DNA of 64,000 bases from Deltaproteobacteria bacterium (GTDB lineage: Bacteria; Myxococcota; Kuafuiibacteriia; Kuafuiibacteriales; Kuafuiibacteriaceae). Shown here one piece after another: positions 1 through 64,000 of this stretch; within the stretch, counting starts at the first letter, position 1, and every line of letters begins with the position of its first letter. Below the pieces are notes generated by a model. That model had not been told where the DNA came from and ran no database searches. It was given only the letters and a program-made list of their open reading frames with translations. The stretch lies in contig JAVJQW010000057.1 in NCBI GenBank assembly GCA_040218735.1, forward strand, positions 192,001 to 256,000. The letters are read 5' to 3'. The position numbers were made by a program, and so were the translations under genes.

Positions 1-663
1 GTGCACGCGGATGTTGCTCGCGCCCGCCTCGCGGATCTCCCAGGTGTAGTCGTAGTCGTTGGTGTACGGGTGGTCCGACTCCAGCGCGAGGGGGACGCGC
101 ATCCAGCCGCTCTGACGGCACTCGCCGCTGTGCGCGACGGCGACGCCCGCGCACTGCGCGAAGCAGCTGTTGTCGTACGTGGTGTCGTCCGCGCCGCAGA
201 CCGGCTGGTACTGCTCGGTGCAGGTGCACGGCTCGAGCTCGAAGACGCGCAGCCGGATGCCCCAGTCCGTGACGGAGTAGTCGGTGGTCAGCGTGATGGT
301 AACGTTGTTGCCGGCGACGAGGACCTGCTGGCCCGAGAGGTCACCGGTGTGGCGCGTGGGGTCCCCGGCGCCGCGGATCTCGACGAAGTCGTAGCCGGCT
401 TCGAGTTCGAAGCGGTCGAAGTCGACGCGCATCTCGGTGGTGTCCGCCGCGCCGCGCACGACGAGCTGTTGGCGCAGGTCGTTCGTGTAGGGGTGCGCGC
501 TCTCGACGATCTGCACGAGGTTCCACGTGCCCCCCGCGGCGGTCTCGAACGCGTCGATGGAAGTCCCTACGTTGGTGGCGAGATCGGCCTTCCCCTTGCC
601 GTCGTCCGCGCAGCTGGCGACGGCCAGCGCGATCCCGAGTGTCACGAGTCGTTTGTTTGTCAT
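1..663 (-). CDS. Lipoprotein with CUB-like, Kazal-type protease inhibitor and second CUB-like domains (runs off the window; absent from the ORF track)
   Basis: Manual translation from ATG at 663: MTNKRLVTLGIALAVASC (lipobox) ... ESAHPYTND ... RVDFDRFELEAGYDFVEI ... TDYSVTDWG (CUB-like) ... CTCTEQYQPVCGADDTTYDNSCFAQCAGVAVAHSGEC (Kazal) ... LESDHPYTND (start of second CUB). No stop before position 1. Confidence 0.8.
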   Translation of the reverse strand, partial: MTNKRLVTLGIALAVASCADDGKGKADLATNVGTSIDAFETAAGGTWNLVQIVESAHPYTNDLRQQLVVRGAADTTEMRVDFDRFELEAGYDFVEIRGAGDPTRHTGDLSGQQVLVAGNNVTITLTTDYSVTDWGIRLRVFELEPCTCTEQYQPVCGADDTTYDNSCFAQCAGVAVAHSGECRQSGWMRVPLALESDHPYTNDYDYTWEIREAGASNIRVH

Positions 664-846
664 CCTGCGGTTCCCCCTGTCTCGAAAGCGCGGCGTTGAA
701 ACCACGTTCGGGGGGTCATGTCATGGGCTTTCTTACCGGAAACGACCTATGAAATGGCGCACTTACACACCAAATGTCGTCTACAATCCCACCTCGACGC
801 CCTCGGTGCAGCGCGGCGACGTGACGTCGTGTTAAGCACCGTCGCC

Positions 847-3717
<2,871 letters not shown>

Positions 3718-3730
3718 GCGTAGCGGCCGC

Positions 3731-3748
3731 GTGACGCCCTTGTGACAA
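3731..3748 (-). promoter_or_regulatory. Possible Pho-box-like direct repeat (TTGTCAC-AAGG-GCGTCAC, 11-bp period) upstream of the PiT transporter
   Basis: GTGAC at 3731 and 3742 on the + strand; the reverse complement resembles the PhoB box CTGTCAT-N4-CTGTCAY. Confidence 0.3.
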
Positions 3749-3799
3749 CCGCACGCGAGGCGGGGACGCGGCCCGCGTCCGTCACCAAGATGAGCTCAG

Positions 3800-5179
3800 A
3801 TGTTGGAGCTCCTCGGTGAACACGGGCTGACTACTCCCCACCTCGTCCTCCTGGTCGTCGCGCTGCTCGCAGCGTGCGGCTTCGAATTCATCAACGGCTT
3901 TCACGACACGGCGAACGCCGTCGCGACGGTCATCTACACCAAGACCCTGAAACCGCAGGTCGCGGTGCTCTACTCCGGCCTGCTCAACTTCTGCGGCGTC
4001 TTCCTCGGCGGCATCGCGGTCGCGCTCGCCATCATCAAGTTGCTCCCGGTGGAGCTGCTCGTCGACGGCGGCACGGGACGCGGGATGGCGATGGTCTTCG
4101 CCCTCCTCGTCTCCGCGATGCTCTGGAACTTCGGGACCTGGTACCTCGGGCTCCCGGCGTCCAGCTCGCACACGCTGATCGGATCGATCCTTGGCGTCGG
4201 GCTCGCGAGCTCACTCCTCGCCGGCCACTTCGGCGAAGGCGTGAACTGGGGCAAGGCCATGGACGTCGGGTTGTCGCTGTTGGTCTCGCCGCTCGTCGGG
4301 TTCGGCTTGGCGGCGCTGGTGCTGAAGATCATGCGCGCGGTCGTGAAGGACCGCCGTGTGTTCCTCCCGCCGGACGACACCGAGAAGACTCCGCCTCGCT
4401 GGGTGCGGGCGGTCCTCATCCTCACCTGCGGCGGGGTCAGCTTCGCGCACGGTAGCAACGACGGACAGAAGGGCGTCGGGCTCATCATGCTCATCCTCGT
4501 CGGCTTGCTCCCCGCGCAGTTCGCGCTGCACGCCGCCGCGACCCCCGAACAGATGAAGGCGGCGCACGTCGCCGCGCAGCACGCGAGGGCGACCTTCGAG
4601 GCGCGCTGCCCCGCCGACCCGCACGCCTGCGCCGCGGTCGAAGCCCTCACCAAGGCGGAGGGCGCGCTCGCGAACGAGACCTCCGTCGCTGCGCTCTCGG
4701 AAGACGAGCGCTGGCAAGTGCGGCAAGCGGTCTTGCTCGCCGACGACGCCGCGAAGAACCTCGACGACACGGAAGCGTTCGCCGCGGACCGCGCCGCGCT
4801 CGGCGGCCTCACCGACTACGCGCCGTGGTGGGTGCTCTTGATGGTCGCGCTCTCCTTGGGCATCGGGACCACGGTCGGCTGGAAGCGCATCGTGGTCACC
4901 GTCGGCGAGAAGATCGGCAAGTCACACCTCACCTACGCGCAGGGCGCGTCCGCCGAGTTGGTCGCGATGAGCACCATCGGCTTCTCTAGCTTCCTCGGCC
5001 TGCCGGTGAGCACGACCCACGTCCTCAGCTCCGGCATCGCCGGCACGATGGCGACGGAGGGGAGCGGCATCCAGGCGGGCACGGTGAAGAAGATCGCCCT
5101 CGCCTGGATCCTCACGCTCCCGGCCTCGATGCTGTTGGCCGGCGTGCTGTTCGTGGTGTTCGAGAAGCTGGCGAGCTGA
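3800..5179 (+). CDS. pitA: Inorganic phosphate transporter, PiT family
   Basis: FEFINGFHDTANAVAT, GLPASSSH, SFAHGSNDGQKG and GLPVSTTH signatures; multiple TM helices. Confidence 0.93.
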   Translation: MLELLGEHGLTTPHLVLLVVALLAACGFEFINGFHDTANAVATVIYTKTLKPQVAVLYSGLLNFCGVFLGGIAVALAIIKLLPVELLVDGGTGRGMAMVFALLVSAMLWNFGTWYLGLPASSSHTLIGSILGVGLASSLLAGHFGEGVNWGKAMDVGLSLLVSPLVGFGLAALVLKIMRAVVKDRRVFLPPDDTEKTPPRWVRAVLILTCGGVSFAHGSNDGQKGVGLIMLILVGLLPAQFALHAAATPEQMKAAHVAAQHARATFEARCPADPHACAAVEALTKAEGALANETSVAALSEDERWQVRQAVLLADDAAKNLDDTEAFAADRAALGGLTDYAPWWVLLMVALSLGIGTTVGWKRIVVTVGEKIGKSHLTYAQGASAELVAMSTIGFSSFLGLPVSTTHVLSSGIAGTMATEGSGIQAGTVKKIALAWILTLPASMLLAGVLFVVFEKLAS

Positions 5180-5202
5180 CGCTCAGTCCGTGACGTCGGG
5201 CT

Positions 5203-5847
5203 TCAGCCGCCGTTGCCGGAGCCGTGGTCGGTGTCCATCTCGGCCACCACCGTGCGGGCGCGAGCGCGGGCCTCGGGGACGAGGGTCGACTCGTCGTTGT
5301 CGACCACCTCGACGGTCGGCGGATCCTTCCGGAGCTTGTCGAGCGACTCGGCGTCGAGCGGCTCCGTCGCGTAGTTCGGCGGGAGGGTGCGTGCGAAGGC
5401 GCGACGAACCTCGGCTTCCTCGGGCGTCGCCGAGGTCTCGTAGATGTGCTCCTCGACGTGGACCGGGACCGCCACCGGCTTGAGCGCGGGGTTGGTCGGG
5501 TCCTCGGAGTCCTCGCCGACCGCGGTGTTGTCCTCCCACTGCGGAGGCGGCTCGGGCGGCGGGGCGTCGGCGCCCATGACGACCTCGGCGTCCTCCATCA
5601 GGTCCTCGATGACGTTCGTCGCCTCGGGCGAGGCGTTGAAGACCACGACCGCACCGGCCGGGTTTCGGCAGACGAAGGCGACCTCGCCGTGGACGCTGAC
5701 GTCGTTGAACTTCAGAGTGACGGCCTCGCGGAACTCGAGGCCGCTCGCGGCGCGCACGAAGGCGAAGTGCGGCCCCAAGTTCGTGAGATCCGCGTCGAAC
5801 TCCGCGCCGTGCTCGGCGATGACGTGTGCAGTGATCTTCGTCGGCAT
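5203..5847 (-). CDS. Hypothetical protein (N-terminal PilZ-like beta domain, acidic Pro-rich tail)
   Basis: GC3-biased ORF; N-terminal NLG..FAFV...V.L......GEV.FV...P.G..V.F pattern resembles a degenerate PilZ barrel. Confidence 0.55.
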   Translation of the reverse strand: MPTKITAHVIAEHGAEFDADLTNLGPHFAFVRAASGLEFREAVTLKFNDVSVHGEVAFVCRNPAGAVVVFNASPEATNVIEDLMEDAEVVMGADAPPPEPPPQWEDNTAVGEDSEDPTNPALKPVAVPVHVEEHIYETSATPEEAEVRRAFARTLPPNYATEPLDAESLDKLRKDPPTVEVVDNDESTLVPEARARARTVVAEMDTDHGSGNGG

Positions 5848-5858
5848 GCGGCCGCGCC

Positions 5859-6506
5859 ATGGTGCCCCGTCCCGCGGCCTACGACAACAACAACGTCGGC
5901 CGGTTGGTCCCGACGCGCGGCTTTGTCATGATTCGGGACGTGCGCGTCGGAGCGATGCGAGCCTGGCTACGCGGGGCGGTGAACACCACCGTCGGGCGCG
6001 CCCGCTCGATCGGGCACGCGATATCGCGCCGCATCAAAGACGCGACCGGCGCGATCAGCGCCGGCGTCGGCGTCGGCGACGACGAATCCAACTTCGGCGG
6101 CGGCCGGTCCGTGGTGTGGCTGGAGTTCGTCGAGGAGTACAAGAACAAGCTCCTCGCCTTCATGGAGAAGAGCGTGTTCGAACGCTTCCCGGGCGTGGAG
6201 AAGTTCATGCGGCGCGTGCTGGGCGCGCCGAAGCGACCGCCCCCCGCCCTGCCGACCCCGGAGCGTCCGAAGGTCCCGGTGAAGCTCGGCGTTCACACGC
6301 CGCCGACCAACGAAGAGGCCGAGCGCTTCCGCCAGCAGATCCACATGGGGATGATGAAGGCACACCAGGAAGAACACGCGGGGCTGCGCGACCACGTGGA
6401 TCGACACCGCGCCCGCGGGCGGGTGGAGCCGACGGACCCCGACGAGGAACGCGACCCGCACGAACCCGACGAGGAAGAAGACGCCAACGCGTACGACCAA
6501 CCTTGA
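5859..6506 (+). CDS. Hypothetical protein with acidic C-terminus (start may be ATG 5928)
   Basis: Good codon usage; fills the gap between flanking genes; no recognised family. Confidence 0.6.
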   Translation: MVPRPAAYDNNNVGRLVPTRGFVMIRDVRVGAMRAWLRGAVNTTVGRARSIGHAISRRIKDATGAISAGVGVGDDESNFGGGRSVVWLEFVEEYKNKLLAFMEKSVFERFPGVEKFMRRVLGAPKRPPPALPTPERPKVPVKLGVHTPPTNEEAERFRQQIHMGMMKAHQEEHAGLRDHVDRHRARGRVEPTDPDEERDPHEPDEEEDANAYDQP

Positions 6507-6545
6507 TGCGGCCGACCCGTGACGTCCGAGCCGTGACGCAGCGGG

Positions 6546-7019
6546 TCACCCGTACTTCAAGCCGGTGAGCACGAGCTCGATCTCCCCGGCCGGGCGCACG
6601 ACGACCACGTCGTCGCCGACGCGGTGCCCGAGGAGCGCCTTGCCCATCGGCGACTTCATCGAGATGCGTCCGCGTTTCGCGTCGACCTCGTCCTCGCCGA
6701 CGATCGTGTAGCAACGTGTCTTGCCGTCCTCGTCCTCGAGATCCACGGTCGCCCCGAACTGTACGAAGTCGGCGGCGTTGTCCTTCGGGTCGACGACCTT
6801 CACCTGCTTGGTGACCTTCGTCAGGTAGCGCATCCGACGGTCGATCTCGCGGAGCTTCTTCTTCCCGTAGATGTACTCGGCGTTCTCGGAGCGGTCGCCC
6901 TGCGCGGCGGCGTCGGCGACCTCCTGCACGATGCGCGGACGATCCTCGTGCCACAGGCGCCGCATCTCGTCCTGGATGCGCTCGTAACCCTCGGGCGTAA
7001 TCGGTCGTTTCTCGGCCAT
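6546..7019 (-). CDS. greB: Transcription elongation factor GreB
   Basis: ITPEGY..I..E...LW..DRP...AAAQGDRSENAEYIYGKKKLREIDRR, IS..SPMGKALLG; 157 aa from ATG 7019. Confidence 0.93.
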   Translation of the reverse strand: MAEKRPITPEGYERIQDEMRRLWHEDRPRIVQEVADAAAQGDRSENAEYIYGKKKLREIDRRMRYLTKVTKQVKVVDPKDNAADFVQFGATVDLEDEDGKTRCYTIVGEDEVDAKRGRISMKSPMGKALLGHRVGDDVVVVRPAGEIELVLTGLKYG

Positions 7020-7157
7020 GTCGGGGGCGCGTCCCTCGCACGGCGCGCCGCACCAGGGCAATCCAGGAGCACCAAGTGCCGCGAGATACGACGTTTTTCG
7101 GGTTCCACGGTCCTGACGCATTCCATTGGGCCCGATTTGGACTAGGTTTCGGGCCTC

Positions 7158-8888
7158 GTGAGACCGGACGGACGAGCACTGGACATCGTGGCGGTTGGCT
7201 TGGGGCAAGCCGGCGGCAACCTCGCGGCGGAGTTCTTCCGCCGCGGCTATCGCGCGCTCGCGCTGAACACCGCCGAGACGGATCTGCAGGCGCTCGATCC
7301 GGGCGGCGCGTTCCCCGCGATGCCGGCGGAGCGACGACTCTACGTCGGCCTCGACGGCTACGACGGCGCCGGCGCCGACCCGGCCTACGGTCGCGACTGC
7401 GTGCGCGAGCACGCGGATCGGATCCGCGCCGCGGTCCTCAAACAAGCGCACGACGCCGACGCCGTGATCCTCACCGCCGGCCTCGGCGGCGGTACCGGCT
7501 CTGCGATTCCGGAGCTGGTCGACGTGCTCGCGGAGGAGGAGCTCCCGCTGATGGCGCTCATGACGCTCCCCACCGAGAGCGAGAGTGGCCTGGCGAAGGT
7601 CAACGCGGTGCGAGCGATCAACGACATCGTCGACGCGCCGCTGCTCGGCTGGATCTTCGCCGACAACGCGCGCATCTCGAAGCTGAACCGCGACATCGCG
7701 ATCGCCGACTACTTCGCGCACGTGAACTCGCAGATCATCGCGCCGATCGACGAGTTCAACCGGCTGAACGCACGCGATTCCATTCGAGCGATTCGCTCGT
7801 TCGACGGCGAGGACTTCCGCAAGCTCCTCCTGTCGGGCGGCGTCCTGAACTACGCGTTCTCGGACATCCCGCGGATCACGACCGAGGAGATCGCCGGCAC
7901 GGTACGCGACTGCATCGAGGCGAGTGACATCATGCCCGGCGGGTTCGAGATGGCGCGGGTGTCGTTCATCGGGCTGGTGATCGAAGCGTCCGAGGCGGCG
8001 CTCGCGGAGGCCTCGATCCAGGTCTTCGAGGACATCCACGAGACCATCAAACAGGAGACGGAGGGCGCCGCGGTCTACCAGGGCATCTACAAGGTCCCGG
8101 ACGACCGGCCGATCACGATCCGGCTGATCGCGGCGACGCAGTCCTTGCCGCACCGCATCCGGCAGATCCTCGCCGACGCGAAGCGCGAGGGCGGCGTCAT
8201 CACCGACAAACTCCGCGAGGAGCTCCCGACCCTGGAGCTCGGCGAGCTGGAGGGGATCGATCTCTTCAAACGATCGTCCCGCCCGAGCCAGAAGCCGCGC
8301 CGCAACCGCGCGCAGCTCGGCGCGGCGAAGGGGCTCCGCGGGCACGCGGGTGGTGGTCCCGAGGAGGTCGCCTCCGAGGTCGGCGCGAACAGCCCGCTGC
8401 GTTCACGTCGCGTCAACCGGCGCGGCGGTCGCCCCGCCCCGGCGCGTGCGCCGAGCGCGGCCGAGCCGCCGCGTCCCGAGAAGCGCCCGAACAAACCGCC
8501 GAAGGAGATCGGGACCGAGGAGATCGACGTCGTCGCGGCGCTCGCCGAGCTGAGCGACATGCCGGACGAAGCGGTCGAGTCGGAGCTGCAGGAGACGGTG
8601 GCGGCGGCGGAGCTGGAGATGCCGGTCAACGGCCAGGAGCTCCCGAGCCCCGAGCAGTACGACGAGCTCGTCGCGCAGTACCTCAACGCCGAGAACGCGA
8701 AGGCGCGACAGACGGTCGTGCAGCGGCTGGAGTCCGACTCCGTCGCGGACGACACGATCGTCCGCTACTACGCGGTGGAGGCGATGTCGAAGCTGGGACG
8801 CAAGGTCTTCGGGAACGCGCTGCTCGCCGCGACCGAGGACGACGACGAAGCGGTCCGCAACCTCGCCGTCGAAGCGCTCAAGGGCTGA
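7158..8888 (+). CDS. Tubulin/FtsZ-superfamily GTPase (TubZ/CetZ-like) with disordered linker and C-terminal HEAT-like repeat
   Basis: VGLGQAGGNL (T1), ALNTAETDL (T2), DGAGAD (T3), AGLGGGTGS (tubulin signature T4), LPTESE (T5), ADN (T6), SFDGEDF (T7-like); C-terminal VRYYAVEAMSKLG...DDDEAVRNLAVEALK. Confidence 0.85.
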   Translation: MRPDGRALDIVAVGLGQAGGNLAAEFFRRGYRALALNTAETDLQALDPGGAFPAMPAERRLYVGLDGYDGAGADPAYGRDCVREHADRIRAAVLKQAHDADAVILTAGLGGGTGSAIPELVDVLAEEELPLMALMTLPTESESGLAKVNAVRAINDIVDAPLLGWIFADNARISKLNRDIAIADYFAHVNSQIIAPIDEFNRLNARDSIRAIRSFDGEDFRKLLLSGGVLNYAFSDIPRITTEEIAGTVRDCIEASDIMPGGFEMARVSFIGLVIEASEAALAEASIQVFEDIHETIKQETEGAAVYQGIYKVPDDRPITIRLIAATQSLPHRIRQILADAKREGGVITDKLREELPTLELGELEGIDLFKRSSRPSQKPRRNRAQLGAAKGLRGHAGGGPEEVASEVGANSPLRSRRVNRRGGRPAPARAPSAAEPPRPEKRPNKPPKEIGTEEIDVVAALAELSDMPDEAVESELQETVAAAELEMPVNGQELPSPEQYDELVAQYLNAENAKARQTVVQRLESDSVADDTIVRYYAVEAMSKLGRKVFGNALLAATEDDDEAVRNLAVEALKG

Positions 8889-8891
8889 CGC

Positions 8892-9860
8892 TCAAAACGC
8901 CAGGTCGAGGCACGTGTCCAGCTCGGCGCCGAAGTCGGCGCGGGCTCGGGTGCGGTGCGCCTCGACGACGCGCCCCTCGTCGATGACGAACCGCGCGGCG
9001 AACAACGCGCCGTAGGGATCCGAGAAGGCGGCGTAGCGTTTGTCGTAGAGGTAGACGACCGTCTGGTCCGCGCGCTCGACGCGGGCCGAGACGTAGTCGT
9101 CGGCGAACCACTTGAAGATGCGGCCCTCTTCGCTGTCCTCGGCGGCGCGGACCGCCAGATCGTCGAGGCGATCGATCGGCAACAGATCGCTGACGCCCCC
9201 CTTCCAGGACCACGCTCCGACGGCGACGTTGCCGTCGGCGTCCCGCGCGACGACGCGGCGGAGCATCGGGAACAAGATCGGCACCAACGCCCGCACCGCG
9301 ACGGGCTGAAAGCCCGCGGCCTCCAACCGCGCGCGCGCTTCGGTGCGGACGTGCGCGGAGATCGCCGTGCCCAACAGCAGGTAGACGAGCCCCCACGCGA
9401 GCGCGACGCGCGCGGTGAGAGCACGCTTCTTCCACACGGCCCAGGCGAGCGGGAGGGTGTAAATCGGATCGACGATCGCGACGCCGTCGAACGCCCACCG
9501 CGAGTCGGAGAACGGCGCGAAGAGCTGCGTGCCGTAGGTCGTGAACACATCGAGGAGCGGGTGCGTGACGAGCGCCCAGAACGTGAGGTGGATCCACGCG
9601 AACCGCTCGCGCCCACCACCGAGGATCCGTGACGCGACCGCGCCGATCACGAGCGACGCGACGGGGAGCACGAGGACGGAGTGGGTGACGCCGCGGTGGT
9701 GAACGAGTGAGGCCCACTCCCCCGCCGCGCGCATCACGACGTCGAAGTCGGGCATCAGGCCGCAGGCCGCGCCGAACCACACCGCGCGGCGCCCGAGGCG
9801 ATCCGCGAACCCCGCCTGCCCGACGGCCGCGCCGAGGAGGCCCTGTGTGATCGTGTCCAC
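8892..9860 (-). CDS. Inner-membrane metal-dependent hydrolase (YdjM/YbcI-like)
   Basis: MDTITQGLLGAAV, PDFD, HHRGVTHS, THPLLDVFTTYGT and IVDP motifs; GTG start at 9860. Confidence 0.85.
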   Translation of the reverse strand: MDTITQGLLGAAVGQAGFADRLGRRAVWFGAACGLMPDFDVVMRAAGEWASLVHHRGVTHSVLVLPVASLVIGAVASRILGGGRERFAWIHLTFWALVTHPLLDVFTTYGTQLFAPFSDSRWAFDGVAIVDPIYTLPLAWAVWKKRALTARVALAWGLVYLLLGTAISAHVRTEARARLEAAGFQPVAVRALVPILFPMLRRVVARDADGNVAVGAWSWKGGVSDLLPIDRLDDLAVRAAEDSEEGRIFKWFADDYVSARVERADQTVVYLYDKRYAAFSDPYGALFAARFVIDEGRVVEAHRTRARADFGAELDTCLDLAF

Positions 9861-9950
9861 GGCGCGAGAGGGTCGGCGACCGGCACGCGAAGGACAACGG
9901 GTTACGAACCCGTTACCCGACGCGCGCGCTTCGGGGCCCATGATGGGGAC

Positions 9951-11063
9951 ATGGCGATTCGACCCGCGATCACGCTGATCACCTGCGTCGCGTTCGGCGC
10001 CGCCGTCTTGACGCCCCCGTGGTGTCGACGGGGCGCCGACGACGTCTTCGATGGCTCCCTGGAGGCCGATCGCGCCTGGGCGCGCGGTGTCCACCGCTGG
10101 ACCACGACGAAGCTCGACCCCGAGGCCTTCGCTACCGGCTCCGAGCTGTTCGACGGCGAGTGGCTGTTCGGCACCCACGTCATGGCCGCGCTCGGGTTCC
10201 TCCAGACCGCGCTTCGCCACCCCGAGCTGCGCGCGCAGCACGTCGCGTGGGCGGAGGCGAGCGTGGACGCGATCCTCTCCGAGCGCGTCCGTGCGTTCGA
10301 TCGGGGACGCCACGGGGAAGACCCCCTCGACACCCTGCACGAGGACGGCGCGCACGCCGCGTACCTCGGCTACCTCGGCGTGGTGCTCGGTCTGCTCCGT
10401 CGCATCGACCCCGACACCCGACACAAAGCGCTCCACGACCGCATCGCCGCCGCCCTCCGTCGGCGCATCGAAGCCGGCGACAACGGCCTCGTCGCGACGT
10501 ACCCGGGCGAGTGGTACCCGGTCGACAACCTCGCGGTGCTCGCGACGCTCCGCACGGCCGGCGGGCACGATGCCTTCGTCGACGCGACGCTCGCCGCGTT
10601 CACCAAGAAGTACGTCGACCCGGACACCGGGCTGCTGGTGCAGGCCGTCGACGCGAGCGGGCGCGTCGTGGACGGCCCGCGAGGATCCGGCACGACGCTC
10701 GGCGCCTACTTCGCCGCGTACGCCGATCCGCCGCTCGCGCGACGCCTCGCGCTCGCGGTCGAACGCGAGCTCGCACGCGACGTCTTCGAAATGGGTTGGG
10801 TTCGTGAGTACCCCGCGGGGCACGACGGCCACGGCGACATCGACTCCGGACCGATTTTGTTCGGCGCCGGACTGTCCGCGACGGGCTTCGGGCTCGCGAC
10901 GGCGCGCCTCGCGAACGACCGCGAAGCCTTCGCGGCGCGGTGGGCGATGGCGACGCTCTGGGGCGCTCCGTTGCAGGTCGACGGCGCTCGGCAGTGGGTG
11001 GTCGGTGGCCCGCTCGGCAACGCGATCCTGTTTGCGATGACTACGGTGGAGGTGTCGCTGTGA
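9951..11063 (+). CDS. Exported linalool dehydratase/isomerase-like (alpha/alpha-barrel) protein
   Basis: Signal/TM N-terminus; TYPGEWYPVDN, PRGSG and VREYP.G....GDIDSGP motifs typical of this uncharacterised group. Confidence 0.55.
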   Translation: MAIRPAITLITCVAFGAAVLTPPWCRRGADDVFDGSLEADRAWARGVHRWTTTKLDPEAFATGSELFDGEWLFGTHVMAALGFLQTALRHPELRAQHVAWAEASVDAILSERVRAFDRGRHGEDPLDTLHEDGAHAAYLGYLGVVLGLLRRIDPDTRHKALHDRIAAALRRRIEAGDNGLVATYPGEWYPVDNLAVLATLRTAGGHDAFVDATLAAFTKKYVDPDTGLLVQAVDASGRVVDGPRGSGTTLGAYFAAYADPPLARRLALAVERELARDVFEMGWVREYPAGHDGHGDIDSGPILFGAGLSATGFGLATARLANDREAFAARWAMATLWGAPLQVDGARQWVVGGPLGNAILFAMTTVEVSL

Positions 11064-11440
11064 AATTCGTTCGAACCGCGAAAAGTGGTCGCCGCGATCG
11101 GAGAAGTGCTCCGTCCCCGCGTGCGAAATTCATTGGTGTCATGACGATCCTCGTAGCGCTCGTCGCGATCCACGGCGTCATGCTCCAAAACCTCGCCACG
11201 GAGCAGACCGTCGCGAAGCTCTTCGGCGCCGGCGGGGACGCCATGGATTTCGTTGTGGCGCTGACGTTCCTCGCGACGCGGCTCGCCCTGTACCTCCTCG
11301 GCCCCGGCCTGGCGCTCTACGCCGCGCTGACACTCGTCACCTCGCGATTCGGCCGTTCACGGGGTGCGTCCGTTCGTGGCATGACGTCGTCGTCGGATGA
11401 CGCAACCCACGATCGACGAAGCGCGCGAGGTGCTGCGTGA
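11060..11440 (+). CDS. Small membrane protein (2 TM), coupled to the preceding gene
   Basis: GTGA overlap with the 11063 stop; two hydrophobic segments. Alternative start ATG 11141. Confidence 0.55.
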   Translation: MKFVRTAKSGRRDRRSAPSPRAKFIGVMTILVALVAIHGVMLQNLATEQTVAKLFGAGGDAMDFVVALTFLATRLALYLLGPGLALYAALTLVTSRFGRSRGASVRGMTSSSDDATHDRRSARGAA

Positions 11441-13220
11441 GGTCTTCGGCTACGACGACTTCCGGCCGCTGCAGTCCGAAGCGATCCGCACCGCGCTGAC
11501 CGGTCGAGACCTCGTCGTCCTCCTCCCGACGGGCAGCGGCAAGTCCCTCTGCTACCAGATCCCCGCGCTCGTCTCCCGACGACGCGGCGAGGGGCTCACG
11601 ATCGTCGTGTCCCCGCTCATCGCGCTGATGCAGGACCAGGTCGACGCCCTCGCCGGCCGAGGCGTCGCCGCCGCCGCGCTCAACAGCCACCAGTCCGCGG
11701 AAGACCGGCGGGAGGTGCTCCGCCGACTCGACGAGGACGCGATCGATCTGCTGTACGTCTCGCCGGAGCGCATCGCGACCCCCGGCTTCACCCGCCTCCT
11801 GAAGAAGCTCCGCGTCGCGCGCATCGCGATCGACGAAGCCCACTGCGTCAGCCAGTGGGGCCACGACTTCCGACCCGACTACCTGGAGATCGGCGGGCTG
11901 CGCGACCTCGTCGACGCACCAGCGCTCGCGCTCACCGCCACCGCGACACCGGTGGTCGTCACGGAGATCATCAAACGCTTGAGCCTGCAGGACGCCGCCG
12001 TCGTCCGCGGCGACTTCTCCCGCGACAACCTCGCGTTCACCGTCGAGCACCGCCGCCTGCAGGCGGATCGCCTCGAAGCCCTCGCGCGCGCGATCCAAGT
12101 CGCGGGCCTCGCACGAGGGCGTGGGCGCGCGATCGTTTACTGCCCCACGCGCAAGACGACGGAGACCGTCGCGAAGGCGCTCCGCGGCGAAGGGATGCCG
12201 GTGGGTTACTACCACGCCGGCCGAACCAAGCTCGCCCGCGAGCGCGCGCACCGCGCGTTTGCGACGGGGCGGACGCGCATCCTCGTGTCGACCAACGCGT
12301 TCGGGATGGGCATCGACTTCCCGGACGTCCGCCTGATCGTTCACTTCGCCGCGCCGGGGAGCCTCGAAGCCTATTACCAAGAGGCCGGGCGCGCCGGGCG
12401 TGACGGCCTGCCGGCGCGGTGTCTGTTGATCTTCTCCAAGGGTGACCTCGCCACGCAGCGCCGCCTCGAGTCGGCGTCGGCGTCCGAGCTGGTCAAGGCG
12501 CGGCGCCGCGAAGCGCTCGAGGCGATCGAGTCCTACGCAAACGCCTCGACGTGCCGACAGCAGGTGCTCGTTCGTCACTTCACGGGCGGCGAGGACGAGG
12601 TCGAGTGCGGCCTGTGTGATCGGTGCCTCGACCCCACCGCGGAGCCGGTCGTCGAGGTCGAGAAGGAGGCGCCCCCGATCGTCGAGCTCCCCGAGTCCAA
12701 GCGCGACTTGATCGTCTCCGCCGTCGATCGCCTCCGCCGCCCCGTGGGACGCACCCGCCTCGCGCAAGCGCTCCGCGGCGGAAAGGCGAAGTCGCTCTCC
12801 CGCGGCGGCCTCCTCACGCTCCCCGAGTACGGCGCGCTCGCCGAGTACGACGAAAAGTCGATCGTCGCCGCGATCGACCACCTCCTCACGTCCGGCGTCC
12901 TGCGCCGCACCGGCCGCCGCTACCCCACGGTGTGGATGGCGAACAAGGCCGTGCGCGCCGAGAAGACCGAGCGCCCCGAGCGCAAGCCGACGTCACGCCC
13001 CGGCCGCATCGCACGCGCGCTCGACGACTACCGAAAGCGCACCGCGCGGCGGCTCAAGTGGAAGCCGTACATGGTCATGCAACGGAAGGTCGTCTTCGCG
13101 ATCGACGCCAAGCGCCCCGAGACCCACGACGACCTCCTCCGCATCCCCGGCCTCGGCCCCGCCAAGGTCGAAAAGTTCGGCGACGACATCCTGCAGATCG
13201 TCGAGCGCTACTCCGACTGA
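11397..13220 (+). CDS. recQ: RecQ-family ATP-dependent DNA helicase (RQC and HRDC domains)
   Basis: LPTGSGKSLCYQ, SPLIALMQDQV, DEAHCVSQWGHDFRPDY, YYQEAGRAGRDG, Zn-binding CR...CGLCDRC, HRDC IPGLGPAKVEKFG. Confidence 0.93.
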   Translation: MTQPTIDEAREVLREVFGYDDFRPLQSEAIRTALTGRDLVVLLPTGSGKSLCYQIPALVSRRRGEGLTIVVSPLIALMQDQVDALAGRGVAAAALNSHQSAEDRREVLRRLDEDAIDLLYVSPERIATPGFTRLLKKLRVARIAIDEAHCVSQWGHDFRPDYLEIGGLRDLVDAPALALTATATPVVVTEIIKRLSLQDAAVVRGDFSRDNLAFTVEHRRLQADRLEALARAIQVAGLARGRGRAIVYCPTRKTTETVAKALRGEGMPVGYYHAGRTKLARERAHRAFATGRTRILVSTNAFGMGIDFPDVRLIVHFAAPGSLEAYYQEAGRAGRDGLPARCLLIFSKGDLATQRRLESASASELVKARRREALEAIESYANASTCRQQVLVRHFTGGEDEVECGLCDRCLDPTAEPVVEVEKEAPPIVELPESKRDLIVSAVDRLRRPVGRTRLAQALRGGKAKSLSRGGLLTLPEYGALAEYDEKSIVAAIDHLLTSGVLRRTGRRYPTVWMANKAVRAEKTERPERKPTSRPGRIARALDDYRKRTARRLKWKPYMVMQRKVVFAIDAKRPETHDDLLRIPGLGPAKVEKFGDDILQIVERYSD

Positions 13221-13231
13221 CCGCGGCGGAG

Positions 13232-14299
13232 CTACGCGGCGTAGTAGGCGCCGTTCTTCGTCTTCATGAACGCGTCGAGCGGGATGTCCTCCTGCTTGAG
13301 GAAGCCCTGCTGCGGGAGCGTGCCCGCCGAGACCATCTCGACGACCGCGCAAACGCTCGCGGCGGTCGTCCAAGAGATCGCGCGCCACGGGCGCCCGGCG
13401 ATCTGCTTCGGCCGGTACGCGCGCACGAACTCCTCGCGCGACATCCGCCCGCCCTTCACACCTTCCACCGCGGCGTGGATGTAGACGACGTCGTCGTTCA
13501 CGGGCGGCTTCGCGTTCACGAGGATCTCTCCGGCCTCCTCGCGGCGCTCCTTCATGTACAGCTCCTCGAAGAAGAACCGCATGAGCCCGCAGTGACCGGG
13601 GTAGCGCATCGTCTTGTAGTTGAGCTCCTCGACGCGCCCTTCGTAGGTCTCACACATCGTGCCGAGGCCGCCGCTGGTCGTGAACGCCTCCAGGCGGATG
13701 CCGTCGATGACGATCGTCTCGAGCCCCTGCATCGGCGGGACGAGCGCCTTGCGGCCGCGCGCGATCACTTCGCAGTCGTTGAGGTACTCGTTGACGACGC
13801 CCGCCGCCGACCAGTTGAACGCGTAGCCGAGCAGGCCGCGCGGGTGGCGCGGCAGCGCGCCGACGCGCAGCTCGATGCTGCGGAGCGTCTCGAAGCCCGG
13901 CGTCAGCGACGCACCGACGATGCCGATGAAGCCCGGCGCCAAACCACACTGCGGCGCCATGATCCCCTTCGACGTCTCGGACAGCTCGATGACGGCCTTC
14001 GTCGTCGGCACGTCCTCGGTGAGATCGAAGTAGTGCATGCCGTGCCCGTGCGCGAGCTTGGCGATGCCGATGTTCAGGTTGTACGGCAGACACGACACCA
14101 CGGCGTCGTGGCCTTTCATCGCTTCGCTCACCGCCTCCGTGTTGGAGATGTCGACCTTGTCGATCGGGAACGGCCGGTCCGTCCGCGGACGCATGTCGAG
14201 CCCCCGAACCTTGAAACCGGACTCGTGGAGCAGCGTCGCGACCAGCGCGCCGACCTTGCCGATACCAATGACCAGGATTGTTTCGATGGGCTTCGTCAT
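13232..14299 (-). CDS. Saccharopine dehydrogenase / lysine 6-dehydrogenase family oxidoreductase
   Basis: GIGKVG Rossmann motif, HYFDLTEDV, PQCGLAPG, EAFTTSGG, YKTMRYPGH. Confidence 0.88.
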   Translation of the reverse strand: MTKPIETILVIGIGKVGALVATLLHESGFKVRGLDMRPRTDRPFPIDKVDISNTEAVSEAMKGHDAVVSCLPYNLNIGIAKLAHGHGMHYFDLTEDVPTTKAVIELSETSKGIMAPQCGLAPGFIGIVGASLTPGFETLRSIELRVGALPRHPRGLLGYAFNWSAAGVVNEYLNDCEVIARGRKALVPPMQGLETIVIDGIRLEAFTTSGGLGTMCETYEGRVEELNYKTMRYPGHCGLMRFFFEELYMKERREEAGEILVNAKPPVNDDVVYIHAAVEGVKGGRMSREEFVRAYRPKQIAGRPWRAISWTTAASVCAVVEMVSAGTLPQQGFLKQEDIPLDAFMKTKNGAYYAA

Positions 14300-14356
14300 G
14301 TCGCCCGGGAGCATACCGGTTTAAAAATGGGCGTCTACGTTTGTCCGTAGGCTGTC

Positions 14357-14797
14357 TCAGCTCGCGCCGTCACGCTCGTCGAGGAGCTCTTGGAGGATCA
14401 CCGCAGCCGCGAAGGCGTCGATGAGCTTCCGCCGGTCGCGCGGCAACATCCCGCGCTCCTTGAGGCGCTCCTCCGCCGCCCACGTCGTCAGCGCTTCGTC
14501 ACGCTCCGTCACCGGCATCCCCTCGGGCGCAGCCGCACGGAGTGCAGCCACGAACGCGAGCGCCTTCTCCGTAGATCGCGACGGCGTACCGTCGAGGCGG
14601 TAGGGGACCCCGACCACGATCTCCCCGACCTCGTTCGCCCGCACCACCTCGAATACATGGGCGACGTCGGCGTCGGTCCCCTTCGACGGCCACACCTCGA
14701 ACGGTCGCGCCGTCCACTGCATGTCGTCGGAGAGCGCGAGGCCGATGCGCTTCGTCCCGGGATCGATCCCCAGGATGCGGCGTTTGTCGTCGCTCAG
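14357..14797 (-). CDS. ruvX: YqgF/RuvX-family nuclease (pre-16S rRNA nuclease); start uncertain
   Basis: ILGIDPGTKRIGLALSD, VVGVP..LDG, DEALTT, IDAFAAAVILQ; overlaps the stop of the upstream TPR gene. Confidence 0.9.
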   Translation of the reverse strand: MSDDKRRILGIDPGTKRIGLALSDDMQWTARPFEVWPSKGTDADVAHVFEVVRANEVGEIVVGVPYRLDGTPSRSTEKALAFVAALRAAAPEGMPVTERDEALTTWAAEERLKERGMLPRDRRKLIDAFAAAVILQELLDERDGAS

Positions 14798-17700
14798 CGG
14801 AACTTCTCCTCGAGGAACTGCTCCACCTTCTTCATGCGGTCCGGCTTGATGGACAGCGGCGGATCGATCCGCAGCCGCGCGTAGGCGTCGGCGGCGAGGA
14901 CCGCGTCCCCCTTCTCGACCGCGTGCTCCGCGAGCACCAACAGCCACAGGTCCGTCGTATCCCGCGACACCTCGATCGCATCGCCGAGCTTCTCCGCGAC
15001 GTGCTTCGCGAACGCCATACGCGCGTTCTTCCCGGCGCCGTCCTGCTCCTCGAGCGGAATGACCCCGCCGGGGAGCGTCGCCTCCAGCGTCCCGCGCGAC
15101 ACTTCGCGCTCACCGACGGGCGAGAGGATCTGCCACTCGATATTCGCCTTCCCGGTCGACGGCGTGATCTGACACTTCATCAGCTTCATCCGAATGCTCC
15201 CCGACACCTCGGGCGCCTTCGGGTCCTTCTTCTTCCACGCCTCCGTCCACGACGGGCTCAGCACCCAGCCGCCGAGGTCCTTGCGACGCGAGGTGATCTC
15301 CATCGTCTCCTCGCGCACGATCGGATCGAACCCCTTGCAGTCCGAGTCCCGCACCTTGTCGCCGCGCATCACGGAGTCCACGACCATCACGAGATCCATG
15401 CGCTTCTTCAGCGCCGCCGTGACCTCGTCCATCTTCGCGCGCGCCGCCTTGTCGTCCTCGTCCAGCGCGAGCGCCCGCTCCAGGTAGACGTACGCGACGC
15501 CCGGCTTGCCCTGCGACGCGTGCGTCTCGGCGGTCGACAACCGGCTCTGCTTCACCTGCGTCTGCAGCGACCCCATCGAGCGCTTCGCCTCGCGGTGGTT
15601 CGGGTCGAGCTTCAACAGCGACGCCGCGACGTCCGCCTGCCGCAGCACGTCGTTGTCCTTCTTCGCCGCCGCGAACTGGTCCTCGAGGATCGAGACACGA
15701 CGCCCGAGCGCGAGCTCCTCACCGAGCTTCGCGACCTTGCTGCCGTTCCCGTTCTTCGCGCTCCCGATCTCCACGAACGCCGACTGCGCCTCCTCGAAGC
15801 TCGACTTCGCGTACAGCGCCGACGCCTCGGTCACGAGCTTCACCGTCTCGATCCCCTTGTTCTCGAGGAGCGCCGCCGCCTCGAGCTCCTGCGCCGTCTC
15901 GCTGTCCGCGCCACGCTTCGCCGAACGCTCGGCGCGCTTCATCAGCTCCGCGAGCGCCTTCGACACCGCCTGCGAGCTCGGCTCCACGATCAGCGACGCA
16001 CCGAGCACCTTCGCGTGCGGCCGCGGATCGCCGGAGCCCGCGATCGCCTTGATCGCATCCTGCTCCTGCTTTTCACGCCGCGACTTCGCGATCTCGTGGC
16101 CGGTCCTGGCGACCTGCGAGGTCTTCGAGATCTCCAGCGCCCCCGAGAAGCCGCGCTCCGCCTCCGCGTACCGGCCCTCACCGAGGTGATCGATCCCGAT
16201 CTTGATGCTCTCCGTCAGCGCGTCCGTCGCACCGGCCGCGATGTTCGCGTTCGCGAGCTGCTCGGCCGCACCCTTGTCGTTGCCCGCTCGGCCCTCCGCG
16301 CGCGCCTTGTCGAGGTACGCCGTGAAGGCCTTCTGCGCCTCCTTGTTGTTCGGGTCCGCCGCGAGCAGCGCCTTCACCGCGAGCGCCGCGTCCTGGCCGC
16401 CCGACGAGATGTCCTTCGCGAGCGTCCCGAGCTTGCGCCCGCGCGCGATCGCCTGACCGCGACGCGTCAGATCCGACGGCGCCGCCTTGCCGAACATGAT
16501 CTCCGCCTCGCCGTACTTGCCCTTCGCGAGCAGCTCGATCGCCGACTTCGTCTGCTTCTCCTCGCCGACCGCGATCGCGATCGCCGTGAGGGTCTTCGCC
16601 GCCGCCGCGTCGTCGCCCTTCGCGGCCGACGCCTCCGCGCGTGTGATCGCCGCGTTCACGATCTCGTCGACCGCCGAGTTCGCCGGATCGATCTTCCGCA
16701 GCTTCGCCGTCGCCTCGGCGCCGCGCTCCTCGTCGGACCCGTTGCGCAGCCCCGCCGCCGCGTCCACCAGCGTGACCACGCGCCGCTTCTTCGCGATCGC
16801 GAGGCCGGTCGTCACGACCTTCGACTCACCCTTGCTCGCCACCGCCTCGTACGCCGAGACCGCGCCGTCGAAGTCCTTCTTCCCGAGCAGGTCGTTCGCG
16901 CGCCCGATCTCGTTCTTCACCGTCTCCGGCTTCGACACGACGTTCGCCGCGGACAAGAGCGCCGCCGCCTGCGCGTCGTTCCCCGCGTCGCCCTGACGCT
17001 CGGCCTCCGAGAGCAGCTCCGTGAACGCCTTCTTCGCCTCGGGGCTGTTCGGGTCCATCTTCAGCGTGCGCTCGAGCGCCTCGCGGGCGGCGTCGAGGTT
17101 GCCGCCTTCCTTCGCCTGCGCGATCGCGCCGGAGAGCATCGCCACACGCGCCGCCTTCGCGATCTCGAAGCCGGCCTTCGCGACCGGCTGCGTCGGCTCG
17201 AGGTCCATCGCGTCCGAGTACTTCGACTCCGCGTCACCCATCTTTCCGCCGTCGAGGGCGGTGTTCGCCTCGTCGAGCGCGGCGCGCACGCCAGGCGCCG
17301 GCGACGTCGCGATGGTCGCCAGCTTCAGGTAACGCGCAGCCTCCTTGTCGTTGTTGTCCTTCGCGTACCCCTTCGCCGTCTCGATCAGATCCGCGAGCGC
17401 CTTCTTCGCCTGCGGGTTGTTCGGGTCGCGCTTCAGCAGCTCCGCGAGCGACTCCGCGCTCGACTCGTCACCCTTCACCGCAGCCTGCGCGTCACTCGTG
17501 AGCGCCGAGAGCATGCGGTCCTTCGTAACCTTGCGGCTCACCTCCGCGAGGCGCGCCGACGGCGCCTTCGAGAGCGCCTCGCCGAACGCCGACTCGGCGC
17601 CCTGCAGGTCACCTTCGCGCAGCGAGGACGCGCCCGTGTCGATCTTCCCCGTCACGTCGGCGCCGAGCCCCGCGAGTTTGTTCGCGTAGGCGACGAGGTC

Positions 17701-19407
17701 CGCGACCTCGGTGTCCGAGAGCGACGCCGAACGCTCGAGTCGCTTCAGTAGACCGTCGACCGCAGCACGAGCGTTCGCGTTGGCCGGCTCCAGCGTGAGG
17801 CCCGCCGCGAGGATCTCCACCGCGCGCGGCTCGTTGCCCTTGCCCGAGATCAGCGTCTGCGACGCGTCCTTCTCCGAGTCCCTCCGGCGCAGCCGCGCGA
17901 TGTCGATTCCGCGCTGCGCGAGCCGCGACCGCGGCGCCGCCGCGAGGGCCTGCGTGAACGCCGTCTCCGCCGCCGCGAAGTTGCCGGCCTTGAGCTCGTC
18001 CGCGCCCTTCGTGGAGGGGGTGCGCATCGCCTCCGGCGCGGCGCTCGCGTTGAGCGCGGCGAGCAGCAGCGACGCCGCCTCGCGGTCGTCCTTCTTCTTC
18101 GCCGCCTTCAGCGCGTCGTCGATCAGATCCTGGAACGAGTCCGCGCGCAGCTTGCGACGCAGCGCCTCGATCCCCGGCAGCTCGTCTTCGAACGCGGAGA
18201 TCTCCGCGATGATCTGCAGCGCCTTCGTCGGCTGTCGCTTCTCCAGCCGCTCCGCGCTCTTGAGCGTCTTACGCGCCCCGGCGACCGCGTAGGCCTGCGC
18301 CGCCTCGTACAGCGGCGAGCCCTCTTCGAGCTTCGCATTCTCGATCGCCTCGCGGCCCTTCCCGGGATCGCCATCCTTCACGAGATCGAGCGCAGCGCGC
18401 AGGACGTCCGCGCTCACCTGCTCGAGACCCGCGACGTCGATCGCCGCGAGGAGCGCACGGTGCGCGCGCGGGAGCTGATTCCGATCCGCGAGTTTCTTCG
18501 CAGCGTTCGCCTTCTCCGTGAGGAGCTGCGCGCGGACCTTCTTGATCTCGTCATCGATGCTCGCCGGCACCGCGCCGGACTTCGTCACACGCTCGTACAG
18601 CTTCAACGCCCGCTCGTAGCGACCGCGCTCGACCTCGCGTCGCGCCGCTTCGAGCTTCGAAAGGATCGCGGACGCGCGCCGCTTCACCTGGTCCATCTGC
18701 GCCTTGATCTCGGGCAGCGGCATCTTCGCGTACGCCTGCTGGTACAGCTCGTACGCGCCGATCGCGTCGCCCGACTGCGCCTTCTCCTCGGCCTGCTCCG
18801 CGATCGAGAGCGCCTCCGCGCGGACGAACGCGTCCGCGCGCATGTTCGGCGTCGTCGGATCGATCTCCTTCGCGCGCGAGTAGTGTTGGAACGCGCGGCC
18901 GCCCTCCCCCGACGCCAAGAAGCCTTCGGCGAGATCGAGGTGGTGTTTGTAGGCCGCGGCGCGCGCGCCCGCGAGGGAACGATTCGCGATGTCGTTGTTC
19001 GGGTGCGCGGTCTGAACGGTGAGCACCGCTTCGTACCATTCGTTCGGTCCGAGGTTGCGCGCCTTGGCCCCGGACAGCGAGCCGCGCACCGCGTAGTCGG
19101 AGTTCGCGGGCGAAAGCTCGGAGGCCTTCTGCCACGCGGCGCTCGCCTCGGTCCACGCGCCGGACTTCTCCTTCGCGACGGCTTCGGCCTCGTGTTTCTT
19201 GGCGAGCTCGACGCGGACCTTCTCCTGCGCCACCTTGTACTTGGCGTTGTTCGGGTCGGCGGCGAGCGCTTCGGTGTACGCCTTGTCCGCGGCTTCGAGG
19301 TCTCCGCGTTTGTACGCGTCCTCTCCGGCGTTGAACTGTTTGAGGCCGGCGCCGAGGCAGCCGGCGGCAGCGAGTGCGAAGACGAGGGCGAGCAGCGGTC
19401 GCTTCAT
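14794..19407 (-). CDS. Giant TPR-repeat lipoprotein (about 1540 aa)
   Basis: Lipobox LAAAGC; TPR helices throughout; about seven ~120-aa super-repeats; C-terminal alpha/beta domain. Confidence 0.85.
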   Translation of the reverse strand: MKRPLLALVFALAAAGCLGAGLKQFNAGEDAYKRGDLEAADKAYTEALAADPNNAKYKVAQEKVRVELAKKHEAEAVAKEKSGAWTEASAAWQKASELSPANSDYAVRGSLSGAKARNLGPNEWYEAVLTVQTAHPNNDIANRSLAGARAAAYKHHLDLAEGFLASGEGGRAFQHYSRAKEIDPTTPNMRADAFVRAEALSIAEQAEEKAQSGDAIGAYELYQQAYAKMPLPEIKAQMDQVKRRASAILSKLEAARREVERGRYERALKLYERVTKSGAVPASIDDEIKKVRAQLLTEKANAAKKLADRNQLPRAHRALLAAIDVAGLEQVSADVLRAALDLVKDGDPGKGREAIENAKLEEGSPLYEAAQAYAVAGARKTLKSAERLEKRQPTKALQIIAEISAFEDELPGIEALRRKLRADSFQDLIDDALKAAKKKDDREAASLLLAALNASAAPEAMRTPSTKGADELKAGNFAAAETAFTQALAAAPRSRLAQRGIDIARLRRRDSEKDASQTLISGKGNEPRAVEILAAGLTLEPANANARAAVDGLLKRLERSASLSDTEVADLVAYANKLAGLGADVTGKIDTGASSLREGDLQGAESAFGEALSKAPSARLAEVSRKVTKDRMLSALTSDAQAAVKGDESSAESLAELLKRDPNNPQAKKALADLIETAKGYAKDNNDKEAARYLKLATIATSPAPGVRAALDEANTALDGGKMGDAESKYSDAMDLEPTQPVAKAGFEIAKAARVAMLSGAIAQAKEGGNLDAAREALERTLKMDPNSPEAKKAFTELLSEAERQGDAGNDAQAAALLSAANVVSKPETVKNEIGRANDLLGKKDFDGAVSAYEAVASKGESKVVTTGLAIAKKRRVVTLVDAAAGLRNGSDEERGAEATAKLRKIDPANSAVDEIVNAAITRAEASAAKGDDAAAAKTLTAIAIAVGEEKQTKSAIELLAKGKYGEAEIMFGKAAPSDLTRRGQAIARGRKLGTLAKDISSGGQDAALAVKALLAADPNNKEAQKAFTAYLDKARAEGRAGNDKGAAEQLANANIAAGATDALTESIKIGIDHLGEGRYAEAERGFSGALEISKTSQVARTGHEIAKSRREKQEQDAIKAIAGSGDPRPHAKVLGASLIVEPSSQAVSKALAELMKRAERSAKRGADSETAQELEAAALLENKGIETVKLVTEASALYAKSSFEEAQSAFVEIGSAKNGNGSKVAKLGEELALGRRVSILEDQFAAAKKDNDVLRQADVAASLLKLDPNHREAKRSMGSLQTQVKQSRLSTAETHASQGKPGVAYVYLERALALDEDDKAARAKMDEVTAALKKRMDLVMVVDSVMRGDKVRDSDCKGFDPIVREETMEITSRRKDLGGWVLSPSWTEAWKKKDPKAPEVSGSIRMKLMKCQITPSTGKANIEWQILSPVGEREVSRGTLEATLPGGVIPLEEQDGAGKNARMAFAKHVAEKLGDAIEVSRDTTDLWLLVLAEHAVEKGDAVLAADAYARLRIDPPLSIKPDRMKKVEQFLEEKFR

Positions 19408-19513
19408 GGCGGTTCCCATACAGAAGTCAGACGGGGGTCGGCCACCGTGATTTCACGTGCACACGGTCGGTCCGCTTGCCCCGCGGATGCAGATCACCCA
19501 GTTTTCCGTCGCG

Positions 19514-19969
19514 ATGCGCCGTATCTTCCCGATTTTTGTCCTTTTCCTCGCCGGATGCCCCGCCGAGGCCCCCCGCGAAGCCGCCCCGCCGCCGACCGAG
19601 GCGGTCGACTGGGCCGCCGCCTTCGACCACGAGGTCCGGTACGACGCCGCGCAGAAGGCCGTGGTGGTGGATGTGAAGATCGCGCCGGGGTTCCACGCCT
19701 ACACCGTCGGCGAGACGACCGGGCGCCCCCTGAAGCTGAGCGTCGACGATCCGTGGAAGCTCGGCGACGTCGCCTACCCGAAGGGCCTCGCGAAGAACCT
19801 CCCCATCGGGAAGAGCGTCATCGTGGAGGGCAGCGCCTCCGTGGTCGGGCCGGTCACGGCGCCCGAAGCCCCGCCCGCCCAGATCACCGGCGAGTTCGCG
19901 TACCAGGTCTGCACCGACGAGGCGTGTGACCGTCCGAGGTCCGCGAAGTTCGCGGTGAAGCCCGAATGA
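19514..19969 (+). CDS. Lipoprotein with DsbD N-terminal-like (Ig-like thiol-disulfide) domain
   Basis: FLAGC lipobox; IAPGFHAY, YP.G, YQVCTDEACDRP (CxxxxC of DsbD-alpha). Confidence 0.75.
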   Translation: MRRIFPIFVLFLAGCPAEAPREAAPPPTEAVDWAAAFDHEVRYDAAQKAVVVDVKIAPGFHAYTVGETTGRPLKLSVDDPWKLGDVAYPKGLAKNLPIGKSVIVEGSASVVGPVTAPEAPPAQITGEFAYQVCTDEACDRPRSAKFAVKPE

Positions 19970-20021
19970 CGCCGACGCATCTCACCCGGGGCGCCCAGCG
20001 CCTGCGGTATGTTCCGCGGCG

Positions 20022-20843
20022 ATGAGCGACGACCTCCTCGTAGTCAGGACCGAGCGCCGCGTGCGCACGCTGCGGATGAACAACCCGCGACGGCTCAACG
20101 GTTGGACGCTCGCGATGCAGAGCGCGATCGGCGCGGCGCTCGACGCGGCGGCGCGCGACGACGACGTCGGCGCCGTCGTCTTGACTGGGACCGGGCGGTA
20201 CTACTCCGCGGGCGCGGATCTCAGCGGTTCCTTCCGCCTCGGACACCCGCGCGAGCTCCGCGCGATGATCGTGCGGAAGAACTACGAGCTGTTCGACCAG
20301 TTCATTCGTTTCGAAAAGCCGATCCTGATCGCGGCGAACGGCACCGTGCTCGGCGCCGCCGTCACGACGAGTGTCCTGTGCGACGCGATCCTCGCCGCCG
20401 AGAGCGCGAGCTTCTCGACGCCGTTCGCGCGGCTCGGCGTCCCTCCCGAGGGGTGCTCGACCGTCCTGTTCCCGCGGCTCTTCGGCGAAGAGGTCACCGA
20501 GCGGATCATCGGCGCGGAGGGCTTCCAACCCACCGCGGCCGAAGCGCTCGAGATCGGCCTGGTCGATTGGGTCGTCCCCGACGATGCGCTGCTGACCCGC
20601 GCACAAGAGATCGCGGAGGGCTGGGTCGCCGAAGGGCGTCCGCGGACCTACCGCGGTGCGATCACCCGCGCCGAGCTCGAGGCGGCGAACGCGCGTGAGT
20701 CCGAGGAAGTCGCCAATGCCTTCTTGTCGCGCCGGTTTCTGATGAATCAGTACCGGTTCCTCAAGTCGAAGAAGAAGACCGGCCCGGCGATGACGTTCTT
20801 CGCGCTCGCGATGACACGACCGCTGTGGGGGCGGCTGCTCTGA
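20022..20843 (+). CDS. Enoyl-CoA hydratase/isomerase (ECI2-like crotonase family)
   Basis: MNNPRRLNG, YYSAGADL, KPILIAANG, FSTPFARLGVPPEGCS. Confidence 0.88.
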   Translation: MSDDLLVVRTERRVRTLRMNNPRRLNGWTLAMQSAIGAALDAAARDDDVGAVVLTGTGRYYSAGADLSGSFRLGHPRELRAMIVRKNYELFDQFIRFEKPILIAANGTVLGAAVTTSVLCDAILAAESASFSTPFARLGVPPEGCSTVLFPRLFGEEVTERIIGAEGFQPTAAEALEIGLVDWVVPDDALLTRAQEIAEGWVAEGRPRTYRGAITRAELEAANARESEEVANAFLSRRFLMNQYRFLKSKKKTGPAMTFFALAMTRPLWGRLL

Positions 20844-20879
20844 CGCCGGCCGCACGACGGCGGCGCTTCACGCCTCGAC

Positions 20880-22886
20880 CTAGAGGGAACGAAGGAAGCT
20901 CAACAGCTGCTCGCGCGCGGCGGCGTCGAGCGCGAGGTATGCGTCGCGCGCCGCCGTGCCCTCCCCGCCGTGCCAACGGATCGCTTCGTCCAACGTCCGG
21001 GCGCGTCCGTCGTGCAGGTACGCCTCGGCTCCGCTGACGCCCGCCGTGCGCCCGATCCCCCACAGCGGCGCGGTCCGCCACTCGGCGCCCGACGCGTCGC
21101 CTTCGGGGAGCGCATCCGCGAGGCCCGGCCCCATGTCGTGGAGCAGCAGGTCGGTGTACGGCGCGATCGTCTGCGCGCGGACTTCGGCGTTCGGCGCAAA
21201 CGCGGAGGTCGTGAACCGATCGACGTGGCAGGCGACGCACCCCGTCGTGCGAAACACTTCGGCGCCGTCCGTCACGTCCGGATCGTCGAAGTCGCGTTGA
21301 GGCCGCATCCCCAACAGCGCCACGTAGAGCGCGAGGTCGTCGAGCGCGTCGTCGTCCAGCTCCGCACCCGACGGTCCGCAACCGGTCTGCGCCGCGCCAC
21401 AGTCCGGCGTCGGATAGACGGAGGTGAGCACACCCATGTCCGTGCGGAGCGCCGCCGCCGTCTGCGCACGGACGGTCGGCTGGCTCGCCTTGTAACCGAA
21501 CCGCCCGAGGCGCTCGCCGACGACGTGCATGCGACCCGAGATCCGATCGCCGTCCGCGTCGTCCGGATCCGCGAGCGCCGCCACAGCCTCCTCCGGGATG
21601 GCTTCGAGTAACCCGAGGCCGACGAGCTGCGGGGAGATGCGCGCCGAGAAGTGCTCCGGCGCCGCGCCGTCGAACGCGTAGCGCGGGCGTCGCAGACCGT
21701 CCTCTTCTTCCCACGCCGCGAGCGTGACGTCCGGTTCGCCGCTCGGCTGGAGGACGTCGCCGAGCTCGGGGTGCGGCCCGCCGTCCGCGGTGCCGACCTT
21801 CACGACGTACTGCGAGAGCTCAGCGCCGACGGATGGAGGCACCGCGCGTCCGTTGCGAACGTGGCAAGCGTTACACGCGTCGTTGATCGCGAGCGGCCCG
21901 GCCTTGCCCGCTTGCTCGGTCCACACCGGGTTCTCGGCGGATTCGTCGTGGCGCCCAGTGTCGAAGCTCGTGTGCGCGAGGCGTCGCCCGACGACGAATC
22001 GCTGCGCGTGGTCGGGCGCGAGGTTCGTCGGCATCTGGCTGAAGTCGTACGGCGGCTCGTCGGACTCCGCGGCGTGGATCGTCGTGTCGCCGCCCAGACG
22101 CGCCGCCTCCGGAATCACTTCGGAGTCCCGGAGCGGTCCGCTCCCGATCCACGGCACCAGACCCTCGCCGACGATGTAGAGGAACGTCGTGCCGTAGTAG
22201 TTGGTGCGCCCGCGCGGCGGTGCGTCGAGGAACTGGCTGATCTCGAGCTCCATCTTGTCGCCGACCTGAAGGGGGCGCCCCTCGCGCGCGTTGAAGCTGA
22301 CCTCGCGCGTGTAGTGGAGGTCGTCGATCGCCGTCATGGGCCGGTTGTCGTGGTACTCGGCGACGGTGTTCTGGCCCCGGTAGAAAAACCTCAGCTCCGC
22401 CTGCATCGCTTGGAGCTTCCACTCGGACTCCACGTCGAAGCGAATCGTGTCGCCACCCTTGCCCACGGTGTCGGTGACCTCGACGCGGACCGTTCGATGC
22501 TCCCAGTACAGCGGGAGGTAGTGCTCGTACGCTTGGAACTGAGCTTCGCGAGCGTGCCGGTCGCGCCCGCGATCCGCGAAGCGCGTGATGAGCGCCGTCG
22601 GTGTGTCCTCGACGAGCGGCGCGTCCAGCACCGTCGACTCGTCGAAGAGCGGCACGAGGGTCGGGGCCGCGTCGGGCCTGCCCGCGTCGGCAACGCCAGC
22701 GTCGAAGCGATCGCCCCCCGCATCGACCGCCGCGCCGCCGTCACGCACCCCGCCATCCGCGGGGGCCGGTCCGGGGTCCGGCGTCGTCTGCGCGCCCGTG
22801 CACGCAAACGAAAAGAGGGAGAGAATCAGAGCCGGCCACTTTGTTTGCAACCCGAACAAACTAAGTGAGCACGACGAGGCGGTCAA
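20880..22886 (-). CDS. Di-haem oxidoreductase (DHOR) family lipoprotein
   Basis: CNACH and CVACH haem motifs, ARISPQLVGLGLLEAI, GRFGYKA, PYTDLLLHDMG, EWRTAPLWGIG, YLHDGRARTL.EAI.WHGGE. Start may lie slightly downstream. Confidence 0.88.
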   Translation of the reverse strand: MTASSCSLSLFGLQTKWPALILSLFSFACTGAQTTPDPGPAPADGGVRDGGAAVDAGGDRFDAGVADAGRPDAAPTLVPLFDESTVLDAPLVEDTPTALITRFADRGRDRHAREAQFQAYEHYLPLYWEHRTVRVEVTDTVGKGGDTIRFDVESEWKLQAMQAELRFFYRGQNTVAEYHDNRPMTAIDDLHYTREVSFNAREGRPLQVGDKMELEISQFLDAPPRGRTNYYGTTFLYIVGEGLVPWIGSGPLRDSEVIPEAARLGGDTTIHAAESDEPPYDFSQMPTNLAPDHAQRFVVGRRLAHTSFDTGRHDESAENPVWTEQAGKAGPLAINDACNACHVRNGRAVPPSVGAELSQYVVKVGTADGGPHPELGDVLQPSGEPDVTLAAWEEEDGLRRPRYAFDGAAPEHFSARISPQLVGLGLLEAIPEEAVAALADPDDADGDRISGRMHVVGERLGRFGYKASQPTVRAQTAAALRTDMGVLTSVYPTPDCGAAQTGCGPSGAELDDDALDDLALYVALLGMRPQRDFDDPDVTDGAEVFRTTGCVACHVDRFTTSAFAPNAEVRAQTIAPYTDLLLHDMGPGLADALPEGDASGAEWRTAPLWGIGRTAGVSGAEAYLHDGRARTLDEAIRWHGGEGTAARDAYLALDAAAREQLLSFLRSL

Positions 22887-22928
22887 TGACCGGGTCGACG
22901 GACCGATCGTCTTCGCTGGGGCGTGGGG

Positions 22929-23450
22929 TCAGCCGACGCGGAACGCGCGGCGGCCGTTCTTGGGGCGGCCGCCCGGGTTCGTCGGGGTTGGATCCACCGT
23001 GATCGGCGGCAGCCCGAAGCCGTCCTCGCCGCGGCGCTCGGTGCCCGGTCGCTGCGACTCCTCGAAGCTCGCGGCGACCTCGGCCCAGGCGCCCTGCTGA
23101 AGCTGCTGCGCCGTGAAGGTCAGCGGCGGCGCTTCCTCGGGGGTGTGCGGCCCGTCGATGCGGACCGTCCCGTTGTTGGCCGCGCCGCCTCCGCCGCGTC
23201 GACCGCCCGAGAACGACTCCCAGTCCCCGCCGCGCTGGTCGCGGAGGGCCCCCTGCTGCGCGAGCAGAGCCTCCCGGCGCCTCAGCTCGTCGGCGACATC
23301 GGTGTGCTGCCGCGAGGGGTCGATCCCCTGATCGCCGATCTCGAGCTGCCGACCGGGGACGAGCCGGTCGAGGTGCTCCGCGCCGTTGAAGTCGACGCGG
23401 TTCGGCTGACCGGTGCTGACACCGGTCCCATGGACGTTGGGCAAAGACAT
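22929..23450 (-). CDS. Hypothetical, largely disordered protein (effector-like N-terminus)
   Basis: ATG 23450 gives MSLPNVHGTGVSTGQPNRV...; preceded by the sigma-28-like motif. Confidence 0.6.
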   Translation of the reverse strand: MSLPNVHGTGVSTGQPNRVDFNGAEHLDRLVPGRQLEIGDQGIDPSRQHTDVADELRRREALLAQQGALRDQRGGDWESFSGGRRGGGGAANNGTVRIDGPHTPEEAPPLTFTAQQLQQGAWAEVAASFEESQRPGTERRGEDGFGLPPITVDPTPTNPGGRPKNGRRAFRVG

Positions 23451-23464
23451 CCCGGGTCGACGCA

Positions 23465-23492
23465 TTATCGGTGCGACGACTCGGGTGTTGCG
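23465..23492 (-). promoter_or_regulatory. Putative sigma-28 (FliA/WhiG)-type promoter CGCAA-N15-ACCGATAA
   Basis: The -10 matches GCCGATAA at 7/8; same -35 and spacing as the copy at 38713-38740; 14 nt upstream of ATG 23450. Confidence 0.6.
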
Positions 23493-23508
23493 TCTTTTCG
23501 TCGATTTT

Positions 23509-23988
23509 TCAGGCCAGGCGAACCGCCGGGACGCGCGCGAGGACACGCGCGAGCAGATCCGCCGTCTGCCTCTGAATCCCGGGCGCCCCGCTCTCCCGCG
23601 GGCCCGCGACGTTCAGCACCTTCGGCTGCACCCGCTCCACCCACGCGACGATCTCGTCGACCGGGTCCAGGCCCAGCGTCAGATCCACCACGAGGAGCGG
23701 CCTGCGCACGCTCTCGGCGTGCTCGACGGTCAGGCGCGTGCCCCCCATCGGCGCTCCCCGCGTGAACACGAGCGTCGCGGAGCTGGTCTCGACGTTGCGC
23801 TGCGTCCGGCAGTGCACGTTCTCCGAGCGGGTCTCCTGGAGCGGATACTGGACGGGTATCGGGCCGTCCTCCGCCCAGCGGCCCCGCGGGCACCAGCCGC
23901 CGACCTCGAACCCGAGCGCCATCCCGACGTCCAGCGCCGCGCGGTCGACCCCCGTCTGTCCCCCCGAAACGATCTTCATCCCCTGCAT
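23509..23988 (-). CDS. SLOG-superfamily 'putative molybdenum carrier' protein
   Basis: KIVSGGQTGVDRAALD, GGWCPRGR.AEDG, RT..NV..S.ATL, LNVAGPRES. Confidence 0.85.
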   Translation of the reverse strand: MQGMKIVSGGQTGVDRAALDVGMALGFEVGGWCPRGRWAEDGPIPVQYPLQETRSENVHCRTQRNVETSSATLVFTRGAPMGGTRLTVEHAESVRRPLLVVDLTLGLDPVDEIVAWVERVQPKVLNVAGPRESGAPGIQRQTADLLARVLARVPAVRLA

Positions 23989-24028
23989 CGTTCGCCGGGG
24001 GAGGCCGTACCCCGAAAGGGTTTCGACT

Positions 24029-25411
24029 TCAACCGTTTTTCGTATCAGCCGAGCGTCGGGGCGGCCGACCGATCCGCACCTCGGCGGTCCCGAGCGCCCG
24101 CTCGACGCTGCGCGCGACGGCCAGGAGCCGGTGGTCTTCGCCGCGCCGCCCGATCAGGTGCAGCCCGATGGGCATGCCTTCGGGATCGAGCGCGATGGGG
24201 ATCGTCACCGCGCACTGCCCGAGGCAGTTCACGATCGACGTGTTGCGCAGCGCGAGCATATTCGCGCGCCGGTAGGCTTCGATGTCGGTGATGCTCGCGA
24301 CCTCGGGCGGTGTGCCCGCGCAGGTCGGCGTGAGCCACGCGTCGAACGGCGCGATGCGCGCGTCCGCCGCATCGCTCAGACGACGAATCTCTTCGAGCCG
24401 CGCGACGTACTGGTACGCCGGCTCCTCCGCCACACCGACGACGCGATCGCGCACGACCGGATCGAGGTGCTCGATGCGATCTTCCAGCTCGGTCTTCAGG
24501 AACGCGTAGAGCTCCTGCGCCGCGACGCCCCCCGCACGGAAGAGTTGGCGCGCCGCCTCCCCCTCTGGGACGTCGACCGGCGTGACGCGCGCACCGCACG
24601 CCGCGAGCGCGCCCGCTGCGGACTCGACGGCCTCCGCGATCCCCGGATCACATTCGTCGAAGAACGGCGCACCGGGGACGCCGAAGCGGAGCGACGAAAG
24701 GTCCGGCGTGTCGGGGACGGTCGTGCCATCGATCGTCTCGAACGCGACGATCGCGTCCTCGACGGTGCGCGTGAGGATGCCCGGCGTGTCGAGCGAAGTG
24801 CTGAGCGGCACGATGCCCTGCGTCGACCACCGCCCCTTCGTCGTCTTCACGCCGACGTTCCCGGTCATCGACGCGGGCACCCGAACGGAGCCCGCGGTGT
24901 CGGTGCCGAGCGCGACCAGCGCGCTGCCCTCGGCGAGTGAGACCCCCGCGCCGGCGCTGGACCCGCCGGGGATGCGGTGGCGTTCGGCGTCCCACGGGTT
25001 CTTGGGCGTGCCCCAGTGTTTGTTCATCCCGATGCCGGAGAACGCGAACTCCACGGTGTGGGTCTTGCCGACGATCAGCGCAAACGCATCGAGGCAGGCG
25101 CGGACGACCGGCCCCGGGAGATCGAACCGGTCCGGGAGGGGTGTCGGCGTGCCGGCGCACGTGTCGAAGCCGGGCACGCCGTACAGGTCCTTCACGGAGA
25201 TCGGGATGCCGTGCAGCGGGCCGAAGTCGCGCCCGAGCTTCAGCGCGGCGTCGGCGGCGCGCGCGGTCTCGCGGAGGCGGTCGTCGTCGACGGCGCGGTA
25301 GGCGAGCAGATCTTCGTCGCGGTTCGCGATGGCTTCCTCGGCGAGGGCCTCGACGGTGATCGCGCGGGTCCGTAGGAGCTTTCGGATCTCGTTCAGGCTT
25401 CGTTCGAGCAC
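24029..25411 (-). CDS. Amidase-signature family enzyme (intact Lys-Ser-Ser triad)
   Basis: GPLHGIPISVKD, GKTHTVEFA, PGGSSAG, LGTDTAGSVRVPA; GTG start at 25411. Confidence 0.88.
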   Translation of the reverse strand: MLERSLNEIRKLLRTRAITVEALAEEAIANRDEDLLAYRAVDDDRLRETARAADAALKLGRDFGPLHGIPISVKDLYGVPGFDTCAGTPTPLPDRFDLPGPVVRACLDAFALIVGKTHTVEFAFSGIGMNKHWGTPKNPWDAERHRIPGGSSAGAGVSLAEGSALVALGTDTAGSVRVPASMTGNVGVKTTKGRWSTQGIVPLSTSLDTPGILTRTVEDAIVAFETIDGTTVPDTPDLSSLRFGVPGAPFFDECDPGIAEAVESAAGALAACGARVTPVDVPEGEAARQLFRAGGVAAQELYAFLKTELEDRIEHLDPVVRDRVVGVAEEPAYQYVARLEEIRRLSDAADARIAPFDAWLTPTCAGTPPEVASITDIEAYRRANMLALRNTSIVNCLGQCAVTIPIALDPEGMPIGLHLIGRRGEDHRLLAVARSVERALGTAEVRIGRPPRRSADTKNG

Positions 25412-25544
25412 GATGCGCGGTTGTAGCCCGAGTTCGTCCGGGTGTGACGGACGAATCCGGACGCCGTCACGAACACGCAACACCTTTGCGGGGTGAATCG
25501 AAACCGACGCGGCGCGGCACGAGATCTGCTTTCTCTTCCGCGCG

Positions 25545-26129
25545 ATGACCGCCCGTCTCATAGGCAGCGCCGCCGCTGCGATCGCGCTCACGTTCACCTT
25601 CGCGGCCCCCGCCCAAGCGAAGCCCTGCCGAACCAACATCCACGTCAACGGAAGCTGCGTCTCGACCACCAAGGTCCGAAAGCTCGAGCGCGCCTACGGA
25701 ACCGAGAGCCGCGCCGGGCGTTATTGGTACGACCGCCGCTCCGGCCTGATGGGCCTCGAAGGTCAGCCTCCCTTCACGCAGATCGCCGCGGGCCTCGACC
25801 TCGGCGGTCGCTTGAAACGAAACGCCTCGCAGGGCACGACCCGCGTGTTCATCAACGGGCGCGAGCTGCACACGACAGAGGTCGCGTTCCTGCGGCGCTT
25901 CGGCCCGGTGGTCCCCGGGCGCTACTGGATGAACGCACGGCTCGACGTCGGCTTCGAAGGCAACGCGAGGCCGTTTGCGAACCTCGGCGCGGCGATGCAA
26001 CGCGGTCGACGCGGCGGCGGCAGCAGCTACTACAGCAACAGCAACCTCGGAACCCACGCCGGAAGCTCCGGCGGCTGTTCGTATGTGTCCACGACGAGCG
26101 GCTCGGTCATGACCGGCAACTGCAACTGA
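25545..26129 (+). CDS. Secreted hypothetical protein
   Basis: Signal peptide (…AAPAQA); GRYWYD..SGL.G, T.VFINGREL and PGRYW motifs; Gly/Ser-rich tail with Cys. Confidence 0.7.
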   Translation: MTARLIGSAAAAIALTFTFAAPAQAKPCRTNIHVNGSCVSTTKVRKLERAYGTESRAGRYWYDRRSGLMGLEGQPPFTQIAAGLDLGGRLKRNASQGTTRVFINGRELHTTEVAFLRRFGPVVPGRYWMNARLDVGFEGNARPFANLGAAMQRGRRGGGSSYYSNSNLGTHAGSSGGCSYVSTTSGSVMTGNCN

Positions 26130-26132
26130 TCG

Positions 26133-27476
26133 TCACGGGTCGTCCTGCCCCTCGGCGACCGCCAAAGCTCCCCCCTCGGCGAGCGCCAGCCCTCCGGCCT
26201 CCGCGCCGTCGATGACCGACAACCGCCCCGCCTCCCCGCGCGCCCGTAGCTGGATCGCGGCGATGGCCTGGTCCGCCGCCGCGGCGACTTCGCGATCGCG
26301 GAGGACACCGCGCGTGAGCTCCCGGAGCGCCTCCACGGCTTCGACCGTACCGATCACACGTAGCGCCCGACAGGCCGCGACCTTGTCCGCGGGGGAGAAC
26401 GCGGCGAGGCGCGAGACGATGGCCGAGGTCACGCTCCCATCGCCGATCGTGACGAGAGCACGTAGGACGGTCTCCGCGGGGACCAGCGACGATGCGTCGA
26501 GCGCAGCGACGATCTCCGTCGCCGGGACGGCGGCCCGGTGCGCGCGAACGATGTCGAGCGCTTCCTTCTTGGCAGCGGCGTGAGGGCTCGACCGCAAGAC
26601 AGCTTGCAACAGCTCGGCGAGCTCCGCTCCGTTCGCCCCTGTCGCGTACGACTTCAAGGCGTCCGCAGCGACATCCTCCGGGACCTCGGACGACACCGCG
26701 AGCGCCCGCAGCTCATCTCGGCCCTCGTCCTCGAGGGTCGTCGCAGCGACGCGTCGAACTCGAGGATCCGTGTCGCGCAGCGCGCGACGACACAGCGCGA
26801 GCAACGCATCGGAGCCCGGCCGCTCCGCGCTTGCGCAGTTCAGGTTCTCGGCCCGAACCGCGGCGAGCGGATCGCCGAGCGCGTTGAGCATGAGCCGGTC
26901 GAAGATCTCCTCGTGGGGGACGGCGAGGCGCTCTGCGAGCTCGACCAACTCATCGAGCCGCCGGACGATCGTGTCGGCGTCGTCATGGTCCGCGTCGTCC
27001 CGGACCGCCACGAGCGCACCCGCCGCGACGATCAGTGAGACGTCATGGAGTCGAGCGGTCAGCGCGCGGCGCGTGGACGCGCCGAGCATCGCGAGCGCTT
27101 CGGCGCGATGCCCCGACACAGTGAAGTGCCGGTCGAAGTCCGCGTCCATCGTCGCGAGCACCTTCGCCGTGCTCTGCCGGGGCAAACCGTCGGACGAGCC
27201 GAGGAGCACGTCGGTGGGGATCTGGTCGGGAGCGTACAGACGGTGATGGAGGCGGTAGGTCGTGTGATCGTCCGCCGTCTTCTTGTCGACGCGGAGGTCG
27301 ACGTCGAATCCGCGGTAGCGGCCGCGCGCGCTCCCTCGATCTTGTTCGACGAGCGTCAGCCCGAGCCTCTTCGAGACCTCGCGCATCGTCTCGTGGAACC
27401 GGTTCCGTCGGGCGACCGTGACGAAGTAGGCGACGGCGAGGCCGGCGGCGACCGCAATCCACCCGAACGGCTCCAC
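26133..27476 (-). CDS. Membrane-anchored HEAT-repeat protein
   Basis: N-terminal TM; HEAT-like DTDPRVRRVAA and ALRVIGTVEAVEAL; C-terminal GRLS/GGLAL/GALA repeats. Confidence 0.7.
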   Translation of the reverse strand: MEPFGWIAVAAGLAVAYFVTVARRNRFHETMREVSKRLGLTLVEQDRGSARGRYRGFDVDLRVDKKTADDHTTYRLHHRLYAPDQIPTDVLLGSSDGLPRQSTAKVLATMDADFDRHFTVSGHRAEALAMLGASTRRALTARLHDVSLIVAAGALVAVRDDADHDDADTIVRRLDELVELAERLAVPHEEIFDRLMLNALGDPLAAVRAENLNCASAERPGSDALLALCRRALRDTDPRVRRVAATTLEDEGRDELRALAVSSEVPEDVAADALKSYATGANGAELAELLQAVLRSSPHAAAKKEALDIVRAHRAAVPATEIVAALDASSLVPAETVLRALVTIGDGSVTSAIVSRLAAFSPADKVAACRALRVIGTVEAVEALRELTRGVLRDREVAAAADQAIAAIQLRARGEAGRLSVIDGAEAGGLALAEGGALAVAEGQDDP

Positions 27477-27497
27477 GACGCCGATTGTGGAGACGAA

Positions 27498-28061
27498 TCA
27501 GCTCGCGTCCAAGCCGATCGTGAACGACGCACCGAACGTCAGCTCGAAGTGATTGACGAGCCCCACCTGGGAGAACGCGAGCACGTGCCGCGCGTCGGCG
27601 CGGAGCGTGACGCCCTGCATCGCCATCGTCTTCACCCCCGCACCGTAGTGCATCGCGGGGTGGTGGTCGGCGCCCATGAACGACTCACGCCCGGTGAGGC
27701 CCATGAGCCCGCCGCCCGCGACGACGAACGGCGTGAACTCCGCGGGGTAGAGCGCGATGACGTGGGCGCGCGCGGAGTAGAGCTCCCCGCGGGCGTCGCC
27801 GTGCGCGAGCTGGACGTGACCCGCCTCCGCCTCGACGCCGATGAACGCGAAGGGCCGGTAGCCGATGCGCAACGACAGGTCGAGGCCGGCGCCCCCGAGC
27901 ATCTGTGTCTGACCGTCGTAGCTGAGGCCCGTGTTGTGCCCCGCCATGAACAGCCCCGCGGCGACGCCGAGCTCCAGAGCGTGGTCCGGAACCGGCGACA
28001 CGTTGGCCGGCTCAGCGGCGGGAACGAGGTGGAGCAGTGCAACGAAGGCGATCGAGCTCAT
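27498..28061 (-). CDS. Outer-membrane beta-barrel protein (OmpA-like 8-stranded)
   Basis: Signal peptide; alternating beta strands LRIGY, IGVEAE, PFVVAGGG, YGAGVK, LRADAR, ELTFGASF. Confidence 0.75.
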   Translation of the reverse strand: MSSIAFVALLHLVPAAEPANVSPVPDHALELGVAAGLFMAGHNTGLSYDGQTQMLGGAGLDLSLRIGYRPFAFIGVEAEAGHVQLAHGDARGELYSARAHVIALYPAEFTPFVVAGGGLMGLTGRESFMGADHHPAMHYGAGVKTMAMQGVTLRADARHVLAFSQVGLVNHFELTFGASFTIGLDAS

Positions 28062-28140
28062 GACAACCGGTTAGGTCGTCACTCCCGATCGGTTCTTTGA
28101 ACTCGATGAAAGGTGTGTATCGGCGTGGTCCGCGCGTGTG

Positions 28141-29550
28141 TCAGGCGGAGCCGAGCAGGTGCGCCGCAAGTGTCTCGCGATCGATCATTCGGTCGGTGAC
28201 GTCGGGCTCGGCGCGCGACCAGACGTTCACCTGCGCGTCGCCGCGCCCGCGCAGCGTCACGACGAACGAAAAGCCCGCCTCCTCGGCGCGCTTCCTCACC
28301 TTGCCGATCTTCTTCTCCGCCTTCGGCTGCAGATCCACCGAGCACCCGGCCTCGCGCAGGGCGTAGGCGAGCTGGAGCGTGTCGTCGAGCGCGTCGCGGT
28401 CCGGCGTGACGAGGAGGACGTGCCGCCGCGTGAGATCCGCCGGGAACATGTCTCGCTGCTCCATCACCACGAGGATGCGCTCGAGGCCGATCGAGAAGCC
28501 GCACGCCGGGACCTCGCGACCGAGGAACATGCCGACGAGGCCGTCGTAGCGACCGCCACCGCCGAGCGAGCCGGCGAGATCCTCCACCGCGATCTCGAAG
28601 ATGCAGCCGGTGTAGTAGCCGAGGCCACGCGCGAGCGTCGGGTCGAACGCGAGGTAGCCGGAGGCGGGTGTCCGACCCGAGAGGCGGAGCACCTCGTCGA
28701 TCTCGTCGAGCGCGGCGATCGCGGTCTCGTTGCCTTCGAGCGCAGCCCGCAGCGCGTCGCGATCGTCGCCCGCGAGGACGAGCTTCATCAGCGCGTCGGC
28801 CTGCGCGTCCGTCATCCCGCGCGTCGCGAGCTCCTTGCGGACGCCGTCTTCACCGACCTTGTCGAGTTTGTCGATCGCGACGATCGCGTCCGACTCCTTC
28901 TCGAGATCGATCCCCGCGTGCTGCACGAACGCGCGCAACAGGCCGCGGTGGTTCAACCGAATCTTGAACTGTTCGAACCCGAGCCGCACGAGACACGCCG
29001 CGACCGCGCCGGTGACCTCGGCTTCCACGAGCATCGACCGCACGCCGCACACGTCGACGTCGCATTGGTAGAACTCGCGGAAGCGCCCCTTGCCGGGGGT
29101 GTCGGCGCGCCACACCGGCTGGATCTGGTAGCGCTTGAACGGCACCGGCAGGCGGCCGTCGTACTCCGCGACCACACGCGCGAGCGGCACGGTGAGGTCG
29201 TAGCGCAGGCCCATGTCCGCGAGCATCCCCTCGGCGCCGGGCGCGGTCTCACCGCTGCGTCCCACGACGAGGTTCTTCGCGTCGGCGACGAACGTACCCG
29301 CCTCGCGGACGCCTTCGACCATCGCCTGGCCGCGGCGGAGGATCTTGAAGACGAGCTGATCGCCTTCCTCACCGTACTTACCGAGCAGTGTCTCGAGGCG
29401 TTCGAACGTCGGGGTCTCGAGCGGCGCGAAGCCGTGCGCCTCGTAGATCTCGCGGATGATGTTCGTGACGTACGCGCGCCGAGCGAGATCGTCCGGGAGG
29501 AAGTCTCTCGTCCCGCGCGCGGGCTTCGTGACCGCGTTTTTCTTGGCCAT
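28141..29550 (-). CDS. hisS: Histidine--tRNA ligase
   Basis: RGTRDFLP, ETPTFE, LRYDLTVP, QPVWRAD..KGRFREFYQCD, LARGLGYYTG, GGGRYDGL, GFSIGLERI. Confidence 0.96.
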   Translation of the reverse strand: MAKKNAVTKPARGTRDFLPDDLARRAYVTNIIREIYEAHGFAPLETPTFERLETLLGKYGEEGDQLVFKILRRGQAMVEGVREAGTFVADAKNLVVGRSGETAPGAEGMLADMGLRYDLTVPLARVVAEYDGRLPVPFKRYQIQPVWRADTPGKGRFREFYQCDVDVCGVRSMLVEAEVTGAVAACLVRLGFEQFKIRLNHRGLLRAFVQHAGIDLEKESDAIVAIDKLDKVGEDGVRKELATRGMTDAQADALMKLVLAGDDRDALRAALEGNETAIAALDEIDEVLRLSGRTPASGYLAFDPTLARGLGYYTGCIFEIAVEDLAGSLGGGGRYDGLVGMFLGREVPACGFSIGLERILVVMEQRDMFPADLTRRHVLLVTPDRDALDDTLQLAYALREAGCSVDLQPKAEKKIGKVRKRAEEAGFSFVVTLRGRGDAQVNVWSRAEPDVTDRMIDRETLAAHLLGSA

Positions 29551-29553
29551 GGC

Positions 29554-30660
29554 TTACTGGATGATACGCAGCCCCGCCGACTTCTTCTGCGGCGTCGACG
29601 CGGCCTGCTTCGCGAGCATCGTCGCGAGCTTCGAGGCGACGGTGAAGAACACCTGCGACGCCTGGCTGTTCGGGTTCGCGAGCACCTCGGGCCGGCCCGT
29701 GTCGCCCGACTCACGCGTGCTGATCTCCAGCGGAACCTCGCCGAGCAGCGGCACGTCGAGATCCTTCGCGAGCTGCGCGGCGCCGCCCTTGTTGAAGATG
29801 TGGTGCACCGCGCCGCAGCTCGTGCACTCGAAGTGCGACATGTTCTCGACGACGCCGAGGGTGGGGATGTCGACGCGATCGAACATCGCCTTGCCGCGGG
29901 TCACGTCGGCGAGCGCCACGTTCTGCGGCGTCGACACCAGCACCGCGCCGGACACCTTCACGTTCTGCGCGATGGTGAGCTGCACATCGCCGGTGCCGGG
30001 CGGGAGGTCGAGCACGAGGTAGTCGAGGTCGCCCCACTCCACGTCGCGCATGAACTGGATGAGCGCGCCGTTGAGCATCGGGCCGCGCCAGGTCATCGCC
30101 TCCTTGGGATCGACGATGAAGCCGATCGACATCAGCTTGAGCCCGTGCCGGGGCAGCGGGATGAGCTTCTTGCCGGAGACCTCCGGGCGCTCGTGGGTGC
30201 CGAGCATCGTGGGGATCGACGGGCCGTAGATGTCGGCGTCGAGGAGGCCCACGTTGGCGCCGAGGTTCGCGAGCGCGGCGGCGACGTTCGTTGCGACGGT
30301 GCTCTTGCCGACGCCGCCCTTGCCGGACGCAAACAGCACGATGTTGCGCGCGCCGGGGACGAGGTTGTTGCCCGCGGCCGTCGCGCGCGCTGCGCGGACG
30401 TTGCTGCCCCACGCGATCTCGATCTTGCGCTCGCCGGCGAGCTCACCGACCGCGCTGTTGATCTCCTGCTCGAGGAGCGACTTGGGGCCCCACGCCGGCG
30501 TCGGCAGCTCGATGCCGATGCGCACGCGCTTGGCCTCGACCTTCACGTCCTTGACCATGCCGGCCTCGACGAGGCCCTTCTCCAGCTCGGGGTCGACGAC
30601 CTTCTCGAGCCGCTCCGTCACGGCTTCTGGGGTGAGCCCATCCTTGTTTCGGCCAAACAC
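29554..30660 (-). CDS. mrp: Mrp/ApbC (NBP35) Fe-S cluster carrier ATPase
   Basis: N-terminal DUF59 (V.DPEL), SGKGGVGKSTV, DADIYGPS, WRGPM, DLPPGTGD, ENMS.F.CxxC; GTG start at 30660. Confidence 0.92.
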   Translation of the reverse strand: MFGRNKDGLTPEAVTERLEKVVDPELEKGLVEAGMVKDVKVEAKRVRIGIELPTPAWGPKSLLEQEINSAVGELAGERKIEIAWGSNVRAARATAAGNNLVPGARNIVLFASGKGGVGKSTVATNVAAALANLGANVGLLDADIYGPSIPTMLGTHERPEVSGKKLIPLPRHGLKLMSIGFIVDPKEAMTWRGPMLNGALIQFMRDVEWGDLDYLVLDLPPGTGDVQLTIAQNVKVSGAVLVSTPQNVALADVTRGKAMFDRVDIPTLGVVENMSHFECTSCGAVHHIFNKGGAAQLAKDLDVPLLGEVPLEISTRESGDTGRPEVLANPNSQASQVFFTVASKLATMLAKQAASTPQKKSAGLRIIQ

Positions 30661-30824
30661 TGCGGATGTGCGTTTGCCTGCGTCGCCGGTCGCTGCCAAG
30701 GGCTTTTTGGGGCGGGGGGAGCCCGGACGAAGGGCGCGAGATCGCCGGGTATGTCCAGCATGTAGGACGCGAGGGCGCGCACAAAAGACAAAACCGAGGC
30801 CCTCGCACGTCTGTATCACGTGAG

Positions 30825-31376
30825 ATGAAGACGCGAGCGTCCCTCTGCCTCACCCTCTTCGCCGCCGGTGCGGTCGCCTGCATGGGCCCCGTCCCGACGT
30901 CCGACCTGGCCGAGCCGACCTTTCACGAGGCGCGCTTCGAGCAGGTCCGGCTGACGTTGGCGACGAAGGCCGCGCCGGTCGAAGCCCCCGTGGTGAAGAC
31001 CGCGAAGGCGGCGCCCAAGAAGAAGGCGCGCCCGGCGCCGGCGCCCATCGAGGAGGTCATCGACCTCGCCCTCGAGGAGGCGGCCGACGACGAGCTCCTC
31101 CCGTGGCTCCTCTCCGACGCGAGCTTCAACGCGACGATCGGCGACTGGAGCGGCGTCCGCACCTGCGTCGTCAGCAAACGCGCGACGACCGGCGGCGCCT
31201 TTGCGCTGGAGATGTCGATCGACAGCGACGGCAAGGTGAAGCGCACGCGCGTCGTCGAGGCGAACGCCAAGGCCAGCTCGGTGGCGCCGTGTGTGGCGGC
31301 CAAGGCCAAGCGCCTCGACTTCGAAAAGTACGCGAGCAACGAGACGACCACGCGCGTCGCGAAGTTCGTCTTCTGA
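30825..31376 (+). CDS. Lipoprotein with AgmX/PglI-type (TonB-C-like) C-terminal domain
   Basis: Lipobox AVAC; VRTC...GG.F.LEMSIDSDGKV...CV..KAKRLDF...KFVF pattern. Confidence 0.6.
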   Translation: MKTRASLCLTLFAAGAVACMGPVPTSDLAEPTFHEARFEQVRLTLATKAAPVEAPVVKTAKAAPKKKARPAPAPIEEVIDLALEEAADDELLPWLLSDASFNATIGDWSGVRTCVVSKRATTGGAFALEMSIDSDGKVKRTRVVEANAKASSVAPCVAAKAKRLDFEKYASNETTTRVAKFVF

Positions 31377-31414
31377 ATTGCCTTGCCCCCTACCTTTCAT
31401 AGTAACGAGGGGCG

Positions 31415-33382
31415 ATGACCTCGCCCCTCGCTCGCTTCGAAGCGCACCTCGCCGAATCCGCGCGCGCCGCGCTCGGCCTCGACGCCGAAGACCTGCCGCT
31501 GCTGACCAAGCAGGTCCGCGAAGCCGAGGGCGACCGCGGTGACCTCGCGCTCGGCTGCTTCGCGGTGGCGAAGAAGCTCAAAGAAGCGCCCCCGCAAATC
31601 GCAAGTAGAGTTGCGGCGGCCATCGTCGACGACGAACACTGGGCGTCGGTCGAAGCGGTCGGCCCCTACGTCAACGTGACCTACGCGCCGGCGCTCTTCG
31701 CCGAGGCCGTGGTGCCCGTCGCGCGGCAGGATGTCTACGGCACCGGCGACGAGGGCGCCGACAAGAACGTCGTCATCGACTTCTCCTCCCCGAACATCGC
31801 GAAGCCCCTCGCCTACCACCACCTGCGCTCCACGGTGATCGGCGCGGCGATCGGCCGGCTGCACGCCGCGCGCGGCTGGAACGTCGTGGGCATCAACTAC
31901 CTCGGCGACTGGGGCAAGCAGTTCGGGCTCCTCGCGACCGGGTTCGACCGCAACGGAGACCCGGCGCGGCGCGCGGACGCGAAGCACCTCGTCGACGTCT
32001 ACGTGAAGTCGAACGCAGAGGCGGACGTCGGCAAACGCAAGGCCGCGATCGCGGCGCCCGACGAGGCGCGCAAGATGGCGGCGGCGCTCGACGAGGCGCG
32101 CGCCGCGGCGGCGGACGACTCCGACGCGAAGGCGCAGAAGAAGGCCGCGAAATCGGTGAAGGCGCTGGAGAAGAAGCTCCGCGCGAAGCTGAACCTCGAC
32201 GCGGACGCCCCGCTCGACGACCTGTCCGCGCAGTACGCCGCGCTGGAGGACGCCGCGAAGAAGGCCGAGGCCGAGCTCCCGCAGGTCGAGGCGCTCGACC
32301 GCGAGGCGCGTATGTTCCTCAAGGCGATGGAGGACGGTGAAGACGCCGCGCTCGCCGCGTGGCGGGAGTTCCGCGAGACGTCGATCGAGGAGTTCAAGCG
32401 CGTCTACGACCGGATGGGTGTGGAGTTCACGTCCATCGAGGGGGAGTCACGCTACGGCGACGCCTTGGAGAGCGCGCTGGAGCGCGTCCGCGAGAAGCCC
32501 GGCACCGAGATGAGCGAGGGCGCGGAGATCGTGAAGATGGAGGTCGACAAGGGCGAGCCCCCGGCCATCCTCGTCACGCGCGATGGCACTGCGCTCTACC
32601 TCACGCGCGACATCGCGGCGGCGATGGACCGCCACGAGCGCTTCACATTCGAGCGCTCGCTGTACGTCGTCGCGGCGGACCAGAGCCTGCACTTCAAGCT
32701 GCTGTTCAAGACCCTCGCCGCGATGGGCTTCGAGTGGGCGGACAAGTGCGAGCACGTCCCGTTCGGGCGGGTGCACGGGATGAGCACGCGCAAGGGGAAC
32801 GTGGTGTTCCTCGACGAGGTGCTGCAGCAGGCCGTCGACAAGGCGCGCACCGTCTGTGAGCAGTCCGAGAAGCTCGACGCGGAGCACTTCGACGCCACGG
32901 TCGAGGCGATCGGCACCGGCGTGATCATGTTCGGCGACCTGAAGAACCTCCGCACCAGCGACTACGAGTTCTCCTGGGACGAGGTGCTGAGCTTCTCGGG
33001 GCACACCGGCCCGTACGTGCAGTTCTCGCACGCGCGCGCGTGTTCGATCCTGAAGAAGGGCGGCGGCGTCCCCGCGGAGGCGGACGTCAGCAAGCTCGTC
33101 CTCCCCGAGGAGCAGGCGCTGATCGTCGCGCTCGCGAAGTACCCGGCCGCGGTCCTCGCCGCGTGTGACGCCTACGAGCCGTCGTACGTCACGCGCGCGA
33201 TCCTGGAGGTCGCGCAGAAGACCGCGAGTTACCTCACCGCGGGCAACCGCGACCGCTCGATGCGCGTGCTCAACGACGACGACGCGCTCCAGGCGGCGCG
33301 CTTGCACCTGATCGACGGCGTCCGCCACGTGCTCTCGCACGGGCTCGGCCTCCTCGGCGTGCGCGCACCCGACGCGATGTGA
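31415..33382 (+). CDS. argS: Arginine--tRNA ligase with a ~90-aa helical insertion
   Basis: IDFSSPNIAKP..HHLRST.IG, NYLGDWGKQFG, DG..LY.TRD.AAA, YVV..DQ.LHF, MSTRKG, G.TGPY.Q..HAR, LLG..APD.M. Confidence 0.95.
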   Translation: MTSPLARFEAHLAESARAALGLDAEDLPLLTKQVREAEGDRGDLALGCFAVAKKLKEAPPQIASRVAAAIVDDEHWASVEAVGPYVNVTYAPALFAEAVVPVARQDVYGTGDEGADKNVVIDFSSPNIAKPLAYHHLRSTVIGAAIGRLHAARGWNVVGINYLGDWGKQFGLLATGFDRNGDPARRADAKHLVDVYVKSNAEADVGKRKAAIAAPDEARKMAAALDEARAAAADDSDAKAQKKAAKSVKALEKKLRAKLNLDADAPLDDLSAQYAALEDAAKKAEAELPQVEALDREARMFLKAMEDGEDAALAAWREFRETSIEEFKRVYDRMGVEFTSIEGESRYGDALESALERVREKPGTEMSEGAEIVKMEVDKGEPPAILVTRDGTALYLTRDIAAAMDRHERFTFERSLYVVAADQSLHFKLLFKTLAAMGFEWADKCEHVPFGRVHGMSTRKGNVVFLDEVLQQAVDKARTVCEQSEKLDAEHFDATVEAIGTGVIMFGDLKNLRTSDYEFSWDEVLSFSGHTGPYVQFSHARACSILKKGGGVPAEADVSKLVLPEEQALIVALAKYPAAVLAACDAYEPSYVTRAILEVAQKTASYLTAGNRDRSMRVLNDDDALQAARLHLIDGVRHVLSHGLGLLGVRAPDAM

Positions 33383-33439
33383 TCCGCGCCAGCCGGCCAC
33401 GGCACAGACCGACGCCTCGCGTTCGGACCACAGCGCATT

Positions 33440-35011
33440 TCAGCCGGTGCGCGAAGCGTACGGATCCGTCGTTTGGATGCGGTCGTCCTCGACGGGGCCG
33501 CCGACCGTGAAGTGGTAGAGCGTCGCCCGCCTCGAGCCGTCGAGGCCGAGGATCTCGTGCGTGAGGTCGTCGAAGAAGCAGCCGATGCCCGTGGCGCGGA
33601 TGCCCGCCGCTTCCGCCTCCAGGTAGAGGACCTGGCCGATCGCGCCCGCCTCCCAGTGTAGCGCTCGGTAGAACCAGGCGCCGTGCTCTTCGAGGGCGTC
33701 TTCGAGCTCCGCGATCATCGCGACGGCAAACGCGCCGTCGGCGGCGATCGCTTGGCCGCAAGAGATCGCCGCCGCGACCTCGCCGGCGTCCCCCACCCGA
33801 AGGCGGAACAGATCGAGCGACGCGGGGCAGCCCTCGGGCTTCGCCCAGTCGAGGTCGGGGTGTTCTTCGCGCCAAGGCTCGATCGCGTCGGGGCGTCGTA
33901 GGAGCAGATAGAGCCCCGGGTCGAGCCCCTGCACCCGGTGCACGAAGAGCGCGAGGTGCACACGCTGCGACCAGGGCAACACGTCGAACGGACGGTGCCC
34001 CTCACCCGCGCAGGTGCGGAGGAGCATCTCGTAGAACGCGTCGCGCGTGATCCCGGTGCGTCCGTCCATCGCGACCGCGCTGCGGCGCGTTCGGATCACC
34101 CGCCGCGCGTCGGGGGCATCGTCGTGTTCCGGGAGCGCGTGCACGACGCGCCCAGAGGATTCGATCGCCGAAGCGTCGAGTCGCTCCGCGGCGGCGGCCA
34201 CGTCGTCGATGACCGGCCACGGGTGATGTTCTCTACTCAGTGTATTCGTTTCGAACCCGTGCGGCGCGCCTGGCGACGGAACCCACACCGGGCCCTCTGC
34301 CGGCACAACCTCGACCGCGAGCAATACGTCCGGGTGCTCGCGCTCCGGCCCCGTCTGCGCGTCGATCCCGAGCAGCGCCGCGAGCGCCGCGTCTTCGATC
34401 GGCACCTGACGCACCCGCCACCCGAGCAGCGCCGCCGCGAGCGACACCGCGGCGATCGCGTGCCCGACGTCGTGCTGACAGTACCGATACGCGCGCTCGC
34501 CGTACTTCCACGCTTCGCGCCAGTGGATCGAAGTAAGGCCCACCCAGAACGTTCCGTCCGCGAACCCATCGACCGCCCCCAAGCGCTCCAGCGCGTGCGC
34601 CCGAGGCGCGTAGTGATGCACGGCGGGCGCCTGAGCGATCCCCTCCACCGCGGGGAGCACGAGGTACCCTTCCGTCGGGTGCAGGTTCCCGCTCGACGGG
34701 TTCACGCGCAGCCACCACCGGTTCGTCCCGGCGGCCTTCTCGGCGGAGAGCGCGAGGCTGTCGAACAGCATCTGCGAGATCGACGCGCGCGACAGCGGCG
34801 CCGGCTCACGCGCGCCGACGAACAGCTCCGGATACTTCGGCGCGCCGTTCGGCGGCACCACGTCGAGCGCGACCGTCGGCGCTCCTACGAATCTTCTGAA
34901 TGGATCCGGCTGCGTGTCCCAGTCGAGGTACCCGAGGCTCCTCGCGTACCGCCCCGGCGCATGTTTCGTGCGCGCGTGGTACGCGCGAACGGCCTCACGG
35001 GAATCGGTCAC
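33440..35011 (-). CDS. SagB/ThcOx-like tandem nitroreductase-family protein
   Basis: YH.RTKH, LDW.TQPDPFR, LRVNPSSGNLHPTEGY, WREAWKYGERAYRYC.HD.GHA, GQ.LYLEAEAAG...TGIGCFFDD. Confidence 0.88.
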   Translation of the reverse strand: MTDSREAVRAYHARTKHAPGRYARSLGYLDWDTQPDPFRRFVGAPTVALDVVPPNGAPKYPELFVGAREPAPLSRASISQMLFDSLALSAEKAAGTNRWWLRVNPSSGNLHPTEGYLVLPAVEGIAQAPAVHHYAPRAHALERLGAVDGFADGTFWVGLTSIHWREAWKYGERAYRYCQHDVGHAIAAVSLAAALLGWRVRQVPIEDAALAALLGIDAQTGPEREHPDVLLAVEVVPAEGPVWVPSPGAPHGFETNTLSREHHPWPVIDDVAAAAERLDASAIESSGRVVHALPEHDDAPDARRVIRTRRSAVAMDGRTGITRDAFYEMLLRTCAGEGHRPFDVLPWSQRVHLALFVHRVQGLDPGLYLLLRRPDAIEPWREEHPDLDWAKPEGCPASLDLFRLRVGDAGEVAAAISCGQAIAADGAFAVAMIAELEDALEEHGAWFYRALHWEAGAIGQVLYLEAEAAGIRATGIGCFFDDLTHEILGLDGSRRATLYHFTVGGPVEDDRIQTTDPYASRTG

Positions 35012-35970
35012 GCGAATCGGTCACGGTCGTGGGCACCGCCCAACGCGATGCGCGGCCCCTTCGGCACGATGCCGTGCGGGTTGATGGACTTGTGGCTCCC
35101 GAAGTAGTGCCGCTTGATGTGCTCGAAGTTGCACACGTCGCGCACGCCGGGGATCTGGTAGAGCGCTTTGAGGTAGTTGAAGAGGTTCGGGTACTCGTAG
35201 ACGTGCCGCAGGTTGCACTTGAAGTGCGTGTAGTAGACGAGGTCGAACCGTAGCAGCGTCGTGAACAGGCACCAGTCGGCCTCGGTCAGCACGTCGCCAC
35301 ACAGGTAGCGCTGTTTCCCGAGCACCTCCTCCCAGTGGTCGAGCGCCTCGAACAGCTCGGTCACGGCCTCCAGGTAGGCGTCCTGGCTCCCCGCGAACCC
35401 GCTCCGGTACACGCCGTTGTTGATCGGGTCGTAGATCGCCGTGATGACCTCGTCGATCCGTTCCTCCATTCCGGGCGGGCAGAACGTCACGCTTGGATCG
35501 CCGAGCCCCATCATCGTCGTGTCGAGCATCCGGATGATCTCGCGCGACTCGTTGTTGACGATGGTCTCTTCCTTCTTGTCCCACAGCACCGGGACCGTCA
35601 CGCGCGTCGACACCTTCGGGTCGGCCTTCACGTAGACCTCCCGCAGGAACTTCGCGCCGTTCACGCTGTCGGGGATCGCGCCGGGTTCCTCCGAAAAGTG
35701 CCACCCGTCCTCCGTCATGTGGTGATCCACCACCGACAGTCCGATGTGCTCCTCCAACCCGCGCAGCTGGCGGACGATCAGGACCCGGTGCGCCCACGGG
35801 CACGCCCACGACGCGTACAGATGATAACGACCGGACTCGACGGGGTGCGGCGTCGAGCCGTCCGTCGACAGCTGCCCGCGAAACGTCGTCGGCTTTCGTT
35901 TGAAACGACCGTCGCCCGCGTCATGCCATTGTTTGTCGGTGACCCACTCGCCTTCGACCAATCGACCCAT
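35008..35970 (-). CDS. yqjG: Glutathionyl-hydroquinone reductase (GST omega/xi class, YqjG-like)
   Basis: GRYHLY.S.ACPWAHR, RVTVPVLWD, IVNNES.EIIRM, INNGVY..GFA, HIKRHYF.SH..INP.GIVP.GP. Confidence 0.92.
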   Translation of the reverse strand: MGRLVEGEWVTDKQWHDAGDGRFKRKPTTFRGQLSTDGSTPHPVESGRYHLYASWACPWAHRVLIVRQLRGLEEHIGLSVVDHHMTEDGWHFSEEPGAIPDSVNGAKFLREVYVKADPKVSTRVTVPVLWDKKEETIVNNESREIIRMLDTTMMGLGDPSVTFCPPGMEERIDEVITAIYDPINNGVYRSGFAGSQDAYLEAVTELFEALDHWEEVLGKQRYLCGDVLTEADWCLFTTLLRFDLVYYTHFKCNLRHVYEYPNLFNYLKALYQIPGVRDVCNFEHIKRHYFGSHKSINPHGIVPKGPRIALGGAHDRDRFA

Positions 35971-36015
35971 GCGATGGCCTTAACACATCGAGGGGTCTTC
36001 GAATGCCCAGCGGCG

Positions 36016-38262
36016 TCAGGCGGCGCGCGCGTCGGGTCCGTCGCCGAACGCAGCGGGGACCGCGTCGACTTCGCCCTCCAGCGTGTCGACGCCGAGGATC
36101 CGCAGATCCGCGCGATCGCCGAGCCCGAACAGCCCCTTGGGCGTCTCGTACGCCGTCGCCTCGTTGACGAGGCCGTACTGGCCGCCTTCGGTCTTCTGCA
36201 TCAGACCGGACGAGACGGAGATCTCGGCGGGGAACGCGTCGAGCTCCACCTTGAACCCACCTGGCGACACATCCACGACCGTGCCGGACATCGCTTCGCC
36301 GACGTGCGGCTCGAGGAGCATCGACCCGAGGATCGACGTGCACTGCGAAGCGATCGTCCCGTGCATCCGCGCCGCGCGTTCGTTGCACCGCGCGATGAAG
36401 TCGAGGTTGTCGTCGTCCTGGTGCGGAATGGGCGTGCCCTCGACGATCGCCGCGAGCACCCGCGCGGCGACGATGTCCGGGTAGCGACGCATCGGCGCGG
36501 TGAAGTGGAGGTAGTGCTTCAGCTTCAACCCGTGGTGCCCCGGCGAGTCGGGCGTGTAACTCGCCCGGACGTTCGTGCGCGTCGCCATGCGACGGATGCA
36601 CGCGGTCTTCGGATCGGTCGAATCCAGCGCCGCGAGGTAGTCCGACATCGCCTGGTCCTTCGGCCACGGGCGACCGAGCACCGCGACGCTCCGACGGAAC
36701 GCAGCGACCTTCTCCGGATCCGGCTCCGGGTGCGCGCGGTGGAGAGCCTTCACGTCCTCGGCCTCGAGCCGCGCCGCGACGGCGTGGTTCGTCATCAGCG
36801 AGATCTGTTCGTTGAAACGCTCGACCATCAGACGCCCGCGTGACTTCAGCTCGAACCCACACGGCGTCGCGTCGCTCGGGACGCCGCGCGACTCGGACGC
36901 CTGGCTGTCGACGACCTTCCGATCCTTGGCGCGATCGATCAGTGTCCCGCCGATCGTCTGGAGCAGCTCGAGCGAACGTGAGTACTCCTGGTTCGCGAGC
37001 GGCCCCGACTTGGTGTCCATGAACTCTTGGACCCCTTCGAAGTCGAGCTTCGCGCGCGCCTTGATCACGCCGCGCTCGAACTTCGAGTCGAGGAGCTTGC
37101 CCTGGTCGTCGAGCTCCATCGTCACGACGAACGCACGGCGCCGCTGGTTCGCGACCAGCGAGCACAGGTCCTCCGACAGCTCACGCGGGAGCATCGGGAT
37201 GGAGCGCCCCGGGAGGTACGCGGAGAGCGAACGTTTCACCGCTTCCTTGTCGAGCGCGCTCCCCTCCTTCACGTAGTACGCAGCGTCGGCGATCGCGTAG
37301 TGCACGACGACGCCCCCGCCCGGCCGCTCCTGCACACACACCGCCTGGTCGAGGTCGACGGTGTCCTTCCCGTCGATCGTCACGAACGGCAGCGCCTCGA
37401 AGCTCTTCCCGGTGATCTCTTCCTGCTGGAACGCCCGCACCTCGGCCATCGCCTCCTCGGGGTGTGTGAGGGACAGGCCATTGTCGGTGGCGACGGAGAG
37501 GAACCGCGCCCGCGCGCCGTCGGACGGTCCCAGCGTTTCGAGCACGTGACCGACGCAGTCCGGCTTACCGCGGTTCTGGACGTGGCAGACGATCGCCTGG
37601 CCCTCCAGCTGGGGTGCGCGCGCCGCCGCCGCATCATCGAGCGGAACGGTCTCGTAGGCACGGTTCGCGCCGATGCCTCGCGCGACCCACCGTCCGTCGA
37701 CCTTCGCGACCTCGCCCACGAACGCACGGCCGAAGTCCTCGCGGTCGGTGAGGATCCGCTGCTTCGTCTCTCCCGACGGCGTGGTCGTCGTCTCGATCTC
37801 GACCTCGGCGCCGTGGCGGAGGCCCCAGGTGTCCTCGAGCTCGAGCGGGAACGGCTGGATCTGTTTGTCGTGCGGACGGAAGAGCACGCGCTGCTTGCCG
37901 CGTTTGACGGAGCGATCGATCCGGCCGGAGATCGGCGGGTCGCCCCTGAGCGACGCCGGCGTCAGCGCGGCGATCGCCGGCATGCGCTGCACGCGCTGCA
38001 GCGCCGCGCGCACCGGGCCTTCGAACTGCGTCATCGCCTGCGCGATGCGGTCCTTGGTCAACAGCGCGCGTGTCGCGGCCGGGAATCGTTTGGTGAGTGG
38101 GGTTCGCTCGGGCGCCGCGTGCTGGCCGGTCCGGGTGAGGCCCTCTAACCCCGAGGTCCCCGACGACTCCGCCTGGCTGCGACGCACGGACTGGATGTCG
38201 ACGGTCGGCGTGGTGTCGATGACCTGCCGCCGGCCGAGCGGTCGACGCGGGATGGAGCTCAC
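36016..38262 (-). CDS. RNase II/RNase R (RNB) family exoribonuclease with a ~100-aa disordered N-terminal extension
   Basis: FVTIDG.DT.DLDQA, YAIAD, S.YLPG..IPMLP.ELS..LCSL, HHGL....Y.HFTAPMRRYPD, C-terminal S1-like domain. GTG 38262 overlaps the TGA of the upstream TPR gene. Confidence 0.88.
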   Translation of the reverse strand: MSSIPRRPLGRRQVIDTTPTVDIQSVRRSQAESSGTSGLEGLTRTGQHAAPERTPLTKRFPAATRALLTKDRIAQAMTQFEGPVRAALQRVQRMPAIAALTPASLRGDPPISGRIDRSVKRGKQRVLFRPHDKQIQPFPLELEDTWGLRHGAEVEIETTTTPSGETKQRILTDREDFGRAFVGEVAKVDGRWVARGIGANRAYETVPLDDAAAARAPQLEGQAIVCHVQNRGKPDCVGHVLETLGPSDGARARFLSVATDNGLSLTHPEEAMAEVRAFQQEEITGKSFEALPFVTIDGKDTVDLDQAVCVQERPGGGVVVHYAIADAAYYVKEGSALDKEAVKRSLSAYLPGRSIPMLPRELSEDLCSLVANQRRRAFVVTMELDDQGKLLDSKFERGVIKARAKLDFEGVQEFMDTKSGPLANQEYSRSLELLQTIGGTLIDRAKDRKVVDSQASESRGVPSDATPCGFELKSRGRLMVERFNEQISLMTNHAVAARLEAEDVKALHRAHPEPDPEKVAAFRRSVAVLGRPWPKDQAMSDYLAALDSTDPKTACIRRMATRTNVRASYTPDSPGHHGLKLKHYLHFTAPMRRYPDIVAARVLAAIVEGTPIPHQDDDNLDFIARCNERAARMHGTIASQCTSILGSMLLEPHVGEAMSGTVVDVSPGGFKVELDAFPAEISVSSGLMQKTEGGQYGLVNEATAYETPKGLFGLGDRADLRILGVDTLEGEVDAVPAAFGDGPDARAA

Positions 38263-38696
38263 TTGCGAGCCTCGAGCATCGACAACATGTCGAGAGCGTG
38301 CCGACGCGCGACGGAGGACTCGGTCAGCTCGACGAGCAACCACGACAGCAGCGACCGCGCGCGGTCCTCTTCGCCCGAGTCCATGTACAGACGCGCGAGC
38401 TCCAGGAGTGTGTGCGGGTCCCGTTCCTCCGCGGTGATGGCACGTTCGTACGCGTCACGCGCCTCGAGCGGTCGGTTGAGGCGGTCCAACGTGAGGCCGA
38501 GCATCGCGAGCGCGCGCGGGTGGTCGGACTCGAGCGCCAGCGCGGCCGTGAGCAACGCGTACGCGTCGTTGAAGGCGTGCGCGCGCAGAGAAGCGGAGGC
38601 GCACGCGATCAGGAGCTCCGGATCGAGCATGGGCTGCTCGCCCGTCACCGTGTCGAAGGACGGGCGTGGCGGCGTGGCTCCGGTGGCGAAGGGCAT
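38259..38696 (-). CDS. Small 3-TPR protein, SycD/LcrH (class II T3SS chaperone)-like
   Basis: About 145 aa; three TPRs with A..LL....ALE..HP.A...LG....L....EA..AY..A......DP..LL.LA..Y...GE...AR..L and a terminal A...L..L helix. Confidence 0.7.
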   Translation of the reverse strand: MPFATGATPPRPSFDTVTGEQPMLDPELLIACASASLRAHAFNDAYALLTAALALESDHPRALAMLGLTLDRLNRPLEARDAYERAITAEERDPHTLLELARLYMDSGEEDRARSLLSWLLVELTESSVARRHALDMLSMLEARK

Positions 38697-38712
38697 GGTG
38701 GACCCGACGTCG

Positions 38713-38740
38713 TTATCGGACGCCGCGTCCGCGGGTTGCG
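38713..38740 (-). promoter_or_regulatory. Putative sigma-28 (FliA/WhiG)-type promoter CGCAA-N15-TCCGATAA
   Basis: Same -35 and spacing as 23465-23492; 16 nt upstream of ATG 38696. Confidence 0.6.
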
Positions 38741-38781
38741 AGATCGGAGGTCGGTCAAAAGTCCGACCGCCGGGTCACAGA

Positions 38782-39150
38782 CTACAGGCCCAGTACCTTC
38801 GTAATCGCCTTCATCAGCAGGTCGGGGTTGAAGGGCTTCACCATCCACGCGGTCGCGCCGGCGGCCTTGCCCTCTTGGACCTTCGCCTTCGACGACTCGG
38901 TGGTGACCATGAAGATCGGGGTCTTCGCGTGTTTGTCGAGCTGGCGCACCTTCCCGATCATCTCGATGCCGTTCATCACCGGCATGTTCACGTCGACGAG
39001 CATCAGCGCGACGTCCTCGGACTGGGCCTTTTCGTAGCCCTGCTGTCCGTCCTGGGCTTCGACGACCTCGAAGCCCTTGGAGCGCAGGAACATCCCGGCT
39101 TGCTGGCGAATGGTGGCGGAGTCGTCCACGACGAGAATCTTGTGCGTCAT
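38782..39150 (-). CDS. cheY: Single-domain response regulator, CheY-like
   Basis: ILVVDDS, DVNMPVMNG, TTE, KPF; 122 aa. Confidence 0.9.
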   Translation of the reverse strand: MTHKILVVDDSATIRQQAGMFLRSKGFEVVEAQDGQQGYEKAQSEDVALMLVDVNMPVMNGIEMIGKVRQLDKHAKTPIFMVTTESSKAKVQEGKAAGATAWMVKPFNPDLLMKAITKVLGL

Positions 39151-39170
39151 CGTTGTTCCTTCTTGTTCCT

Positions 39171-40172
39171 CTACAGAAACATCATGTCGCCCACGGCGAC
39201 TTCGTCGTCGCCGTGTGCTTCAGGCTGATCGAGGGCCGGCTCACACCGGTCCTCGACGTAGGTTTGATCGAGCTTCGAAATCGCCTCGACGATGGCGGCC
39301 TTGAGCGGCCCATCTTCCGCGCCCTCGACCGCGCGGAGGACATCATCGACGAAGGCGGACACCTGCGTGACGTGCTCACCCGCGAGCTGCAGCGTCTGCT
39401 CTACGCGATCTTGGAACTGCAGCCGCTTCAGGACGTCGTAGCAGTGTCCCTGCACGCGGTCCGTTCGCGTCTGTGCGGAACCGACCGCCGAGGTGATCGC
39501 GCCGCTGGCACGGGTGTAGGAGCGCTCGAGGTCCGAGTTGCCATCGCGCAGCTGTCGCTGGCTCTGGCTGCAGGACTTCGTGACGACGCGGACCGACTTC
39601 ACCATCTCGGGGAGCCGCTCACACAGCGTTGCGACGAGGTTGTCCATCACGGCGGCCGACTCGGTCGAGCGCGCGGCGAGGGCCTTCATCTCCTCGGCCA
39701 ATGCGACGAGCGTCTCGCCGTCGGCGCGGTCGCGCGCCGACTCGACGCGAGCGTTGAACGAAAGGAGCCGCGCGCGCTTGCTCACGTCGCGCATCGTCGC
39801 CGCGAGCGGCGCGAGCTCCTGCGCACGGACGTCGATCTCGTCCGATTGATCGCGAATGTGAACCGACGAAGACGTGATGTCGCCGACGAGCGTCGTGACG
39901 TCTTCGAGCGCGCCACGGAGCGCCGCTACGACATCGCCGAAGCGCTCCTCACCCGCGGGCGCCGAGCCGGTGGTGGTCTCGAACTGTTCCGCGAGTCGCG
40001 CGAGCTCCGCGACCTGTCGCTCACCCTCCTCGAGGATCACGGCGAGGTGCTCCCCCGCCGCGAGGACCTCGCCCCGCGTGAGCTCGACGCAGCTCTCGAG
40101 CATCCCCGACAGCTCCGCGTTCTTCGCGGCCGCGTTGGTGCGGGCGCTGCGTACGCTGGCTCCGCTGTTCAT
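39171..40172 (-). CDS. Cytoplasmic MCP-like protein with degenerate signalling hairpin and CheZ-like C-terminal motif
   Basis: RLLSFNARVESAR...LAEEMKALA (degenerate MCP tip); LQFQDRVEQ (DxxxQ); C-terminal GDMMFL; no TM. Confidence 0.7.
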   Translation of the reverse strand: MNSGASVRSARTNAAAKNAELSGMLESCVELTRGEVLAAGEHLAVILEEGERQVAELARLAEQFETTTGSAPAGEERFGDVVAALRGALEDVTTLVGDITSSSVHIRDQSDEIDVRAQELAPLAATMRDVSKRARLLSFNARVESARDRADGETLVALAEEMKALAARSTESAAVMDNLVATLCERLPEMVKSVRVVTKSCSQSQRQLRDGNSDLERSYTRASGAITSAVGSAQTRTDRVQGHCYDVLKRLQFQDRVEQTLQLAGEHVTQVSAFVDDVLRAVEGAEDGPLKAAIVEAISKLDQTYVEDRCEPALDQPEAHGDDEVAVGDMMFL

Positions 40173-42298
40173 CCCTCCATCTCCATCGACTCACTCGCCG
40201 GGAACGAGATCGCGAACCGCGTGCCGACGCCGACGTCGGACTCGACCACGATCGACGCGCCGAGCTCGTCACAGACACTACGCAACGCGGCCATGCCGAC
40301 GCCGCGCCCCGAGGTCTCGGTGATTGTCGTTCGCGTCGACACCCCGTCGGAGAGCAGCGCGTCGCGCAGGTCCGAAGTCGTGTCCGCGGGGAGCCCGAGC
40401 GCTTGGGCCTTCTCGGCGACCGCGCCCCAGTCGATCCCGCGACCATCGTCCTCGATCTCGACGGTGCACACGCCGCCTTCGAGCCGTGTCGCGAGACGAA
40501 TGCGTCCCTTCGCCGGCTTCCCGGCGGCGACGCGCTCTTCGGGCGCCTCCAAGCCGTGGTCGACGGCGTTGCGAACGACGTGGGAGAACGCCGACCAGAA
40601 CGTCGACCACCGCTCGTGCGGGATGCGGACGTTGTTCGGCTCGATCTGCACGTCGATCGTGCCCTTGTCGAGGCGACGCCCGAGAGCCCGCGTCTGATCC
40701 GCGACCCGCTCCAGACGGACGGACGCACGGTCGTGCTGCCAGCGATCGAGCGAGTCGAGGATGACCTCGTAGCTCGCCCCCTCGCTGATGAGCTCGCGGA
40801 GCCGATCGTAGTCCTCCGGCTCGACCGCGAGCAGCTCGCGCCCCTCCGGAGCGAGGACCTTGAGACGCTGGGTGATGGACTCCCACCCGGCGACGAGGCG
40901 ATCCCGACCGGCCACGTCGAGGACGTCACAGGTCTCGTCGATCACGTCCTCGAGCTCGTGACAGAGCTTCGCGACGGTGTGGATCCCGAACAGCGCGCAG
41001 TTGCCCTTCAGCGTGTGGAGCGCGCGCTTCATGAGCACCATGTCGTCCCCGGAAACCACGGACTCGACGAGCGACGTCGCCTCGTCGAAGAACTCCATGA
41101 AGCCGTCGCGGTCGACCATGAGGCGCTGGAACATCGCGAGGAAGTCGCGCTGCTCCGCCTCGGCGCGCTCGCGTTCGACCTGCGCGGTGATGTCCGAGAC
41201 AATCACGAGCAGCTTCTCGACCTCGTCGTCGGTTCCGATGGGGCGGTACTCGACGGAGAGCGAGCGACCGTTGGCCTCGAGACGCTCCGGCATCTGCGCC
41301 AGGGTCACGTCCGTCGGCATGATCCCGTCGTGGAGCGCTTCCCAGCCGAGCTCGAACCAGTCGGCGAACGTCCCGTCGTGTTCGCGGATCTGCTCGTCGA
41401 AACGAACGCCGGATCGCGGCGCTCCGAACCACGCCGCGTAGCGCGCGGAGCACTCTTCGCTCGGCGTGCCGTCGGCCTCGACCGTCACGATCGCCTGACC
41501 GACGTTGTCCATGACCAGCCGCAGCGCGCGGTTGCGAACCGCCAGCGCCTGCGTGCGCTCTTCGACCATCGACTCGAGGTTCGAACGGTGGGCTTCCAGC
41601 TCCTGGTCCCGTCGTTCGATGCCAGAGAGCATCGCGTTGAACGCCTCGGTGAGGACGCCGAGCTCGTCATCGCTCTTCTTTTCGACGCGGATCGAGTAGT
41701 CAGAGCTGTCGCGAACCCGGGTCGCGCTGCTCGCGAGCGCCTCGACCGGCGTGGAGATGACGCTGTGCAAACGGAGCGCCGCCAGCATCGCGAAGAGCAG
41801 CGCGCCCATGAGCACCGCGATGGCGATACGCAGGAACTGCTGCGTTCGCGCCGCGATGTCCGAGGTGGACAGCTCGACGACCAACGTTCCGACGCGCTCC
41901 CCGTCCTTGGCGATCGGTCGTACGATGGTGAGCGCGTGCGCGGAGTAGTGCGCGCCCTCTCGAGCGTCCGCCGGCGACACGACGTCGGCGTCGTCGCCTT
42001 CCTTGAACCAACCCGCGAGGCGCTCGCCGCCCTCCTGCGAGAAGATCCCAGCCCGAACGGCGGTGGGCTCGCTCCCCAGCGTCTCGAGCACGTACTTGGC
42101 GGACTCGGCATCACCGAACGCGGTCGGCCCGTAGGCGCTCCCCGCGATCGCGTCGGCCAGCACGGTCATCGTGACCTTCTTCGCCTCGGCGTAGCTCTTG
42201 CGGTCGTACCAGACGAACGCCGCGCACGCGGCGATCAGCGCCAGCGTGCACACGCCGGCGACCAGCCCGATCAACTTCCCTTTGATGTTGAGCCTCAT
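40169..42298 (-). CDS. Membrane sensor kinase: TM-CHASE8-like-TM-HAMP-PAS-Hpt-CheA-type HATPase (no CheW domain)
   Basis: Two TMs; DELGVL..AFN.ML (HAMP); RALHTLKG (Hpt); HVVRNAVDHGLE, DDGRGID and SGRGVGM (CheA-class boxes). ATG 42298 overlaps the upstream stop. Confidence 0.85.
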   Translation of the reverse strand: MRLNIKGKLIGLVAGVCTLALIAACAAFVWYDRKSYAEAKKVTMTVLADAIAGSAYGPTAFGDAESAKYVLETLGSEPTAVRAGIFSQEGGERLAGWFKEGDDADVVSPADAREGAHYSAHALTIVRPIAKDGERVGTLVVELSTSDIAARTQQFLRIAIAVLMGALLFAMLAALRLHSVISTPVEALASSATRVRDSSDYSIRVEKKSDDELGVLTEAFNAMLSGIERRDQELEAHRSNLESMVEERTQALAVRNRALRLVMDNVGQAIVTVEADGTPSEECSARYAAWFGAPRSGVRFDEQIREHDGTFADWFELGWEALHDGIMPTDVTLAQMPERLEANGRSLSVEYRPIGTDDEVEKLLVIVSDITAQVERERAEAEQRDFLAMFQRLMVDRDGFMEFFDEATSLVESVVSGDDMVLMKRALHTLKGNCALFGIHTVAKLCHELEDVIDETCDVLDVAGRDRLVAGWESITQRLKVLAPEGRELLAVEPEDYDRLRELISEGASYEVILDSLDRWQHDRASVRLERVADQTRALGRRLDKGTIDVQIEPNNVRIPHERWSTFWSAFSHVVRNAVDHGLEAPEERVAAGKPAKGRIRLATRLEGGVCTVEIEDDGRGIDWGAVAEKAQALGLPADTTSDLRDALLSDGVSTRTTITETSGRGVGMAALRSVCDELGASIVVESDVGVGTRFAISFPASESMEMEG

Positions 42299-42747
42299 GG
42301 CAACTTCACCACCTTCACTCCAGCCAGGTCCTGACCTTCGACCTCGGAGGCGAGCGCGAAGGAGATCGCACCCGGGTTCTTCTTCAAGAGCTCCACGACG
42401 CGCGTGATCGTGTCGGCGCTCTGGGGCTTCACGCCCTGGCCAGCGAGCTGCCGGCTCGTCCAGTACGCCTCGTAGCGCGCGCCGGTCATCTGAACGACGG
42501 GCTCGTAGAATGCGTTGCCCGCGTCCGTCTTCGCACCGCGCACCACGAGCTTCACCGGCACGACGCCGTGCCAGAAGGCGGTGTTGCCGAGGAACATCGA
42601 CACGACTTTCCCGCGCGGGATCTTCTTCGTCGGGTTGCGCTTGTTCAGCAGCAACACGACCTCGTCCGCGTGCGCGGTGTCGGGCGCCGCCGTGGCGGCC
42701 ATCCCGAACAGCAACGAAGCGATGAGGCAGCGACCCAGAGCATTCAT
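42295..42747 (-). CDS. Small periplasmic binding-protein-like (PstS-type fold) protein
   Basis: Signal peptide (AHA); VV..N..NP...I....V..MFLG....W, YW......G....P, V......PGAISF. Confidence 0.7.
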   Translation of the reverse strand: MNALGRCLIASLLFGMAATAAPDTAHADEVVLLLNKRNPTKKIPRGKVVSMFLGNTAFWHGVVPVKLVVRGAKTDAGNAFYEPVVQMTGARYEAYWTSRQLAGQGVKPQSADTITRVVELLKKNPGAISFALASEVEGQDLAGVKVVKLP

Positions 42748-44102
42748 CGCGGGAGCTCCCACAGGTACGAGAGCGACAGACGAATTTCGGGGTAGATGAC
42801 CGACTCACCGTTGAACTGTTGGATGTGCGCGCTGCCGTCGACCTTGAAGGCGACCTGCGGCACGGGCCGTACGACGGCACCCGCGGTGACCTTCCAGAAC
42901 TGGCCGTCGTCGGTGATGCCGGCTTCGGCGTCGCCGCCGAGGTCCTTGGAGGCGACGGTCTCGGGGTTCTTGTAGAAGTCGGCCTGTGCGTAGGGGATCA
43001 GCGCGAAGCCGCTCTCGAACGCCAGCTCGTAGCCCGCGCGGATGTAGAAGGTCTGTACCGCGTAGCTCGCCTCGGCGTTGACCCCCTGCATCGGGTCGCC
43101 GTTGACGAAGAACCGCTCGAGCTGCCGCTGGTTGAGGTCACCGTCGGCGAGCGCGAGCGTCGACTCGGCGTTGCGTCGGGCGTCGTGGTTCGCCTGCCAG
43201 TACGCGGCCTGCACGATGACGCCGGACATCTGAAGCTGCCCGTACCCTCCGAACACGACGTACCGATCGCGGTCCATCCAGTTGACGACGCCGCCGCGGG
43301 GCGAGCCGTCGCCCACGTCGCGCGAAGGGGTCGCGTCGCCGCCGGTCCAGTAGAAGGAGGTCCCCAGCGTGAACATTCCGCCGCCGATCAGGCGAAGGTC
43401 CGCGCCCACCGGGAAGGAGCGGTCGGCGCGCTCGTCGTTGCCGGTCGCGACGGAGTAACGGAGCGCGTACCCGTTCGACATCGCCGCGGTGCCGTGGAGC
43501 ATCAGGTTCGTGGTCCGCGTGAGCATGAGGTGGTCTTTGTCGAACAGCTCGGGAGGCTCGATGCCGATGAACGTCGGCACCGCGTCGAGGATCTCGTTGT
43601 AGAGGCCGAACCGTCGGTAGGTCTTGCCGGCGCGGACGACCAAGAGATTGTCGAGCAGGGGCGCTTCGACCCAGGCGTTGCGAACCGCGATCGCCTCGTC
43701 GCCCGTGACACCACCGGAGCCCGGCGCCGCGAGGTTCACGAAGAAGCGGTACTTGCCGTAGATCGTGCCCTGCACCATCGCGTGCAGGTTGAGGACGTCG
43801 AACTCGTACGGGTTGGACTCGAAGACCGTGTCGCCGTTTCCGTCGACGCCGGCCGGCGTGTCCGCGACCTGCTCGAAGTACGAGTCGATGTAGCCGTAGA
43901 GGCGCGCTTCGAAGATCGGCGTCTCCTCGGCCTCGAAGTCGGAGAGGTCACCCCAGCCGGCGGCCTCCTCCTCCATCGCCTCGGCGGCAGAGGACGTGTC
44001 TGATTGGGCCCAGGCGGACGCGGAGCACGTCAGCCAGGGCGCCAGTAGTGCGGCGGCTGCGAGTCCGATGTGTCGGACGCGACTCGTGACTAGGGGAGAC
44101 AT
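42744..44102 (-). CDS. Outer-membrane porin-like beta-barrel protein
   Basis: Signal peptide (ASAWA); LYGYID, AWVE, RAGK...FGLYNE, V.FKVD, terminal aromatic strand; ATGA overlap with the next gene. Confidence 0.7.
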   Translation of the reverse strand: MSPLVTSRVRHIGLAAAALLAPWLTCSASAWAQSDTSSAAEAMEEEAAGWGDLSDFEAEETPIFEARLYGYIDSYFEQVADTPAGVDGNGDTVFESNPYEFDVLNLHAMVQGTIYGKYRFFVNLAAPGSGGVTGDEAIAVRNAWVEAPLLDNLLVVRAGKTYRRFGLYNEILDAVPTFIGIEPPELFDKDHLMLTRTTNLMLHGTAAMSNGYALRYSVATGNDERADRSFPVGADLRLIGGGMFTLGTSFYWTGGDATPSRDVGDGSPRGGVVNWMDRDRYVVFGGYGQLQMSGVIVQAAYWQANHDARRNAESTLALADGDLNQRQLERFFVNGDPMQGVNAEASYAVQTFYIRAGYELAFESGFALIPYAQADFYKNPETVASKDLGGDAEAGITDDGQFWKVTAGAVVRPVPQVAFKVDGSAHIQQFNGESVIYPEIRLSLSYLWELPR

Positions 44103-44200
44103 CCAACACCACCCGTTCGGCCAGGGCGGAGCAACCTGTAGTCGTCGGACTACGCGTCGTCCCAATTCGAACGAGACTCATGTCCGGCCGAGGACGACCG

Positions 44201-45097
44201 ATGGAGACTGCGATGCAGAGTACGCGTGGAATCAGCGGCAACATCCTCCTCATCGACGACGCAGGTCGCGACGCGGCGCTCCCACGGGCCCTCGAGCAAG
44301 CGGGCCTCGCGGTCTCGGTCATCGACGCCCCCAGCAAGCTGCTCACGGCCACGGAGCAGGACGCGACGCTCGCCGGGATCGTCCTCCGCGGCTGCCAGCC
44401 CAAAGCGATGGGCGACGCGCTCACCGCGCTCCGGCACCGAAACCCGCACATCCCGGTGTTTGCGAACATCGCCGGCGACCGTCGCTACGGCGTGGATCTG
44501 ATCCGCCCCGGATCACCCGTCACGCAGGTCGTGAACACGATTCGCGAGCGTCTGGACGGGCACCACTACGACGAGCGCGTCGTCGACGCGATCGTCGAGA
44601 TGACCACGCGCACGCTGAAGATGAGCGTCGCGGACCTCGACGTCGAAGCGACCGCGCACTTCGTACGCTACGACGCGCGCATGTTGGGACGCGTCAGCGC
44701 GATGATCGACGTGATGGGCACGGGCCTCGTCGGCAAGGTCATGATCTCCGCCGCGCTCGAGTGGTTCGAGACCCAGTCACGCGCGATGCTCGCCGTCGAC
44801 GAACCGAACGAGTCGATGATCAGCGACGCCGCCGCCGAGATCAGCAACCTCCTCGCGGCCGACGTGCGAACGCACTACCTCGCGCGCGGCCTCGACTCCG
44901 TCATGGGCACCCCGACGGTGTTCGGCGGCAGCGACGTGTTCGTGCGCATCTACAGCCCGCGCCCGAGCCTCGTCGTGCGCTTCGAATCCGCCGCGTTCGA
45001 GACGCCGTTCTTCGTGGAGTGGCTCCTCGAGCGCAAGGGCGAGGACCAAGAAGGTGAGTCCCCCGTGATCGACGCGGGTGAGCTCGAGTTCTTCTAG
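44201..45097 (+). CDS. Degenerate receiver domain fused to CheX-like phosphatase domain
   Basis: N-terminal ILLIDD; C-terminal VSAMI...G...G.V.I, DAAAEISNLLAA (ExxN), MGTPTV..G; ends GELEFF. Start uncertain (44180/44201/44213). Confidence 0.7.
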   Translation: METAMQSTRGISGNILLIDDAGRDAALPRALEQAGLAVSVIDAPSKLLTATEQDATLAGIVLRGCQPKAMGDALTALRHRNPHIPVFANIAGDRRYGVDLIRPGSPVTQVVNTIRERLDGHHYDERVVDAIVEMTTRTLKMSVADLDVEATAHFVRYDARMLGRVSAMIDVMGTGLVGKVMISAALEWFETQSRAMLAVDEPNESMISDAAAEISNLLAADVRTHYLARGLDSVMGTPTVFGGSDVFVRIYSPRPSLVVRFESAAFETPFFVEWLLERKGEDQEGESPVIDAGELEFF

Positions 45098-47547
45098 TCC
45101 GCGCCGGACTCCTCACACCCCGCGGGGTCGAGCTCGAACGTCACGAGGTCCTTGCGTCGCGCCTTCGCGCTCGGCCCCCTCGACACCGCAGGCACTCCCC
45201 ACTCGCCCCCTCGATAACGTCGCACGCGCGCACACGCCGCGCCGTCGACTTCGATCGTCGTCGCCCGATCACTCGCGATCCAGATCCGTGTTTGCTCGCG
45301 GTGCGCGGCCCATCGTGCATCGCCGTCGACACGAACCTCGAACCGCTCCGCCGACGGGACCTCGGCCGGAGGTACCTCCTCCCAGAAGCCGCGCACCCAG
45401 CTCGTCTCGAACGGGTTGTTGCTGCGGATCCACCGGTCGTGGACCGGGTCGTGGATGTACTTCGCGGGATCGTGCGGACCGATGCGCCCGTCGCGCGAGA
45501 ACGCCAACAGCTCCGCCGGCCCCACGAGGATGACGTTGGCGCTCGTGGGCGTCGGGCGCACGCGCGGGCAGTCGGTCGCGGTCGACAGGAGCGCACGTCC
45601 ATCACCGAGCGCGACGTCGTCACGACCGTCTCCGTCGACGTCCGCGATCGACCACGCCACGTCCGGCGGCATCACCGCCCAGATCGCGGGGGAGAAGCGC
45701 TGCCCGTCGGAGGTCGCAACCCACGCGTGCAGACGTTTTGCCTTCGGATCGCGGAGCACGGCGAACAGATCCGTGCGGCCGTCTCCGTCGAAGTCACCCG
45801 TCGCGATCGGGACGTCGGCGGGCGTGAAGTGCGCCCAAACCTCTTCCTCGCCCGCGCCCGTCGCCACGAACGCGAGCGCCGACGCACCCGTGCGATCGAC
45901 GCGGAGGCGATCGGCGGCTCCGTCCCCGTCGAAGTCGAGCGCCCGCGCCGCGTTCGAAGCCGCGCCCACCCCCGCCTCGAATCGCATCACCCGACACCGA
46001 TCTCCGAAGAGGAACGCCAGCGCCGGCGGGAACGCGCGCGCCAAGCGCATCGCGTGCGGCGCCCAGCGAAGGGGCGCACTCGGCGGTGCGAGCGGGTTCG
46101 AGCTGACCCGCGACTGCTCGTCGACGACGTCGATGAACCAGGGCTCCCCCGTCCCCGACGACTCGTAGCTCGTCGCGATCCCGCCCATCGACGCGCGCGG
46201 GTAGTAACTCGAACCGCCGATCGTCGAGACCCGCGGAACGTCGAACGCGTAGTCGAACCACCCGTACAGTCGCGCGCCGTCCTGGTGCCCCGGGTACAAG
46301 CGGTCGAGCAACGCGCGGGTGCCCGGGTGGTAGCGCTCCACGATCGCACCCCACCGCGCCGCGGTCGGCACGTCGCCCACCAACGTCGCCGCTTCGGCCA
46401 TCGACGCCGCGAAGTGGATCGCGCGCGCGTGGGTGTTGAACACCCCGCGCGGCCCCCCCGCCGCCTCCTTCTTGTGCGCGGAGTACGCGACGTACGGGAC
46501 GCCGTCCTCGGTGTGATCCTCGAAGGCTGCGTCGAGGATCCGCCGAGCCCCTTGGAGCGCGTCGTAGATCCGGCGTGCGTCCGAATGCCCGCGCGACAGC
46601 TCCAAGTGCGCCCACGTCGACAACAACGGCAGCAGCGCGCCGACGTGCGCGGCCTGCCAGTCCGCGTGCGGGTAGACCGACCACGCGAACGTCTTGGGCC
46701 AGCCGCCGTCCTTCTCTACGCGCTCGAGGAGGTGCATGCCGGTGCGTATCAGCGCGTCCTCGCCGACCACGTCGCGAACCGGCAGGAGCGCGCCGAGATC
46801 CTCGAAGCGGTTCCAGTTCACGAACGTGTACCCGTCCGTCCCGCGAAACGGCGGCGCGCGCAGACCGAGGCCGACGTAGAACGGGTGCGCATCGAGCGGG
46901 CGCGGGCGGAGGTCGCGCTCGGGCTCCCCGTGGGAGACCGCGACGCCGAAGGCCAGCCGCCGATTCGGCGCGAGCTCCAGCGGTCGAACGGCGAGGCTCC
47001 ACCGGCCGTCCTCGACGGCGGCGTCGAGTTTGTTCCCCCACCGCGCGTCGTGCAGGCCTCCGAGGGAGTCCGTCGGTTCGAGGATCAGCATCGCCGGCGC
47101 CGTCACCCCGACGTCGACCTTGGCGTCCGCGAGCGACCACGCGAGGCGATCGATGCGCGCCGCCTTCGAACGCGCGCGCAAGCTGACTTGCACGTAGAGG
47201 TAGGGCCCCGTGGTGAGTTCGTAGGTGCGTTCGACGACGACGTCCTCGAGGACTACGCGGGTGTCTACGCGCGCGTAGTACGAACGGACGTCGTGGATGC
47301 GTACCGTCGCCTCCGCCGAACGCCGCAACCCGGTGAGGCGCTCGGCGCCCGCGACCTCCTCCCCGTCGACCTCGATGCTCTCGACATGACCGCGCCGACG
47401 ATCGATGCGAACACGCACACGGCTGTTCGCGAGCACGACGTCGTCACCGTCGGAGCCGCAGCTCACCGTCCCGGGCTCGGGGGGTGCGTACGGGCGCAGC
47501 GTCGCGCAGGCGCACGTCCCGGCCAACAGCACGACGGCCCACCGCAT
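45094..47547 (-). CDS. Large lipoprotein with N-terminal beta-sandwich, helical core and FG-GAP/VCBS-like repeats
   Basis: MRWAVVLLAGTCAC lipobox; DFDGDGAAD, GDFDGDGRTDL and ADVDGDGRDDV repeats. Confidence 0.65.
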   Translation of the reverse strand: MRWAVVLLAGTCACATLRPYAPPEPGTVSCGSDGDDVVLANSRVRVRIDRRRGHVESIEVDGEEVAGAERLTGLRRSAEATVRIHDVRSYYARVDTRVVLEDVVVERTYELTTGPYLYVQVSLRARSKAARIDRLAWSLADAKVDVGVTAPAMLILEPTDSLGGLHDARWGNKLDAAVEDGRWSLAVRPLELAPNRRLAFGVAVSHGEPERDLRPRPLDAHPFYVGLGLRAPPFRGTDGYTFVNWNRFEDLGALLPVRDVVGEDALIRTGMHLLERVEKDGGWPKTFAWSVYPHADWQAAHVGALLPLLSTWAHLELSRGHSDARRIYDALQGARRILDAAFEDHTEDGVPYVAYSAHKKEAAGGPRGVFNTHARAIHFAASMAEAATLVGDVPTAARWGAIVERYHPGTRALLDRLYPGHQDGARLYGWFDYAFDVPRVSTIGGSSYYPRASMGGIATSYESSGTGEPWFIDVVDEQSRVSSNPLAPPSAPLRWAPHAMRLARAFPPALAFLFGDRCRVMRFEAGVGAASNAARALDFDGDGAADRLRVDRTGASALAFVATGAGEEEVWAHFTPADVPIATGDFDGDGRTDLFAVLRDPKAKRLHAWVATSDGQRFSPAIWAVMPPDVAWSIADVDGDGRDDVALGDGRALLSTATDCPRVRPTPTSANVILVGPAELLAFSRDGRIGPHDPAKYIHDPVHDRWIRSNNPFETSWVRGFWEEVPPAEVPSAERFEVRVDGDARWAAHREQTRIWIASDRATTIEVDGAACARVRRYRGGEWGVPAVSRGPSAKARRKDLVTFELDPAGCEESGAD

Positions 47548-47573
47548 CGAGGCCCGTTGTGCCAGGTAAGGAG

Positions 47574-48170
47574 CTATCGGGCCAGGGCGCGCCGCACGTC
47601 GTCGTCGAGCACCCGGACCACGTAGCGCCGCGTCTCGCGCGGCATCGCGTACGTGCCGCTGCGTGGGATGCGTCCGGGGCCGGCGTTGTACGCGGCGACG
47701 ACGCGCGCCGCGTCGCCGCCGTAGCGCTTCCACAGCCACGCGAGGTAGCGCACGCCCCCGTCGATGTTCGCGGCGGCGTCGAACGGATCCGCCACGCCCA
47801 TCTGCCGCGCGGTGCCGGGCATCAGCTGCATCACCCCCATGGCGCCCGCGTGACTCACGGCGTGAGAAGCGCCGCGTGACTCGGCGTGAGCGACCGAGCG
47901 CACCAGCGCGACCGGGACGCGGTGACGCCGCGCCGCGCGCGCGAGTTGACGGTCACGCCCCGACCGACACGACCCGAAGAAGTGTCGCGGCACGTGCTCG
48001 ACATAATGTCGAAGCGCCGCGAGTTTGTCCGGCATGAACCGCGGCGAGAGCAGGTGGGGCCCGCCGCCGAGCATGCGGATCGATCCGTTGACCAGGACCA
48101 GGAAGGTCGCGACCAACGTCGCGAGGGTGAGCCAGGGGCGGCGTCGCGCACCGCGGAGGATTCGTCGCAT
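47574..48170 (-). CDS. Membrane-anchored lytic transglycosylase (SLT domain)
   Basis: V..AES, AVS.AGAMGVMQLMP.TA, NI.GG.RYL, AAYNAGPG, ETR.YV.RV. Confidence 0.88.
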   Translation of the reverse strand: MRRILRGARRRPWLTLATLVATFLVLVNGSIRMLGGGPHLLSPRFMPDKLAALRHYVEHVPRHFFGSCRSGRDRQLARAARRHRVPVALVRSVAHAESRGASHAVSHAGAMGVMQLMPGTARQMGVADPFDAAANIDGGVRYLAWLWKRYGGDAARVVAAYNAGPGRIPRSGTYAMPRETRRYVVRVLDDDVRRALAR

Positions 48171-48242
48171 CAAGCGACGTACAAGCGCGCGAACGAGACC
48201 CAACCATTCCCTTATCGCGTACCGCGGAGGCGGTCGCGAGTT

Positions 48243-49457
48243 TCAGGCCCACCCGTCCACGGTGCGGCCGCGATACCTCGGGCTGTCCCGCCGCTCCTGG
48301 GCGATGTACTCCGTGACACTCGGCCCCGCCCGAACGCTCGCTTCGACGCGACGCGCTTCGCGGTCGAGGCGCTCCAGCGCCGAGAGTTTGTCCTTCTCGC
48401 CGAGCGAAGCGCGGTCCACGGCGTCCTTCCAGACGCGGATCGTCGCGTCGTAGACGTCGAGAGGCACCGGGAAGGGGTGGCCGTCCTTGCCGCCGTGCGC
48501 GAGGGAGAACCGCGCCGGATCCGAGAACCGGCTCGGCGCGCCGTGCACGACCTCGCTGACCATCGCGAGGGAACGCAGCGTCCGCGGCCCGACGCCGGGG
48601 ACGAGGAGCAACGACTCGAAGTCCTCCGGCGCCGCAGCGTCCGCCGCGGACAGTGACGCCCAGAGCCTCCGCTCGACGACGTCCTTCGGGCGGACGTCAT
48701 GGTGATGCGGCATGTGCAGGTGCGGTATCAGCTCGAGCTGCGGCTGCTCGACCGGCGCGACCTCGCGGAGCGCGGCGAGCACCCGCGACGGCCCCTCCTC
48801 CACGAGCGAGACACACGCGCTGCGCGCCGCGCGCGAGCGACGGTCGGCGAGGTTCACGATCGCGCCGCGGTTCTTGCCGTCGATCGCCTGGTGCGGATCG
48901 TCCACGAAGCTCTCGAGCCCGTCCGACAGCCAGTGATACCGACGCGCCTCCCCGCGGTCGCCGTCCATCCCCTGCTGCACGACGGCCCACTGTCCGTCGG
49001 CGCCGACGATCATCGAGTGCAGATAGATCTGAAAGCCGTCTTGCACCGCGGTGTTGTCGACCTTCGCCACCAGCCGGCTCGTGTCGACGAGCGGCGCGGC
49101 GTCGAGGCCCGTCTTCTCGCCGAGCGCGCACAGCTCCGCCGGGGTCTTTCGGCTCTGCTTTCCGCGCCCGCCGCAGACGTACAGGCCGAGCTCGTCCTTA
49201 ACCGGATCGAGGCCGCGCTTGAGCGCGCCGAGCACACTCGTCGTGATCCCCGACGAGTGCCAGTCCATCCCCATCACGCAGCCGAGCGCCTGGAACCAGA
49301 ACGGATGCGCGAGCCGCGACAGCACGGCGTCGCGGCCCTCGTGCAGGACGATCGCCTCGACGATCACGCGCCCGAGCTTCGCCATGCGCGTCGCGAGCCA
49401 CGGAGGCACGCGGCCGCCGTGGAGCGGGAGGTCGGCGCGCCCGGTTCGCTGCCCCAT
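48243..49457 (-). CDS. DUF763 domain protein
   Basis: ADLPLH.GRVP.WL, WFQALGCVMGMDWHSSGITT, AKVDN.AVQDG, ARRYHW, GVGPRT, FS.AHGGKDGHPFPV. Confidence 0.88.
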   Translation of the reverse strand: MGQRTGRADLPLHGGRVPPWLATRMAKLGRVIVEAIVLHEGRDAVLSRLAHPFWFQALGCVMGMDWHSSGITTSVLGALKRGLDPVKDELGLYVCGGRGKQSRKTPAELCALGEKTGLDAAPLVDTSRLVAKVDNTAVQDGFQIYLHSMIVGADGQWAVVQQGMDGDRGEARRYHWLSDGLESFVDDPHQAIDGKNRGAIVNLADRRSRAARSACVSLVEEGPSRVLAALREVAPVEQPQLELIPHLHMPHHHDVRPKDVVERRLWASLSAADAAAPEDFESLLLVPGVGPRTLRSLAMVSEVVHGAPSRFSDPARFSLAHGGKDGHPFPVPLDVYDATIRVWKDAVDRASLGEKDKLSALERLDREARRVEASVRAGPSVTEYIAQERRDSPRYRGRTVDGWA

Positions 49458-49498
49458 ACAGGCGTTCAGTACCGCATCCGTGGGCCCGCGGACAAGCC

Positions 49499-50864
49499 TC
49501 AGCGCCCCAGGAACGCGTACCCCAACGCGAGGAGCCGAGCGTCGGACCAGCGTGGGCCGAAGAACGACAGCCCCACCGGGCGCCCGTCGATCTTCCCCAT
49601 CGGGACCGTGAGGTGCGGCGCGCCCTCGATCGCCGCCGGCCCCGACGCGCTCGCGGTGATCTGGTCGCCGGCCTCGTAGTCGATCGGCCACGCCGGCGAG
49701 CCGGTCGGCGCGATGAAGGCGTCGAGCCGGTGCGTCGCGGCCACCTTCGCCAACCCCTTCGCAGCGATCTGCTCGGCGATGCGCGCCCGGGCGTGTGCGT
49801 TGCCCTCGGCGTCGACCTCGGACTGCGCGGCGAGGAACAGGTCCTGTCCGAAGTGCGGCATCACGCGGTCGGCGTGCCCGCCGTTGAACGCGATGAGCTC
49901 GGCGAGGTCCTTCGGCTGTCCGTCGCGCGCGTGGGATGCGAGGTAGAGGTTCAAGCCCGCGCGGAACTCGTAGAGCAGCGTGTACAGCTCGTCCGCGCCG
50001 TAGGCCTCGCGCTCCAGCAGCTCCACCTCGACGAGCGTCGCACCGGCCGCCTCCAAGCGCCGGCGCGCGTCGACGAAGATCGCGTCGAGCGCCGGCTCGT
50101 CGCCGAGCATCGTGGTCACGACGCCGAGCCGCACGTCTTTGAGGCTCACCTGGGTCAGCGAGGCCTCGAAGTCGTAGGCCATCTCCTTCGGGATCGCGGA
50201 CGTCGCCGGGTCGGCGTCGTCACGCCCCGCGATCACACCGAGGATCCGCGCGGCGTCCGCGACGCTGCGGGTCATCGGCCCCGCCGTGTCCTGCGTCTCG
50301 GAGATCGGCACGATGCCGTGACGCGAGACGAGGCCGACCGTCGGCTTGAAGCCGACGATGCCGTTCACCGCGGCCGGGCAGACGATCGAGCCGTCGGTCT
50401 CCGTACCGAGCGCCGCGGCCGCGAGGCCGGCCGCGACGGCGACACCCGATCCCGAGCTCGAACCGCAGGGGTTGAGGCCGTGCACGCCCCGCGTCTGACC
50501 GCCGAAGCTGCTCCACCCGCTGGTGGACTTCACGCTGCGGATGTTCGCCCACTCCGAGAGGTTCGTCTTGCCGAGCACGACGCCACCCGCGGCGCGCAGC
50601 CGTCGAACGATCGGAGCGTCGGCGGCGGGTGTGTTCTTCGCCAACGCGAGTGAGCCCGCGGTCGTCGCGAACCCCGTCGCGTCGATGTTGTCCTCGAGGA
50701 GGATCGTCGCGCCGAACAGCGGCCCCTTCGACGCGGCCCTTCCGCACGGCTTCGGCCTGCGCGACGAGCGGCGCGTCGAGGAGCGCACCGACGTCGGGCG
50801 TCGAAGGGGCCGCCACCTTCGTGCACCCCACGACCAACAGACACGCGGCGAGCCTCACGTTCAT
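49499..50864 (-). pseudogene. Secreted/lipoprotein amidase, frameshifted near 50730 with an apparent internal deletion and catalytic Lys replaced by Glu
   Basis: The N-terminus [14 protein letters not shown]...AEAVRKGRV is in a different frame from [16 protein letters not shown]...[10 protein letters not shown]...CGSSSGS...GTETDGSI. The segment normally between these parts is missing. Confidence 0.7.
50719..50813. repeat. Perfect 16-bp inverted repeat (GCGGCCCCTTCGACGC 50719-50734 / GCGTCGAAGGGGCCGC 50798-50813)
   Basis: Read directly from the sequence; one arm overlaps the amidase frameshift junction. Confidence 0.8.
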
Positions 50865-50915
50865 CGGGGCCGAGTGTGCTAGCGTCACGCCGACGAACCA
50901 AGGGCACCTCGGACG

Positions 50916-52214
50916 ATGAAGCCGACCACCTCGAACCGCGCCGCGCTCGCGTTCCTCCTGCTGGTGGCGTGCAGCCGGGTCGACGTCGAGAACCGGTTCC
51001 TCGCCTCGCCGCTCCCGGAGGGCACCCGCGCGGCGATCCTGGCGGTGACCTCCGGCGGTTCGCTCACGGTCGAAGCGTTCGACGTCGACGCCGCCGAACC
51101 GCTCCTCCCCGGCGCGACGTTCGAAGAAGACGCGTCGCTGGAGCTCCTCGGCTTCACGCGCTCCCTCGACACACTCGGCCTCGAGCCGGGCGAGCTCGGC
51201 GCGCTGGAGGACGGGACGGCCCTCCCCTCCCCCGCGACGGTGCACCGCGCGACGCTCGAACGCAGCGACTGGGTGCCGGCCGACGCACCGAGCGATCGCG
51301 TCGCGATGTTTCGGACGGGCCGGACCGAGACGGACCCGTGCGCGAAGCTCGACGTCCAGACGCTGTTCCTCGACACGGTCTCTCCCGCGACGAGCGTCGT
51401 CCCGGTCGGCGACGCGCTGTGGATCTTCACCGAGGCACCGGGAGAGGTCTTCGTCTTCGACGGCACGACGACACAACGCACGCTGACCTCCCCCGTCGTG
51501 GACACCCGCGAAGTCGGCGTGGGCCCCGACGGTCGCCTCGCGGTCTTCACCTACCGCGAGCTGTACCGAGGGCGCCCCGATGGCCTCGAGCTCGACCTCG
51601 TCGTCGAAACCTCGTCGATCGGGCGAGGTGTCGTCTCGCGCGTCTTCGTCACCGACGACCGCGTCCTGCTCATCACCACCGCGGGACGCGTGGTCGAGGC
51701 GGGGTCGACCTCTTCGATCTTCGAGTTCGATCTCGCGACGACGTCGGATGACACCGGCATCATCGAAGTCGACGGGGTGATCTACGCCGTCTCCGAGAAC
51801 ACCACGCGGATGGTGCGCGTACCCGCGAACGGCCCCGCGCGACTCATCGGCGTCCCGTCGTCGAGCGGCCCACTGAGCATCGCCCACCTCGACGGCTACG
51901 GCGTCGTCGTCGGCACGGTGTCATCCGAGGTCTACCGAGTCGTCGACGACCGCCTGGATCTCATCGGCGTCGTCGGGCTCAACAAGTCGCGCACCGTGCT
52001 GCCGTGGGGTGACGACATCCTCGTCGGCGGCAACAACGGCAGCGTCGCGATCCTCGCGCGCGACGGCACGACGTGCACGACCGGCCGCGAGACCGTCGAG
52101 GACCTCGCGATCGGCGCGCGCCTCGGCGACGCCGCGGTGTTCCTGCCGACGTCGGGGTCGGACCGCGTACGCGCGGGCGGCAACACGCCGATGACCGTGG
52201 TGCGCGTTCGTTAG
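50916..52214 (+). CDS. Lipoprotein with probable C-terminal beta-propeller
   Basis: LLVAC lipobox; repeated short beta strands (LWIFT..GEVFVFDG, VVVGT...EVYRV, ILVGG.NG.V). Confidence 0.65.
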   Translation: MKPTTSNRAALAFLLLVACSRVDVENRFLASPLPEGTRAAILAVTSGGSLTVEAFDVDAAEPLLPGATFEEDASLELLGFTRSLDTLGLEPGELGALEDGTALPSPATVHRATLERSDWVPADAPSDRVAMFRTGRTETDPCAKLDVQTLFLDTVSPATSVVPVGDALWIFTEAPGEVFVFDGTTTQRTLTSPVVDTREVGVGPDGRLAVFTYRELYRGRPDGLELDLVVETSSIGRGVVSRVFVTDDRVLLITTAGRVVEAGSTSSIFEFDLATTSDDTGIIEVDGVIYAVSENTTRMVRVPANGPARLIGVPSSSGPLSIAHLDGYGVVVGTVSSEVYRVVDDRLDLIGVVGLNKSRTVLPWGDDILVGGNNGSVAILARDGTTCTTGRETVEDLAIGARLGDAAVFLPTSGSDRVRAGGNTPMTVVRVR

Positions 52215-53065
52215 CGCGCCGTCGTCGAGGTCCGCGCCCGCGCGATCGCGAGCCGGTCGGACTCGGTGGGCTCGAGCAGTCCGAACGCCCCGCGCCACTC
52301 GACCTGGAGCGCGTCCGCGCCGTCGAGCGCGCCCAGCGGGATACGAGCGCGCCCCGCCGGATCGGTGTTGAAGGGGACGGCGCCCCGGCAGACTTCCTGC
52401 GCCCCGCCGATGACACTCGCGCCGCCTACAACGCAGCCGGCGCTCCCGAGGAGCAACGTGGCGGCGACAGAGGCGGCGGGCTTTTCGAGGCACGGACGTG
52501 GCTCGGAGGCCTTGCGTTCGACGACCTCGTACGTGCGTGTGTCTTCGCGCTCCATCACCGAGCCGATGATGATGTCCACCATGCCGATCAGGAACCCGGT
52601 TGCGATGACGACGCCGCCCGCGATCAGCAAGGCCCCGGCCAGGTCGTCGCTGACCTCCGTCGGTTCGTCGTCGTCGTCGTCGCAGACGCTGGTCGCACCG
52701 CACAGGGGGATGGCCAAACCCAGTGTGAGGCCGGCGAGGATCTCCGCACCGCCGAAGCTCGACATGCTCGTGACCTCGTCTTCGTCATCGACCCACGCGG
52801 TGAGCTCCGTCTCCACGACATCGACGTGCTCGGTGCGGTGCTCGATGCAGGTGTCGGCCTCCATCAGCGTGAACGTGAGGGTGTCGTCGTCGACGCGGAG
52901 GCCCTCGGCGTAGACTCGACGGGGGCCGACCGCCTCTTCCCGGGTCTCGACGTCGGTGACCTCCCGCGAGATCACCTCGCCGGGGACCTGCTTCAAGGTG
53001 TGCGTCGAGATGCCGCACCCCGTCATCCATCCTGCGAGAAGCCCCACCGCCCCACGTCGCCACAT
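52211..53065 (-). CDS. Hypothetical lipoprotein/membrane protein (two TM segments)
   Basis: WMTGC lipobox-like; two hydrophobic helices flanking an acidic loop. Confidence 0.6.
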   Translation of the reverse strand: MWRRGAVGLLAGWMTGCGISTHTLKQVPGEVISREVTDVETREEAVGPRRVYAEGLRVDDDTLTFTLMEADTCIEHRTEHVDVVETELTAWVDDEDEVTSMSSFGGAEILAGLTLGLAIPLCGATSVCDDDDDEPTEVSDDLAGALLIAGGVVIATGFLIGMVDIIIGSVMEREDTRTYEVVERKASEPRPCLEKPAASVAATLLLGSAGCVVGGASVIGGAQEVCRGAVPFNTDPAGRARIPLGALDGADALQVEWRGAFGLLEPTESDRLAIARARTSTTAR

Positions 53066-53236
53066 GCTCGGGGGCGAGGATGCCAGAGCGCGTTAGGGGA
53101 CCCGAAACCTTGGCGGCGCTCACACGAGCGGCAACCTTGGCCGGTGGGTGCAACCGGAGCGGTCACACCTGCCGTCCGGGACGGTCCGGGACGGTCGCGG
53201 ACGCTGCGTTCGGACCCGAATCGACTCGATCCTCGG

Positions 53237-53252
53237 TGGCACGCGAAGTGCT
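53237..53252 (+). promoter_or_regulatory. Sigma-54 (-24/-12) promoter TGGCACGCGAAGTGCT
   Basis: TGGCAC-N5-GTGCT with GG-N10-GC spacing; AGGAGG RBS at 53266-53271 and ATG at 53281 downstream. Confidence 0.7.
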
Positions 53253-53280
53253 CAGTGGGTCGGTCAGGAGGCACGAACCC

Positions 53281-53454
53281 ATGACGAAGTCGAACCGCCG
53301 CACCCCGAAGGCCCGCTGGGCCGCCGCGCGCACGCCCCAGACCACCCACGCGACCCGCCCGATCGACCCCAAGCTGAAGACGCTCCAGGACCGCACCTCG
53401 GACATGGGCACGATCTTCTCGATGCTCGCGCGGATCCGGTCGGAGCGCGGCTGA
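53281..53454 (+). CDS. Small basic protein (57 aa)
   Basis: AGGAGG RBS, sigma-54 promoter, GC3-biased codons; MTKSNRRTPKARW...MGTIFSMLARIRSERG. Confidence 0.6.
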   Translation: MTKSNRRTPKARWAAARTPQTTHATRPIDPKLKTLQDRTSDMGTIFSMLARIRSERG

Positions 53455-53527
53455 CCGGCGTCGAAGCGGATTCTCGCCTCGGCAGTTAGGCGGTCGAGGG
53501 CGCCCGAAGATTGGGTATGCTCGGCCC

Positions 53528-54523
53528 ATGCGTCGGACGTTGCCGCTCCTCGCGCTCGCGACGACCCTCGCCTGCACCGAGGAGCACCCCAACGACTTCA
53601 CGATCGAGCTGCTGGGCGACCAAGCCTCGCTCGCGCTCCTCGCCCGCCAAGAGCTCGCCGTGCGCGACGCGTGCGAGACACCCGCTTCCTGCGTCAACGA
53701 ACCGTGCTGCGTGACGCAGCAGATCGCGGTCGTGGGCGCGGGCGTGGACGCGCCGGTCGCGGTCGCGACGGTCGACGGACGCTCCGTCATCGTGTCCGCG
53801 CAGATCCCCGGCGACGCGACCCTCACGGTGCGCGCCACCCTCGACGGCGTGCCCGTCGAGACCACGCGCTCCCTGCGCGTGCGCGCCCCCGACCAAGTCA
53901 CGCTCGCCGCGCCGATCCCCGAGCGTCCCGACCGACGGAACGATCTGGTGTGCCTCCCGCCGGCCCTGTTCGAGGTCGGCACCACGGGGATCGTGCCGTA
54001 CCGCGCGACAGCCGCGGGTGAGACGCTGGTCACCGAGGGGTGGATGCCCGTCGCTTCGAGCGGCCCGGCGGTTCGTTTGAATGGACTCGGCGGAACGACC
54101 ACCCAACCGACGCAGCAGTTCGTCGCCAGCCAGGTCGGCGAAGCGACGATCTTCGCGGAGGTCGGACAACGATCGTCGGTCGCGTTGGTGGCGGTCGACG
54201 CCGGTGACTACGACGGCGTTCGCATCGGCCACCCCGGCGAAGTCGGCGTAGGTCGAAGCGTACGCGTCGAGGTCCCGGTCCAGGTGGACCGCCAGGACGT
54301 CTGCAACGACGCCGTCTCTCGCGTCATCTACATCGACACCCCGGACCTCTGTGCGTTCTCGACTTCGCAGCCCTCGGTCGCGCAGCCCCAGGCGAACCGG
54401 ATCGATCTCCCGGTCGGCGTCCTCACGGCGAGCCTCTCGGGCACCCAAGCCGGGACCTGCCAGCTCCGCGTTCGCGTGAATGGAACGAGCCTCGAGGCCA
54501 CGGCCTCGATCCCCGTGCGTTAG
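53528..54523 (+). CDS. Hypothetical lipoprotein (Ig-like beta domains)
   Basis: TTLAC lipobox; beta-rich with paired Cys. Confidence 0.65.
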   Translation: MRRTLPLLALATTLACTEEHPNDFTIELLGDQASLALLARQELAVRDACETPASCVNEPCCVTQQIAVVGAGVDAPVAVATVDGRSVIVSAQIPGDATLTVRATLDGVPVETTRSLRVRAPDQVTLAAPIPERPDRRNDLVCLPPALFEVGTTGIVPYRATAAGETLVTEGWMPVASSGPAVRLNGLGGTTTQPTQQFVASQVGEATIFAEVGQRSSVALVAVDAGDYDGVRIGHPGEVGVGRSVRVEVPVQVDRQDVCNDAVSRVIYIDTPDLCAFSTSQPSVAQPQANRIDLPVGVLTASLSGTQAGTCQLRVRVNGTSLEATASIPVR

Positions 54524-54538
54524 GCGCGACCCCGTCCG

Positions 54539-55279
54539 TCACACGCTGACGCGTTCGCGGAAGTCCGGCGCGAACGACAGGGGCGTCGGGCGCATCGTGA
54601 ACAGGTAGAGCACGAGGGGCGCGCCGCCGTTGAGCGCGCGGACGAGCGTGAAACACGCGCCGCCGTCGACGCCGAAGTAGATCATGCGCATCGACGCGGT
54701 GAGGAAGCCCCAGAACGCCATGTAGACGAGCACCGGCTTCGAGGGGCGCAAGACGACGAGCACGGCGAGGATCACGTCGATGACGCCGATCAGGAACGTC
54801 GCGGTGGCGGTGACCGGAGCGTGGAGCACCACGCCGAAGACCTTGTCGATCGAGACTTCGATGTACGCGAGGAACGGCGGGTGCAGCACGAGCGCCTTGA
54901 TGCCGTGCGCGAGGAACACCGCGGCGATCGTCCAGCGCAACACCGTCCGCGCCCGTCGCTCGTCCCCACGCGCGAGCAGCCACAAGGCGATCGGTCCACC
55001 GTAGCGGATGGCCTGCGACAGCAGCGACATTCGACCGGCGTAACCGTCGGCGCGCGCGACGGCGAACAGCGCCTCGAAGAACATGACCGCCGCGATCGGG
55101 AGCAGCCACGCGGCGCTCGGGCGAATCACCGCCACCAACCCGAGGAACACGATCGTGTGGGCGACGAACGGCACGCCGAGCTGCGAGCCGTCGCGCAGCC
55201 ACCACCAGGCGGCGCCGACACACTGCAGGAGCACGAGCACCCCGAGTGCCCGCTCCGCGACCGAGCGTTCCGACCTCAC
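54539..55279 (-). CDS. Integral membrane protein (DoxX-like)
   Basis: Six to seven TM segments; LRW..A.VF.AHG, IGVID, YMAFWGFLTA..R. Confidence 0.65.
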   Translation of the reverse strand: MRSERSVAERALGVLVLLQCVGAAWWWLRDGSQLGVPFVAHTIVFLGLVAVIRPSAAWLLPIAAVMFFEALFAVARADGYAGRMSLLSQAIRYGGPIALWLLARGDERRARTVLRWTIAAVFLAHGIKALVLHPPFLAYIEVSIDKVFGVVLHAPVTATATFLIGVIDVILAVLVVLRPSKPVLVYMAFWGFLTASMRMIYFGVDGGACFTLVRALNGGAPLVLYLFTMRPTPLSFAPDFRERVSV

Positions 55280-55360
55280 CGGTCACAGCATAGGCGCCAC
55301 ACCCGAACGGGCACATGCGAAAAAGGACGGACTGGCCTAGCTCTTGAATCTACCGGGGGC

Positions 55361-56692
55361 ATGAAAACGCCCCAGCGCTGGATGTCCCTCTCGATCGCGC
55401 TCCTCCTGTTCGCCACCTCCGCAGGGGTCGGAATGTTCTTCGACGACGTCGTGCGCGGTGCCCTGGCCGTGGACGCGGTCGCGGCGCACGCGCACGTCCT
55501 CACCGTCGGTCTGGTCTGGGTGGCGGCGGCGATGGCCGCGCTCCTCGTCACCGTCGTCGTGCGGAGTCACTTCGTCGACGGTCGGGGCATCTCGCGCACG
55601 CGGCGCGCGGCGCGGGCGACGCGCTTCACGATCGGCCTCGTGGTCGCGACGCTGCTCGCGTTGCGCATGGGTGCGCCGTACTTCCTGGAGGCGGTGTTCG
55701 ACGACGCGCTCGGCACGCTCCCCGACCACTGGGGCTCGGTGCAGGACGTCGACCTCGCGCTGTACCGAGGGCGCTACACCGCGCACGGCCTCGTCGTCCT
55801 CGAACGCAACGCCGACACCGATCACCCGGTGCTCGCGCTGAAACGAACGGAGGTCGAGCTGGACTGGGAGCGGCTCCTCGACGGCGAGATCGACGCGGTC
55901 GTCGCGCTCACCGGTCCGCGCATCGCGATCGTGAAGACCAAAACGACGCTGCAGACAGGCGAGAGCCCCGCGCTTCGACAGCTGCTCCTGGACTTCGTCC
56001 CGCTCGACATCTCGCGGTTCACGGTCGACGGTGGGCGCTTCCTCTTCGTCGACGAGACGGCCTCGCCACGCGTCGAGCTCGACCTTCGCGACATCCACGC
56101 GCGCGCGTCGGGCCTGTCGACGCGGCCGCGCGTCGAGGATCGTACGAAGCCGGGCGCCCTCCCCGCGCACGTGGAAGCGCGTGCCTCCGTTCTCGGCCAG
56201 GCGCCGCTCACGGTGGAGCTCGACCTCGACGCGTTTGCGACGGAGCCGACGTTCGACTTCGCCATGCAGATGGATCGGCTCCCGCTCGCGGCGCTCAACG
56301 ATGTCACTCAGGCGTACGCAGGCTTCGACTACGAGGCCGGGACCCTCGCGTTTTCGTCCGAGCTCGCCGCCGCCAACGGCGCCCTGGAGGGCTACGCCAA
56401 GCCGGTGCTCGCCGACCCGGACGTGCTCGACACCGACGGCAACGACGAGGACGACGGCATCCTCGAAGTGAGCTGGAACGCGTTCGTCGGCGCGGTGTCG
56501 TTGCTCCTCGAGAACCACACGACGGACACCGTCGCGACGCGCATCCCCCTCGAAGGTCGTTTCGACCAGCCGGACGTCGGGGTGATCGCGACCGTGCTGA
56601 ACCTACTCGGGCATGCCTTCGTCGACACGATCAACGCCAACGTCGAAGGCTCGATCTCCATCGAGGACGTCTTGGCTCGAGAGGCCAGCTGA
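55361..56692 (+). CDS. Membrane-anchored DUF748 (AsmA-like) domain protein
   Basis: N-terminal TMs; G.V.DVDLALYRG.Y, L.ALND...AY...D...G, GY.KP, AT..P.EG.FD.P...LL..AF. Confidence 0.75.
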   Translation: MKTPQRWMSLSIALLLFATSAGVGMFFDDVVRGALAVDAVAAHAHVLTVGLVWVAAAMAALLVTVVVRSHFVDGRGISRTRRAARATRFTIGLVVATLLALRMGAPYFLEAVFDDALGTLPDHWGSVQDVDLALYRGRYTAHGLVVLERNADTDHPVLALKRTEVELDWERLLDGEIDAVVALTGPRIAIVKTKTTLQTGESPALRQLLLDFVPLDISRFTVDGGRFLFVDETASPRVELDLRDIHARASGLSTRPRVEDRTKPGALPAHVEARASVLGQAPLTVELDLDAFATEPTFDFAMQMDRLPLAALNDVTQAYAGFDYEAGTLAFSSELAAANGALEGYAKPVLADPDVLDTDGNDEDDGILEVSWNAFVGAVSLLLENHTTDTVATRIPLEGRFDQPDVGVIATVLNLLGHAFVDTINANVEGSISIEDVLAREAS

Positions 56693-56797
56693 GACGCACG
56701 CGGCGTGGTCGACGTGCACGCGCGTGGCAACGTGCCTCGCTTCTCGTAACCCAGCGCGTGCACTCCCCGTGGCCCACATCCTGCTCTTGGGCGGGAC

Positions 56798-58906
56798 ATG
56801 TTCAGCCCCAGGACACCATGGACCCTCGCCGTCGCAATCTGCGCGAGTAGCGCTGTCGCGCACGCGCAGCCCGTCGACCGAACCGCAGAGGCCGGCGCGA
56901 CCGTCACCGCGCGCGGTGACAACACGAGCGCCAACGAAGGCATCGCCCAGCTCGTCGACGACGGCCCCCAGACCAAGTGGCTCGACTTCGCGCCGACGAC
57001 GTGGGTCCAGATCGACTTCGGCGGCACGAGCGCCGGCGCGTACGCCGTCACGAGCTACGCGCTGACCTCGGCGAACGACTACCCCGAACGCGACCCGGCC
57101 GACTGGACCCTCTCGGGCTCCGACGACGGCGCGAGCTGGACCGTGCTCGACACCCGGACCGGCGAGACCTTCCCCACGCGCTTCGCGGTGAACAGCTACA
57201 CGATCGGCAACACGACGGCGTACCGCTACTACCGCCTCGACCTCACCAACGCCGCCAGCGCGCAGAACACGTGGGCGCCCACGCAGGTCGCCGAGCTCGA
57301 GCTGTTCGCCGGCGCCGCGACACCACCGCCGCCCGTCTGCGGCGACGGGACCTGCGAAGGCGCGGAGGACTCGAACACCTGCCCCGCCGACTGCGGAGCG
57401 CCGCCTCCTCCGCCCTCGCCGCCCGCTTCGGATCTCACGTCGGGAGCGTCGGTGACGGCGCGCGGTGAGTATCAGTGGGTCGGCGACGTCGCGCCCAACC
57501 TCGTCGATGACGACGCGCAGACCAAGTGGCGCGACGACGCTGCCGCGTCCTGGGTCGAGATCGATCTGTACGCCGCCTACGCGGTCGACGGCTACAGCCT
57601 CACCTCCGCCAACAACGCGTGGCGCCGCGACCCGTCGGCGTGGACGCTGTCGGGCTCCAACGACGGCGCGAGCTGGACCACGGTCGACAACCGAGCGAAC
57701 GAGTCCTTCGGCTCACGTCTCCTCACGCGCAGCTTCACCGCGAACAACACGACCGCCTACCGCTACTGGCGCTTCGACTTCACCAACAGCGGCGCGAGCG
57801 AGACGCAGCTCGCCGAGATCGAGCTGTTCGCGAGCGGCGGCGCGCCGACGCCCGTCTGCGGCGACGGAACCTGCAACGGCGCCGAGGACTCGGCGTCCTG
57901 CCCCGCCGACTGCGGCGCTCCGCCGCCCCCCGTCTGCGGCGACGGCGTCTGCAACGGCGCCGAGGACTCGGCGTCCTGCCCCGCCGACTGCGGCGCTCCG
58001 CCGCCCCCTCCGCCGCCGGCCGGCGTGCCGACGTACTCCGGCGGCACCTGCCCGACGTTGCAGCAGGGCATGAACGTGGGCTTCTACGTCGCCAACGCCA
58101 ACTCCGCGATGCCGACCGCGCCCGGCGCGTCCGTGACGTACCGCGACGTCGAGATTCGGCTCCCCGCGAACCCGAACGGCGCCCCCGTGGTGTTCACGTG
58201 GCACTGGTACGGCGGCACGAGCGACCGCGCGATCGACTGGACCGGGCTCGGCGGCACCGGCTACGCCGAGAACTTCATCGTCGTGTCGCCCGTGTCGGTC
58301 ACCGACGCGCCGCAGAACGACGTCGGCTACTTCGAGTGGTACACGGGCGCGGCCCCGAACGGGAACCCGGACCTCGAGCTCGCCGAGGACCTGCTCGCGT
58401 GCCTCTACGATCAGTTCGGGGTGGACCTCGACCGCGTCTACGCGACCGGACACAGCGCCGGCGCGATGTTCGTCAGCTACCTACTCCAGCACTGGAGTCA
58501 CCGCCTCGCCGCGGCCGCGACGATGTCCGGCGGCGAGCAGTACATCGCGAGTTATCTGCCCGCGAGTGACCGTAGCAATCCTCCGTACGCGACGCCGAGC
58601 TACGCGCTCCCCGTGCTTGCCGTCCACGGCGGCGCCGGTGACATCTTCTATTCGTCGTACCACACGGACTACAGCTTCATGGACGGCACCCAGCTGCTCG
58701 CCGACGACCTCACCACGGACGGGAGCGCGGTCGTGATCTGCGACGGTGGATTCGGCCATCAGATCCCACCGCCCCAGAACACCGTGACGGTCTCCGACTA
58801 CCTGCTGTGGCCGTTCTTCCTGGACCACCCGCGCACCGGGACACCGTACGCGTCCTCCGCCGACTTCCCCGCGTCGTTCCCCAGCGGTTGGTGCGCGATG
58901 AACTGA
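56798..58906 (+). CDS. Secreted modular hydrolase: two discoidin/F5-8C (CBM32-like) domains, Cys-rich CGDGxC repeats, C-terminal alpha/beta-hydrolase (esterase/PHB-depolymerase-like)
   Basis: Signal peptide (AHA); L.D....TKW, Y.LTSAN....RDP..W.L.GS.DG..W, YRYYR, Q.AE.EL twice; VDLDRVYATGHSAG nucleophile elbow; HGG..D; GH. Confidence 0.85.
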   Translation: MFSPRTPWTLAVAICASSAVAHAQPVDRTAEAGATVTARGDNTSANEGIAQLVDDGPQTKWLDFAPTTWVQIDFGGTSAGAYAVTSYALTSANDYPERDPADWTLSGSDDGASWTVLDTRTGETFPTRFAVNSYTIGNTTAYRYYRLDLTNAASAQNTWAPTQVAELELFAGAATPPPPVCGDGTCEGAEDSNTCPADCGAPPPPPSPPASDLTSGASVTARGEYQWVGDVAPNLVDDDAQTKWRDDAAASWVEIDLYAAYAVDGYSLTSANNAWRRDPSAWTLSGSNDGASWTTVDNRANESFGSRLLTRSFTANNTTAYRYWRFDFTNSGASETQLAEIELFASGGAPTPVCGDGTCNGAEDSASCPADCGAPPPPVCGDGVCNGAEDSASCPADCGAPPPPPPPAGVPTYSGGTCPTLQQGMNVGFYVANANSAMPTAPGASVTYRDVEIRLPANPNGAPVVFTWHWYGGTSDRAIDWTGLGGTGYAENFIVVSPVSVTDAPQNDVGYFEWYTGAAPNGNPDLELAEDLLACLYDQFGVDLDRVYATGHSAGAMFVSYLLQHWSHRLAAAATMSGGEQYIASYLPASDRSNPPYATPSYALPVLAVHGGAGDIFYSSYHTDYSFMDGTQLLADDLTTDGSAVVICDGGFGHQIPPPQNTVTVSDYLLWPFFLDHPRTGTPYASSADFPASFPSGWCAMN
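57851..58006 (+). repeat. Near-perfect 78-bp tandem duplication encoding PVCGDGxCNGAEDSASCPADCGAPPP (a third, diverged copy at about 57332-57400)
   Basis: Units start at 57851 and 57929 and are almost identical at DNA level. Confidence 0.85.
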
Positions 58907-59016
58907 CGCGAGGCAAATCGCCTCGGGCGCGGCCGCGAGTGAGACGTCTCCCCTCACCCCGCCGCGCACCGCGCGCGCCCGTCGCGCTGGTCCGAATCCT
59001 GCTCTCTGACTCGGGC

Positions 59017-59319
59017 ATGAACGAGAACAACGAGCTCCGCGGCGTCGGCCTCATCGACAGCGACGCCGGACAGGACGAACGCTCCGACGCGCAGATCAAG
59101 GACGAGATCGAACGCACCGTGCGCCAGCTGCTCCGCGTGCAGCGCGCCGACGCCGAGCAGTACCCGGTGCACGTACGTGTGAAGCACGGCAAGGTCGTGC
59201 TCACGGGCAAGCTCCCGGATCGCGGGACGCGCCGCCTCCTCGTGCAGTTCACCACCGACATCCCGTCGGTCCGCGGCGTAGATTGCTCGGCCCTGTCGCC
59301 GACGAGCCTCCTCGACTGA
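59017..59319 (+). CDS. Small BON-domain protein
   Basis: RSDAQI..EI, V.V.V..G.V.LTG, IP.VRGV. Confidence 0.7.
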   Translation: MNENNELRGVGLIDSDAGQDERSDAQIKDEIERTVRQLLRVQRADAEQYPVHVRVKHGKVVLTGKLPDRGTRRLLVQFTTDIPSVRGVDCSALSPTSLLD

Positions 59320-59320
59320 G

Positions 59321-60250
59321 GTGCCCGCGATGACGATCGAACCCATCGACAAACTCACTTTCCTTCCCCCGGAGCGCACCCGGCGCGCCGACGGCGCGCT
59401 GCGCCGCGCCGGCTTCGAGATCGAGCTGGGCGGCGCGAAGCCGGGCGCGGTCGCCCGCATCGTCGCGAGCCTCTTCGACGGCGACGCGACTCGCGTGAAC
59501 CCGCACGTCTGGCGAATCGACGGAACCCGCTTCGGCGCCTTTCGCGTCGAGCTCGACTGGCGCTTCCTCACCCAGCAGGGCTACCGGAGCTTTCTGGAGC
59601 GCGCGGGGATCGAGGTGTCCGCGTCGCTCGAAGACTTCGTCAACGACGTCGCGCACCACGTGGTGCCGTGTGAGATCGTCTGCCCGCCGATCGCCGTCGA
59701 CGCGCTCCAGAACCTGAACGCCCTGGAGGAGATGCTGCGCTGGGAGGGCGCGGAGGGGTCCGACGCCTCCGTGCTCAACGCGCTGGGCCTTCAGATCAAC
59801 ATCGAGCTCTGCGACGAATCGATCGAGTCCATCCTCGCGCACCTTCGTGCGTTCATCGATCGCTACGCGTGGCTCGAGCGGCAGATCGATCCCGGCCTGA
59901 CCCGTCGCGTGACGCGCTTCGCGGCGCCCTTCCCCGACGACTACGCGCAGCTCGTGCTCGACCCCGACTACGCGCCGAACGCGGAGCGATTCACCGACGA
60001 CTACCTGGCCCACAACCCCACGCGGAACCGAGCCCTCGACCTCCTCCCGATCCTCGCGCACCTCGACGAGGACCGCGTGCTCGCGCGCGCACGCGAGCCC
60101 GAGCTGGTGAAGCCGCGCCCCGCGCTGCACTACCGGCTCCCGAGCTGCCGCCTCGACGATCCCGACTGGTCGATCGCGCTGGAGTGGAACCGCTGGCTCG
60201 AGATCGAGCGTCGCGCCGAGCACTGGATGTCGGCGCGGGTGACGTGTTGA
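59321..60250 (+). CDS. Putative amidoligase (COOH-NH2 ligase, Amidoligase_2 family)
   Basis: R.GFEIEL.G, G.F.VELD, VP.EIV.PP, GLQIN.E, YL..NPTRNRALDLLP, RP..HYRLP. Confidence 0.8.
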   Translation: MPAMTIEPIDKLTFLPPERTRRADGALRRAGFEIELGGAKPGAVARIVASLFDGDATRVNPHVWRIDGTRFGAFRVELDWRFLTQQGYRSFLERAGIEVSASLEDFVNDVAHHVVPCEIVCPPIAVDALQNLNALEEMLRWEGAEGSDASVLNALGLQINIELCDESIESILAHLRAFIDRYAWLERQIDPGLTRRVTRFAAPFPDDYAQLVLDPDYAPNAERFTDDYLAHNPTRNRALDLLPILAHLDEDRVLARAREPELVKPRPALHYRLPSCRLDDPDWSIALEWNRWLEIERRAEHWMSARVTC

Positions 60251-61005
60251 GCCGACCGCGCGTCGGCGTCACCGGCCCGGATCGCGGCGGCCGCGCAGCG
60301 TGGTGGGCGACGCACGTCGCCCTCGCGCGCAGCGGCGCACGTGCCGTTCGCATCACGCCGAGTCGGCCCTGCGAAGACCCGTCGACGTTGAGCGCGCTCG
60401 TCGTCGGCGGCGGCGCGGACGTCGACCCGCAGCTCTACGACGCACCCGAGCTCCCGACGAACACCGCGACTCCTTCCGCGAAGGCGCGCTTCTGGGGCGG
60501 CGTCGTGCACGTGGTTCGTCGGCTCTCCATGGCGAAGCGGCGCACCGGCCTCGACCACGCGCGTGACGCGATGGAGACCGAGCTCGTGCGGCACATGCTC
60601 ACCGCTCGCAAGCCGATCCTCGGCATCTGTCGCGGCGCGCAGCTGATCAACGTCGTCCTCGGTGGCTCCCTCTTCCAGGACCTCGGTTCGTTCTACGCCG
60701 AGCGTCCGAACCCTCACACCGTGCTCCCGAAGAAACGCGTCGCGGTCGACCCCGAGAGCCGCCTGCACGCGCTCGTCGGCCGCGCGGACCTGCGCGTCAA
60801 TGCGCTCCACAAGCAGGCGATCAAGGACGTCGCACCCGCGCTCCGCCGCGTGGCCGTCGAATCGAACGGCGTCACGCAGGCGGTGGAGGCACGAGATGGT
60901 TTTGTGGTCGGCGTGCAGTGGCACCCCGAGTACATGCCGCAGAGCGCGGCGCAGCTGAGGATCTTCGGCGGGCTCGTCGCGGCGGCTCAGACGCCCTCGA
61001 GCTGA
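60244..61005 (+). CDS. Class I glutamine amidotransferase / gamma-glutamyl hydrolase (peptidase C26)
   Basis: GGGADVDP.LY, RD.ME, PILGICRGAQLINV..GGSL.Q, VNALH.QAI, GVQWHPE; overlaps the amidoligase stop. Confidence 0.88.
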   Translation: MLSRPRVGVTGPDRGGRAAWWATHVALARSGARAVRITPSRPCEDPSTLSALVVGGGADVDPQLYDAPELPTNTATPSAKARFWGGVVHVVRRLSMAKRRTGLDHARDAMETELVRHMLTARKPILGICRGAQLINVVLGGSLFQDLGSFYAERPNPHTVLPKKRVAVDPESRLHALVGRADLRVNALHKQAIKDVAPALRRVAVESNGVTQAVEARDGFVVGVQWHPEYMPQSAAQLRIFGGLVAAAQTPSS

Positions 61006-62264
61006 GGGACGTCGAGCAGGAAGTCGTGGCCGATCACGGCGTCGCCGCGTTCGTTGCGCCCCCGGAGGTGAACGCCGATGACGTCGCCGCCGTCGTCGTC
61101 GACCTCGACGGTGCCGAACTGGCCGCGCCGCGTGATGGTGCCTTCGCTGTACGGTCCCCCCTTCACCGACGTCGATCGATCCAGCGGCCCGCCGTGGAAG
61201 ACGGGGAAGCCGCCATGGGCGTTGTTGCGGCCGTTGTCGATCGCGAGCATGTGCGCGTCACCGGAGAGCATGAGCATCCGGTCGAACCCGCGCTCTGCGA
61301 ACGCGCGCCCCAGCTCGACGCGCTCGCGTTGGAAGCCACCCCACGAGTCCGTCTCCGAGCGATCGCTGATCCACGCGACCGCCGACACCCAGACTACGAG
61401 GGCGTGCGTCGCGTGGGCCTGCTCGAGCTCGTCGAGGAGCCACGTACGCTGATCGGCGCCGAGCATGGTTCCGGCGTCGCGGTTCCGTGCGGAGCGCAGG
61501 TCCGTCATCACGAACCGGATGCGTCCGAACGAGAACGCCTGGTGGATCGGTCCGGACTCCCCCGTCGGGAGCGTGTAGTGCGGCACGACCTGGCGATAGG
61601 CCTCCTGCGCCGCGGGGCGTCCGGCCGCGCTGGCGTCGGAGTTGTCCGGCCCGTAGTCGTGGTCGTCCCAGACGTACGCCGTCGGAAACTCCTGGTGAAG
61701 CGCGGCGCGGCGCGCGGCGCCGAACGCACGGTCGTACGCCGTGCGAAACGCCATCACGTCGTTCCTCGAGATGTCCTCGTAGTGAAAGTCGCCATCGAGG
61801 AGGAAGAAGTCCGGTGCGTACCGACGAATGGCGTCGAACACGACGTGGTTGCTTCCGGTGTCCGCGCAGCTCCCGAACGCGAGGCGGAGGTTCGACGGCC
61901 CGTCCGGGAACGTCGCGAAGCGTCCGATGCGCGGCCCCTCGGTGCCGTCGTTCTCGAGGCCATAGTAGTAGCGCGTCGACGGCTCGAGCCCGTCGACCGC
62001 GAACCGTAGGAGTGGTTCGTGGATGCGGGCTGGCTCGAAGACCGTAGCGTCGGTCAGGTCCGGCTCGGTGCTCACGAGGAGGTTGCGCCCCTCGGTCGCG
62101 AGCGCCTTCACGACCACGCTCGCGTCCGTCGGCGTGACCCCGCCCGACCACGCCCAGGCAGGCGCGGGGGGCGGAGGCGGCGCACACCGCGCGAGCGCGG
62201 CGGCGCCCGTCACGGCGGCGGTGCCCTCCAGGAAGGTACGTCGGTCGAATCTTCTGTTCTTCAT
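60987..62264 (-). CDS. phoD: Tat-exported PhoD-family alkaline phosphatase/phosphodiesterase
   Basis: DRRTFL twin-arginine signal; FN3-like GLEP.TRY.Y; AFGSC, GDFHY.D, WDDHDY, D.RS.R, MLG..Q..WL, LSGDAH. Confidence 0.85.
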   Translation of the reverse strand: MKNRRFDRRTFLEGTAAVTGAAALARCAPPPPPAPAWAWSGGVTPTDASVVVKALATEGRNLLVSTEPDLTDATVFEPARIHEPLLRFAVDGLEPSTRYYYGLENDGTEGPRIGRFATFPDGPSNLRLAFGSCADTGSNHVVFDAIRRYAPDFFLLDGDFHYEDISRNDVMAFRTAYDRAFGAARRAALHQEFPTAYVWDDHDYGPDNSDASAAGRPAAQEAYRQVVPHYTLPTGESGPIHQAFSFGRIRFVMTDLRSARNRDAGTMLGADQRTWLLDELEQAHATHALVVWVSAVAWISDRSETDSWGGFQRERVELGRAFAERGFDRMLMLSGDAHMLAIDNGRNNAHGGFPVFHGGPLDRSTSVKGGPYSEGTITRRGQFGTVEVDDDGGDVIGVHLRGRNERGDAVIGHDFLLDVPQLEGV

Positions 62265-63901
62265 GGTGACTCCTCGGCCCGAACGACGCCCACGATCCGG
62301 CGCCCCTCGGGGCCGCGCCCGAGGTGGACCTCGACGGGCTCCAGCTCGGCGCCGTCGCGTTCGGTGGTGATCTTCAGGATGACGTACGGGTCGACGGTCG
62401 ACAGGAAGTCGTCGACACACACGACGCCGGACGACGACGGCGCGACCGCGTAGGCGTCCAGCGGTCGTCCCTCGCTCGTGAAGGCGACGACCTCGTACGC
62501 CGTCGATTCGGGGGCGGCGAAGCCGTGTTCGATCCACGCATCGACGAAGCAGAAACGCCCGGGCTCGACGCGAAAACGATCGAGCGGCGTCACGCGCGAG
62601 AAGCCGAGCTCGAGCAGCGTCCGGCGGCGCTCGACGAGCGTCCGCACCATGTACGCCTCCGCCCTCGGGTCCGTGTACTGCGCGGCGCGTACCGCCGCTT
62701 CGATGTGCGCCGGCGTGACCTTGGCGAGCACGGACGCCGCCCAGAGCTCGTCGTACCGAGTGCGCTCACGAAAGACGGGTTGCGGATACTTCGGGACCCA
62801 CTCGTCCGGGAGGAAGACGTCGCTCTGGAAGCGCGCGATGCCGCGCATCCCGCGCACCGGCGCGATGCGTTCCCAGGGACGCGTCCACAACCCGAACGTC
62901 GGGAGCGTCGCCAGCGCGTAGCCGACATCCCAGGCCACGGCGAACCCGTCGACGGCGCGCGGGTGGAGGGTCGCGTTGACGCCGAGGGTCTTGTCGAAGT
63001 CGACGAGGTAGTGCCGAACGAAGCTCCGCCCGTCGTCGGAGACGAACACGTCGAGGCGGTTGTCCTTCTTGAAGTCGGTGTGTTCGAGCCACGCCGCGAA
63101 CATGTGCAGGCCACGCAGCTCACGCCGGTGCTGGTGCTCGATGATGTCGTTCGGGTCGTCGGCGCGGCGGCCTTCGGCGGTCCACCCGCCGATCGGCTCA
63201 CCATCCAGGAAGCGACTGAAGAGCCCGCGGATCCCCGCCTCGTCTCGGCCGACGTCCGCGAGCAGCTCGTCGAGGAGCTCGCGGTCGAGCTTCAACCGCG
63301 CGCCGTTCAGCATGAGCTCGACCTCCTCCGCGATGCGGAGCTCGTCGGGCGAGAAGTACGCGATGTGGTCCTCGGGCACGTGATAGCCGAGCGCGTAGAA
63401 GAGCCGCTGCGCCACGATGTTCGCCGCCGACTTCATCTCCGGGTGGGCGGCGTCGTCGAACTTCAGGATGAACTTCAGACCGCGCGCGTCCTCGACGATG
63501 AACCCCACCGACTTACCGCCCTGCTTCGCGGACTTCACGACGAACGGGGGCGTCGGCGCGTCGACCTCGCGCCCCGGACCCCGGAGGACCTCCTCGGGCG
63601 TCAGGAACCGGTTCTCGAACCAGCTCGAGTCCGGGACGCCGCCGATCGCGTTCACGTTCTTCGCGCGCAGCACCGGCGGCGCGGCGAGGGCGCGGTCGAT
63701 CGGCTCCGCGATGATCGAATCGAACACGTGGTGCGCGCGTTGGAAGGACGTGATCTCGGGCCGCTCCTCGACGTGAGCGCCGTCCGTCACCTTCCACACG
63801 ATGGGGCGGTCCTCGAAGCGAACGTCGGAGATCGGGCCGGTCGTCGCGCACGCGCTCACGGCGCCGGCGACGAGGACGAGGGTCGGGGTTCGAAGGTTCA
63901 T
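62261..63901 (-). CDS. Lipoprotein with atypical protein-kinase-like fold (HipA/CotH/PI3K-like motifs)
   Basis: VSAC lipobox; KQGGKSVGF (Gly loop), FILKFD (Lys), PEM..AA, AWL.HTD.K.DN (catalytic loop), YLVDFDKTLG (DFG-like). Confidence 0.65.
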   Translation of the reverse strand: MNLRTPTLVLVAGAVSACATTGPISDVRFEDRPIVWKVTDGAHVEERPEITSFQRAHHVFDSIIAEPIDRALAAPPVLRAKNVNAIGGVPDSSWFENRFLTPEEVLRGPGREVDAPTPPFVVKSAKQGGKSVGFIVEDARGLKFILKFDDAAHPEMKSAANIVAQRLFYALGYHVPEDHIAYFSPDELRIAEEVELMLNGARLKLDRELLDELLADVGRDEAGIRGLFSRFLDGEPIGGWTAEGRRADDPNDIIEHQHRRELRGLHMFAAWLEHTDFKKDNRLDVFVSDDGRSFVRHYLVDFDKTLGVNATLHPRAVDGFAVAWDVGYALATLPTFGLWTRPWERIAPVRGMRGIARFQSDVFLPDEWVPKYPQPVFRERTRYDELWAASVLAKVTPAHIEAAVRAAQYTDPRAEAYMVRTLVERRRTLLELGFSRVTPLDRFRVEPGRFCFVDAWIEHGFAAPESTAYEVVAFTSEGRPLDAYAVAPSSSGVVCVDDFLSTVDPYVILKITTERDGAELEPVEVHLGRGPEGRRIVGVVRAEESP

Positions 63902-64000
63902 CGTTCACTCCTCGGGGGACGTTCGAAGTCGGGGCTCAGCACGAAGTTGAAGACGACGTCGCCGTCCTTCGAGCCGCCCGCCTGGATGCGCGCGACGACG
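63898..64000 (-). CDS. C-terminal end of the upstream gene (probably an outer-membrane beta-barrel, BamA/TamA-like); partial
   Basis: ...VVARIQAGGSKDGDVVFNFVLSPDFERPPRSER*; the TGA overlaps the ATG of the kinase-like gene (ATGA). Confidence 0.45.
   Translation of the reverse strand, partial: VVARIQAGGSKDGDVVFNFVLSPDFERPPRSER

Follow-up and report, generated by a model that had tools for sequence, protein, structure and literature searches.

An RNase R/II-type exoribonuclease gene overlapped by a TPR-protein gene, behind a promoter class that co-occurs with a non-flagellar type III secretion system in a family of Myxococcota

The RNB exoribonucleases have been treated as solitary cytoplasmic housekeeping enzymes. 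RNase R and RNase II have the domain order CSD1-CSD2-RNB-S1, and the RNase R of E. coli also carries a long basic C-terminal tail. The nuclease described here shares this domain order, and its best matches among solved structures are the RNase R of E. coli (5xgu) and of B. subtilis (8cdu), with E values of 7e-47 and 4.8e-44.

In Pseudomonas syringae, HrpL and the hrp box, together with the shc-hop chaperone-effector operons, make up an effector regulon under an alternative sigma factor. SycD/LcrH, PcrH and IpgC are small acidic proteins of three TPRs plus a cap. A 2026 review (PMC13466201) gives translocon proteins, not effectors, as the clients of the class II TPR chaperones, and P/VxLxxP as their anchor motif.

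Here we investigate a gene pair in a window of 64,000 nt, which is the whole stretch of DNA analysed, from a member of the Kuafuiibacteriaceae (Myxococcota). As in the shc-hop operons, the gene of the putative cargo follows that of its small partner. Is the nuclease an enzyme of the cytoplasm held under the control of its TPR partner? Or is it a substrate of a type III secretion system (T3SS), with the TPR protein as its chaperone?

The gene pair and its relatives

An earlier note, made from the DNA letters of the window, had described a 145-aa three-TPR gene overlapping, by the letters GTGA, an RNB gene with a polar N-terminal extension that lacked a secretion signal. Both open reading frames and the overlap are present (Table 1), the stop of the TPR gene and the GTG start of the nuclease having 4 nt in common. 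Third-position GC changes frame exactly at this junction, from 0.8–1.0 in the TPR frame to 0.88–0.92 in the nuclease frame, and the N-terminal extension of the nuclease is therefore coding. A CheY-like gene lies upstream of the pair and a GST-like gene downstream of the nuclease. No sigma-70 promoter was found by a scan of 35800-39400; a terminator-like site at 39186-39200, seen in a scan of the same region, is unrelated to the pair.

Table 1. Coordinates of the features of the TPR-nuclease locus within the window
Feature	Position	Strand	Basis
TPR-protein gene, 145 aa	38259..38696	minus	ORF; Pfam TPR families, AlphaFold2, orthologues in 5 loci
RNB exoribonuclease gene, 748 aa from GTG	36016..38262	minus	PF00773 257.3 bits, TIGR02063 309.9 bits, AlphaFold2 pLDDT 84.3
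Polar, mildly basic, predicted disordered tail, codons 1-50	38113..38262	minus	pLDDT 27-31
Conserved helical segment, putatively TPR-held, codons 51-97	37972..38112	minus	Complex model interface; AlphaFold2 helices
Two cold-shock-like beta-barrels (CSD1, CSD2), codons 111-246	37525..37932	minus	RNase R profile alignment; strand pattern in AlphaFold2 model
RNB catalytic domain, codons 287-607	36442..37404	minus	Pfam RNB
Active-site motif D297...D303-L-D305-Q306-A	37342-37374	minus	Within RNB domain
S1-like RNA-binding domain, codons 652-729	36076..36309	minus	PF00575 20.4 bits, below cut-off 22
Bipartite promoter GCAAC-N15-CCGATAA	38713..38739	minus	Genome-wide spacer excess; both halves conserved in G001
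-35-like GCAAC	38735-38739	minus	Upstream half of bipartite promoter
-10-like CCGATAA	38713-38719	minus	Downstream half; ends 17 nt before TPR start codon

The nuclease belongs to the RNB superfamily, its PF00773 match to residues 287-607 standing far above the gathering cut-off of 29.3. It is not an RNase R equivalog, since its TIGR02063 score is well short of the cut-off of 597.85 and the alignment covers model positions 80-706 only, with position 80 falling on residue 125 onward. The N-terminal helix-turn-helix part of the RNase R model is replaced by a disordered tail and a short helical segment, and the protein ends about ten residues past the S1 region. By sequence and model it retains the whole RNA-handling set of CSD1, CSD2, RNB and S1. 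The conserved active-site aspartates of RNase II are D201, D207, D209 and D210 (PMC3293843). The RRY motif and three of the four aspartates are retained here, as D297, D303 and D305, and the fourth position is glutamine (Q306). DLDQA is invariant in all 16 aligned subfamily sequences and D.DQA occurs in 104 of the 156 proteins of the collected set; no solved structures from the D.DQA clade were found. This glutamine and the dedicated TPR partner set the nuclease apart from RNase R and RNase II. The genome encodes a separate housekeeping RNase R, on contig C8 (673.5 bits with TIGR02063), as the idea of a repurposed paralogue had supposed.

AlphaFold2 predicts disorder at residues 1-67 and 96-106 of the nuclease (pLDDT < 50) and helices at 62-66, 70-79 and 83-93. 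Half of residues 1-50 (50%) are S, T, P, G, Q or N, and all 15 aligned subfamily members have a tail of 24-58 residues. Within residues 1-110 there is no signal-peptide-like hydrophobic stretch, because the highest Kyte-Doolittle mean over 15-residue windows is only 0.85. The polar composition and the lack of such a stretch agree with the earlier note.

Several Pfam TPR families match the partner protein, which is acidic (pI 4.9). In its AlphaFold2 model (pLDDT 86.3) a disordered stretch, residues 1-21, is followed by seven helices that make up three TPRs and a capping helix, an all-helical fold of three and a half TPRs with a concave binding face, as in the class II chaperones. The label 'SycD-like' that had been given to it finds no support. 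It scores 25.9 bits with TIGR02552 (cut-off 104.8), 33.3 bits with the SctY model NF052415 (cut-off 70) and 20.5 bits with the SscB model NF011886 (cut-off 146). Foldseek gave TM-scores of 0.72 to PcrH (2xcb) and 0.65-0.73 to SycD, with designed consensus TPRs and PEX5 ranking equal to or above these; the TPR fold alone is non-discriminating, since it is as close to designed TPRs as to PcrH. Only generic TPR neighbours were returned by the ESM Atlas search and by Foldseek against the PDB. The gene lies away from translocator genes, the T3SS cluster being on a different contig, C23. The TPR proteins of that cluster score 86-92 bits as SycD-like and, like those of the sigma locus, have no similarity to the window protein by BLASTP (E 0.61 and 2.2 for the sigma locus and T3SS cluster). 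The partner is thus a generic three-TPR protein, not a member of SycD/LcrH. It resembles SycD/LcrH, PcrH and IpgC in its size, acidity and TPR-plus-cap build and in its predicted grip on a stretch near the N-terminus of the product of the adjacent gene. It differs from the class II chaperones in that its putative client is soluble and enzymatic rather than a translocator, and in that its gene is outside the T3SS cluster. No P/VxLxxP anchor was seen by eye.

The earlier note had asked for the conservation of the pair in relatives to be tested, and the pair is conserved. Gene context was examined for five loci and 15 subfamily proteins were aligned. An overlapping TPR gene and the N-terminal region are present in all five loci, among which nuclease identity is 35-75% and the flanking genes differ. 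A six-frame search of 83 RNB loci with a TPR profile matched only these five and none of the other 78, so the TPR tracks the subfamily-specific N-terminal region. Only 3 of the 401 genomes in the phylum sample have the pair, and its distribution is patchy; a scan of genome contigs returned the contig of a same-genus genome, G001, only. No mobile-element genes were found in the flanks examined, and neither protein matched a PADLOC-DB family at E values of 0.01 or below.

A Sir2 or a GNAT gene immediately precedes the pair in three of the five loci; the pairs of the window and of G001 have no such neighbour. The Sir2 genes are at two metagenome loci, with gaps of 62 and 11 nt (SIR2 116.2 and 81.6 bits), and the GNAT gene (27-28 bits) is in genome G010. 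By eye, the Sir2 neighbours resemble deacetylases of the usual CobB type, zinc ribbon included. E. coli RNase II is controlled by Pka/CobB acetylation at Lys501 (PMC4797298). The Sir2 (CobB-like) and GNAT genes recall this on the basis of neighbourhood only, and in our own alignment the equivalent of Lys501 appears not to be lysine.

The predicted complex

The TPR protein had been proposed to bind the N-terminal region of the nuclease, and complex modelling predicts that it does. Values of ipSAE were 0.72, 0.72 and 0.74, against 0.00 for the best of three controls; agreement between runs was at least 55% of contacts, with a pLDDT of 78 for the partner. Of 157 solved complexes 116 came up to this mark, as did 2 of 215 mismatched pairs, which is a rough guide only, since our own alignments were used. 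In the model the TPR protein sits on nuclease residues 51-97, with the lowest-error contacts between residues 83-91 and TPR residues 32-51. Further modelled contacts are at 121, 136-139, 515-525, 562-565, 666-668 and 684-702; the last two of these are in the S1 domain, and the TPR also rests on CSD1. Contacts that reach beyond the N-terminal segment onto folded domains would fit a lasting holoenzyme. The predicted order of disorder (residues 1-67) and TPR contacts (51-97) would fit a secreted and a non-secreted complex alike.

The promoter class, its probable sigma factor and the T3SS

The consensus of the flagellar sigma-28 factor, FliA, is TAAA-N15-GCCGATAA. The site before the pair had been called sigma-28-like, and this stands for its -10 element and its 15-nt spacer, as in the FliA class 3 promoters with their -10 CCGATAA and spacer of 15-16 nt. 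It does not stand for the -35, which is GCAAC and not TAAA, nor for the flagellar factor, as the motif class follows a second sigma, probably a non-flagellar FliA/WhiG paralogue. The family-specific -35 was recognised by inspection and not by a canonical-pattern scan. The canonical TAAA-N14-16-GCCGATA has a single copy in the genome, away from the flagellin genes, and scoring 30 flagellin upstream regions for it gave values no better than those of shuffles (mean 8.0 against 7.79). A relaxed CAA[CG]-N15-CCGAT[AT] was found ahead of flagellin genes in 4 of the 30 regions from the family, where 0.02 were expected. The spacer of the window promoter also shares an exact 16-nt stretch with one flagellin upstream region, and these are the only two copies in the genome; since G001 does not keep this spacer, we offer no explanation for the match.

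Taken alone, CCGATAA is no more frequent in the window than chance would give (2 copies, with 1.54 expected). The bipartite form is different: over the whole genome there are 37 copies of CAAC-N15-CCGATA and 31 with N16, giving 68 in total, whereas each of the other spacers between 8 and 23 has 1-7. Both halves of the window promoter are kept in G001, with a diverged spacer. Upstream of the pairs of G010 and the two metagenome loci, GCAAC-N15/16-CCGATAA was not found. Among the ORFs behind the promoter class, 44 of 63 have no Pfam family; the domains that are present include calpain-like, PLD, matrixin, esterase and NlpC/P60, and an SSF transporter, an Fpg-like glycosylase and a sigma-54 activator are likely non-secreted products. 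The N-terminus is hydrophobic in 7 of 68. A candidate N-terminal peptide motif among the regulon proteins and the nuclease was dropped as not significant (4/64, against 1.95 in shuffles with a maximum of 6).

The genome has both a flagellum and a non-flagellar T3SS, as a link to export would need. Its SctV scores 844 bits (cut-off 692), and no SctC-type secretin is above the cut-off (best 121 bits against 238), so that an outer-membrane conduit is not evident. The probable sigma factor of the regulon, encoded on contig C45, belongs to the FliA/WhiG family, although its 158.8 bits fall short of the 189.6 set for the subfamily, and is distinct from the flagellar sigma. Across 20 genomes of the family, the promoter motif co-occurs with this type of sigma and with one non-flagellar T3SS. 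The sigma and an SctV of at least 832 bits are found together in 13 of the 20. In one genus, four genomes have neither the sigma nor that SctV and no copies of the motif, and the fifth has both, with nine copies; flagellin was found in three of those four. In G000, G003, G004, G006 and G011 the motif is found 1-2.5 kb upstream of that SctV gene and on its strand, and in at least seven genomes it adjoins the sigma gene at its 3' end. In the T3SS cluster of G000 it is flanked by two SycD-like genes (86.3 and 91.9 bits), beside SctU and SctV. The sigma of the regulon is likely to be the C45 paralogue, tied by these sequence associations to the non-flagellar T3SS rather than to the flagellum. As in the HrpL regulon, a bipartite promoter of fixed spacer is placed ahead of numerous lineage-specific genes and recurs within a T3SS cluster. 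HrpL is an ECF factor, whereas the sigma here is of the FliA/WhiG family, the motif is GCAAC-N15/16-CCGATAA, and the regulon is known from sequence alone.

Cytoplasmic control or export

The pair may encode a TPR-gated RNase at work in the cytoplasm and switched on alongside the T3SS programme, the explanation that we prefer and to which we give nearly, but not quite, an even chance. The two genes would be a single operon, coupled in translation, whose products make up an enzyme of two subunits. One of these would be a non-housekeeping 3'-5' exoribonuclease of RNase R/II type, and the other a small acidic TPR protein that clamps the conserved helices at about 51-97 behind the disordered tail. 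Resting on S1 and CSD1, the TPR would gate or direct the access of RNA. In this genus the operon would be read from the sigma-28-type GCAAC-N15-CCGATAA as part of a regulon of about 68 promoters, whose probable sigma, the C45 FliA/WhiG paralogue, co-occurs with one non-flagellar T3SS. The complex would act inside the cell, its RNase under TPR control and turned on with the secretion programme. Conservation of the pair, the predicted binding with its folded-domain contacts, the full RNA-handling architecture and the non-secreted members of the regulon agree with this, and the Sir2 and GNAT neighbours, at loci of other lineages that lack the motif, point to a regulated enzyme of the cytoplasm. 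However, these neighbours represent only about two independent events, the position of the acetylated K501 of E. coli RNase II seems from our own motif reading to be arginine here, and modelled contacts with folded domains are no proof of gating. The links of the operon to the T3SS regulon suit export equally well or better. The promoter class is also inside the T3SS cluster, the content of the regulon (44/63 Pfam-less, plus enzyme domains) resembles a set of effectors, and a free tail at 1-50, a binding segment at 51-97 and an acidic partner encoded first are the layout of a T3SS chaperone and its effector.

Could the nuclease then be a substrate of the non-flagellar T3SS? Residues 1-50 would be the export signal, the TPR protein a dedicated chaperone at 51-97, and RNA would be degraded in a prey or host cell; the TPR on the S1/CSD side may also keep the nuclease harmless in the producer until export. 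We regard this as a serious possibility that is nonetheless rather more apt to be wrong than right. It would account for the spacer-specific promoter class, for the co-variation of sigma, SctV type and motif across the family, for the motif upstream of SctV, at the 3' end of the sigma gene and within the G000 cluster, and for a regulon of largely Pfam-less ORFs with calpain-like, PLD, matrixin, esterase and NlpC/P60 domains and 7/68 hydrophobic N-termini. The separate housekeeping RNase R, the rarity of the pair in the phylum sample and the predicted binding of the TPR behind a tail are also in keeping with it. Yet the TPR protein fails the SycD/LcrH and SctY models and is unlike the T3SS- and sigma-locus TPRs of its own genome, and an SctC-type secretin is missing above the cut-off. 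G010 has the same T3SS and sigma, yet its pair lacks the motif, and two other loci are Sir2 operons. We know of no RNB enzyme that is a T3SS effector, and a literature search on the RNB domain together with TPR and T3SS gave no paper naming RNB among the matches listed. TPR chaperones, moreover, usually serve translocators (PMC13466201).

The gene order, the 4-nt overlap, the predicted contacts on RNA-binding domains, the patchy distribution and the Sir2 gene beside two loci would also suit a toxin-antidote or defence module, in which a growth-arresting RNase is held by a TPR antidote and freed by a trigger such as phage or stress. This is improbable: PADLOC matched neither protein, the Sir2 neighbours look CobB-type, the flanks examined hold no mobile-element genes, and the promoter wiring in this genus would be left unexplained. 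It is less probable still that the proteins do not interact at all and that an additional RNase R/II paralogue of the usual sort just happens to be in one operon with a TPR gene, behind an incidental promoter match. TPR proteins and 4-nt overlaps are indeed common, the complex score is a matter of model confidence only, and CCGATAA by itself is as frequent in the window as expected by chance. Against this, the pair is kept in 5/5 loci down to about 35% nuclease identity while its neighbours change, the TPR family is absent from the 78 other RNB loci, the controls of the complex model scored 0.00, both promoter halves persist in G001 despite the diverged spacer, and the motif excess across the genome is spacer-specific.

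The locus adds to the RNB enzymes a small conserved subfamily whose TPR partner looks obligate and whose N-terminal tail is predicted to be disordered. If, as in the cytoplasmic explanation, the TPR gates the nuclease, this would be a new mode of control for processive RNA decay. If the nuclease is exported, it would be a new class of secreted toxin. It may even be, though we incline to doubt it, the first RNase II/R effector of a T3SS, with the TPR protein as export chaperone and inhibitor, a FliA/WhiG-derived sigma in charge of an effector regulon of about 68 promoters, and destruction of RNA in prey or a eukaryotic host as the outcome; the same motif would then list dozens more unknown effectors in this bacterial family. 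Under either explanation the motif is useful, as it defines by sequence a large regulon with links to a sigma paralogue of flagellar type and to a non-flagellar T3SS. For this little-studied group of the Myxococcota, whose genomes are large, it gives a testable list of candidate secretion-linked genes.

The overlapping gene pair and its nuclease

Third-position GC in the window (69% G+C) is 0.8–1.0 in the TPR frame up to the junction of the two genes, and 0.88–0.92 in the nuclease frame onward from it. Both ORFs are therefore coding, including the N-terminal extension of the nuclease, and the overlapping pair described in the earlier note is borne out. In Pfam the small protein matches generic TPR families, and the nuclease has an RNB domain (257.3 bits, residues 287–607) and a weak S1 match. 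The NCBIfam RNase R model scores the nuclease at 309.9 bits (cut-off 597.85), aligned from model position 80, at nuclease residue 125, through to the end. The AlphaFold2 model (pLDDT 84.3) has two cold-shock-like barrels followed by the RNB and S1 domains. Residues 62–93 form short helices, pLDDT is below 50 at residues 1–67 and 96–106, and residues 1–110 contain no hydrophobic stretch.

Coordinates of the features discussed (G000 is the genome of the window)
Feature	Location	Strand	Remarks
TPR ORF, 145 aa	window 38259-38696	-	TGA stop overlaps nuclease GTG start
Nuclease ORF, 748 aa	window 36016-38262	-	GTG start
Motif before TPR gene	window 38713-38739	-
Exact 16-nt stretch of its spacer	window 38719-38734		recurs on G000 C41 near 353308
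Short inverted repeat and TTGACCGACC block	window 38740-38775; L015 ~795-850 (G001)	- (window)	upstream of promoter
Chemosensory-like set	window 38782-42880	-	upstream of pair
Second window motif copy	window 23465-23490	-	bipartite match; CCGATAA at 23465-23471
Second copy together with the ORF directly after it, ~178 aa	window 22929-23490	-	without Pfam family
Sir2-family genes	L050:1333-2217; L051:53-730		metagenome loci; directly upstream of pair
GNAT-type gene	L016:3-1028		G010; directly upstream of pair
FliA/WhiG-family sigma gene operon	G000 C45:32405-35617 (L222)		158.8 bits, cut-off 189.6
Non-flagellar T3SS cluster	G000 C23		SctU, SycD-like gene, motif site, 407-aa uncharacterised gene, second SycD-like gene, SctV, in this order
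Fpg/Nei-like DNA glycosylase	G000 C55:188870-189850		behind consensus motif site

The RNase II literature names four conserved aspartates, D210 being the fourth (PMC3293843), and reports that loss of D209 abolishes activity (PMC3293843; PMC8943300). The D209 equivalent is retained in the window nuclease, whereas every one of the 16 subfamily members aligned has glutamine where the fourth aspartate would stand. D.DQA is present in 104 of the 156 proteins collected, and is therefore a trait of a large, uncharacterised RNB clade and not decay; no solved structure from this clade was found.

The 11.6 Mb assembly (70 contigs, 96% complete) contains three RNB genes: the window gene, a shorter one on contig C52 and, on C8, a true RNase R above cut-off (673.5 bits), the separate housekeeping enzyme that the earlier note had said to look for. 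Judged by sequence, full-length relatives of the window nuclease are rare. Among 41 relatives they occur in two further genomes, G001 of the same genus (75% identity) and G010 of another genus (38%), and in a phylum-wide sample in 3 of 401 genomes at E up to 1e-110. Residues 1–290 are matched by three proteins in a set of 5.8 billion, and about 12 representatives (468–1347 bits) stand well apart from the bulk of 24,027 RNB matches in a library of 1.84 billion.

When five loci were compared as DNA (the window, G001, G010 and two metagenome contigs), a TPR gene of 141–150 aa preceded the nuclease with a 4-nt overlap in every one, while the flanking genes varied. The TPR proteins are orthologous (window and G010, 37% identity, E 2e-17). 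In six-frame translation, a profile from these orthologues matches only those five of 83 RNB loci, some of the other 78 being cut off just beside the nuclease. The TPR partner thus tracks the N-terminal region that defines the subfamily. Upstream of the pair, the window has a chemosensory-like set (a CHASE8-HAMP-Hpt-HATPase kinase, an MCP-signalling-domain protein and a CheY-like receiver), which is not conserved beside the pair in other genomes.

The TPR protein and its predicted complex

The TPR protein had been called SycD-like, which its family scores do not bear out. It reaches 25.9 bits against TIGR02552 (cut-off 104.8) and 33.3 against SctY (cut-off 70), the T3SS-cluster TPR proteins of the same genome reach 86.3 and 91.9 bits, and BLASTP found no relation between it and them. 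Its seven-helix fold (pLDDT 86.3) has TM-scores of 0.65–0.73 to PcrH and SycD, and designed consensus TPRs or PEX5 match no worse. By family it is a generic TPR protein outside SycD/LcrH. A 2026 review (PMC13466201) assigns effectors to class I, non-TPR chaperones and translocon proteins to class II TPR chaperones.

Does the TPR protein bind the nuclease? Modelled together, the full-length nuclease (an alignment of 15 rows) and the TPR protein (one of 5 rows) gave ipSAE values of 0.72, 0.72 and 0.74, and the best of three controls gave 0.00. The runs share at least 55% of contacts, with a partner pLDDT of 78. Among solved complexes 116 of 157 came up to this mark, versus 2 of 215 mismatched pairs, a rough guide only, own alignments having been used. 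The confident predicted interface is nuclease residues 51–97, within the N-terminal region that was to be folded with the TPR protein, and the lowest-error pairs join residues 83–91 to TPR residues 32–51. Further contacts are predicted at nuclease residues 121, 136–139, 515–525, 562–565, 666–668 and 684–702; residues 1–50 stay free. These models support binding. It is very improbable that the two proteins do not interact, and the TPR protein may cover the RNA entry of the nuclease.

A promoter class linked to type III secretion

The sigma-28-like promoter proposed before the pair stands in altered form. The bare heptamer CCGATAA occurs in the window at chance (2 observed, 1.54 expected), and there is no canonical TAAA -35 before the TPR gene. 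What holds is a bipartite, spacer-specific element. Across the genome, CAAC-N-CCGATA has 37 sites at N15 and 31 at N16, versus 1–7 at each remaining spacer from 8 to 23, and the consensus of these 68 sites is GCAAC-N15/16-CCGATAA. The start codon lies a few to about 30 nt beyond most sites; the chosen ORF begins within 31 nt in 50 of 68 cases, the choice being naive with an early-start bias. In G001, GCAAC and CCGATAAC are both kept, likewise 17 nt before the ATG, and the 15-nt spacer has diverged. Of 30 flagellin upstream regions taken from the family, 4 contain a relaxed form of the motif, versus 0.02 expected.

The 16-nt stretch of the window spacer, not conserved in G001, has only two copies in the 11.6 Mb, that on C41 being about 120 nt upstream of a flagellin gene. 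The inverted repeat and TTGACCGACC block, common to the window and G001 despite different upstream genes, could be an operator or upstream promoter element.

In the C45 operon two genes precede the sigma gene, one for a TPR protein of 192 aa that weakly matches SctY, LcrH, CdsG and HrpB1, the other for an uncharacterised protein of 145 aa, possibly an anti-sigma factor. The operon is bracketed by motif sites on both sides; the gene immediately downstream weakly matches SctI (inner rod; 24.6 versus 32.4 bits). Flagellar FliA is separate, on C59 adjoining flhA and fliI. Both kinds of export gene raised in the earlier note are present. A motif site sits within the non-flagellar T3SS cluster on C23 (SctV, 844 versus 692 bits); the sole non-flagellar T3SS ATPase of the genome lies 35 kb away on that contig. 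FHIPEP (FlhA/SctV) genes number six full-length and one partial, on C23, C59, C41, C70, C38, C9 and C16. At E up to 1e-60 there are two T3SS/flagellar ATPases, on C23 and C59, and several export-gate paralogues seem to have none nearby.

Thirteen of 20 family genomes hold both a C45-type sigma orthologue and an SctV of at least 832 bits, a threshold set after the scores had shown a gap reaching down to 732 bits. In genus g5, four genomes have neither and no motif copies; a fifth has both and nine copies. Three of the 20 are ambiguous (G001, 75% complete; G016, 940 contigs; G013), and G003 has sigma and SctV type but two motif copies, as in a reversed-pattern control. A same-strand motif lies 1–2.5 kb upstream of that SctV gene in at least five genomes among the matches listed, and abuts the sigma gene 3' end in at least seven. 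From this co-occurrence and these conserved positions we infer that transcription from the promoter ahead of the TPR gene depends on the T3SS-linked sigma-28 paralogue.

Possible roles: gated nuclease or exported effector

Is the nuclease, as the earlier note proposed, an exported effector with its chaperone? The regulon resembles an effector-rich set, though not purely one. When the 63 ORFs called naively behind the motif (GC3 at least 0.8) were compared with Pfam at E up to 1e-4, 44 matched no family. Matches among the remaining 19 include calpain-like Peptidase_C2, NlpC/P60, esterase, PLD-like, matrixin, Peptidase_C39-like, DUF3626, proprotein-convertase P, PPC and circularly permuted ATP-grasp domains, as well as an SSF transporter, an Fpg-like glycosylase and a sigma-54 activator. 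A hydrophobic N-terminus is found in 7 of 68 ORFs behind the motif. The genome has three such glycosylases; like the window nuclease, the one on C55 is a spare enzyme of nucleic acids within this regulon.

Against export, the motif is absent upstream of the pair in both metagenome loci and in G010, even though this sigma factor and SctV type are present in G010. The metagenome pairs follow Sir2 genes by 62 and 11 nt, and the G010 pair stands after a GNAT gene. These neighbours recall E. coli RNase II, whose activity is controlled through acetylation by Pka/CobB (PMC4797298). In addition, no SctC-type secretin above cut-off was found in the window genome. A Myxococcus 'needleless' T3SS-like basal body is implicated in prey killing, according to PMC12075869, and a secretion-linked protein need not be an injected one. 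Export is doubtful, though a serious contender, and a toxin-antidote module improbable. We tentatively favour a cytoplasmic RNase gated by its TPR partner, at a little under an even chance.

The observation in the earlier note is confirmed, and none of the findings it had named as contradicting it turned up. The two-gene TPR-RNB module is conserved, a TPR grip on residues 51–97 is predicted, and in this genus the pair belongs to a sigma-28-paralogue regulon that co-occurs with a non-flagellar T3SS.
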